A DNA stretch of 33,170 nt from a virus (taxonomy: Duplodnaviria; Heunggongvirae; Uroviricota; Caudoviricetes), in IMG/VR virus record IMGVR_UViG_3300044212_000090; one strand, 5' to 3'. How positions within the stretch are numbered: position 1 is the first letter of the stretch; each line of letters starts with the position of its first letter. Below, one piece after another: positions 1 to 33,170 of the stretch. The translations under genes were made by a program, and so were the position numbers. Under the pieces are notes generated by a model. That model was not told where the DNA came from. It made no database searches and was given only the letters and a program-made list of their open reading frames with translations.

Positions 1-240
1 CTCCGCCGCCCTCTCGTCCGTGCTCTTGGTGTGCGGGACGTTCAGCGGCTCAAGCCCGCCCCAGCTTCCCGTCACGCTCGTGGCGGTCGACTCGGCGAGC
101 AGATCGCGCTTCGGCTGCGCCGCCGCGAACGACCGAACGGAGGACACGGGGCCGGATGACGGCGCGGCCATCGCCGTCATGGGCAGGCACAAGGCGATCG
201 CCGCAGGGAGCGCGAGCAGCGCCTTCTTCGCATGGTTCAT
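1..240 (-). CDS. Secreted protein, N-terminal part only (runs off the window); resembles the N-termini of bifidobacterial NlpC/P60 or CHAP cell-wall hydrolases
   Basis: Translated by hand from ATG at 240: MNHAKKALLALPAAIALCLPMTAMAAP...KRDLLAESTATSVTGSWGGLEPLNVPHTKSTDERAAE. Signal peptide plus a DLLAES...WGG.E.L.VP.TKS segment. Not in the supplied ORF track. Confidence 0.7.
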   Translation of the reverse strand, partial: MNHAKKALLALPAAIALCLPMTAMAAPSSGPVSSVRSFAAAQPKRDLLAESTATSVTGSWGGLEPLNVPHTKSTDERAAE

Positions 241-248
241 GGTTGGGC

Positions 249-257
249 CTATGCGTC
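249..257 (-). promoter_or_regulatory. GACGCATAG motif, 8 nt before ATG 240
   Basis: Top strand CTATGCGTC; no SD before the ATG. Confidence 0.7.
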
Positions 258-322
258 GGTAGGCGAAAAGCCGCATATGACGGGGGCGCTCCGCCTGTCA
301 TCCCATATGCGTCAGGCGCAAT

Positions 323-1045
323 CTAGTAGTGGATAAACGAATGCTCCGCAGCTTGTTTCGCGGAGAACGTGCGCGACATCGTGCGCCCGTCCAGCGCCGC
401 GCCGCTCTCGGATGTCGTGATCGAGCCATCCCTGCCGATGGACTCCACGATCGCCACATGCCCATACGCCCCGTCCGCCCCGTCCTGCCCGGCGGCGAAC
501 ACCATGACGTCGCCCGCGTGCCGGGGAACATCGTCCACCCAGTAGCCGAGCTTCCGGGCTGAATCCGCCCACATGTCCCCGTTGCCCAAGTGCGAGCCGA
601 CTGGAAGGCCGAGCTGATGGCGGCGCACGTAGGCCCACCAGGTGCACTGCGAAAACTCGTAGGCATTGCCGCTGTCCCCGGTCGGATGATCGGGGTTGAA
701 GCCGGATGGCAGCAGGCTCTCGTCCGTCCCGTTGACCCACGCCCGCACCGTCGCATTGGATGCCGGGATGGCGGACAGGCTCTTCGCGTCGATGCCACCA
801 CCGCTCTGCCAGACGCCCGTGACGGGCGTGCGCGCGCTTGAGCGCGAGACCTCGCCGCCGGCATCCGCAGGGCGGCTCAGGGCGATGCGGGAGGCGTTCT
901 GAGAGGGTGTCGCCGGGACGTTCGCCATCGCCAGCGAGGGTACGAGCGCCAGCAGCGAAAGCGGCGCGAGCGAGAGCCACATGGCCCGCTTGCGCCGCCG
1001 TCTGCTCTCCCGCCGCGTCAGAGCGGGCTTGTGCCGCGCGCTCAC
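323..1045 (-). CDS. CHAP-domain amidase (conjugative cell-wall hydrolase), membrane-anchored or secreted
   Basis: YEFSQCTWWAY (catalytic Cys) and YGHVAIVE (catalytic His); N-terminal hydrophobic segment; GTG start overlaps the upstream TGA. Confidence 0.9.
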   Translation of the reverse strand: MSARHKPALTRRESRRRRKRAMWLSLAPLSLLALVPSLAMANVPATPSQNASRIALSRPADAGGEVSRSSARTPVTGVWQSGGGIDAKSLSAIPASNATVRAWVNGTDESLLPSGFNPDHPTGDSGNAYEFSQCTWWAYVRRHQLGLPVGSHLGNGDMWADSARKLGYWVDDVPRHAGDVMVFAAGQDGADGAYGHVAIVESIGRDGSITTSESGAALDGRTMSRTFSAKQAAEHSFIHY

Positions 1046-1341
1046 GCGCCGAACCTCAGCCCGCTCACTGCGGCGTCCACGGCCCAGACGCTCGACATGA
1101 AGCGCTTGTGCATGAGCCGCACGCGGCGGGTCTTGGGGCTGTTATGCATCACGCCGCCGAGATACGGCATGTCCGCGAACACCGCGGACTTGGTCACCTG
1201 CACCACCGGCGCGTCGACCGCGTTCACCACGTCGCGCGGCTTCGTGGCCTGCCCGGACGGAAGGTAGGTGAAAGACGCTGTGCCGCCCTGGACTGGATTG
1301 AGCTCGATGAAGCGCCCGTCCGCGTATGTTCTGATCGCCAT
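1042..1341 (-). CDS. Hypothetical protein, 99 aa
   Basis: SD (AAGGAG) upstream; co-oriented between two plausible genes. Confidence 0.7.
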   Translation of the reverse strand: MAIRTYADGRFIELNPVQGGTASFTYLPSGQATKPRDVVNAVDAPVVQVTKSAVFADMPYLGGVMHNSPKTRRVRLMHKRFMSSVWAVDAAVSGLRFGA

Positions 1342-1353
1342 GATGGAATCTCC

Positions 1354-2373
1354 TTAGTCGGACGAATCCGATGAAGCGTCCGGATCCGTGGATGCGTCCA
1401 AGGGCGCGGGCGATGCCGAATCGGATGCGCCCTTCGGCTTGGCGGGCGCCGGACCCGACCAGCGGTTCGCGTAGTCCTTGACGCCCGGCCCCGTGCCCGC
1501 AGGCCCCCATGCCAGGATCTTCGGGGTGCCGTCGGGGTCGCGCAGAATCACGTCGTAGTCGAAGCGGGCGCCCTGCGAAGTGTCATCCGGGGCCTTGGCG
1601 GTGATGGTCACCGAGACGACGGCGGTATCCGAGCTGGACTTGTCGCGCGCCACCTTGCCGCGATCCAAGTATGCGCCGTTGTTCACTGTCACGCTGTCCG
1701 CGCCGCCCAGGGACAGCGGCATGTAGGAGGCCCCCGGGTTCGGGTCCGCCACGATGGTGGTCAGCAGCGATCTGTCCGAGCCGAACAGGGCATTGCCCCA
1801 GTTGGTCAGCAGCCGGGAGGCGGCGCCCGAAGGTGCGTACTGCTTGATGGAGCTCGGCCAGGAGTGGCCCGCCCCCGCACCGGATGCGACGGACACGGGA
1901 GCCGAGAGCGGCGTGGCGGCGGGATTGCCGATCGGCTGCCCGCCCGGGCCGATGACCGCATCCACCGTCCACCAGCGCCCGTCCTGGCCCTGCACGGTCA
2001 TCGTGTGGCGCATGGCCGTGAACGCCTTGTTGGACGTATCCCCGGACACCTGCAGCGCCTGGGCGCCGTTCCAGCTCACGATGGATGCGGGGCCTCCCAG
2101 CGGGCTGCCGGAGCCCAGCCACGACTCGACCTGCTGATAGGCGGCCTGCTTGCCCGACGGATTGAAATCGGGTTTGATGGGCGGCTTGGGCGGGGGCATG
2201 GAGCCGATCGTCATGATCAGATAGACGAGCAGCCCCAGGATGACGTACCAGACGATCCGGTACCACCGGGTGCGGCCCGCCACCAATTTCACGAACTCCT
2301 TGTCGGGGTCCGGCTCCTTCTTGACCGCCTCGGCCCAGACGTCCGCTTCCTTCTTCTTCGCTTTGAGTGCCAT
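1354..2373 (-). CDS. Bitopic membrane protein, candidate VirB8/TcpC-like conjugation component
   Basis: Single N-terminal TM (WYRIVWYVILGLLVYLIMTIG), Pro-rich linker, two roughly 100-aa alpha/beta-like extracellular units; T4SS context. Family call is inference. Confidence 0.5.
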   Translation of the reverse strand: MALKAKKKEADVWAEAVKKEPDPDKEFVKLVAGRTRWYRIVWYVILGLLVYLIMTIGSMPPPKPPIKPDFNPSGKQAAYQQVESWLGSGSPLGGPASIVSWNGAQALQVSGDTSNKAFTAMRHTMTVQGQDGRWWTVDAVIGPGGQPIGNPAATPLSAPVSVASGAGAGHSWPSSIKQYAPSGAASRLLTNWGNALFGSDRSLLTTIVADPNPGASYMPLSLGGADSVTVNNGAYLDRGKVARDKSSSDTAVVSVTITAKAPDDTSQGARFDYDVILRDPDGTPKILAWGPAGTGPGVKDYANRWSGPAPAKPKGASDSASPAPLDASTDPDASSDSSD

Positions 2374-2382
2374 GTATCCGCG

Positions 2383-2405
2383 CTATGCGTCCGCCCGGCG
2401 CATAG
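2383..2405. promoter_or_regulatory. Back-to-back pair of CGCATAG motifs (2383-2391 on -, 2397-2405 on +) between divergent genes
   Basis: CTATGCG-9 nt-CGCATAG; the minus copy is 9 nt before ATG 2373. Confidence 0.7.
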
Positions 2406-2475
2406 CGATGCCGCGAGCGCGCCGAGAGACGGCGCGAACATCCTCTCCCCGAGAGAAGGAAGGAAGCACATCCCC

Positions 2476-2847
2476 ATGATCACCGGAAAATCCATCGACC
2501 TGGCCTACGGCTTCGGCACCATCACCAATCAGACCAAGGGGGCGGCGGCCCTGTTCGCCTCCACTGTCGCAGGCTCCAGCTTCGGCACGGCGCTGAAGAT
2601 CATCGGCGCGCTGGTCGTCTTCATCTCCGTCGCCGTCATCCTCATCCGCAAGTTCTGGCCCAACAGCCCGCTCGGCTTGATGGTTCAGGGCTCGAGCATC
2701 TTCGTGTGGGTCACCTGCGGCATCCTCCTGGGCGTCACGATGTTCGCGCCCGGCACCATCCTGCCGATCGTCGGCGTCATCGTCGGCATCGTGCCGGACG
2801 TCGCCGTATGGGCGGCCTCCAAGCTGTTCCCGGGCATCGGACTGTAG
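2476..2847 (+). CDS. Small polytopic membrane protein, candidate VirB2/TrbC-like pilin
   Basis: MITGKSIDLAYG...; 123 aa with 2-3 hydrophobic helices; SD GAAGGAAGG; 3' part of track ORF 1864..2847. Confidence 0.5.
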   Translation: MITGKSIDLAYGFGTITNQTKGAAALFASTVAGSSFGTALKIIGALVVFISVAVILIRKFWPNSPLGLMVQGSSIFVWVTCGILLGVTMFAPGTILPIVGVIVGIVPDVAVWAASKLFPGIGL

Positions 2848-2863
2848 GGGAAGAGGGGACGCG

Positions 2864-3271
2864 ATGCTCTTCGACATCACCCGCATCAGCGGCAACAGGG
2901 TCGACCAGGTCGACGAGCTCAAGATCACGCAGCGCATCTGGTTCCGCTCCACCGATCTGCTCATCGCCCTGGCCGGGCTCCTGCTCGGCGCTCTGGCAGC
3001 CGTCCCCTTCTTCGCCCTCTTCGCCTCCACCTGGCCGCTGGTCCTGAGCCCCATCGGCATGGTGATCGCCCTGACGTTCTTCACCCGCAAGCGCTCGGTG
3101 GCCGGCGAGCTCAACCCCCGGCGCTTCGACCGCATGCGAGACCGCGCCAAGGCCCTGGACGGGCAGTTCATCCTGCCCGGCTCCGGCGAGCCCTTCAGCC
3201 CCAACAGCTACCGCATCGTCGAGCAGTGGAGGCGCCCGATATACGGGCGCAAGCCGTACAAGCTGGAATAG
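2864..3271 (+). CDS. Membrane protein, candidate PrgI/VirB3-like
   Basis: 135 aa; two adjacent TM helices followed by a basic tail; follows the pilin-like gene. Confidence 0.5.
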   Translation: MLFDITRISGNRVDQVDELKITQRIWFRSTDLLIALAGLLLGALAAVPFFALFASTWPLVLSPIGMVIALTFFTRKRSVAGELNPRRFDRMRDRAKALDGQFILPGSGEPFSPNSYRIVEQWRRPIYGRKPYKLE

Positions 3272-3385
3272 AGGCGTTGCGATGCGCGAAGCGGCCCTCT
3301 ATATTCTCTCGTTCTTCTTGTGAAGGATGGGAGAGGCGGAAAGGCCGCTTCTTGCGTCTCTGGGGGTGGAAGCATACGAGAGGGC

Positions 3386-3559
3386 ATGATTAGCTTGCTT
3401 GCTCTGGGGATATCCGCCGCCGTATTCCTGACGGTCTCGATCTGCTCCTTCGTCGCTCTGCGAGACGACATCCTGAATCTGGAGGACCTGTTCGCCGCCT
3501 CGGAGCGGAACCGCGCCGCATGGGACGCGATGTTCGAGCAGCTGCGGGGCGAGCGATGA
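3386..3559 (+). CDS. Small membrane protein, 57 aa
   Basis: SD GAGAGGG; N-terminal TM; ATGA overlap with the next ORF. Confidence 0.5.
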   Translation: MISLLALGISAAVFLTVSICSFVALRDDILNLEDLFAASERNRAAWDAMFEQLRGER

Positions 3560-3762
3560 GCATAATGGCCCTCGTCCTTCTTCTGCTCTCGCTGGTCGTC
3601 GCCTCATTCGGGTACGCCCTGCACCGCATTCTCAGCCACGGAATCGATTGCCGCGGCATTGACGGGCGTTCTGATCGCATCGCGTCGCAGGAAGAGGTAG
3701 CCGACCAAGACATAAGTAGAGGGGCGGCGTCGCAAAGCCGCGATGCCGCCCCCTCTACTTAG
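3556..3762 (+). CDS. Small membrane protein, 68 aa
   Basis: N-terminal TM; translationally coupled; 3' end runs into a hairpin. Confidence 0.4.
   Translation: MSIMALVLLLLSLVVASFGYALHRILSHGIDCRGIDGRSDRIASQEEVADQDISRGAASQSRDAAPST
3714..3760. terminator. Hairpin between convergent genes
   Basis: AAGTAGAGGGGCGGCGTCGC / GCGATGCCGCCCCCTCTACTT arms. Confidence 0.6.
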
Positions 3763-3778
3763 CAGAAGACTCTGAGGA

Positions 3779-4333
3779 CTACTGCCTGATCAGCGTCATC
3801 CTGTCCGGTTCCTGGAAGGACTTCCAGTCCTTGGCGGTCTTGGCATACGGATACGCCCAAGGCAGATAGGTCTGGTGCTCGGAATTCCTGAGCTGCCCGA
3901 TTGCGAAATTCGGCAAATAGGGAAGAAGCTCGATCTGCGAACCGCCATCCTTTACTTTGACAAGCAGCTCATTGAGCTCGATGTTCTCCGTGGCGCCTTC
4001 TACGCAAGGCCCCTTCGGCTTGTCGCTGATCCGGCATGTGGCATCCGTGTCGTCGAACGTGATGGCGAACAGCCCTCCCTGAACCGGCTTGTCCGACAAG
4101 GAGTACGCGACCTTCTGATCCTCTCCGTAATCCTGATAGGTCATGACGCCATTATCGAAAACCAGTTTGTCCTCGAGTTTTGCCTTGCGGACGTATGTGC
4201 CGGAGATTTCGGGCTTGTCCGCCGCCGCTGTGGTCTTGTGGGCGTTCGTGCTGCCGCCCGCACCTCCGCATCCCGATAGCAGCATCATCGCCGCCAGCAC
4301 TCCTACTCCCAAGGCTCCCAGTTTTCCCTTCAT
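3779..4333 (-). CDS. Lipoprotein, 184 aa (candidate entry-exclusion protein)
   Basis: MKGKLGALGVGVLAAMMLLSG-C lipobox; SD GAAGGAG; visibly lower GC than flanking genes. Confidence 0.75.
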   Translation of the reverse strand: MKGKLGALGVGVLAAMMLLSGCGGAGGSTNAHKTTAAADKPEISGTYVRKAKLEDKLVFDNGVMTYQDYGEDQKVAYSLSDKPVQGGLFAITFDDTDATCRISDKPKGPCVEGATENIELNELLVKVKDGGSQIELLPYLPNFAIGQLRNSEHQTYLPWAYPYAKTAKDWKSFQEPDRMTLIRQ

Positions 4334-4447
4334 AACCCATTCTCCTTCTTGCATCATATGGACGCCTTCAAGCATACGACCCGGCTGATACCTGTCCGCA
4401 TAGCTGCTAGGCAGACTATTCCGAACTATGTGAATCAGGAGAGCGAA

Positions 4448-7400
4448 ATGAGTTTGGCGCTTGACAGCCTGCCGGTACTGCGGTGGGCGGACGTTGCGGG
4501 GCCTTTGACCAACCGCTCGGACGGCTTCATCGAGCAGATCACAAGCATGTTCTCGAACATTCCGCAGAATATCGAAGGCGTGTTCCTGTCTCTGGGAAAC
4601 GAGCTATGGTCAGGCGCGGCTTGGATGCTCAAGGCTTCGATGCCGAACGATGCGATTTCCGAGAAATTCGGCAAATTCGCGAACGAGTTCGCGGGCAGCA
4701 TGTATACGAACCTGACCGGCGACTTCATGCTGCCGTTTATCGTCATCATGCTCGCCGCATTGGGCGGCATGTGGGCCGTGTTCCGAGGACAAGGCTCCCG
4801 CGTGCTGATGAAGAAGGTCGGGGCTATGGGTTTGGGCCTCGGTCTGTTCCTGGGCATGGGCATGGCGAGCGCGGCTCCGGGTGCTACGGTGAAAACGCCC
4901 ATGACTCCCGCATGGACGGTCGGAACGGTCAACAAGGTGACGACCGACTCGCTGGGCACGGTCTCGCACGCGCTCAACAAAACCTTCGACTCCGGGCATA
5001 ACTACCTTGCAGCCGAAGCGGATGGCTACCTCTCATGCCGCCGCTACACGGTGGAGCTGCACAACCAGGCCGACGCCGAGGCCGGAGGCAAGGTGGACGG
5101 CACTCTCATGGCGCTCAACCGCATGTGGGAGGAGACGGGCCTGCGCATGTGGGCGCGCGCCCAGTACGGCAGCGGGCTCAACGGCATGCAGGTCTTCTGC
5201 CGCGTGCTCGAATACCGCGCGGGGGCAAGCCCCGAGGACATGGCGTCGATCTCAAGCGCGGCCACTGCCCAGCAGGGAGCCAAGCCGATCACGTTCAACT
5301 ACAAGTCCGCCGCATGGTGGCCCTCGCTGCTCGTCAAGAAGGGAGAGAAGGCCGGAGACGACAAAAACGGCATCGCGACCGCCAAGATGCTCGATCGCTA
5401 CGTCACGCTCTTCGATGTATGCAACGTGGATATCGCAAAGACGGGTAAAATCACCACTCGTTGGGGCTGGAATTTCGTCAATTCCATAGGCGGCAAGAAT
5501 CGTGGCATCCCATCAAGCGACGAAGCGAGAAGGAATCTTCCCGGTAATTGCCAAGCGATGCTGACGGGACGCAGCGGGCTTAAGGACGACAATGTGAACT
5601 ACTTTATCATCCAGCCCGGAGACCACAATAACCCCAAAGTCGGAGTTGACGACGCTGGATACAACACCGATGAAGACGGGAATGACTATAAGCCGGACGG
5701 CACCAACAATGCAGGCGGAGACGAAGTTCGACAACTCATCGAGAAGTTCGACGTGGCGACCAACGGAGACTGGCAGCTTCTCGCCATGGGAGGCACATCG
5801 AACAGCGGCAATACCGCTCAGCGCAATGCCGCCGTGCAAACCATGATCATGCAGCACGGCACGGCCGGAATATCCGACATCGGCGGCGCGGTCGTCTTCG
5901 CGCTCTCGGGGCTGGTGAATCTGGTCATCTGGGGCCTGGGGTTGGGGCTGCTGCGTCTTCTCGCGGTAATCATGAGCTTCCTGCTCGCGGGCATCGGTCT
6001 GTATCTCGGGTTCCTCATCTACGCGGTCATGCCCGACAGAGGCGGCAAGGCCATCAAGAGCGCGCTCCAGCAGATGGTCGCCGCGTGCGCCGGCGTCACC
6101 ATCATCACGCTGGCCGCTCAGGTCATCACCATGATCATCAACTCTCTCATGAACGCGCTGGGCCTGATCGATGCGGGAGGCAACACCAGCGGCACCATCA
6201 TGTCGATGGGGCTGGGGGCGCTGCTTCTTCCCCCCGCCGCCATCATGCTCCTCAAGTACATGTGCACGAACGTGTGGAAGATAGGCAACCCGTTCTCCGC
6301 CGAGGGGCTTGGCGCGCTGGTCGGCGGCGGAGCGATCCTCAAGGGCGTGGGCAACGCGGCCAAGGGGCTGGCCGGGGGAGCCATCGGCGGAGCGGCTGCG
6401 CTCATGGGAGGCGGGGGCGTCATGGCCGCTCTCGGCGCGGCGAGGTCCGGGGCGGCATCCGCAGCCTCGGGCAAGGGCGTCATGGGCACCGCGGGAGGCC
6501 TGGCGGACGCCGCCGGGCGCGGGCACGGCGCCGGGCAGATGGACAGGTTCTACCGCGAGCGCAACGAGAGCATGGCCGAGAAGGCCGTGGGCGGCGGCGG
6601 AGCGAAGGACCGCAACCCGACCGAGGGCGAGAGCGTGCCGGGTTCCGACGCGGAGCCGAAGAGCGCCGAAGAGACGGCCCGAGACGATGCCATCGGCGCA
6701 TCCGGGGCGGACGGCGCGAAGGACGGCGAGGAGCCGGTCGCGAGCGAAGCCGAGGCCGCAGCCACGGGCGGCGACCCGACTCTGAGCGAGGCCGGTGAGG
6801 AGCCGGAGGAAGAGCCGGAGCTGGACGAGAACGGCGAGCCTGTGGCGAACGAGGCCGAAGGCGCCGTCGAGGGCGAGCCCGACCTCTCGGAGGGCTCGGA
6901 CGATACGAAGTCCGCGCTCTCCGACATCGCAGGGTCGATGAAGGGCGACCTGCGCAAGATGAAGGACGACCTGTCGGACAAGGCCCACGCCGTCGCCGAC
7001 AGGACCTCCGAGCGGGCGCATGCGCTGGCGGATGGCGCGGTCGTGCATATGCGCCGCCACGCAGTCGGGCGCGTGGCGCTGGCCGCGGCCCCGATAGCCG
7101 CGCGGGCGGCCAAGGCCGCGGGGCGCGGCGCTCTGCGCTCCGCGGCGTCCGCCGCCAAGGGGGCCACCAAGTTCGCCTCCAAGCATCCGGTGCTCGCCAC
7201 CGCAGCCGTAGGCGCGGTCGCCCCCTGGGCGCTGCCCTTCGCCGCGGGCGGGGCCGCGCTGGCCCACTCCGCGCTCTCCAGGGGCCGGGTCGTAGGCCAT
7301 AACAGGGACGGCTCCGACATCATCAAGGGCCGGGGCTTCCTCAACCGCGGCGCCGAGGTGGCGCGGAACAGCTACCCCGCCATCAGGGAGCGCGTATCCG

Positions 7401-8797
7401 CCGCCGGATCGAAGGTCGGCGGGGCCGCGCACTCCGCCGCCGATGCGGTGGCGAACGGCGCGCACGCCCTGCGCGATGCCCAGAGCGAGTTCAGAGGCAA
7501 CATGGCGGCCCAGTCCTGGGCCAGGGATCGGGATGCGAGCGTGAAGGCGGACAAGGACCGCCAGAGCGCCGCGTTCGCCAAGGCCGTGGCCGACGGCGGG
7601 CCGAAGAGCGTGGACTACGCCCAGTTCAAGGCTAGGGCCATCCTCGCCAACCGGGCCGGCGCGGCCCCCGAGGCGCGCAGGGCCATGGATGCGGGGATTG
7701 CAGGGGCGGCGGCGGACCGCGAGATGGCGGACATGGCGCGCGGCATCGCGCTGCAGAACAGCGAGCCGATGCCCGCCCGCGCGAGCGTGAACAGCGCTCT
7801 GGGCGGCGCGGACATGGCGCTGGCGAACACCGGCGCCAGGCAGCAGTACGCCTCGGTCGCGGGGCATGTGACCTCCGAGAGCATCGCGACCACGCCGGCC
7901 GCAGCCGTGGATGACCGCATCTACGGCGGCGAGCGCCGCTACGCGCAGGCCGGGCCCGGCTCCACGGTGAACGACAGCATCTACAACGCCTCCGAGTCCG
8001 CGGCTGCAGCAACGCAGAGCGTCGATGCGAACAACGGGCCTTCCGCGGAACGGATGAAGCAGGCGCGCAGCGCCGTGGAGGCGCCGCGGGTCATGCCTAT
8101 GGGGCAGGGCATGCAGAGCGCCGCGGGCATGGCGCAGCAGGCCGCATTCGCGAGCGACAATCGCGCCGCAGGGCCTATTCCAGTCACGAATCAGAGCGCG
8201 CCCGTGAACAGCGGCAACATGCAGCAGGTGCCCGTGAACAGCGGCAACATGCGGCCTCAGAGCGCGCCCGTGAACAGCGGCAACATGCAGCAGGTGCCCG
8301 TGAACAGCGGCAACATGCGGCCTCAGAGCACGCCCGCGAACAGCGGCAACGCGCAGCAGGCGCCCGTGAACGCGGGCAGCGTAAGCCAGAGCGCTCCCGT
8401 GAACAGCGGGAACGCGCAGCAGCACGCCGTGCAGCAGACTCTGCCGGTCGACTCGGGAGCCATGCACGACCGGCAGTCCAGAGCGCAGACCATGTCTGCG
8501 GACAGGAGCAAGCCATCCGAAGTGCAGGGCCACTCCGCGCTTAACGACCGCAAGGCGGCGTTCCTGGATGACTCCGGCCCGAAGCTCGCCGAGACGCGGC
8601 GCTTCGCTCAGACCGCGCCGGAGCCCGGAGCGCAGAGCTCGCTCGACGATCAGGCGCCGGGAGGCGGCTCTCGCGGCCCGGGCCTCGCGAACACAAGCGA
8701 AAACGAAGCGCGTGTGGCGTTCGAGCGGCGGCAGAGCGCAATGGACGCCGCAATGGACGACGCACCCGACTGGGCCGCCAACGGGTTCGGCGACTGA
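4448..8797 (+). CDS. Large polytopic membrane protein, VirB6/TrbL-like, with long low-complexity C-terminal tail
   Basis: Start MSLALDSLP with SD CAGGAGAG; N-terminal TMs, a large loop, a 5-6 TM block, then Gly/Ala-rich, acidic and repeat regions. Confidence 0.65.
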   Translation: MSLALDSLPVLRWADVAGPLTNRSDGFIEQITSMFSNIPQNIEGVFLSLGNELWSGAAWMLKASMPNDAISEKFGKFANEFAGSMYTNLTGDFMLPFIVIMLAALGGMWAVFRGQGSRVLMKKVGAMGLGLGLFLGMGMASAAPGATVKTPMTPAWTVGTVNKVTTDSLGTVSHALNKTFDSGHNYLAAEADGYLSCRRYTVELHNQADAEAGGKVDGTLMALNRMWEETGLRMWARAQYGSGLNGMQVFCRVLEYRAGASPEDMASISSAATAQQGAKPITFNYKSAAWWPSLLVKKGEKAGDDKNGIATAKMLDRYVTLFDVCNVDIAKTGKITTRWGWNFVNSIGGKNRGIPSSDEARRNLPGNCQAMLTGRSGLKDDNVNYFIIQPGDHNNPKVGVDDAGYNTDEDGNDYKPDGTNNAGGDEVRQLIEKFDVATNGDWQLLAMGGTSNSGNTAQRNAAVQTMIMQHGTAGISDIGGAVVFALSGLVNLVIWGLGLGLLRLLAVIMSFLLAGIGLYLGFLIYAVMPDRGGKAIKSALQQMVAACAGVTIITLAAQVITMIINSLMNALGLIDAGGNTSGTIMSMGLGALLLPPAAIMLLKYMCTNVWKIGNPFSAEGLGALVGGGAILKGVGNAAKGLAGGAIGGAAALMGGGGVMAALGAARSGAASAASGKGVMGTAGGLADAAGRGHGAGQMDRFYRERNESMAEKAVGGGGAKDRNPTEGESVPGSDAEPKSAEETARDDAIGASGADGAKDGEEPVASEAEAAATGGDPTLSEAGEEPEEEPELDENGEPVANEAEGAVEGEPDLSEGSDDTKSALSDIAGSMKGDLRKMKDDLSDKAHAVADRTSERAHALADGAVVHMRRHAVGRVALAAAPIAARAAKAAGRGALRSAASAAKGATKFASKHPVLATAAVGAVAPWALPFAAGGAALAHSALSRGRVVGHNRDGSDIIKGRGFLNRGAEVARNSYPAIRERVSAAGSKVGGAAHSAADAVANGAHALRDAQSEFRGNMAAQSWARDRDASVKADKDRQSAAFAKAVADGGPKSVDYAQFKARAILANRAGAAPEARRAMDAGIAGAAADREMADMARGIALQNSEPMPARASVNSALGGADMALANTGARQQYASVAGHVTSESIATTPAAAVDDRIYGGERRYAQAGPGSTVNDSIYNASESAAAATQSVDANNGPSAERMKQARSAVEAPRVMPMGQGMQSAAGMAQQAAFASDNRAAGPIPVTNQSAPVNSGNMQQVPVNSGNMRPQSAPVNSGNMQQVPVNSGNMRPQSTPANSGNAQQAPVNAGSVSQSAPVNSGNAQQHAVQQTLPVDSGAMHDRQSRAQTMSADRSKPSEVQGHSALNDRKAAFLDDSGPKLAETRRFAQTAPEPGAQSSLDDQAPGGGSRGPGLANTSENEARVAFERRQSAMDAAMDDAPDWAANGFGD
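8192..8422 (+). repeat. Intragenic tandem repeats (30/36-nt units) encoding PVNSGNMQQV / PVNSGNMRPQSA
   Basis: About seven copies of CCCGTGAACAGCGGCAAC, degenerating rightwards. Confidence 0.9.
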
Positions 8798-8811
8798 CGA
8801 CAGCCGAGCAG

Positions 8812-8850
8812 CCCCCTCGGAGGTTTTCGTAACGAAAATCTCCGAGGGGG
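8812..8850 (+). terminator. 19-bp-stem hairpin after the VirB6-like gene
   Basis: CCCCCTCGGAGGTTTTCGT-A-ACGAAAATCTCCGAGGGGG, one G-T pair. Confidence 0.65.
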
Positions 8851-8962
8851 GTGCCGTCTCATATACGGGATGCCCAGATACAACGCCAGTAACGGAAGCG
8901 CACCGATGCACATGCGCAGAAGCATGACGAACGCGAAAACCAGGGAGTGATGCATCCGTCTC

Positions 8963-8971
8963 GGCGCATAG
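8963..8971 (+). promoter_or_regulatory. GGCGCATAG motif, 9 nt before ATG 8981
   Basis: No SD before the ATG. Confidence 0.7.
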
Positions 8972-8980
8972 CACCGGACC

Positions 8981-9784
8981 ATGGATATTCTCTTCGACAT
9001 CAGCCCCTACTGGGCGGGCGACGTGCTCGCCTCCGACGCAGCCGCGAAGGACCTGGCATCCGTGAGCATCGGGGACGGCCCGATCGACGGCTCTGCGCTC
9101 TCCTCGCTGCCATGCAGCCCGCTGGCCGTGCTCACGCCGCTGGCCGCGGCCCCCGAGCGGCCCGAGCGGCGCTACGGCATCCTCCTGACCCCCTTCCCCT
9201 ACCTTCCCGACGAGGTGTGGATGCGCCGGCCCGGCGAGGGCCTGCCGGGCTATCACATGCGCATCCTCATCGCGCTCGACGCGCTGGGCCTGATCGAGGC
9301 GGACGAGCGCGACATGCCGCGCCTCGCCGCCATCGATGGCGCGCCGGAAGACACGGCGAGTGCGCAGGCGATGCTCGCCGCCTTCGACCGGCGAGGCGAC
9401 GATGGCCGATTCGACGCCATCCGCGAGCGCATCGCCCAGAGCGCCCGGGCGGCATGGCCCGAGGGCTATCCCGCGGACGCCGAGATGGTCAACGGGCAGC
9501 TCATCGCGAGCCTGTCCATGACCGGAAGCGCGGTCGTCGCCGCGCAGCGCGCCGTGGCCCTGGGCGCTGTGGGCCCCGAGGGCGCGGCGCAGGCCGTCGC
9601 CCTGCTCAAGCGCATCCAGGAGTCGTACGGGCCGCTCTTCGATCCCGAGGCGATGGATCCCCCGCACATCGCCCAGTGGGTCATCGCCAACAAGGGCCGC
9701 GCCATCGACATGCTCTCGCAGCTCGCGGACGCCGGCTTCGAGTCGCAGTCCACCGTGGATGCCGCCCGTCAGGTGTTCGCCTAG
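8981..9784 (+). CDS. Hypothetical protein, 267 aa
   Basis: Typical GC3-rich codon usage; motif-led start. Confidence 0.8.
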   Translation: MDILFDISPYWAGDVLASDAAAKDLASVSIGDGPIDGSALSSLPCSPLAVLTPLAAAPERPERRYGILLTPFPYLPDEVWMRRPGEGLPGYHMRILIALDALGLIEADERDMPRLAAIDGAPEDTASAQAMLAAFDRRGDDGRFDAIRERIAQSARAAWPEGYPADAEMVNGQLIASLSMTGSAVVAAQRAVALGAVGPEGAAQAVALLKRIQESYGPLFDPEAMDPPHIAQWVIANKGRAIDMLSQLADAGFESQSTVDAARQVFA

Positions 9785-9929
9785 GCTCTCCGCTTCATCG
9801 GCAAGCGCCTCCGCTCTCTTTTCACGGGAGGGCGGAGGCGCTTCTCGTTCCCGACGCATAGCCATCTCCCATAAGGAGGCGGCGTGCCGCGCGTCCACCC
9901 GGGGCGCTTCGTGCCATGCCGCGCATATC

Positions 9930-10067
9930 ATGAGCGATCGAGACGACGACCGGGAGCGGCGCAAGTTCACCTCCGACTCCAGCAAGGAGAAGTGGGGCCT
10001 GTGGGCGGGGGCGGTCCTGCTCTTCGTCGTGCCCATCTCCCTCATCCTGGGGATCTTCGGGCAATGA
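9930..10067 (+). CDS. Small membrane protein, 45 aa
   Basis: Charged N-terminus plus one TM; ATGA overlap with the HNH gene. Confidence 0.6.
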   Translation: MSDRDDDRERRKFTSDSSKEKWGLWAGAVLLFVVPISLILGIFGQ

Positions 10068-10873
10068 GCATCAGAGGCAAGATCAACGACGCCTGGAGCG
10101 CCTACAAGCTGTTCCGCGCGCTCGGCTCGATGGGCATCGGGCTGGGCGCGCTGGGGCTCGGGGGGCTGGGCACGTGGGGAGCGAGCGTCTGGCGCGGGCA
10201 TGTCGTCAGGGCCGCGGACAGCCCCGAGTACATGACCAATCAGACCACCGCGCCGGACGCCACGATCGCGCCCGCGCCGAAGCAGCCGTTCTCATGGGGC
10301 GCGTTCCTGTCCTCGAACGGAATGAAGGCCGTCATTGCGCTGCTCGTGCTCGCCATCATCATCTGGGCCGTCGCGCACTGGCCCATGAAGCGGCCCAACA
10401 ACCCGTTCGAGCGCGACGAGCGGCGGGAGTTCTCCAAGGCCGACCGGGCATGGATAGGCGAGTGCGCCGACCACCGCTGCGAGCACCGATACTGCTTCGG
10501 GCTGCTGCGCTGCGGATGGCGCGAGGGGGACGACGGCAAGGCCGCGCAGCTGGACCACTGGTACCCGCACTCCAAGGGCGGCGCGACCGACCGGCACAAT
10601 CTCGTCTACCTGTGCCCGAAGCACAACAACCGCAAGTCCGCCCACGTGCCCACCGTCTGGGCCACGCGGGCGCTGGAGCGGGCGCGGCTCAAGTACTTCC
10701 CGGCCCGCTGGCGCGCCTACGCGCGGCCAGACGGCATCGACCATCGCATGGACGAGCCGGACATCCCGAAAGACGAGCCGAAGGCGCCGATCGAGGACAT
10801 GGACGCCGAGCGCGCGCCGTGGGAGGACGACTACCGGGACGCATTCCGGGGCTATGACGACGAAGAAGACTAG
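10064..10873 (+). CDS. Membrane-anchored HNH endonuclease
   Basis: Two hydrophobic segments, then CEHRYC...LDHWYPHSKGGATDRHNLVYLCPKHNNRKS (HNH with Zn-binding Cys); acidic tail. Confidence 0.85.
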   Translation: MSIRGKINDAWSAYKLFRALGSMGIGLGALGLGGLGTWGASVWRGHVVRAADSPEYMTNQTTAPDATIAPAPKQPFSWGAFLSSNGMKAVIALLVLAIIIWAVAHWPMKRPNNPFERDERREFSKADRAWIGECADHRCEHRYCFGLLRCGWREGDDGKAAQLDHWYPHSKGGATDRHNLVYLCPKHNNRKSAHVPTVWATRALERARLKYFPARWRAYARPDGIDHRMDEPDIPKDEPKAPIEDMDAERAPWEDDYRDAFRGYDDEED

Positions 10874-11800
10874 CCTGTTCGCGCTCGCCCCGCTGCTTGC
10901 GGGAGCGCTCCTCACAGCCGCTCCGGTCCACGCCGAGGCGGCTTCCGTCCGTTCGGAGGCAGACGGCGGCGCGAGCGCCGTGCAGGCCCATCGGAAAGCG
11001 CTGTCCGATGCCCAGACGCGACTGGCGAAGGCGGACGGGGCGCTGGCGGACGCCCGAGCCAGAGTCAAGGATGCGATGGGCGACCGGTCCGCATCCAAGC
11101 AGTCCCTTCAGGCTCTGGGCAGAGCGGCGCAGGCGGCGGACGAGGCGATGGATGCCAGTCCCGCGCCCACCGGCTTCCAGCTCTTCCGAGGGGCGGCGCA
11201 GCCCGCCTCGTTCCGAGGGGCGGCGCAGCCCGCCTCGTTCCGCGGCGACATCGATGCGGCGGACGCCCGCGCCAAGGCGAGAACGATGCCGCGAGTGCGC
11301 TGACGAAGGCCGCTCGGGCGGTCGCGGACTCCCATCCCGTGCAAGTAGTGCCGCAGGGCGCCCAAGCCCCGCAGAGTGCCGTTTCCGGCCCGATTCAGGG
11401 CACGTACGCGATGCCTGCGCAGAATGCCCCCCAGTCGCAGCCCGCCGCGCCCGCGCAGCCGCAAGTAGCCACGCTGGATGTCACCTCCGCCACCACCTGC
11501 TCCGACTCCGCATGCGCCCAGAGCGCGGTGGACGCCGGGGGAGCGGCGTACATCGACTACTCCGGCTCCGGCTCCGGCTTCTCTGAGATAGCCGGGCATT
11601 CGGGAGGCGCGGCGGGCCTCATCGCCTCGTTCGCGCCCGGACAGACTGTGCGCACGACGGGGGCGCTGCCGGGCCTATGGCGCATCACGGGGCTGAGCGA
11701 CATCCCGCTGAACGCCCGCGCCATACCATCCGGAGGGTTCGCATTTCAAACCTGCGTGGGCAACGTGCTGCGGCTGGCCTACGCCACCCGCATCGGCTGA
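10854..11800 (+). pseudogene. Secreted coiled-coil plus sortase-like domain protein, split by an apparent 1-nt frameshift near 11276-11281
   Basis: Frame 1: signal peptide and coiled coil to ...DARAKA. The -1 frame continues ENDAASALTKAARAVADSHPVQV... to EIAGH...FQTC...LRLAYA (His/Cys/Arg spacing as in sortases). Confidence 0.65.
11184..11242 (+). repeat. 27-bp in-frame tandem duplication (FRGAAQPAS x2)
   Basis: TTCCGAGGGGCGGCGCAGCCCGCCTCG twice plus partial third copy. Confidence 0.9.
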
Positions 11801-11809
11801 ACGCCGCAT

Positions 11810-11853
11810 GCGAAAGGCCCGCCGCCGGAATCATCCGGCGGCGGGCCTTTCGC
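11810..11853 (+). terminator. Perfect 20-bp-stem hairpin
   Basis: GCGAAAGGCCCGCCGCCGGA-ATCA-TCCGGCGGCGGGCCTTTCGC. Confidence 0.8.
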
Positions 11854-11917
11854 GTCCTTCGCCGCATAGCCGTCGCGCACCATCAACTGACGATACGACA
11901 ACGAAAGGCGGCCAGTC

Positions 11918-12310
11918 ATGGTTGCATTGCAGGCGCGCAGGCCATCGGGAAGCCCCGCATCCACGGGCGGCGAGTTCGACGGAAGCAGGAGCATGGGCGG
12001 GGCCGATCTGCCGCGCATCAACCAACGGGGGGAGAGGCGCGGACGCCCTCGCCACACGCCCAGCGAGAGCGAGCTCAACGCCGCGCAGGAGGTCAAGACC
12101 CAAGTGGACGCGCTGGCCGCGAGCGGCGATGCGCAGGGCGCGGCCGCGCTGGCGAAGCGCAACGGGGCGTTCGTGCCCGGCGAGCCGCTGCCGTTCGGGC
12201 AGGGGGCGGTCGCCGTGTTCGACGGGAAGCGGCTTGAGACCGCCGATATCAACGGCTACGAGGTCACGGAGCGCGACTTCGACCCCACTACGTTGAGGGT
12301 CAAACAGTAA
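11918..12310 (+). CDS. Hypothetical protein, 130 aa, with N-terminal RxPxG...GGEF motif
   Basis: SD GAAAGG; QARRPSGSPASTGGEF. Confidence 0.7.
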   Translation: MVALQARRPSGSPASTGGEFDGSRSMGGADLPRINQRGERRGRPRHTPSESELNAAQEVKTQVDALAASGDAQGAAALAKRNGAFVPGEPLPFGQGAVAVFDGKRLETADINGYEVTERDFDPTTLRVKQ

Positions 12311-12327
12311 GGAAGCAGGGCGCATTG

Positions 12328-12470
12328 GAGGAGTGCTCCGATGTCCGTTGTTGATGCGGATATCCTGCCATGGACCGGCATCGGAGCACCCTCTTTCTCG
12401 GTCGGCGGCGATTCGCCGACGCATAGGGCGGGATGTCAAGCGGAAACCATTCCGCGGGATATGCCGCCCT
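12328..12470. other. Three consecutive stem-loops upstream of the SSB gene
   Basis: GTGCTCCGATG/CATCGGAGCAC (12333-12389); GTCGGCG/CGCCGAC (12401-12420); AGGGCGG..GCGGAA/TTCCGC..CCGCCCT (12425-12470). Confidence 0.55.
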
Positions 12471-12518
12471 TCGTCATGTCGGGCGGCATCAAGAAGCAAG
12501 AACCGAAAGCAGGACATC

Positions 12519-13298
12519 ATGCCGCAGGAAACCAACAGCAAGCGCACCTTCATCACAGAGAACCTCACCATTCCGAACGCGCGGACCCAGTGGGCCATCC
12601 GCCTGTTCACGCCGGACACGGAGGGGCAGTACGCAGACAACAAGTACTCCGTCATCCTCCTGATCGACAAGTCGGATACGGAGACCGTCGCCGCCATCCG
12701 CAAGGCCATCGCGGAGGACATCAAGAAGGCGATCGAGGCCAAGCTGCTCGACGGCCCGGCCACTGTTCAGTACGTCCAGCGCGTGAACGCCGGCGACTAT
12801 GACGAGGATTTCGCATATCCGCTGCACGACGGCGACTTGGCTACCAAGACTGACAAGGAGACCGGAGAGCGGGTCCTGCGCAAGGACAATGGAGAGCCCG
12901 AGCTGGCCGGGCACTGGTACATCACCGCCAAGTCCGCAAAGAGGCCCCGCATCTACTCCGCGCTGGCCGTGCAGTACGACCTGAACGACCCCGCGCAGCT
13001 CGACAGGGCGAAGTCGGACATCTACTCCGGCTGCCGCGTGAACGCCCGCGTGACCTTCAACGCCTTCGGCTCGTCCCGCGCCGTGCGCGGCGGCGGCGTG
13101 GGCGTCTGGCTCAACGCGGTGCAGAAATTCGCAGACGATGAGCGCCTGGGCGGAGGCCCGGTCGACGACGGATTCTCGCCGGTCGCTGGTGCCGTGGCCT
13201 CCAATGACGGCTTCGCCCCCGCGGGAGCCGCAGCCCCCGCGGCGGACTCCTCGCCGAGCGCGGATGCCGAGGCGGTCTTCGCCGCCCTCGGGGTCTGA
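12519..13298 (+). CDS. ssb: Phage-type single-stranded DNA-binding protein (DUF2815 / T7 gp2.5-like)
   Basis: KYSVILLIDKSD...PLHDGD...IYSGCRVNARVTFNAF...GVGVWLNAVQKFADDERLGGG, then an acidic tail; SD GAAAGCAGGA. Confidence 0.85.
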   Translation: MPQETNSKRTFITENLTIPNARTQWAIRLFTPDTEGQYADNKYSVILLIDKSDTETVAAIRKAIAEDIKKAIEAKLLDGPATVQYVQRVNAGDYDEDFAYPLHDGDLATKTDKETGERVLRKDNGEPELAGHWYITAKSAKRPRIYSALAVQYDLNDPAQLDRAKSDIYSGCRVNARVTFNAFGSSRAVRGGGVGVWLNAVQKFADDERLGGGPVDDGFSPVAGAVASNDGFAPAGAAAPAADSSPSADAEAVFAALGV

Positions 13299-13314
13299 CA
13301 GCCGACAGCCAAGC

Positions 13315-13363
13315 GAGAACCCCCGCCGCAGGTCCTGTGAAAGGATCGGCGGCGGGGGTTCTC
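13315..13363 (+). terminator. Hairpin after ssb
   Basis: GAGAACCCCCGCCGC...GCGGCGGGGGTTCTC. Confidence 0.75.
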
Positions 13364-13405
13364 CGTATCTAGGACGCATGTCGCTCGTGAACGAAAGGAA
13401 GCGTC

Positions 13406-13543
13406 ATGGACAGCATCGCCGATATAGCCGAGGAGCAGTGCTTCGGGCCTGTGGAGACGAAAGCGCTGGCGCTGGCGGACGCCGCGTCGGTCATGCTGGG
13501 CGAGGAGCCGCTATGGCTGATCGACCTTAGGGCCAAGGCATGA
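13406..13543 (+). CDS. Small acidic protein, 45 aa
   Basis: SD GAAAGGAAG; MDSIADIAEEQCFGPVETKALALADAASVMLGEEPLWLIDLRAKA; ATGA overlap with the next ORF; below the ORF-track size cutoff. Confidence 0.6.
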   Translation: MDSIADIAEEQCFGPVETKALALADAASVMLGEEPLWLIDLRAKA

Positions 13544-13776
13544 GGGGCGTCCGTCTCGTCGCGGCTCTCGCCGCCGTCTCATGCCTCTCCAGCTGCGGGG
13601 GGCGGGTCGCCGCGCAGCCATTCATCAAGCTCGACCCGTCATGCGTCAGGACGACAGCTGCGGCAAACGTTTACTCGTCCGACGAGGGGCTGGCACAGCT
13701 GCCAGATGTCTGCAATCCTATACTGCCGCTGGGCGATGCCGACGACAACGAGTGGGGCGGCGAGAAGACGACCTGA
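13540..13776 (+). CDS. Small lipoprotein, 78 aa
   Basis: MRGVRLVAALAAVSCLSS-C lipobox. Confidence 0.65.
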   Translation: MRGVRLVAALAAVSCLSSCGGRVAAQPFIKLDPSCVRTTAAANVYSSDEGLAQLPDVCNPILPLGDADDNEWGGEKTT

Positions 13777-13799
13777 AGCCATGCGTCTGGCAGGATGCA

Positions 13800-13828
13800 G
13801 TCGCTCCTTCGGGAGCGTGGATTGAAAC
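13800..13828 (+). CRISPR. Solitary type I-C-like CRISPR repeat (not an array)
   Basis: GTCGCTCCTTCGGGAGCGTGGATTGAAAC: 6-bp stem CGCTCC/GGAGCG with UUCG loop, followed by the 11-nt tail TGGATTGAAAC typical of I-C repeats; no second copy seen. Confidence 0.75.
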
Positions 13829-13856
13829 CCGCAAGAGCTGATCTGACGTTCAGCCC

Positions 13857-13905
13857 ATACGGCAAGGCCCTGCGAACGCTTGACGTTCGCGGGGCCTTGC
13901 CGTAT
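13857..13905. promoter_or_regulatory. 22-bp-stem inverted repeat overlapping a sigma70-like promoter
   Basis: ATACGGCAAGGCCCTGCGAACG-CTTGA-CGTTCGCGGGGCCTTGCCGTAT; TTGACG (13880-85), then 17 nt to TATAGC or 19 nt to TAGCAT. Confidence 0.55.
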
Positions 13906-13996
13906 AGCATTGCACGGGACGCATTGCCATCGCGAACAACGCCATAGGGCGAACCGCGTCCGGAAGCGGACGCAAGAACGAAAGGAAAGGGCCTTC

Positions 13997-14419
13997 ATGA
14001 CCGAAATCTGGAACACCATCGAGGACACGCCGAGCGAAATAGGAGCCAAGGAGTTCCGCCTGCGCGCCTCTCATGTCATCAAGGCGCTCGCGCAGGTCGA
14101 CCAGAGCTGGGCAGACAATGCCGCACAGCGGCTCAAGGGCTCCGAGATCGACGATGGGCGGGACTGGGTGCACCCGCTCGACCGCACCATGCTCCACGTC
14201 TACGAGCTATGGCTGCTTGAGCACGACGGCGTGAGGCAAAGCCGCCACCCCGGCGCATGGATCTCGGCGGACGGGCTGATGAATCTGGGCGGCGACACGC
14301 AGGAGTCGCTGGAGGAGGCGCAGGCCATCGCCGATCAGGAGCATCGTCTGGTGCGCCTGTGGATGCGTCATCCGGGTGCCGTGCCCGGGGCCTTCGGGCT
14401 CTTCGCGCCGAGCGAGTGA
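13997..14419 (+). CDS. Hypothetical protein, 140 aa
   Basis: SD AAGGAAAGGG; MTEIWNTIEDTP... Confidence 0.75.
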   Translation: MTEIWNTIEDTPSEIGAKEFRLRASHVIKALAQVDQSWADNAAQRLKGSEIDDGRDWVHPLDRTMLHVYELWLLEHDGVRQSRHPGAWISADGLMNLGGDTQESLEEAQAIADQEHRLVRLWMRHPGAVPGAFGLFAPSE

Positions 14420-14438
14420 CGCACAGGTCAAGACCGAG

Positions 14439-14481
14439 AGAGGCGCCGCTGGCTGCAAACCGCAGTCGCGGCGCCTTCTTT
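14439..14481. terminator. Hairpin between convergent genes
   Basis: AGGCGCCGC..GGCTGC/GCAGTC..GCGGCGCCT followed by TCTTT. Confidence 0.65.
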
Positions 14482-14483
14482 GC

Positions 14484-14504
14484 GCCCTAGAACGCACGGA
14501 AACG
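14484..14504 (+). repeat. 21-bp dispersed direct repeat, copy 1
   Basis: GCCCTAGAACGCACGGAAACG, identical at 22336-22356. Confidence 0.85.
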
Positions 14505-14526
14505 CCTCTCTGAGAAGCGAACAGCC

Positions 14527-14700
14527 TCAGTGGCGCTCCCAGCGACCACCTGGCCTGATCTCGGTTCTGAACCGGTACGGCGCATCCCCGAACGGAGGCT
14601 CGCCTCCGCCCAGCGGCATGAAGCCGTCGTTGAGCATCAGCGCCTCCTCGTCGTCCGCCGCGCTTACATCCCGCTTAACGCTCTCCGAAACATGCATCAT
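14527..14700 (-). CDS. Small protein, 57 aa
   Basis: MMHVSESVKRDVSAADDEEALMLNDG...; SD AAGAGGG; ATGA overlap with the upstream stop. Confidence 0.55.
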   Translation of the reverse strand: MMHVSESVKRDVSAADDEEALMLNDGFMPLGGGEPPFGDAPYRFRTEIRPGGRWERH

Positions 14701-15314
14701 CCAACCCTCTTTTCCAGTTCATCCAACGCCGCCATGAGCGCCTGCCACCATGATTCGCGGGTCTGCGCCGGCGCCATGCGGGCGAATGCGAGGGCCCAGC
14801 ACAGAACGCGGATGGCGTCCGAGAGCCCCGCTTCGCCAAGGCCCGTCATGTCGAGCGCGGCGAGGGCCGCGATGGCATCCCTGGCACGCTTCCGTTCGCT
14901 CGCAACCCTGTTCCATTCCTCGTCCGACCAGTAGGATTCGTAGTCGAGCAGGGTTGCGAGCGAACGCCGGGCGAGCGCATCGGAGCCAGGAGTCCCGCCG
15001 CTCTTCGGTTCAGTCCATCCGCTCGCGAGGCCGGACAGCGCGTGAAGCGCTGCGAGCGCCTCGGGTTCGGGGAGCAGCGCCGCGTACCCGTGCATCGCCC
15101 AGCATGCAATCCTGTCGTCCGCCTCGAAGAGGAGCTGCTCCGGGAGGCGGGAGAGCGCTTCGCGCAGATCGTCCCGCCCCTCGCCCGAGACGCCGAGCCA
15201 GGAGGCGCGGGCGGCGCACTCCGCCGCAAGCGCGGCCATGTCGCCGCAATCAGCGCGCAGCGCATCCAGCCGCTCGGGATGGGCGATGCCCTCAGGAAGC
15301 GCTGCCATCCGCAA
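14697..15314 (-). CDS. Hypothetical helical protein, about 205 aa
   Basis: Co-oriented chain of coupled ORFs downstream of the primase-helicase. Confidence 0.7.
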   Translation of the reverse strand: MRMAALPEGIAHPERLDALRADCGDMAALAAECAARASWLGVSGEGRDDLREALSRLPEQLLFEADDRIACWAMHGYAALLPEPEALAALHALSGLASGWTEPKSGGTPGSDALARRSLATLLDYESYWSDEEWNRVASERKRARDAIAALAALDMTGLGEAGLSDAIRVLCWALAFARMAPAQTRESWWQALMAALDELEKRVG

Positions 15315-15729
15315 GCAGATGCCGTGCGCATGCCTGCGCGAGGCATGCTATAGCATGGAAGTCGCCCGACCCGCGCAGGGATGCGATCAGATACGAAGGC
15401 GTGGCATCGGGCTTGACGGAAAGCATCACCGCGAACCGCGCATACACCGCCGCCTGAACGATGGAGACGATCTCGTCACATCGGCACAGACCGCCCGGCA
15501 GCGACTGGAGGATATGCTCCGCCTGCTCAAAGGCGAGCATCCCATGGCCTTCGTCCAGATCGGCTCCGAGCAGAGCGTTCGGAAGCTCCTTCAGACCATC
15601 CAGAAGCGGGCCGTGATTGCGATAGCCATCCTCTGGGATCAGTCCCTTGGGGCTGAACGCCTCGTACGCCTCGTCCCATTCCGCGCCTCCCGGCTCGGCA
15701 TCCTCATGAACGTAATCAAGCAATTCCAT
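15292..15729 (-). CDS. Hypothetical acidic protein, 145 aa
   Basis: SD GAAAGGA. Confidence 0.7.
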   Translation of the reverse strand: MELLDYVHEDAEPGGAEWDEAYEAFSPKGLIPEDGYRNHGPLLDGLKELPNALLGADLDEGHGMLAFEQAEHILQSLPGGLCRCDEIVSIVQAAVYARFAVMLSVKPDATPSYLIASLRGSGDFHAIACLAQACARHLLADGSAS

Positions 15730-15770
15730 CAGAGTCCTTTCGTCATATGATGCTCAGCCGACCACATGCA

Positions 15771-18245
15771 TCAGACGTGATACAGCGGGCAGTTCGTCGT
15801 GATGCCGGACATCTCGCACGCCGAGGTCACGCACGTGCAGAAGTCGCTGGGACTGGTCCTCCAGTGGCGCTCGGGCACGGCGTCGTAGAGCCGCCGGTAC
15901 TCGCGATCAATCCACTCCTGGGACTTATGGAACTTGGCAGCGATTCCCCCGATGCTCAGGGCGTGGTCGCGCATCGGCTTGTGGGTGTCGCCCTTGGTCA
16001 TGGGGGGGGTGTCCAGCGGAGCATCCCGTCCGCCCTGCGCCATGGCCGCATCGGGGAGGACGTAGGGAGCATCCTGCCCCACTGGCGTGAATCCGTCGAT
16101 GTTGCCTTTGCGGCTGTCGAGCTTCGGATCGTAGGCGTTATGCACGGCGGCCATCGGCTCCGCGGGCGCCGGGGCGCCCTTCGAGCCGGGCTTGAGCATG
16201 CCGACCGAGCCAAGCCACCCGACCATCGCATCGCTCATCGTCGCCACCCGGGAGTCGTCGGCCACGCGGTAGTCGCCGGACTCCTCCCCGTTGTCCATGT
16301 GCGATCCGGGGGCCAGGACATAGCCCTCGCGCTCGCACCGGGTATCGATGTGGAAGCCTCCGATATGGGTGTTGGTGACCACGTGCACGCCCTCGGGGAG
16401 GCGGTAGTAGGCGTGGACGCCGCCGCTCGGGGTGCGCGTCAGGAACGTCTTAGGGAAGTCGAGCGTCCCGTATTCGCCGATCGTCCTCTCGAAGGAGTCC
16501 CAGCCGTTCTCGTCGGCGTACTTGGAGCCGGATCCCTTGGCGTCCATGTCGAAGTCGAGCACCGCGAAGCCGTCATGGGGCACACACGCCCATGCCGCGG
16601 CGTTCTGCGGCGGCTTGGGGAGGTGCGGGTTCCTCGCCTTGTTCTCGTTCTGCCAGCCGTAGCACGACTTGTCGAGGTTCGCCCGCACGTAATGGCATCC
16701 GAAGCCACGCTCGTCAGGGTTCGTAGCCACGCCGTTCAGCGGTTCGGGGGGGGGAGTGGGCGCGTCGTTCTCGATCTGGGCCATCACGTACTTGCGGAAG
16801 TCGGAGAATCGGTCCTCGTCCTCGACGACGTAGACGCTGACGCGATTGCCATCCACGGTTTTCTGCTTCGACTTGAGGCCGAGCTTGCTGATGGCGTTGG
16901 TCTTGTCGCTCTGGCTGGGCCGGTACGGGTTGTCCGGGTTGTAGACCCAGCCGCGGGCTATGATTTCGGAGACCATCCACTGCTCGGCGTCCGTGAGCAT
17001 GTCGGGACGGTTGATCTGCACCTTCCTGATTTCCGCCTCGCCGGGCGTCCCCTCCTCGAACCATGCCTGGCACGAGCGCATGATGAAGCCGTCCGCGCCG
17101 AATTGGGAGATGAACGCGCGCATGAGGTCGAAGTCCTTCGCCTTGCGCCCGTCCTTCATGCGCACGAAGACGAAGCGGCGCTTCATGGAATCGTCCATCG
17201 AGGTGACGAACGAGAGATTGGTGGCGATGGACAGCGTGGCCTCGGGGCGGAAGGTGACCATGTCGTGGCCCAGGCGCCGGGCGTTGAGCCCGTCGCCTGT
17301 CGAGAGCTTCTTCAGCCGCTCGGTCTGCTGCGCGGACAGGCTCCCCGCATCCTCGTCGAAGGCCCACATCCGCCCGATGAGCTTGGCAGGCTCCTGCTCC
17401 AGCACCGTGGAGGACACCTTCGCCCCGCCTGTCAGGTTCACCGCATCCACGGTCGTCGCCAGCGAGCGGGTGCTCCGCCCTTTGACGAAGGCGTTGAAGA
17501 ACGTCCCCTTGCCGTTGCCTCCCTCGCCCGCCAGCACGAAGGTCTTCTCCTTGAACTGCTGCAGGAACGGCGCGGCGGGAAGATACTCCAGATTGTGCAA
17601 GCTCTTGGCGTCGTCGGTGATGTCCTGCATGAAGTGCCGCGCATGGAGCACCAGCCTCTCCTCGAAGTCGCGATCAATGCTCAGCTCGAAGGGATCGCTG
17701 AACACGGCGTCCCCGGGCCTGAAGATGCAGGGCTTCTCCTTGAGCCCCGGCTCCGCGTACCAGCAGTACGCCTTGTTCGCGAAGCGGATGCCATGCCTGA
17801 TGCGCAGCGGGCGCCCGTCGAAGGTCACGAGCTTGGCGCATTCGATCTTGAGCAGCCGATCCCACTCCGTCTTCGACTCGGCGGAGCGCACATCGTAGCA
17901 ATCCGCGAGCGAGGCGATGGCGGTCCATGACTCCAGGCGCCTCATGCCCATATAGTCCACGTCGCGCACGAACAGCACCCCCGTCTCCGCGTCGCCGCCC
18001 TTGAGCACGATGTCGCCGTGCTTGAAATCCCACAGGGCCTGCGCGTACCCGAAGGGCACCAGCATCTCGGCCTCGCCCTTGGATGTCTGTCTGCGGGGCA
18101 CGACGACCTCATTGCCCACGCGATCGGTGAAATCGCCCTGCCTGCCCTGCTCGGCGAGACGCAGCCCGTCATACGTCGCCTGCACGTTGCGCGGCATGCG
18201 CGGCATCGCCGCGAACTGCCATGTGTCCAGATTGTTGGGATCCAT
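15771..18245 (-). CDS. D5/SF3-type helicase fused to a C-terminal bifunctional primase-polymerase (Prim-Pol) domain
   Basis: Walker A GEGGNGKGT, Walker B AFDED, motif C SIATN; C-terminal AVLDFD...TRTPSGGVHAYY...IDTR..GYVLAPGS. Start MDPNNL with SD AAAAGGAG. Confidence 0.85.
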   Translation of the reverse strand: MDPNNLDTWQFAAMPRMPRNVQATYDGLRLAEQGRQGDFTDRVGNEVVVPRRQTSKGEAEMLVPFGYAQALWDFKHGDIVLKGGDAETGVLFVRDVDYMGMRRLESWTAIASLADCYDVRSAESKTEWDRLLKIECAKLVTFDGRPLRIRHGIRFANKAYCWYAEPGLKEKPCIFRPGDAVFSDPFELSIDRDFEERLVLHARHFMQDITDDAKSLHNLEYLPAAPFLQQFKEKTFVLAGEGGNGKGTFFNAFVKGRSTRSLATTVDAVNLTGGAKVSSTVLEQEPAKLIGRMWAFDEDAGSLSAQQTERLKKLSTGDGLNARRLGHDMVTFRPEATLSIATNLSFVTSMDDSMKRRFVFVRMKDGRKAKDFDLMRAFISQFGADGFIMRSCQAWFEEGTPGEAEIRKVQINRPDMLTDAEQWMVSEIIARGWVYNPDNPYRPSQSDKTNAISKLGLKSKQKTVDGNRVSVYVVEDEDRFSDFRKYVMAQIENDAPTPPPEPLNGVATNPDERGFGCHYVRANLDKSCYGWQNENKARNPHLPKPPQNAAAWACVPHDGFAVLDFDMDAKGSGSKYADENGWDSFERTIGEYGTLDFPKTFLTRTPSGGVHAYYRLPEGVHVVTNTHIGGFHIDTRCEREGYVLAPGSHMDNGEESGDYRVADDSRVATMSDAMVGWLGSVGMLKPGSKGAPAPAEPMAAVHNAYDPKLDSRKGNIDGFTPVGQDAPYVLPDAAMAQGGRDAPLDTPPMTKGDTHKPMRDHALSIGGIAAKFHKSQEWIDREYRRLYDAVPERHWRTSPSDFCTCVTSACEMSGITTNCPLYHV

Positions 18246-18426
18246 CGCCCGACTCCTTTTCAGCTTGTCTGCAATGCCTATATGCGTCGGCGCAGAAGCA
18301 GGGAGGGAATCGACGGATGCAGGAGTGCGCTCGAACGGGAGGAGTGCGTCGAATTCGGGCATATGCGCCGTATGCGCCGGCTAGCACCCGTATGCGTTTT
18401 CCGGCGTTTTTTCAACGAAAATGGGC

Positions 18427-18597
18427 GAAACTGCATACAGAACATACGGGTGCATACGGGCCATATGCACCCCTCATCCCTACTGCCAGTAGGGCTTTAG
18501 CCCCCCTGCATATGAGCATATGGTTTATAGAGGCTTTGGCATGTTTAAGGGCTGTTTCGGGGGTTCCATAGGAAAAGCCGTATGCATATGCAGTTTC
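18427..18597. repeat. 171-bp unit, copy A, bounded by an 11-bp terminal inverted repeat
   Basis: GAAACTGCATA...TATGCAGTTTC; one mismatch to copy B; relatively AT-rich and dense in GCATA/CATATG. Confidence 0.95.
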
Positions 18598-18638
18598 ATG
18601 CTTTTCGGAGGCAATCGTCGCAGGAGAGAAGATCGCGC

Positions 18639-18647
18639 GTGGCATAG
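18639..18647 (+). promoter_or_regulatory. GTGGCATAG motif variant, 9 nt before ATG 18657
   Basis: Same spacing as the other copies. Confidence 0.55.
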
Positions 18648-18656
18648 CCCGAAGCC

Positions 18657-19478
18657 ATGCTCAAGCCTTTCGTCGTCACGTTCGCCGTCCCCGCCCGCAA
18701 CTGGCTGACGACCACCGGCGACGAGAACAGCTCCCGGCGAGCGAAGGTGAGGCACGATCTGCGCGCCTACGGCAAGCGGGTGTGGTCCGATGCCCTCAGA
18801 GCCGGCTGCCCGCGCGTGGACCGCTTCATGCTATGGGTGACCATCGGCGGGCGCCGGGAGTCGCCGGTGCTCTCCGCCGAGACGCTGAAGCCCCTCATCG
18901 ACGCCGCGACCGACATGCACGTATGGCCCGACGATGACCCCTACCATCGCGTCTGCACCTGCTACATGCCAGACCCGCGCCGGGCTCCGCAAGGCAACGC
19001 GATCGTGTCCATGTGGGTCATTCCGCTCGACAAATTCGAGAATCCGGCCATGGAACTCATCGCCTCCGTGCCCGGCGCCCGAGGAACGGGCTTCACGCTG
19101 GAGGTGCCCGACCGCGACTGGCTCACGTCGAACATGAAGCTGTCCGCCCCCGAGCGAAAAGCGAAGCAGGGCCGCATCATGCGCTCGGCGGCGATGCTCT
19201 GGAATGAGGACGCGCCGCTCGGCGCCGATGCGGCGGTGCTCTTCGGCGTGCGCTACCCCGATTCGCGCAAAAAGTATCAAGGGGATCCCGACAACACCGC
19301 GGAGACGGCCACGGCCATATGGGGCGCGGGCGCGGCGAAGCTGCTGTGCCCGGCCTCGCCCTCGCTCTTCGGCTTCTATCTGCTGGGCAGGCATCCGAGC
19401 AGACCGAAACACCACGAGATGGCAATGACGGCATTCACCGTGCCGAAGGATTACAGCTGGCTCGACCGGCTGAAGTGA
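18657..19478 (+). CDS. Tandem two-domain RusA-like (Holliday junction resolvase-fold) protein
   Basis: Internal duplication (FAVPARNWLTT / LEVPDRDWLTSN); domain 1 has AETLKPLIDAATDMHVWPDDD, domain 2 has GDPDNTAET. Confidence 0.6.
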   Translation: MLKPFVVTFAVPARNWLTTTGDENSSRRAKVRHDLRAYGKRVWSDALRAGCPRVDRFMLWVTIGGRRESPVLSAETLKPLIDAATDMHVWPDDDPYHRVCTCYMPDPRRAPQGNAIVSMWVIPLDKFENPAMELIASVPGARGTGFTLEVPDRDWLTSNMKLSAPERKAKQGRIMRSAAMLWNEDAPLGADAAVLFGVRYPDSRKKYQGDPDNTAETATAIWGAGAAKLLCPASPSLFGFYLLGRHPSRPKHHEMAMTAFTVPKDYSWLDRLK

Positions 19479-19668
19479 GAGAGAAACGACGCCTGGGCGA
19501 CCCTGATCGCATTCTGGGCGGTCAGCGCTCATGCATGGCATACGGCCCGTGAAAGCGCATCGAACAGGGGGGGGCTGGTACTTTATTGCCCCGAATATGG
19601 GCACATGGGCCGTATGCAGTGACTAGTATCCATATGCGTTTTTCGCGGATTTCTGGCGGAAAACGGCA

Positions 19669-19839
19669 GAAACTGCATACAGAACATACGGGTGCATACG
19701 GGCCATATGCACCCCTCATCCCTACTGCCAGTAGGGCTTTAGCCCCCCTGCATATGAGCATATGGTTTATAGAGGCTTTGGCATGTTTAAGGGCTATTTC
19801 GGGGGTTCCATAGGAAAAGCCGTATGCATATGCAGTTTC
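19669..19839. repeat. 171-bp unit, copy B
   Basis: Direct repeat of 18427-18597; the left flanks stay similar but diverged for about 70 bp more. Confidence 0.95.
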
Positions 19840-19877
19840 GCTGTTTTCGGAGCTGTCCCCATGCTTCGCGGCCAGGC

Positions 19878-19886
19878 GACGCATAG
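19878..19886 (+). promoter_or_regulatory. GACGCATAG motif, 8 nt before GTG 19895
   Basis: No SD before the start. Confidence 0.7.
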
Positions 19887-19894
19887 CCGCCATC

Positions 19895-22342
19895 GTGCCC
19901 TTCAATCCGTTCAAGAACGCCCCGGCTCCCGCGCCCAAGGCGTCTCCTTCCGCGCTCGCGGCGCCGGAGGAGCCTCCTGTCGCGCCCTCGGCGTCTGCGG
20001 AGACGGATTCATGGGAGTCGGCATGGGGCGCGGCGACAGGCGGGGAGCCTGCCCCGCAGCCCGAGCCTCCTGTTTCCTCGAACCCGAAGGAAGATCCGAA
20101 GCAGCCTGCGCCCCTTCTTGTCGAGGAAGCGCCGACTGGGGCATCTGCGCCCGTTCCCGAAGAGCAGGCAGAGATGTCGGTCGCCCCAGTTCGTCCGAAG
20201 GATGACGATGCCTCATGGTTCGCAGAAGACGAGCCGGAGGACGAGCCTCCTGCCGTATCGCTGTTCGAGGAAGCCGAACCGGAACAGGCCCCCGCCGTGA
20301 AGCCCGCCGCCTCCTCGTGGCTCGATCATCTCGACGGCACCGACGACGCCGGCGATCTCGATTGGGGCGATGATGCCGCATCGGGCATGGGGCAGCCGGA
20401 AGCGAAGCCTGCTCCTATCGCGGACGAAGACCCCTGGGGCGCGGAGCGGAACGGCGAAGAGCCAACCGCCACCGACGAGCCGGAGGCGTCTGCGGCGGAT
20501 GACGGCTTCTGGGGCAATGCTCCCGAAGCTCCTTCCTCGTCGCAGGAAGACGCAGATTCCGTCTCTGCGCATGATGACGACTTCTGGGGCGCTCCCGAAA
20601 GCGGCGAAGGCGAGAACGCCCTCCAGGACGAGTCTTCATCGCAGAAGGCTGCGGATCCTACCTCGGCGGCGGATGGCGACTTCTGGGGCGCGGCGCCTAC
20701 TCCCGTTGATGATGATTTCTGGGGGGCCGCATCGGATGCAGGCGAAGACGCCCCTGCCCCGGCTGCGGGGCGGACGGAGCGGAAAGCCGGGTCCGGCGCG
20801 AACGAAGAGCCGGAACCGGCTGACGACTTCTGGGGCGCCTCCGCGCCGGACGGGGAAAACGGGCCGGAGGAGACGCCCCCTGCGCCCGACCCTGCGCTCG
20901 ATGACGGCAGCCAGGGCATATCGGAGGCAGGCGAGGAGAGGCGCGTGGAGCCCGCCTCGTCCGACGATGGCTTCTGGGGGCCTTCGGCCCCCTCCTCGAA
21001 GACGGATAATGCAAAGCCCTCTTCGGATGCATCCGACGACGATTTCTGGGGAGATGCGAACGAAGACGCTCCGATCGCATCGGAGCTCCCCGCGAACGCC
21101 GCGGAGACGGACGGCGAGAGCACGCAGATCATGCCGGGGCCGCAGCTCCCGAAATCCCACCCCTCGGATGAGGGCGATGACGGCTTCTGGGGCGACGCCG
21201 CGCAAGAGCGCGCCCGGGCCGTGTCGCCCGCCGCGAAGCGGGTGCGTTCCGAAGAGGACGGGCGCGAGTCCGCATCCGATGGAACGCCTGCCGTCGTATC
21301 CTCCTCGCGCCCCGGCTTCTTCGACGGCCCGTCCCTGCCCGTGCATCTCGACCTCGCCGAGAGCGACGACGAGGAGGGCGACGCCCCTGAATTCTCTGCA
21401 GGCGCGGGCGACCTGTGGGACGATGCGCCCGCAAGGCCCGCAGCCGCCGCGAGCGACCCGTTCGGCGTCGAGGATGAAGACGACGTCAGCGAGCACGAGG
21501 CGAAGCGCTCCTCTCCGCTCGCGGACATCCCGTTCCGCCTCATCGCCATCGTCCTGGCCGTGGTGCTGGCGCTGGGCGCGGGCGGGTTCGGCATGGCGAC
21601 GTGGATGAGGCAGCGCGCCGCCGAGAGAACGAAGGCGGAGAACGCGGCGCTGTGCTCCCAGCTCTCCGACGCCCGTGCATCGTGGAAGTCGAAGACGGCG
21701 CAGGTCAAGGGGCTGCACGCCCAGCCTCCCGCCGCGCCATCGTTCGCGTGCTTGTCCACCGGCAACGCCATGCGCGAGAGCCTCGGGCGCATCGCCGCCG
21801 CGGACAAGAGGCTCGACTCCGCCATAGCGAAGGCCGTGCAAGGCGCGTGGAAGCCGACCGCAGACGGGCTCGCGGGACTCAAGGCGAAGCGCCCGGGAGC
21901 CTCCGCGGACACGATCGACGCGGCCCTGACGCTCTCGAAGCAGAGCCCGAGGACCGCCGCCGACCTGCAGTCCATGCAGCGTCAGGCCAAAGCGCTGGAC
22001 GACAAGGCGGCATCCGAGCAGAAGGCCGCGGACGCGAAGAAGGCGGCGGCGAAAGCCAAGGCCGACGCGGAGGCGAAGAGGAAGGCGGACGAAGCAGCCA
22101 AGAAAGCCGCGGACGAAGCGGCGAAGAAGGCCGCGGAGGACGCCGCCAACGCGCCGCAGCCGCAGTACGCCCCCGCGTATACGCCGACATATGTGCCCAG
22201 ATATGCTCCTAGATACGTGCCGCCGGCCCCGGCGCCCAAGCCCACCGCCCCGGCTCCCGCCCGCCCCCTGCCCCGGCTCCCAAGCCAGCGCCTCCCAAAG
22301 GCAACTCCGATGCCAGCATGTGATCGGCGGAACATGCCCTAG
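19895..22342 (+). CDS. Bitopic membrane protein: acidic disordered N-terminus with DxxFWG repeats, TM, coiled coil, Pro-rich tail (probable indel near 22260)
   Basis: Eight FWG motifs; TM FRLIAIVLAVVLALGAGGFGMATW; KAADEAAKKAA repeats. A +1 frame gives APAPKPAPPKGNSDASM with stop at 22323. Confidence 0.8.
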   Translation: MPFNPFKNAPAPAPKASPSALAAPEEPPVAPSASAETDSWESAWGAATGGEPAPQPEPPVSSNPKEDPKQPAPLLVEEAPTGASAPVPEEQAEMSVAPVRPKDDDASWFAEDEPEDEPPAVSLFEEAEPEQAPAVKPAASSWLDHLDGTDDAGDLDWGDDAASGMGQPEAKPAPIADEDPWGAERNGEEPTATDEPEASAADDGFWGNAPEAPSSSQEDADSVSAHDDDFWGAPESGEGENALQDESSSQKAADPTSAADGDFWGAAPTPVDDDFWGAASDAGEDAPAPAAGRTERKAGSGANEEPEPADDFWGASAPDGENGPEETPPAPDPALDDGSQGISEAGEERRVEPASSDDGFWGPSAPSSKTDNAKPSSDASDDDFWGDANEDAPIASELPANAAETDGESTQIMPGPQLPKSHPSDEGDDGFWGDAAQERARAVSPAAKRVRSEEDGRESASDGTPAVVSSSRPGFFDGPSLPVHLDLAESDDEEGDAPEFSAGAGDLWDDAPARPAAAASDPFGVEDEDDVSEHEAKRSSPLADIPFRLIAIVLAVVLALGAGGFGMATWMRQRAAERTKAENAALCSQLSDARASWKSKTAQVKGLHAQPPAAPSFACLSTGNAMRESLGRIAAADKRLDSAIAKAVQGAWKPTADGLAGLKAKRPGASADTIDAALTLSKQSPRTAADLQSMQRQAKALDDKAASEQKAADAKKAAAKAKADAEAKRKADEAAKKAADEAAKKAAEDAANAPQPQYAPAYTPTYVPRYAPRYVPPAPAPKPTAPAPARPLPRLPSQRLPKATPMPACDRRNMP

Positions 22343-22356
22343 AACGCACGGAAACG
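22336..22356 (+). repeat. 21-bp dispersed direct repeat, copy 2
   Basis: Identical to 14484-14504. Confidence 0.85.
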
Positions 22357-22450
22357 GCACTCTAGGCGATTTTAACGCCGAACGGCATCTTATCGTCCGA
22401 GTCGGCATGCAGAATGCGGCAGAGTCCCGTTTCGCGCGACCGGCATGCCG

Positions 22451-22459
22451 GACGCATAT
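22451..22459 (+). promoter_or_regulatory. GACGCATAT motif, 8 nt before ATG 22468
   Basis: No SD before the ATG. Confidence 0.7.
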
Positions 22460-22467
22460 GTGCTGGC

Positions 22468-22923
22468 ATGAAGCAATCTGAAATCACACAAATCCTAAAC
22501 AATCCCGATGCATCGCCAGACGCGCTGCTCGCGCTGGCGGCGGACCCGCAGGGGCAGGATGCCCTGGTCTGCATCGCACTGGGCGAGCGCGACGAGCGGC
22601 TGCTCTCCTCCATCATCCACGGCTCCGCCCTAGCGGCGCAGCGGGCCGTGAAGGGCGTGCTCTCCCGCCGCCTGCCCTCGCCCGACATGGCCTCGCTCAG
22701 CGCGTTCACCGACGCGGTGGCCCGGCTCGAAAGCCCGAACGCCGGGGTCCTCTCCGTGTCCGCATGGGCGACGTGGGTGATGGGCGACGACGACTCGGCG
22801 CTCGATCTGGCGCACCACGCGCAGGCCCTCGCCGCAGGTCAGACCGAGCTGGCGGGAGCCGCCATCGCGCTGATCGAGGCGGGGGAGACCCCGCAGAGCG
22901 TCGCGAAGGAGCAGAGCGTATGA
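22468..22923 (+). CDS. Hypothetical protein, 151 aa; C-terminus resembles DUF4192
   Basis: SAWATWVMGDDDSALDLAHHA...ELAGAAIALIEAG helical pattern. Confidence 0.6.
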   Translation: MKQSEITQILNNPDASPDALLALAADPQGQDALVCIALGERDERLLSSIIHGSALAAQRAVKGVLSRRLPSPDMASLSAFTDAVARLESPNAGVLSVSAWATWVMGDDDSALDLAHHAQALAAGQTELAGAAIALIEAGETPQSVAKEQSV

Positions 22924-23075
22924 GCGAGCTCGACGACATGGCGATGCGGTTCGCCGCATCCGCGCACAATCCATCCGATGCGGGCAAGCTGTCCGTTGAT
23001 TTGGCGAAGTGGGCCGACGCGCATCTTCGCGCCGCGAACGCCGCGCCGTCCGCGTGGGAGAGGGCCGCGGCATGA
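22920..23075 (+). CDS. Small protein, 51 aa
   Basis: ATGA overlaps on both sides. Confidence 0.65.
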   Translation: MSELDDMAMRFAASAHNPSDAGKLSVDLAKWADAHLRAANAAPSAWERAAA

Positions 23076-23824
23076 GCGGGGGGCATAAGCCCGCCCGCAT
23101 GTGGCCCGGGGTGGCGCTGGCGACGTTCCTGGCGACGCTGGCGTTCATCATCAGCTTCGACGCGCTGCGCACGCTGGGCCTTGCCTGCGGCATCAACAAT
23201 GCGCTGGCGTGGATGTTCCCGCTCATCATCGACGGCTCGACGCTGGCCTTCACATGGGCCGCGTGGGCGTTCAAGACCCGCGCCCTCTCGACGTGGTACC
23301 CGTGGGCCGCGCTGGTGCTCTTCAGCATCTTCAGCCTCATCGGCAACGCGCTGCACGCCCACGCCGTGCGGGTCGGCGCGATGATGCTGCCAAGCTGGGC
23401 CCCATCGATCATCATGACCGTGCCGCCCATCGCGCTGCTTGCGACGACCCATATGATCGTGTTAGCGGCAAGCCGGACGTATGACGAGATAGCCGCTTCG
23501 GAGCCGGTCGCAGAGCCTGCGCAAGCTGCTCCAGAGCCGGTCATAGAGCCAGAGATGGCACCTGCGCAGGTGGAGGAAGAGACCGCCCCCGCAAGAGAGC
23601 CGATGCCGGAGCCGGACGACGACCTCAGGGCGCTGGACGAGGCGCTGAGCGCCATCGATAAGCAGGAGCCAGTCGCATCCGAAGCGCATGAAGAAGAGCC
23701 TGAGCCGGAATCTCCCGCCCCGGACGTGCGCGAGGAATGGCGACGCCGGCTGAGCGGGGACGGCGGCGAACAGCTGATCGACCTGCTGCTGGACAATCCG
23801 CAGAGTCTGCCGAACAAATCCTGA
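23072..23824 (+). CDS. DUF2637 (SpdA-like) membrane protein
   Basis: ISFDALRTL...AWMFPLIIDG...SLIGNALHA...VPPIALL; four TMs plus acidic tail. Confidence 0.8.
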   Translation: MSGGHKPARMWPGVALATFLATLAFIISFDALRTLGLACGINNALAWMFPLIIDGSTLAFTWAAWAFKTRALSTWYPWAALVLFSIFSLIGNALHAHAVRVGAMMLPSWAPSIIMTVPPIALLATTHMIVLAASRTYDEIAASEPVAEPAQAAPEPVIEPEMAPAQVEEETAPAREPMPEPDDDLRALDEALSAIDKQEPVASEAHEEEPEPESPAPDVREEWRRRLSGDGGEQLIDLLLDNPQSLPNKS

Positions 23825-23832
23825 CGTGACAA

Positions 23833-23878
23833 GCAAAAGGCCACCTGCCGAATTGGGATTCGGCAGGTGGCCTTTTGC
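23833..23878. terminator. Bidirectional intrinsic terminator
   Basis: GCAAAAGGCCACCTGCCGAAT-TGGG-ATTCGGCAGGTGGCCTTTTGC. Confidence 0.85.
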
Positions 23879-23974
23879 ATTGACGGGCAGCTGCGCCGGG
23901 GCAGCGTTGGATGAACGCACGTGAACTGGGCGCAATCGTCTGTCATGCCGTTATATGCGTCCGCAGACAAAAGG

Positions 23975-24033
23975 AAGAGGCCATGCGGTCCTTCTTCCCG
24001 CGCGAACGCGATGGAAGGACCGCATGGCCTCTT
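23975..24033. other. Perfect 20-bp inverted repeat with an internal mini-hairpin
   Basis: AAGAGGCCATGCGGTCCTTC...CGCG-CGAA-CGCG...GAAGGACCGCATGGCCTCTT. Confidence 0.8.
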
Positions 24034-24097
24034 GAGGGCGCCGCATCGATCCTTGGGCTTGCGGACAAGACCTTGGAGCTTCGCGGCTGGAACGATG

Positions 24098-24304
24098 CTA
24101 TGCGCCCGCGCCCCGCAGCTCCTTCGCGCGGCGGCGCAGCGCGTTCAGCCATCGTCCGATGGCATCTCGGGTCAGATTCGCACTCTCCTCGTCGCCCGCA
24201 ATGATATCGGAGACGGAAGTCTCCATGCTCTCGATGCCGATGGTGCCGATGGTCGCGCCCATGCCGTCGATATCGAGCACGATGCGGATTCTCTGCTCGC
24301 TCAT
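24098..24304 (-). CDS. Small protein, 68 aa
   Basis: MSEQRIRIVLDIDG...; coupled to the upstream stop. Confidence 0.65.
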   Translation of the reverse strand: MSEQRIRIVLDIDGMGATIGTIGIESMETSVSDIIAGDEESANLTRDAIGRWLNALRRRAKELRGAGA

Positions 24305-24582
24305 TTCGCCACTCCCTGATTGCCTGCTGGCTTGGCGTGCATCCTGTCGCAAGACATGCCGGAGCCGTTCCCAAGCGGACCGTCCCATGTGAGGCATTGC
24401 ACGGCGCGACCATCCGAGAGCGGCACCCATCTCTCGGAAATACGTGAAGCGCTGTCGTTCGCGGAGGATGCGGGCGCGACCTGCGACGAAGGTGGCGCGG
24501 CCTGCTCGTCTTCGCGGCACGCCGCCAGTGCGGTCAGCATGGCTAGTTCGAGCATGCCTGCCATGATTCGTTTCGTTTTCAT
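24301..24582 (-). CDS. Small lipoprotein, 93 aa
   Basis: MLTALAA-C lipobox; SD GAGAGG. Confidence 0.7.
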   Translation of the reverse strand: MKTKRIMAGMLELAMLTALAACREDEQAAPPSSQVAPASSANDSASRISERWVPLSDGRAVQCLTWDGPLGNGSGMSCDRMHAKPAGNQGVAK

Positions 24583-24584
24583 GA

Positions 24585-24836
24585 TTACCTCTCCTCTTCG
24601 TAGGACATCTCGAACTCGAAGGCGCCCATGACGTAGAAATCGCCATACTTATTCTCCACCACATAGTCGCCTGTCCATGCGATGCGGCCCACTTCGGGTA
24701 TTCGTACGCCTGCATGCCGCGGCGTGACGATCGCAGAGCCGCCGCACCACGCCGCTATCCCCTCAACGGACTCGCCGTCGACCTTCACGGCGTACACATC
24801 GTCCGGGACGGGGTGATACGCCCTGACGGTCATCAT
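24585..24836 (-). CDS. Phage-like hypothetical protein, 83 aa
   Basis: TGDYVVENKYGDFYVMGAFEFEMSYE, a pattern common in small phage proteins; ATGA overlap. Confidence 0.65.
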   Translation of the reverse strand: MMTVRAYHPVPDDVYAVKVDGESVEGIAAWCGGSAIVTPRHAGVRIPEVGRIAWTGDYVVENKYGDFYVMGAFEFEMSYEEER

Positions 24837-25078
24837 GATTCGTCTTCCTCGCAGTAGTGTTCGATCCGGCTTGATGCGGAGCCGAGGAAGCTTCGGGCCG
24901 TTTGCAGAAAATGCTCGTCGCCGCTGTTCAGGCATTCGCAGTAGATGTCCTCCCCCAGCTCGTGGAGCCGTTCGCGCATCGCGGCGATGTCGTCCAGCAT
25001 CCGCTTGAGTTCAGTCTTGCGTTTTGCGCGGTTCTCGCGATACTCTTTCAGCGCCGCCTTTTCGTCAATGACGCTCAT
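24833..25078 (-). CDS. Coiled-coil protein, 81 aa
   Basis: Coupled ORF; heptad-like charged sequence. Confidence 0.7.
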   Translation of the reverse strand: MSVIDEKAALKEYRENRAKRKTELKRMLDDIAAMRERLHELGEDIYCECLNSGDEHFLQTARSFLGSASSRIEHYCEEDES

Positions 25079-25353
25079 AGAACACCCTTGTGTTCGTCGT
25101 GCTCGCGGAGCATGTCGTCAAGCCAGTCGCGCAATGCTCGCATCTCGCTCTCGCCGAGGGTCAGCTCCGGCATCGCTCCGGTGTTGAGATGGTCGGAGAG
25201 CACCAGCCCCATGTCGCTCTGACGCGGGTCGCAGGACAGCTCCACCGCAAGAGGACGGCTGTCGTACAGGTCGGGGCGTTCGAGCGTCAGCGCCATGCGC
25301 TGCTCGCCTGCATCCCCGTGCCAGAGCACCATAGCGGGCACAGTGGCGCTCAT
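25075..25353 (-). CDS. Hypothetical protein, 92 aa
   Basis: MSATVPAMVLW...; coupled ORF. Confidence 0.7.
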   Translation of the reverse strand: MSATVPAMVLWHGDAGEQRMALTLERPDLYDSRPLAVELSCDPRQSDMGLVLSDHLNTGAMPELTLGESEMRALRDWLDDMLREHDEHKGVL

Positions 25354-25526
25354 GACGTGCTTTCCTCGCTGCGCGTATAGCCACCTACATTCACCCACCC
25401 GTCGGCGTAGCAATGATAGATGCTGCATATCTTGGCTCCCGCTTCCATCAGCAGATACAGGCCGGTCGCCTCCGGTTCGTGCTTGGAGGCGTTCAGCGCA
25501 ATCCTGCCGTAGTTGTCGTTGTCCAT
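25350..25526 (-). CDS. Small protein, 58 aa
   Basis: MDNDNYGRIAL...; SD AAGGAG; motif GACGCATAC upstream at 25569-25577. Confidence 0.65.
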   Translation of the reverse strand: MDNDNYGRIALNASKHEPEATGLYLLMEAGAKICSIYHCYADGWVNVGGYTRSEESTS

Positions 25527-25590
25527 GACTTTCCGCTCCTTGCATGTCGTTTCGGTCCGCCGCCTCATGTATGCGTCCCGGATACGGCAA

Positions 25591-25627
25591 GCGGCCCCGC
25601 CCGGATGCATCATCCGGGCGGGGCCGC
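25591..25627 (-). terminator. 17-bp-stem hairpin downstream of the clamp gene
   Basis: GCGGCCCCGCCCGGATG-CAT-CATCCGGGCGGGGCCGC. Confidence 0.7.
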
Positions 25628-25710
25628 CGTCTCGCGGAGCCCGCGCGGCGCGAAAGGGCGCCTGGAATCGCATCAAGACGCCGCGCGGGCTTGTCGTATC
25701 CCATGCGCCG

Positions 25711-26802
25711 CTAGTCGACGCGCAGCGGCACGACGATCTGGCGCACGAAGCCCGCATCCGACGCGAAGAGCGCCGGGGCCAGCCCGCCGCGCCCGTTCGC
25801 CTTCGCGCACAGGGTGACGACCTCGCCCCTGTCCGCGTTCAGCGCGTCGGTCAGGTACGCGGAGTTGAACGCCAGGCGCTTGGGCAGCGAGCCGTCCACG
25901 TCGGCATCCACCGACGTGCTGAACCCGCCCTCCTCCGCCGAGGCGGCGGTCGAGAGCGTCATCTGGTCGTCCGCGAAGCGGAACTCGACCTTGGTGATGC
26001 GCTCGGACGACTGGTCGAACGCGCGGCAGCGCCTGACGGCGTCCAGGAGCATCGCGCGGTCGGCGCGTGCGGTCAGCTCGGCGTCCGCCGGGTCGATGAA
26101 CGCGCGGTCGATCTGCGGGAAGCCGCCCTCGATCACCCCCGACACGTCCAGGTCGGTCTCGGAGCTGAGCGCCACGGCGCGCTCGGTCACGCCGAACGAC
26201 GAGACGCCCGCGGCTGCGCCCTTGAGCCAGGCGCCCGGCGCGATGACGTCGCACTCCAGCCCCTCGGCGGGGATGGAGGCGATGGCCGCGCGGTAGCGGT
26301 CCGTCGCCGAGGCGAACAGTCGCCCGTCCTGCGTGTGCAGCCGGATGCCGCCGAGCACCGCGTTGTTCGGGTCGCGCCCCACGGCGTGCGACACCGATGC
26401 GACCAGCTGCGCGAAGCCGCCGTCCTCCAGCGCCGTCATCGACGCAGGCATCGCGGGCATCTCGGGCGCCAGGGCGTCGGGCATGATGCCGACGTAGCCG
26501 CGCCCGCGCGTCCCGTCGAAGCGCAGCCTCGTGCCGTCGAGCGTCCACGTCGCCTCGCCCGGCGCGCCGTTCGTCGCGGCTGCGGACAGCCACGCGGCGT
26601 TCGCGTATGAGACGCCGCTCTCGCTCTCCGATGCGGGGATGGTCGAGCGGGAGAAGCCGGAGGGCGAGCTGCCCTCAAGCGTCACCGACCCGTCGCCCAC
26701 GCTTATCTTCAGAGCGGACCCCGCGGGGCTGGTGGTGTCCAGGATGCGCGAGACGTGGGCCGCGGCGCGCGCCAGCTCCCCCTGATCGACCGTGAATTTC
26801 AT
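25711..26802 (-). CDS. dnaN: Divergent DNA polymerase III beta sliding clamp homologue, 363 aa
   Basis: MKFTVDQGEL, VLGGI, ATDRYR, GGFPQID, LAFNSAYLTDAL and terminal IVVPLRV match the clamp pattern; SD GAAGGAG; not in a dnaA-dnaN-recF context. Confidence 0.85.
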   Translation of the reverse strand: MKFTVDQGELARAAAHVSRILDTTSPAGSALKISVGDGSVTLEGSSPSGFSRSTIPASESESGVSYANAAWLSAAATNGAPGEATWTLDGTRLRFDGTRGRGYVGIMPDALAPEMPAMPASMTALEDGGFAQLVASVSHAVGRDPNNAVLGGIRLHTQDGRLFASATDRYRAAIASIPAEGLECDVIAPGAWLKGAAAGVSSFGVTERAVALSSETDLDVSGVIEGGFPQIDRAFIDPADAELTARADRAMLLDAVRRCRAFDQSSERITKVEFRFADDQMTLSTAASAEEGGFSTSVDADVDGSLPKRLAFNSAYLTDALNADRGEVVTLCAKANGRGGLAPALFASDAGFVRQIVVPLRVD

Positions 26803-26846
26803 ATGCACTCCTTCAAGTGTGCTGCATGTCGTTGTGTCGGGCGACC

Positions 26847-26869
26847 GTATGCGTCCGCGAAGCGCATAG
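26847..26869. promoter_or_regulatory. Back-to-back pair of CGCATA motifs (26847-26855 on -, 26861-26869 on +)
   Basis: GTATGCG-9 nt-CGCATAG; the plus copy is 9 nt before ATG 26879. Confidence 0.7.
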
Positions 26870-26878
26870 CCGCTTCCC

Positions 26879-29233
26879 ATGAAGAATCCCAACTGGTATG
26901 AGCTCATTCCCGTGCCCACCGCCGCCGAGCCGGTCGACGATCAGGCATCGTTCCTGCGCCGCGCCCGGCGCGCAGCCGAGGCGCTGGGGCTCTCGTCCCG
27001 TCCGTCGCTGGACTCCGCGGGCGATCTGCTCAGGCGCGCGGATGGCGTGACGCTGCTCGCCGAGGGACCGAGGCGCTATGTGGCCCTCGACCCGGATGCG
27101 TCCGACGACGCGGCGGCGATGCTCGCGCGCGCGTGCGACGCCACCGCGAAGCCGTGCGAACGGCCCGCCATCCTGGACGAGCGGCTCGTGTGGGCACACG
27201 CGGTCGTCCCCTCGCTCTCGACGCTGGGGCGCACCGCGCAGGACGATCTGGAGACCGGCGACGACGTGCGCCTGGCCCCGAGCGACGGCTCGCTCGTGTA
27301 CGTGCACGTGCGCCGGCAGGGGTTCATGGAGGTGCGCCGGGCGAAGCGGTGGCTGGCCGACGAGTTCAACATGCAGCCGGACACCTCCAAGCTCGTGCAG
27401 GCGGGCACGGGCGTGGCGCGCGTGGGCTGCGCCGCACCGGACCGGGGCGCCGCGTTGAAGGGCGCGGAGCGCGCCGCCAACTCGCTCGACCTAGGGCTCA
27501 CCCCCGGCGTCTCGAAGCACATCAGCCGCCCCGCGCTGGGATTGCTGTGCCTCTCGCTCGTCCCGCTCATCGCCTCCATCGCGCTGACCATCTGGCTGCA
27601 GTGGCCGCTGCTCGTCCCGTTCGCCGTCATCCTCTTCGCGTTCGCGCTCGTGCGCTATCTGCGCACGCCGAAGAGCGCGGATCTAAGGCAGCGCCCAAGG
27701 CACTACTGGTCGCTCTCGGACAGAATGCGCAAGGCGAAATCCGACGATCTCAAAACCCGGAGCACGGGGGACGAGGAGGGGGCAGGGGCGCGCAAGCGCC
27801 GCGTGCATGCGTACAGCTACCAGCGCTCCACGCTGCCCGTGCCCGCCGCGACGCTCGCCGCGCTGGCGCGCCCGGCCCCCGCGGTCGAGGGGAGCCGCAC
27901 GGCGCTGACCGAGGCCCCCGAGTCGCTCCTGAAGGAGTCCGGGCCGCGCGTGGGCGTGGATGCGGGCAGGCGCGACGTGCGCCTCGCCGCGAACACCTTG
28001 TACGGCGGCGTGTTCCTGATGGGCCGCATGGGCGGCGGCAAGTCGAACTCCATGCACGGGCTGGAGCGCTGGGCCGCGGAGCACGATGCCCCCGGCGACG
28101 CGATGGTGGTCTTCGAGTCCAAGGGCGTGGACTCCGTGCCGCTGCTGCGCTCCCTCATGGGCGGGCTGCACGTGGTCGACGTCAACGACCCGGCGACCCC
28201 GATGATCGACCTGCTTGGGAGCGGCTCGCCGTCCGAGCGCGCGGAGCGCTTCGCCTCGCTGATGCGCGGCGCGCTGGGCGACGGGCAGATAGGCCCGCGC
28301 AGCCGCATGCAGCTGCGCGACGCCGTGTGGCTGGCCCTCGACGTGCTGCCGCTCGATTCCTTCGCGAAGAGCTGCGCCGCGGCGGGCGCGTCCGTTCCGA
28401 AGAGCTGGGTCGCGTTCGCCATGGACATCCTGGCCGGCTCCGGCGTGGCGCAGGCCCGCGCGCTGGCGCATGCCGCGCGCATGGCGGACGACGGCCCCGA
28501 GGTCGCGCAGGCCGTCGAGCGCCTTCACGGGGGGGTGAACGAGTCGAGCGGACGCCCGCTGGTCTCCGACGGGCAGCTGATCTCCACGCTCTCGGCGCCG
28601 ATGAACAAGATGAGCCTGCTCTCCCAGGCGCCGGCGATCGCCGCGCCGGGGCGCCGGTCGTTCGCATGGCGCTCGATGCTCCAGGGCTCGGCGCACGCAC
28701 CCGCGCGGCTGGTCGTGAACCTCGGCGGCACGGTGGGCGGCGCCCACGAGTCGCTGCCCGAGGACGTGAAGCGTCTGGTCGGCGCCCTGCTGCTGCAGGG
28801 GCTGCGCCAGGAGATCGAGGCGGGCTGCGCGGGCTGGCAGGCGCAGGGCCGGCACATGCGCCTGTTCGCCGACGAGCTTACGGAGCTGCTCGGCTCCGAC
28901 GCCGGCACGGCGGGCGGCAACGCGGAGGCGTTCGGGTGGATGCACTCCAAGGGCCGCGCCTACGGCGCCGAGCTCACGGCGGGCACGCAGTTCCCCGAGC
29001 AGCTGGACCACGTGACGCTGGCGCTGGTCTCCGGCTTCGACGCGAAGCTGTGCTTCGCCATGCGCGCGAGCGATCAGGCGCGGGTGGCGGGCGACATGAT
29101 GGGCGTGGAGCCTGAGCGGCTCCAGCAGTTGCCGCTGCACGTGGCCGCGGTGCGCGCGGTGGACGGCGACTTCGCGCTGCTCCCCGCCATGTTCCTGGCC
29201 GTGCCGCACTTCGACGGCGGAGACGCCGCCTGA
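26879..29233 (+). CDS. VirD4/TraD-like coupling ATPase with central TM hairpin
   Basis: Two TMs at about aa 220-260; Walker A GRMGGGKS; Walker B RLFADE; GTQFPEQL. Confidence 0.7.
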   Translation: MKNPNWYELIPVPTAAEPVDDQASFLRRARRAAEALGLSSRPSLDSAGDLLRRADGVTLLAEGPRRYVALDPDASDDAAAMLARACDATAKPCERPAILDERLVWAHAVVPSLSTLGRTAQDDLETGDDVRLAPSDGSLVYVHVRRQGFMEVRRAKRWLADEFNMQPDTSKLVQAGTGVARVGCAAPDRGAALKGAERAANSLDLGLTPGVSKHISRPALGLLCLSLVPLIASIALTIWLQWPLLVPFAVILFAFALVRYLRTPKSADLRQRPRHYWSLSDRMRKAKSDDLKTRSTGDEEGAGARKRRVHAYSYQRSTLPVPAATLAALARPAPAVEGSRTALTEAPESLLKESGPRVGVDAGRRDVRLAANTLYGGVFLMGRMGGGKSNSMHGLERWAAEHDAPGDAMVVFESKGVDSVPLLRSLMGGLHVVDVNDPATPMIDLLGSGSPSERAERFASLMRGALGDGQIGPRSRMQLRDAVWLALDVLPLDSFAKSCAAAGASVPKSWVAFAMDILAGSGVAQARALAHAARMADDGPEVAQAVERLHGGVNESSGRPLVSDGQLISTLSAPMNKMSLLSQAPAIAAPGRRSFAWRSMLQGSAHAPARLVVNLGGTVGGAHESLPEDVKRLVGALLLQGLRQEIEAGCAGWQAQGRHMRLFADELTELLGSDAGTAGGNAEAFGWMHSKGRAYGAELTAGTQFPEQLDHVTLALVSGFDAKLCFAMRASDQARVAGDMMGVEPERLQQLPLHVAAVRAVDGDFALLPAMFLAVPHFDGGDAA

Positions 29234-29235
29234 CG

Positions 29236-29244
29236 GACGCATAC
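29236..29244 (+). promoter_or_regulatory. GACGCATAC motif, 8 nt before ATG 29253
   Basis: No SD; sits in the 19-bp gap after the VirD4-like stop. Confidence 0.7.
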
Positions 29245-29252
29245 GCGCGCGC

Positions 29253-30122
29253 ATGCAACATCTGAGCCATGACATGCGCGACGAGCTGGACGCGCGGGTG
29301 AGAGCCATCGACTGGACCGACGCCGCGTGCGAGTACGACAGCCCAGAGCGCCATCTCGTCGCATCCTGGGCGGCGCAGAGCGATCTGGTGCCCTCCGCCC
29401 TGGGCAGGCTCTTCCCCGACGATCAGCAGCGCGAGCGGATGATCGAGTACACGATGGTGCGCGTCGTGGAGAAGATCCTGGGCGTGGCGATCGAATCGAA
29501 GAGCGCCCAGTGGAATTGGGGCAACCTCTGGGACCCGCGCGAGGACACGTCCTTCTGCGGCTGGTGCCGGCGCCTGGCCTACTCGGTGGCGCGCACGAAC
29601 GCCGGCCGCGTGCTTCACCCGAAGACGGTGAACGGCTCTGGCATGGAGAACGACGACGGGTACAACCCCGCATGGGACTCCAAGGATTCCAAGCCGCTCA
29701 TGACGGTGGCCCCGGACGAGCTGTTCGCCGAGCATCCCGATCTGGCGGTGCCGCGCCCGGTGGGCGGCTCGCGCGAGCGCATGGATGCGCTGCTGCGACT
29801 GAACGGCCCGGCGCGCACCCTGAGGTGGCTGCGCCGCTGCGGGTACTGGGACGCGTCGATGGACGGACTCGACCCGGACGTGGCATTGGCGCTGCTCTCC
29901 GCCCCCGTGCCGCGAGCCCGCGCCATGCAGCTGCCGCTGCTCTTCGCAGGACGCGAGCGCATGGCGGAGCTCTACGCGCGCACGCAGACCGCGAAGCCGG
30001 ACCAGCGCCACCTGGGCGAGCTGCGCCGCGAGGTCACCGCCGCGGCGCGGGAGAACGGCGAGCGGGAATGGCATGTGTGGACGCGCCTGGGCACCGCGGC
30101 CGCGCAGTTGGCGTCAGTATGA
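29253..30122 (+). CDS. Divergent sigma70 region-2-like protein, 289 aa
   Basis: WDPREDTSFCGWCRRLAYSVARTNAGR resembles the ECF region 2.2-2.4 pattern (FDP..G.SF.TW...IARN.A.D..R); no clear region-4 HTH. Confidence 0.5.
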   Translation: MQHLSHDMRDELDARVRAIDWTDAACEYDSPERHLVASWAAQSDLVPSALGRLFPDDQQRERMIEYTMVRVVEKILGVAIESKSAQWNWGNLWDPREDTSFCGWCRRLAYSVARTNAGRVLHPKTVNGSGMENDDGYNPAWDSKDSKPLMTVAPDELFAEHPDLAVPRPVGGSRERMDALLRLNGPARTLRWLRRCGYWDASMDGLDPDVALALLSAPVPRARAMQLPLLFAGRERMAELYARTQTAKPDQRHLGELRREVTAAARENGEREWHVWTRLGTAAAQLASV

Positions 30123-30521
30123 CGATGCTCTGAACGCGGGCCATGGCGACGGGGGAGCCAGCTCGAAGCCCAGATCGAGGCCGACGGCCAGGCACCACGC
30201 GGCGAAGCGCGCGCCTCCCGTGCGTCCGTCGAGCAGCCATCCCATGTCGGCTTTCGCGGGATTGACTTCCGTTTCGCACCATGTCGCCGCCCGTTCGATG
30301 CGCCGGAGCGCGGCGATCCGACCGGTGCCGAAGATCGCCTGATCGGTCATCCACACGTGCAATGAGAGCAGCGCGGGGTCCGCCATGCATCCCTCGATTA
30401 GCCGGGGCAGGCAGCGCGAGCCGTCGCTCGCGGACAGCGCGCGCAGTTCGGCGAGCATCGCTCCGCGCCGCGCCGCGGCGGCGGATCGCGCCGCCGCGGC
30501 GTCTACTTGCGATGGAACCAT
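30114..30521 (-). CDS. Hypothetical protein, 135 aa
   Basis: MVPSQVDAAAAR...; downstream of and overlapping the ParA-like gene. Confidence 0.65.
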   Translation of the reverse strand: MVPSQVDAAAARSAAAARRGAMLAELRALSASDGSRCLPRLIEGCMADPALLSLHVWMTDQAIFGTGRIAALRRIERAATWCETEVNPAKADMGWLLDGRTGGARFAAWCLAVGLDLGFELAPPSPWPAFRASSY

Positions 30522-31288
30522 GAGCGCTTCTCGGGTGCCTTGAAGTCGTCGCGCCGTCCGCCCGCGAACACGGCGGCGCGCCGCAGCCAGTCGGGCTCGG
30601 CGCCCGCGTCGTAGCCGGGCCTGCGCGCGTCGAGCATCTTCGCGGACGCCTCGTCCCACACGTCCGAGCCGCCCCACATGCCCATGCCGTCGAGCAGACG
30701 CTCCCAGCTCTGGTCGGAGTGGGGCTTCAGGACCCCCGGCACCTGGGCGACGACCATCGTCTGGCTCGGTCGGCGGATGGCGTCCAGTGCCGCGAGCCCG
30801 TCGTCGAGCTGGGAGCCGGTCTGGCCTATCTTGAAGACGATGCGGGCGCCGCCCGACTGCACGAACGGGCGCATGACGCCGCCTGCGAACGTGGCGGGGT
30901 CGTTCCATGTGGAGCCGTCGACGCGGTCGGCGTCCACTATCACGATGTCGCACGCGCCGCGAAGCGCCACGAGCGCGGAGCCGTACAGGTCGTTGATGCC
31001 GGGCGCGCGCGGCTCCAGAGGGCCGGGGAGCAGTGCGAAGGACGCTCCCGTGCCGCCTGTGCCGGGGCGGATCCATGCGGCCTTGAGGCCTTTCACCGCG
31101 GCGCGCTCCAGCCCCGCGCTGTCGCCCAGTGCGAGGAAGGCGCGCTGGGACTGCTGGCCCGGATTGCCGTCGACGAGCACGGTGCGAAGGCGCGTGCGCC
31201 CCAGCGCCTCGGCCACGGCCCGCGCACTGGAGCTCTTGCCCAGCCCGCCTGAGCCGCCTGTGAAGAATGTGATGGGAGCGCTTGTCAT
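30503..31288 (-). CDS. ParA/MinD-like P-loop ATPase with atypical deviant Walker A
   Basis: FFTGGSGGLGKSS, VLVDGNPGQ, CDIVIVD; basic/aromatic C-terminus KRSWFHRK. Confidence 0.75.
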   Translation of the reverse strand: MTSAPITFFTGGSGGLGKSSSARAVAEALGRTRLRTVLVDGNPGQQSQRAFLALGDSAGLERAAVKGLKAAWIRPGTGGTGASFALLPGPLEPRAPGINDLYGSALVALRGACDIVIVDADRVDGSTWNDPATFAGGVMRPFVQSGGARIVFKIGQTGSQLDDGLAALDAIRRPSQTMVVAQVPGVLKPHSDQSWERLLDGMGMWGGSDVWDEASAKMLDARRPGYDAGAEPDWLRRAAVFAGGRRDDFKAPEKRSWFHRK

Positions 31289-31297
31289 GCGCTTGGC

Positions 31298-31306
31298 CTA
31301 TGCGCC
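31298..31306 (-). promoter_or_regulatory. GGCGCATAG motif, 9 nt before ATG 31288
   Basis: A second copy (AGCGCATAA) lies at 31319-31327. Confidence 0.7.
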
Positions 31307-31339
31307 TGTAAAACCCCGTTATGCGCTCGTGCGTGGTTT

Positions 31340-32170
31340 GGACCCCTTGATGGGATTATTGATTTATTGTTTATGTTTGATTGTTGTCTATTGATATGTC
31401 TATTTATTTGATTGTCTATGGTTGTTATGTTTGATTTCATGTCTGTTCGTTGCTGATTTGCTGTTCGTGCTGATTGTCTGTTTGTGCTGTTTGATTTGTT
31501 CATGCTGTCTATGTCTGTGCTGTCTATTTTTGATTCGTTCGTTTTATGCTGTCTGTTGCTGTATTGCGTCTATGCGTTTCGTTTGTTGATTGCTTACGTG
31601 TGTTATGTGCGTTTCTGTTTGTTGATTGCTTACGTGAGTAGTGGGAGATTTTTTCTTTTTGGCTTGTGCTTGCTTTGGCTAGGTATGTATCTGTTTGTTG
31701 ATTGCTTGCGTTTGGCTTTCCATGTTGAAGTGTGTTTTTGCTTGTGTGTGTTCTGTATTGGCTGTCTGTCTTTGCTCGGCTTTGGCTAGGTATGTATCTG
31801 TTTGTTTTTGCTTGCTTTGGTTTAGGTTATGTATGTTGTGTTTGTCATTGCTTGCTTTGGGTATGCTGCTTGCGTTGTTCCTTAGGTGTGCTGATGTTCT
31901 TCTTTAGGTATGTGCTTGAGATTGATCTTGAGGTTGTCTTCTGGAGTTCTCTGTGTTCTTCTTTATGAGGTTTTCTTTGAGCGTCTTTCTTTGCGTTCGT
32001 TTCTTTTAGGTTTGCTAAGGGTGTTTTCGTTTTAGGGTTGCCAGGGGTGTTTTCTTTTCCTCTTCGCTTTTCGTTTGCGTTCGTGTTCGGCTTCCCGGCT
32101 AGCGCCGCATGCCATGCGCCCTTGCCGGGCGCGCGGGGCTTTTCGCTTCGCTTCTTCTTTCCGCTTTCGT
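31340..32170. repeat. Strand-skewed T-rich low-complexity region with nested direct repeats
   Basis: Top strand dominated by T (with G, then C at the right end); GTTTGTTGATTGCTT at 31581, 31617, 31693; 28-bp GCTTTGGCTAGGTATGTATCTGTTTGTT at 31672 and 31779. Confidence 0.85.
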
Positions 32171-32264
32171 CTGATTCTTCGCGCATGGCGTCTGCGTGAC
32201 GCATAGTGCGTCTCATGGACGCGCGGAGACGCCGTGCGCCGTCAAAGCGAAAGGGAGAGGCATC

Positions 32265-32864
32265 ATGTCCTTCTTCGATGGGAACAACGATCAGAGCTAT
32301 GGCGAGGGCGGCCGGGATGAGGGCGTCGCGCCCGTCTCCTCGCTGTCCGACCTGGCCCAGGATGCGCCGAACGAGGATGCGCCTGCTGCAGAGCCGGTGG
32401 CCCAGGATGCGCAGGCTGCAGAGCCTGCGCCCGTCAAGCCGAAGCGCGCGCGCTCCTCGCGGCCCCGTGCGAAGAAATCCGATGGCGTGAGCGTCAGGGA
32501 TGTGCGCGAGGTGCTGGACGCCCGCGCGAGGCTCGACGATCCGCGTCTTCGCGCCGCGCTGTCGGCGGTCTCCTCGGGCGATGACGATGCGTCGCTGGTC
32601 GTGGCGTACCTGGGCGGCGGGCTCAAGTCCGCGGGCGCTCTGCTCGTCGCGACGCACGATGCCGAGAGCGAGGTGGCGCGCTCGTTCGCGCTCTTCCGCG
32701 CGGTGGACGCCGACGCCGCATCCGTGAAGACCGCTGCGAAGGTCGCGGTCGCGCTCGACGCTTCGCTTGCCGAGGCGCTGGACGTCTCCTCCGGCAGGCC
32801 GCTCGACCTGGCCGAGGCGCTGGCGCGCGTGGTCGGCTCGCTCGACGTGGAAGCGCTGAGGTAG
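32265..32864 (+). CDS. Hypothetical protein, 199 aa (acidic N-terminus, basic linker, Ala-rich helical domain)
   Basis: SD AAGGGAGAGG; motif GACGCATAG upstream at 32198-32206. Confidence 0.75.
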   Translation: MSFFDGNNDQSYGEGGRDEGVAPVSSLSDLAQDAPNEDAPAAEPVAQDAQAAEPAPVKPKRARSSRPRAKKSDGVSVRDVREVLDARARLDDPRLRAALSAVSSGDDDASLVVAYLGGGLKSAGALLVATHDAESEVARSFALFRAVDADAASVKTAAKVAVALDASLAEALDVSSGRPLDLAEALARVVGSLDVEALR

Positions 32865-32876
32865 CCCTTGCTTCCC

Positions 32877-33170
32877 ATGATGATGACCCGCGCCCAGGTC
32901 GCCGCGCTGCTGCACGTGCCCGAGCGCTTCGTCAGACTGCTCGTCGAGCGCCATGTGCTTGAGGCTCCGGGCGAGGACGGCTTCTCCGTGGCGTCGGTGC
33001 AGCGCTCGCGCGCGCAGCGCCCGTGGCTCAACGATCTCGCCACGCCGATGAGCGACGGCGAGCTCTCGCGCATCGACTCGCGGCTGCATGTGCCCGACGG
33101 CATGGGCGCGGACATGGCGGGCCGGCGCTACGCGCCGCTCTGGCAGGTGCTCGACCGGCTCTGGCCGTGA
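32877..33170 (+). CDS. Small HTH protein (excisionase/MerR-like winged helix)
   Basis: MMTRAQVAALLHVPERFVRLLVERHVL matches the HTH_17-type pattern. Confidence 0.6.
   Translation: MMMTRAQVAALLHVPERFVRLLVERHVLEAPGEDGFSVASVQRSRAQRPWLNDLATPMSDGELSRIDSRLHVPDGMGADMAGRRYAPLWQVLDRLWP

Follow-up and report, generated by a model that had tools for sequence, protein, structure and literature searches.

The 33,170-nucleotide stretch of DNA analysed here (the window) carries one shortened type I-C CRISPR repeat of 29 nt (positions 13800-13828, plus strand), followed by a 28-nt pseudo-spacer (13829-13856) and a 22-bp hairpin (13857-13905), the same layout and coordinates as in an earlier note on this DNA. 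With a probability that we place a little short of even, this unit may act as a Racr-type RNA decoy like RacrIC1, tying up the I-C proteins of the host. Its sequence, its layout, its insertion relative to related elements, its likeness to host repeats and no detectable target were observed, and from these we infer a host, transcription, cleavage, Cascade binding and inhibition. The earlier note had proposed either a decoy or a mini-guide; the decoy was retained as the better option, and the mini-guide lost ground since the target search found none.

Folded alone, the repeat has a leader of 2 nt, a 6-bp stem capped by a UUCG loop and a 3' tail of 11 nt. The standard I-C repeat has a 7-bp stem, a 5-nt loop and overhangs of 2 and 11 nt (PMC8524198), and the two geometries are therefore alike except for one base pair fewer and a shorter loop. 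All but one of the bases (28/29) align to a 32-nt bifidobacterial I-C array repeat with a 3-nt deletion that keeps the hairpin and the 11-nt tail; the repeat equals the array repeat of two bifidobacterial I-C loci (L163 and L167) minus 3 nt and with the last base changed, in agreement with the previous description of a UUCG-looped repeat about 3 nt shorter than typical. A putative Cas5c/Cas5d cut at the stem's base, its position taken from PMC8524198, would leave an 11-nt 5' handle (13818-13828, plus strand) in which the UGG recognition trinucleotide is intact. Shortening is no defect by itself, because trimmed stems serve in arrays, the recognition parts are intact, and what Cas5c reads is the stem base, the 3' overhang and the UGG that follows the cut rather than the loop (PMC8524198). 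The arrays of two genomes regularly use repeats with 6-bp tetraloop stems (L028, 19 copies; L034, 9 copies), and in long I-C arrays of Flexilinea (L032) and of a Verrucomicrobia genome (L040) the stems of most repeats are variously trimmed, with intact handles. Folding predicts that the handle of the window unit pairs with the first spacer bases, leaving the UGG with an unpaired score of 0.03-0.26, and 22% of genuine array units are equally occluded, with scores under 0.15.

The repeat is the sole I-C-like repeat in the window, and no other full or partial repeat was found within 100 bp of it. Searches by tblastn with Cas proteins, for which the positive control worked, detected no cas genes in the window, in L002 or in 7 kb of further element DNA (about 40 kb in total), so that the absence of an array and of cas genes from the window, as first noted, was borne out. 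Rfam gave no match, and viral and metagenome collections contained no exact copy of the repeat. The sequence features of a solitary repeat unit (SRU), namely a repeat match, isolation and an intergenic position on a mobile element, were all found in the window. The intergenic position claimed earlier applies to the window and to only some of the copies; in most haplotypes the upstream ORF extends into the repeat or passes through it. The initial classification as a solitary, crRNA-like I-C repeat, carried by a mobile element in a bifidobacteria-like host, is supported when the unit is set beside the arrays and CreR units of hosts and the solitary repeats of viruses.

The window lies within a 209,659-bp metagenome contig, an element with ssb, primase-polymerase and sliding clamp genes, of which 12 near-identical copies were recovered from other samples; plasmid and viral collections contained no close relatives. 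The unit is preceded by a conserved neighbour, ssb (Enc34-type, PF10991; 12519-13298, plus strand), and followed by a 140-aa core gene of the element family (13997-14419, plus strand) that has its own GACGCAT word at 13918 and lies directly after ssb in relatives. Homologs of the 140-aa protein at 30-39% identity occur in Bombiscardovia coagulans, Bifidobacterium bifidum and B. pseudocatenulatum, in total in 5 of 236 Bifidobacteriaceae genomes and nearly always right behind ssb. Because these homologs and DNA matches of 65-76% both fall in the Bifidobacteriaceae, we infer a bifidobacterial host. Type I-C occurs in bifidobacteria, as the earlier note had stated, and is the most frequent subtype in Bifidobacterium strains (1,212 of 3,050 with CRISPR; PMC12838274). 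Among the spacers of Bifidobacteriaceae genomes, none evidently matched the element. The model of the 140-aa protein is confident (pLDDT 94) and has no solved-structure match (best Z 5.3, to a designed protein), which has no bearing on its role, either way. A Cas5 gene near the Bombiscardovia relative was considered as an explanation of the repeat and rejected, as it adjoins a Cas6e-like gene and has no I-C array; this cas5 and cas6e-like pair (L179:5098-6488, G186:C10) lies inside the relative, with no array in the 11.7 kb read. Elsewhere in the window, two 266-nt copies with 89% identity (18345-18610 and 19587-19852) flank an ORF at 18657-19478.

The distance between ssb and the 140-aa gene is 16-107 nt in relatives (L089, L100-L106) and 698 nt in the window, where the two genes are separated by a cassette of about 600 bp composed of a GACGCAT word, a 45-aa ORF, a 78-aa ORF, the repeat, the 28 nt and the hairpin. 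This cassette is absent from seven related elements, and no such repeat was found near the ssb/140-aa gene block in the related elements examined. Its upstream border is a hairpin after ssb (13315-13363, plus strand), and the promoter-like GACGCAT before the 45-aa ORF (13373-13379, plus strand) belongs to an element-specific word that occurs 22 times against 3.8 expected, often just before gene starts; its putative promoter role makes it the likely driver of the cassette. Scans for sigma-70 promoters and U-tailed terminators between 12200 and 15400 detected nothing; a TTGACG...TAGCAT pair with a spacing of 19 nt overlies the hairpin. Two antisense copies of GACGCAT (minus strand, 13781-13787 and 13641-13647) also lie inside the cassette, the first being broken in L002 and L004. 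The two ORFs are also bracketed by a near-duplicated stretch of 16 nt (13371-13386 and 13792-13806), which was discarded, as 15 of 138 control windows score equally.

The first ORF of the cassette (13406-13543, plus strand) encodes a 45-aa acidic orphan protein of net charge -6, for which no match in Pfam, PHROG, NCBIfam, PADLOC or PDB and no homolog outside this element was found; it is a possible, unsupported, Acr candidate. The second (13540-13776, plus strand) encodes a 78-aa lipoprotein-like product with an unstable 3' end: its length varies among near-identical copies (52, 78, 94 or 130 aa), most of which have it frameshifted or cut short, and its longer forms run into or through the repeat. 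Like the first, it matched no protein family. An adjacent acr gene is typical of Racrs without being required; here neither these small ORFs nor their neighbours showed resemblance to known Acr sequences or folds. The repeat begins 23 nt past the last stop codon of the cassette ORFs. The hairpin that closes the unit (plus strand) has 22-bp arms with one G-U pair, a 5-nt loop and no U tail, and it is one of five hairpins of 22-24 bp in the element, the other four of which (8808, 11806, 13315 and 23831) start 5-16 nt past stop codons and likewise have no U tails. It is probably an ordinary terminator, generic to the element, or a stabilising 3' end of the cassette transcript, rather than a 3' cap dedicated to a crRNA. 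Since relatives have no such extra DNA, a promoter word stands ahead and a hairpin behind, the repeat most likely closes a small inserted operon.

Shortened I-C repeats were also detected in viral contigs, using a pattern that fixed only the ends of a 29-nt repeat and returned 45 loci with 31 distinct sequences. In 22 of the 31, the three stem positions that the pattern left free are all paired (shuffle mean 2.0, maximum 7); 29 stand alone, with no further repeat inside 100 nt, 15 are followed by a U-tailed terminator (control 6%) and five are preceded by a promoter (control 1.3%). This enrichment in paired stems, terminators and promoters suggests that trimmed solitary I-C repeats are a recurring and apparently selected form. 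Many of the viral repeats (L047-L087) have the appearance of stand-alone promoter-repeat-terminator genes, and eight loci (L049, L052, L059, L062, L072, L078, L079 and L085) constitute a two-repeat mini-array family. Scattered copies of an I-C repeat tail were observed in an Isosphaeraceae genome (G004; L033, L035), with 22 copies and none in an array, and in a Burkholderiaceae genome (G005; L036), with about a dozen besides its arrays.

Two Bifidobacteriaceae genomes without a Cas5d match carry shortened solitary I-C repeats of 30 nt (region L283:1472-1501; G063:C1:1684907-1684935, minus strand) and 28 nt (L284; G081:C33:31598-31624, minus strand), each with 9-14 nt behind it and then a hairpin and a small, highly acidic ORF (114 aa, net -13, and 92 aa, net -15, respectively). 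No target above 9 nt in a cas promoter was found for either unit, and their layout would make them good candidates for a Racr or Cracr combined with an Acr.

The closest functional precedent is RacrIC1, a 34-nt unit that follows acrIC5 at a distance of 11 nt in a prophage of B. pseudocatenulatum and was shown to inhibit type I-C (PMC10651486). Like the window unit, it is a lone I-C repeat with an intact handle on a bifidobacterial mobile element devoid of cas genes, and lies just 3' of small ORFs with which it probably shares a transcript, at 11 nt compared with 23 nt in the window (Camara-Wilpert et al. 2023, PMC10651486). RacrIC1 differs in its 34-nt length, its prophage location, the adjacent acrIC5 homolog and its proven inhibitory activity, whereas the window unit is 29 nt long, sits on an element of about 210 kb beside orphan genes and is known from sequence.

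A second comparison is with the CreR units of the host. Among 40 bifidobacterial Cas5 loci, about 30 of them with I-C arrays, 16 hold a solitary pseudo-repeat of 25-36 nt together with a TTC-flanked self-match of 12-18 nt; these CreR-like self-targets lie before cas3 or cas5, and a hairpin usually stands behind the unit (L155-L194, L108, L109, L290 and L291; at least 16). The repeats of the 16 host units measured span 25-35 nt, seven of them being no longer than 29 nt, and these solitary cas-locus units fit the CreR description of Liu et al. The window unit resembles CreR in its often shortened pseudo-repeat, pseudo-spacer and terminal hairpin (bioRxiv 10.1101/2023.03.10.532045; Shmakov et al., PMC10120712). 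CreR lies inside a cas locus and matches a PAM-flanked site in a cas promoter, however, and the window unit has no cas locus near it and no such match in the loci searched; as about 40 kb of element DNA contain no cas gene, it is no CreR. Virus-borne mini-arrays directed against rival viruses have, as cited in PMC10120712 from Medvedeva et al. 2019, a pair of repeats and a spacer of full length for which a protospacer exists. By that account they share with the window unit a cas-less repeat that uses host proteins, and differ from its one repeat and 28 nt with no protospacer.

Mobile copies of CreR that silence cas genes, termed Cracrs, have been reported for type I-C and on plasmids, and need at least nine PAM-proximal matches, either to the promoter of cas or creT or to the spacer of a host CreR or CreA (bioRxiv 10.1101/2024.10.29.618823); repeat units without a 9-nt match to a CreR/CreA spacer are classed as likely Racrs by Liu et al. 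Because host CreR units share the repeat, pseudo-spacer and hairpin layout, a Cracr became the main alternative to a decoy. Like a Cracr, the window unit sits on a mobile element and joins a pseudo-repeat to a pseudo-spacer and a terminator, but its best run in 78 bifidobacterial Cas5 loci is 7. The seed search next to a TTC PAM that had been proposed earlier was carried out for the pseudo-spacer (plus strand; able to form a 5-bp hairpin) in bifidobacterial cas loci, the element and public collections, and returned no target. Matches were defined as TTC-flanked runs ignoring positions 6, 12 and 18, with the host CreR loci as a working positive control, and the search covered one genome per species and about one fifth of the element. 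No run longer than 7 nt was found in the 78 bifidobacterial Cas5 loci and none of at least 9 nt in 1.58 Mb of loci, and the best run was 6 in the window and under 6 in adjoining element DNA. The PAM plus a 10-nt seed gave 179 matches in 236 Bifidobacteriaceae genomes, none of the 150 listed being near cas5 when inspected by eye, and the PAM plus a 16-nt seed gave 86 matches in metagenomes, none of the 80 examined being near cas genes; viral contigs, phages and plasmids contained no protospacer for the 28 nt. A perfect 16-nt PAM-flanked match (L202/L240), at the start of a small gene on a contig of 49% GC with no cas gene, was treated as chance. Guiding to the element's own hairpins or promoter words was likewise set aside, with no TTC-flanked run above 6.

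Although these searches argue against a guide, the unit might still have a real target, either as a Cracr repressing a cas or toxin promoter of an unsampled host strain, as a CreA-like guide for a promoter somewhere in the ~165 kb of element DNA not seen here, or as a guide against a rival element. We consider this unlikely, at about one chance in four, even though the unit copies the layout of a host CreR found in 16 of 40 Cas5 loci, its hairpin begins 28 nt past the repeat and thus inside the host CreR range, Cracrs against I-C and on plasmids have precedents, and the search had the scope given above. In addition to the short TTC-flanked runs and the seed and protospacer searches without a cas-linked target, the first 10 nt of the pseudo-spacer contain no T, compared with three to seven in host CreR spacers. 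The unit could equally be an inert remnant, that is, a piece of a host CreR or an array end captured with the cassette, shortened by slippage and hitch-hiking without function, which we hold to be just as improbable. Slippage variants 3 nt shorter do arise within arrays (L029, L030 and L044), arrays also end in a last repeat and a hairpin (L031 and L039), the adjoining 78-aa ORF is decayed in most copies, and conservation of the unit is not significant: the 57 nt from 13800 to 13856 are invariant in the 12 near-identical copies, which is likely by chance, since there are only 33 variable sites in 1,293 nt (P=0.23), and the repeat and pseudo-spacer are therefore not significantly more conserved than their flanks. 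The pseudo-spacer can also be loosely aligned with a further I-C repeat; 164 of 2,000 shuffles align as well (P about 0.08), and its reading as a decayed second repeat was rejected. Random decay, however, would often break the stem register, the leader or the handle, which are all perfect here, no other repeat fragment lies nearby, and viral repeats of the same shortened form show a strong enrichment in intact stems and terminators.

That the unit resembles a CRISPR repeat by chance, or is an RNA hairpin serving some purpose outside CRISPR, is very improbable. GC hairpins abound in the element, and stabilising stems commonly carry UUCG loops, yet a base-composition model gives a chance expectation of about 6e-6 such repeats per window, 28 of the 29 bases align to a bifidobacterial array repeat as described above, and the strict repeat pattern had no match in 6 Mb of order-3 Markov sequence.

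Under the decoy reading, the element would transcribe a small accessory operon from the promoter word at 13373 through the 45-aa ORF, the 78-aa ORF, the repeat and the 28 nt, ending at the hairpin. In a host with a type I-C system, Cas5c would cut after repeat base 18, at the base of the 6-bp stem, releasing an RNA of about 88 nt composed of the 11-nt handle, the 28 nt and the hairpin. This RNA may load Cas5c, Cas7 and Cas8c yet point nowhere, competing with real crRNAs and thereby lowering I-C interference against the element. The unit would be a new example of a known trick, the RNA decoy, and holds no new principle. A broader proposal, that it is a working anti-CRISPR RNA on the own promoter system of a large conjugative element, co-expressed with a new 45-aa Acr, and is one of a widespread class of I-C crRNA mimics with trimmed stems (28-30 nt), probably under-counted by identity-filtered searches, is doubtful, with perhaps one chance in seven of holding in full. 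If true, it would provide a Racr and an Acr tested as a pair on a conjugative element of bifidobacteria, of which none has been shown in the literature searched; Racrs have been validated mainly from phages, and plasmid-borne solitary repeats are few (n = 90), with no link to acr genes (PMC10651486). A working case would also supply I-C editing tools with a short RNA switch.

The wider result, maybe more useful than the locus itself, is that trimmed I-C repeats recur in many viruses and as regulators in bifidobacterial hosts. Since their stems and terminators are intact, a search for RNA anti-CRISPRs should tolerate trimmed stems. For the bifidobacteria, a working case would show how large elements evade the commonest CRISPR subtype of the genus.

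What the first reader, a model, noticed from the sequence alone, without database searches (positions are those of the whole stretch)
29236..30122. Divergent region-2-only sigma-like protein preceded by its own putative promoter motif
Seen: the segment RERMIEYTMVRVVEKIL...WDPREDTSFCGWCRRLAYSVARTNAGR, and a GACGCATAC 8 nt before its ATG. Knowledge: sigma70 region 2.2-2.4 has the pattern FDP..G.SF.TW/Y...IA.N; T4 gp55 is a sigma-2-only factor that reads just a -10 element; plasmid-encoded sigmas exist (pBS32 SigN). Inference: this is the best candidate reader of the element-wide motif. The apparent lack of region 4 fits the lack of a -35, and self-activation would give a bistable on/off switch for the transfer and replication programme.
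Basis: partly seen in the sequence, partly recalled or inferred. Interest (0 to 1): 0.85.

Follow-up and report, generated by a model that had tools for sequence, protein, structure and literature searches.

The report
Hidden sigma-like factor with private promoters
A gene on a Bifidobacterium-type conjugative element encodes a protein that sequence databases cannot name; its predicted N-terminal half folds like the promoter-reading domain of bacterial sigma factors, and it is the best candidate reader of a short DNA word (GACGCATA/G) that precedes its own gene and many other genes of the element.

Summary
ORF 29253-30122 (+, 289 aa) holds the quoted segment, and GACGCATAC lies at 29236-29244, 8 nt before its ATG.

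The protein has no Pfam, NCBIfam, PHROG or PDB sequence match. Its AlphaFold model (pLDDT 91.5) has an N-terminal domain (residues 1-126) whose 33 best PDB matches are all sigma-factor domain 2 (Z 7.7-5.3), T4 gp55 among them. All 30 best Swiss-Prot model matches are sigma factors. Language-model features also point to Sigma70_r2.

It is not region-2-only. An acidic linker leads to a conserved 125-aa helical domain with no clear fold match and only weak hints of region 4.

GACGCAT[A/G] is a real, element-wide, one-block promoter-like word:
- It has no -35 partner and no TANNNT.
- Start codons peak 8-10 nt downstream, as expected for leaderless mRNAs.
- It precedes the homologous gene in relatives down to 31% identity.
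- It is enriched only in the 8 of 201 Bifidobacteriaceae genomes that carry the gene.

Best reading (about 0.55): a very divergent, self-activating, element-encoded sigma factor. RNAP binding and motif reading are untested.

The kind is known (Tn916 Sig7-8, pBS32 SigN, T4 gp55), so this is a new variant.

The parts
29236..29244 (+). GACGCATAC promoter-like word, 8 nt before the ATG of the sigma-like gene (9 nt if counted from the 8-mer GACGCATA)
   Evidence: The same word at the same 8-11 nt distance precedes the homologous gene in most related loci.
29253..30122 (+). Gene for the 289-aa sigma-like protein (P0001), probably translated from a leaderless mRNA
   Evidence: The family has 33 representative clusters. 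No Pfam, NCBIfam, PHROG or PDB sequence hit.
29253..29630 (+). N-terminal domain, residues 1-126, with a sigma domain-2-like fold. It holds the near-invariant E73-K74, the family-specific loop S82..W87-N88..W93-x-P95, and S100-F101..W104-x-R106.
   Evidence: AF2 model with pLDDT above 95 over most of it. In VIA-align the top 33 PDB rows are all sigma domain 2. Conservation.
29631..29744 (+). Flexible acidic linker, about residues 127-164. The slightly wider stretch counted (residues 122-165) has 9 D/E and 3 K/R. Consensus ExEDGxNP; low pLDDT.
29745..30119 (+). C-terminal helical domain, residues 165-289, beginning with the invariant (V)PRP. Its fold is unassigned; it may be a degenerate region 4.
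   Evidence: Model pLDDT 97.6. Only family members match. No clear PDB or Atlas match. Language-model features lean to Sigma70_r4 at 0.80-0.85.
19878..19886 (+). Motif copy, 9 nt from the 8-mer to GTG 19895 of an 815-aa ORF (leaderless type)
22451..22459 (+). Motif copy, 9 nt from the 8-mer to ATG 22468
32198..32206 (+). Motif copy, 9 nt from the 8-mer to ATG 32215
2383..2391 (-). Motif copy, 10 nt from the 8-mer to ATG 2373 of a 339-aa ORF
249..257 (-). Motif copy, 9 nt from the 8-mer to an ATG; a second copy lies at 305-313 (-)
9853..9861 (+). Motif copy of the leadered type: 23 nt with an AAGGAGG site before GTG 9884 (HNH protein)
18280..18288 (-). Motif copy of the leadered type, 35 nt with AAAGGAG before the ATG of the primase-polymerase/helicase gene
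26847..26869 (.). Back-to-back pair in the divergent gap: GACGCATAC on the minus strand (towards the DnaN-like gene) and the variant AGCGCATAG on the plus strand, 9 nt before ATG 26879 of the 784-aa ATPase
   Evidence: Inverted motif copies are the only words enriched upstream of motif copies.
23953..23961 (-). Motif copy, 7 nt to an ATG; a further copy at 25569-25577 (-) has an AAGGAG leader
26879..29233 (+). 784-aa membrane-anchored Walker-A ATPase with no family hit; a conserved neighbour of the sigma-like gene
30503..31288 (-). ParA-like ATPase (weak CbiA match); a conserved convergent neighbour
25711..26919 (-). Divergent element-encoded DnaN-like sliding clamp; the true start is probably downstream of 26855
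   Evidence: DnaN-like genes also lie nearby in L078, L083 and L085.

Best explanation
P0001 is a very divergent, element-encoded member or analogue of the sigma-70 family. Its N-terminal domain is a sigma-2 module. By analogy with known sigma factors it would dock on the beta-prime clamp helices of the host RNA polymerase. It would then recognise and melt a single promoter block, (G/C)GACGCAT(A/G), which lies about -17 to -10 from the start site. An acidic linker and a family-specific C-terminal domain follow; the latter stands where region 4 stands in other sigma factors, but no -35 element goes with it. Transcripts from this promoter class either begin at the start codon (leaderless, 8-10 nt after the word) or carry a 20-45 nt leader with a Shine-Dalgarno site. 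The word also precedes the factor's own SD-less gene, so the factor would amplify its own synthesis once a first dose is made, for instance by read-through from the upstream ATPase gene. That would switch on the element's replication and transfer genes together. Shown here: the fold, the motif's anatomy, its conservation, and its restriction to genomes with the gene. Inferred: RNAP binding, that this protein (not another) reads the word, and the positive feedback.
For: Fold: the whole-protein model has pLDDT 91.5. An exhaustive VIA-align search of 48,161 PDB representatives puts sigma domain 2 in all of the top 33 rows. Examples are sigma32 (Z 7.7), RpoS region 2 5h6x_B (Z 7.7, rmsd 3.5 over 93), T4 gp55 7d7d_F (Z 7.4, 3.2 over 94) and SigR 1h3l_B (Z 7.1, 2.5 over 77), all over model residues 1-126. 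All 30 best Swiss-Prot AlphaFold matches are sigma factors (best E 0.08, probability 0.91). Phage sigma factors head the viral list. Language-model features of residues 1-130 are nearest to Sigma70_r2 clusters: score 0.92, and 82 of 100 hits fall in the two sigma-r2 sets.

Motif: 105 non-redundant copies show no conserved position from -50 to -3, so there is no -35. T at the TANNNT position occurs in only 12 of 105, whereas the bifidobacterial consensus is TTGACA-n17-TATAAT (PMC10832533). The distance to the start of a long ORF peaks sharply at 8-10 nt (25 of 102 copies, 14 of them at exactly 9). Same-composition permutations of the word occur 7-37 times against 102.

Conservation: the word lies 8-11 nt before the homologous gene in Bombiscardovia (46% GC), in most metagenomic relatives, and in branches only 31-35% identical. 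In L080, GACGCATA is the most over-represented 8-mer (13 copies against 0.54 expected).

Co-occurrence: 8 of 201 Bifidobacteriaceae genomes carry the gene. All 8 are among the 10 genomes with the most GACGCATA-N8-10-ATG sites (9-27 sites, against mostly 0-8 in the rest). A chance arrangement has probability about 8e-13. Within G001, 7 of 16 sites lie within about 45 kb around the gene.

No other protein in the window has a transcription-factor assignment.

Possible covariation, from one case only: the element of the outlier P0030 has a single GACGCATR copy and uses CCGCRCCATG instead. P0030 differs at the near-invariant loop residues N88K, D94K, F101V and G103A.
Against: No sequence-level link to sigma factors was found. 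Pfam, NCBIfam and PHROG scans and a PDB profile search are all empty. hhalign against my own ECF alignment gives only P = 0.056. The structural Z scores (at most 7.7) lie in the range the tool warns can arise from common helical arrangements; the case rests on the uniformity of the hit list. The C-terminal domain has no sigma-4 fold match. Gene and motif both belong to one mobile element, so their co-occurrence does not by itself show that one reads the other. Two relatives (L085, L077) do not have the word directly before the gene.
Confidence: 0.55

Rival explanations
1. P0001 is a real sigma-like RNAP-binding protein, but GACGCATR is read by something else, such as another element factor encoded outside this window. 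P0001 would then serve other promoters, or act as a sigma competitor or decoy against the host sigma.
For: The fold evidence holds for this reading too. The Bombiscardovia element has a second, unrelated ORF with a weak Sigma70_r2 match (P0036, E 0.015-0.088), so these elements can carry more than one sigma-like gene. Toxic sigma competition is documented for SigN and Sig7-8 (PMC10601692, listed; bioRxiv 10.64898/2026.10.01.756105).
Against: P0036 has no homologue in the window, whereas the P0001 family travels with the motif in every GACGCATR-rich element examined. The single element whose P0001-like protein has a changed loop also has a changed motif.
Confidence: 0.15
2. GACGCATR is an operator for an unidentified element-encoded repressor or activator, or another DNA-binding protein. 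Transcription is carried out by the host housekeeping sigma, and P0001 has a non-sigma role despite its fold.
For: In the bifidobacterial megaplasmid pMP7017 a plasmid-specific 34-bp motif overlapping the -10 box was read as a transcription-factor site (PMC10832533). About 15-20% of copies have an inverted copy 10-40 bp upstream, which could also suit a dimeric binder. There is no sequence-level sigma signal.
Against: There is no TANNNT or -35 near the word for the host sigma to use. The word is asymmetric and oriented with the gene. Its distance to the start codons of SD-less genes is fixed at 8-10 nt, but it varies (20-45 nt) when a leader with an SD site is present. That is the behaviour of the element that sets the start site. 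The inverted copies sit in divergent gaps, where each faces its own gene.
Confidence: 0.15
3. A T4-like, clamp-coupled system. P0001 acts like gp55 and is activated by the element's own DnaN-like sliding clamp, through the QLPLLF peptide (residues 226-231) or another contact in the C-terminal domain. This would tie late transcription to replication of the element.
For: T4 gp55 is among the three best structural matches (7d7d_F, Z 7.4). The promoters have one block and no -35, like T4 late promoters (the T4 late-promoter architecture is my own knowledge; the gp55-gp33-gp45 system is described in PMC7892883 and PMC2988020). A divergent dnaN lies near the gene in the window and in L078, L083 and L085.
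Against: QLPLLF is unique to P0001: none of 28 homologues keeps the Q or the pattern. It also lies in a confidently folded helical part, not on a flexible tail like the clamp-binding motifs of gp55 and gp33 (PMC7892883). No gp33-like partner was identified.
Confidence: 0.07
4. The word works at the RNA level, for example as a non-SD ribosome-recruiting element in a short 5' leader, and is not a promoter.
For: It sits where a Shine-Dalgarno sequence would sit before SD-less genes.
Against: In many copies the word lies 20-45 nt upstream and a normal AGGAG site lies between it and the start codon. From my own knowledge, it has no complementarity to the usual anti-SD tail of 16S rRNA.
Confidence: 0.03

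Closest known systems
Tn916 Sig7-8 (orf7/orf8), the auto-activating sigma factor of an integrative conjugative element (Gomberg and Grossman, bioRxiv 10.64898/2026.10.01.756105)
   Same: A sigma-type factor encoded by a conjugative element whose own gene is driven by the promoter it reads, giving a positive-feedback on-switch for element genes. Language-model neighbours of the P0001 N-terminal part include HTH_16/Sigma70_r2 clusters from Bacillota.
   Different: Sig7-8 is split into two polypeptides and acts at one major promoter, Psig7, in Bacillota. P0001 is one chain, has no sequence similarity detectable by Pfam, lives in Bifidobacteriaceae, and goes with a dozen or more dispersed one-block promoters, many of them leaderless. 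Its function is untested.
T4 gp55 (late sigma; PDB 7D7C/7D7D, PMC7892883)
   Same: A divergent sigma-2-like fold (Z 7.4, rmsd 3.2 over 94 residues) and a promoter made of a single -10-region word with no -35.
   Different: gp55 needs the co-activator gp33 and the gp45 clamp, and has a clamp-binding motif on a linker. P0001 has a large folded C-terminal domain and no conserved clamp-binding peptide. There is no sequence relationship.
pBS32 SigN (ZpdN) of Bacillus subtilis (PMC6751061, PMC10601692)
   Same: An alternative sigma factor encoded on a large plasmid, with positive feedback.
   Different: From my own knowledge, SigN is a recognisable sigma-70 family member with regions 2 and 4 and a two-block promoter. 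P0001 escapes all sequence models, and its promoter class has one block.
ECF (group 4) sigma factors such as SigR, SigE, SigH and SigW
   Same: They give some of the tightest superpositions in the structure search (SigR 1h3l_B, Z 7.1, rmsd 2.5 over 77 residues; SigE N-terminal domain 8b3z_A, Z 7.2). They are also the best sequence-profile partner, in the same register (F..SF.TW..R against W.P..TSFCGW.R). From my own knowledge, they too have a short CG-containing -10 word.
   Different: ECF sigmas need a -35 read by a recognisable region 4. P0001 has a 17-residue conserved insertion between helices 2.2 and 2.3, no Pfam-level match, no -35 partner in its promoters and no recognisable region 4 fold.

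Membership tests
Sigma-70 family | Domain 2 (regions 2.1-2.4) fold | tested here: met
   The top 33 of 48,161 PDB representatives are all sigma domain 2 (Z 7.7-5.3, rmsd 2.4-4.5 over 76-107 residues for the domain-level matches, model residues 1-126). All 30 best Swiss-Prot models are sigma factors. These are predicted-model comparisons with moderate Z.
Sigma-70 family | Sequence-profile match to Sigma70_r2 (PF04542) or any sigma model | tested here: not met
   No Pfam or NCBIfam hit at E up to 10 for P0001, and none with a sigma family for 29 family members. The PDB profile search found no sigma. hhalign against 7 ECF sequences gives P 0.056, and against 23 larger sigmas P 0.38.
Sigma-70 family | Domain 4 helix-turn-helix that reads the -35 and binds the beta flap | tested here: inconclusive
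   The C-terminal domain folded alone (pLDDT 97.6) has no clear match. The best is Z 5.4; sigma-A domain 4 (4g6d_A) reaches Z 4.3, tied with many others. Language-model features lean to Sigma70_r4/r4_2 at 0.80-0.85, below the tool's 0.9 mark.
Sigma-70 family | Binds core RNA polymerase (beta-prime clamp helices) and directs promoter-specific initiation | not testable with these tools
   This needs pull-down and in vitro transcription.
T4 gp55-type late sigma | Sigma-2-like module that reads a single -10-region word without a -35 | tested here: inconclusive
   Structural match to gp55 (Z 7.4) and a one-block motif. That P0001 reads the motif is not shown.
T4 gp55-type late sigma | Sliding-clamp-binding motif on a flexible tail, plus a gp33-like co-activator | tested here: not met
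   QLPLLF is internal, lies in a folded region, and is absent from all 28 homologues. No co-activator was identified.
Auto-activating mobile-element sigma (Tn916 Sig7-8, pBS32 SigN type) | Own gene preceded by the promoter class of its regulon | tested here: met
   The word lies 8-11 nt before the gene in the window and in most relatives, down to 31% identity. This shows the arrangement, not the activity.
Auto-activating mobile-element sigma (Tn916 Sig7-8, pBS32 SigN type) | Two-subunit (split) organisation, as in Sig7-8 | tested here: not met
   One 289-aa chain holds both domains.

The most novel reading that the evidence does not exclude
A previously unrecognised sigma family, private to Bifidobacteriaceae conjugative elements, that initiates from a single 8-bp block without any -35 contact. 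Region 4 would be replaced by a new C-terminal domain, which may dock on another partner such as the element's own sliding clamp or partition/transfer ATPases. It would produce mostly leaderless mRNAs, giving the element a transcription-translation channel insulated from the host.
Probability: 0.3. Interest if true: 0.75.

Novelty: new variant of a known kind. Interest (0 to 1): 0.6.

Why it matters
Bifidobacteria are hard to engineer, and little is known about how their mobile elements are switched on. If this protein is a working sigma factor, it comes with an 8-bp, host-orthogonal promoter that needs no -35 and no ribosome-binding site. That pair would explain how a whole family of gut actinobacterial conjugative elements coordinates transfer and replication genes. 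It would add an actinobacterial case to the auto-activating sigma switches just shown for Tn916. It would also offer a compact orthogonal expression module. The case also shows that sigma-like regulators can lie beyond the reach of all current sequence models.

Tried and rejected
1. Sequence searches of P0001 and its family against Pfam, NCBIfam, PHROGs and PDB sequences found nothing relevant.
2. tblastn and blastn against the PLSDB plasmid and INPHARED phage collections gave no match.
3. Profile-profile comparison (hhalign) with sigma alignments I built from 30 actinobacterial sigma genes was not significant (P 0.056 for ECF, 0.38 and 0.33 for the others), although the register was the expected one.
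4. An hmmsearch ranking of sigma ORFs against decoy ORFs put ECF sigmas first and second, but at about 4 bits. The decoys were mostly wrong-frame ORFs, so I do not use it.
5. A complex prediction of P0001 residues 1-130 with the B. castoris beta-prime residues 1-480 returned 'no answer' (score 0.01, controls not run). It counts neither for nor against binding.
6. Fold searches of the C-terminal domain in PDB (Foldseek, VIA wide, VIA second look), AFDB clusters and the ESM Atlas returned only family members or weak ties.
7. A search for a -35 partner, by position-specific information and by k-mer enrichment with free spacing, found only inverted copies of the motif itself.
8. The clamp-binding reading of QLPLLF is rejected on conservation.
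10. Loci from the unpublished genome G003 (L043, L056) were left out of every analysis.
Full report
THE OBSERVATION. The window is about 70% GC. ORF 29253-30122 (+) has the codon-position GC pattern of a real gene (GC3 0.90, GC2 0.50) and encodes 289 residues (P0001). GACGCATAC lies at 29236-29244. It starts 3 nt after the stop codon of the upstream 784-aa gene, is followed by 8 nt (GCGCGCGC), and then comes the ATG. There is no Shine-Dalgarno sequence. No sigma-70-type promoter and no terminator are found within 28800-30600.

THE PROTEIN, BY SEQUENCE. P0001 has no hit in Pfam, NCBIfam, PHROGs or PDB sequences, even at E = 10. An exhaustive HMMER search of 1.84 billion representative proteins finds a small family of 33 clusters, 30 of them below 1e-10. 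One named member is a hypothetical protein of Bombiscardovia coagulans. In the alignment of 29 members (A1) the most conserved stretch is R70..E73-K74-I75..S82..W87-N88..W93-x-P95..S100-F101..W104-x-R106..R119-x-L121. A profile of the family finds no sigma factor in the PDB sequence set, and no member hits a sigma Pfam model.

THE PROTEIN, BY STRUCTURE.
- AlphaFold2 with this alignment gives a confident model (pLDDT 91.5). It has two helical domains, residues 1-121 and about 165-289, joined by a low-confidence linker. The stretch 122-165 is acidic, with 9 D/E against 3 K/R.
- An exhaustive structural comparison with 48,161 PDB representatives puts sigma-factor domain 2 in every one of the top 33 rows. 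These include sigma32 (Z 7.7), RpoS region 2 (Z 7.7, rmsd 3.5 over 93 residues), T4 gp55 (7d7d_F, Z 7.4, 3.2 over 94), SigB, SigE, pro-SigK, SigR (Z 7.1, 2.5 over 77), sigma70 and SigA. All align to model residues 1-126.
- The Z values are moderate, and the tool warns that such values can be common among helical proteins. The uniformity of the list is what carries weight.
- Foldseek against Swiss-Prot models returns only sigma factors in its 30 rows (best E 0.08, probability 0.91). Its PDB and viral lists are headed by sigma factors at weak E-values.
- As an independent line, protein-language-model features of residues 1-130 are nearest to 'Sigma-70 region 2' clusters (0.92; 82 of 100 hits in the two sigma-r2 sets).
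- hhalign against sigma alignments I built from 30 actinobacterial genes is not significant (P 0.056 for ECF).
- I conclude that the N-terminal half very probably has a sigma-2 fold, at about 0.85. Homology at sequence level is not demonstrable.

IS IT 'REGION-2-ONLY'? No. Residues 165-289 form a conserved domain that folds alone with pLDDT 97.6. Searches in PDB (three ways), AFDB clusters and the ESM Atlas return only family members or weak ties. Sigma-A domain 4 scores Z 4.3, level with homeodomains and many unrelated helices. Language-model features lean to Sigma70_r4/r4_2 clusters, but at 0.80-0.85, below the tool's reliability mark. So the protein has the overall sigma layout (domain 2, acidic linker, second domain), but whether the second domain is a degenerate region 4 or something new stays open.

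THE MOTIF.
- In the window GACGCATAC occurs 21 times with up to 1 mismatch, against 7.1 +/- 2.9 in shuffles. The 13 exact GACGCATA copies are almost all intergenic and point at the next gene.
- I pooled the window with 33 related loci and removed near-duplicates, leaving about 100-110 non-redundant GACGCAT[A/G] copies.
- No position from -50 to -3 carries information; there is only a G preference at -1. So there is no -35. T at the place where TANNNT would need it occurs in 12 of 105 copies. A search with free spacing finds only inverted copies of the word itself, which are the back-to-back promoters of divergent gene pairs such as 26847-26869.
- The distance from the word to the first start codon of a long ORF has a sharp peak at 8-10 nt (25 of 102 copies, 14 at exactly 9). 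Most of the rest lie 17-46 nt upstream, often with an AGGAG site in between. Permutations of the word with the same composition occur 7-37 times against 102.
- A word that keeps a fixed distance to the 5' end of SD-less genes, yet tolerates variable leaders when an SD site is present, behaves like the promoter element that sets the start site.
- It is unlike the bifidobacterial housekeeping promoter TTGACA-n17-TATAAT (PMC10832533).

CONSERVATION AND CO-OCCURRENCE.
- Homologues were found in Bombiscardovia coagulans and Bifidobacterium castoris chromosomes, in 29 metagenome contigs (many labelled human gut) and in 2 IMG/VR contigs.
- The word precedes the homologous gene at 8-11 nt in nearly all of them. 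This includes the 46% GC Bombiscardovia locus and branches only 31-35% identical to P0001 (L078, L080, L082-L084).
- In L080 an unbiased count makes GACGCATA the most over-represented 8-mer (13 copies against 0.54 expected).
- The gene is flanked by the same ~780-800-aa ATPase in most loci examined and by a ParA-like gene in the closer relatives. A divergent dnaN often lies close by.
- Among 201 Bifidobacteriaceae species genomes, 8 carry the gene. These 8 are all among the 10 genomes with the most GACGCATA-N8-10-ATG sites (9-27 sites, against mostly 0-8 elsewhere). The chance probability is about 8e-13. Within the Bombiscardovia genome, 7 of 16 sites lie within about 45 kb around the gene.
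- This shows that the hosts do not use the word themselves, so its reader should be element-encoded.
- One suggestive case of covariation exists. The outlier P0030 element (L077) has a single GACGCATR copy but seven CCGCRCCATG words, 30-45 nt before SD-led genes and before its own sigma-like gene. P0030 is changed at N88K, D94K, F101V and G103A in the otherwise near-invariant loop.

MECHANISM AND RIVALS.
- Best reading (0.55): a divergent element-encoded sigma factor whose domain 2 reads the single block GACGCATR. It drives leaderless and leadered element genes, its own included, which gives positive feedback.
- Rival 1 (0.15): the protein is sigma-like, but the word is read by another factor.
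- Rival 2 (0.15): the word is an operator, and the host sigma transcribes these genes.
- Rival 3 (0.07): a T4-like coupling to the element's sliding clamp. The QLPLLF peptide proposed in another note of this scan is unique to P0001 and lies in a folded helix, so it is not a conserved clamp-binding motif.
- Rival 4 (0.03): the word acts at the RNA level.
- A complex prediction with the beta-prime N-terminal part gave no verdict and is not used.

COMPARISON WITH WHAT IS KNOWN. Sigma factors encoded on mobile elements that activate their own promoters are known. Tn916 Sig7-8 is a split sigma shown in October 2026 to bind RNAP and to auto-activate Psig7 (bioRxiv 10.64898/2026.10.01.756105). pBS32 SigN is another (PMC6751061, PMC10601692). 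T4 gp55 is a divergent sigma-2 protein reading a one-block late promoter (PMC7892883). The present family works like these on paper. It fails sequence membership in the sigma-70 family, has a one-chain layout with an unassigned second domain, and goes with a dispersed one-block promoter class, many copies of it leaderless, in Actinomycetota. I class it as a new variant of a known kind.

LIMITS. Everything about function is inference from predicted structure and comparative sequence analysis. No expression data could be reached. The window is part of a larger element that I could not search as a whole. The unpublished genome G003 was excluded from all analyses.

Noticed in passing
L038:634-1746 (-), Bombiscardovia coagulans element, about 13.7 kb from the P0001 homologue: A second, unrelated 370-aa ORF (P0036) with a weak Sigma70_r2 match (E 0.015 in six-frame search, 0.088 as a protein). 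It is itself preceded by GACGCATA plus 8 nt plus ATG. It has no homologue in the window.
   Followed up: partly
L077 (metagenome contig carrying P0030), e.g. upstream of genes at 10001, 14172, 15666: This most divergent relative's element has only one GACGCATR copy but seven CCGCRCCATG words, 30-45 nt before SD-led genes. Its sigma-like protein is changed at near-invariant loop residues (N88K, D94K, F101V, G103A). This is possible co-variation of factor and promoter, from one case only.
   Followed up: partly
window 29928-29945 (residues 226-231, QLPLLF): The clamp-binding-like peptide flagged elsewhere in this scan is unique to this protein. None of 28 homologues keeps it, and it lies in a high-confidence helical region.
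   Followed up: yes
window 31300-31800: A 50% GC, strongly T/G-skewed low-complexity stretch upstream of the ParA-like gene, with repeated words such as TGTCTAT and GTTTGTTGATTGCTT. It may be a centromere-like or iteron region.
   Followed up: no
window 25711-26919 (-): A divergent element-encoded DnaN-like sliding clamp (TIGR00663 E 1e-22, well below the family cut-off). It is transcribed divergently from the ATPase/sigma-like pair, and similar genes lie near the sigma-like gene in distant relatives.
   Followed up: partly
genome handle G207 (Bifidobacteriaceae sample): It has 14 GACGCATA-N8-10-ATG sites against 0 in the control, yet no P0001-family hit at E 1e-5. It may hold a more divergent factor, or an element split by assembly gaps.
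   Followed up: no
window 26879-29233, 4349-8797 and 19895-22342: The three largest proteins of the window (784, 1482 and 815 aa) have no Pfam, NCBIfam or PHROG family. The 784-aa one has predicted N-terminal membrane segments and a GGGKSN Walker A motif, like a coupling-type ATPase.
   Followed up: partly
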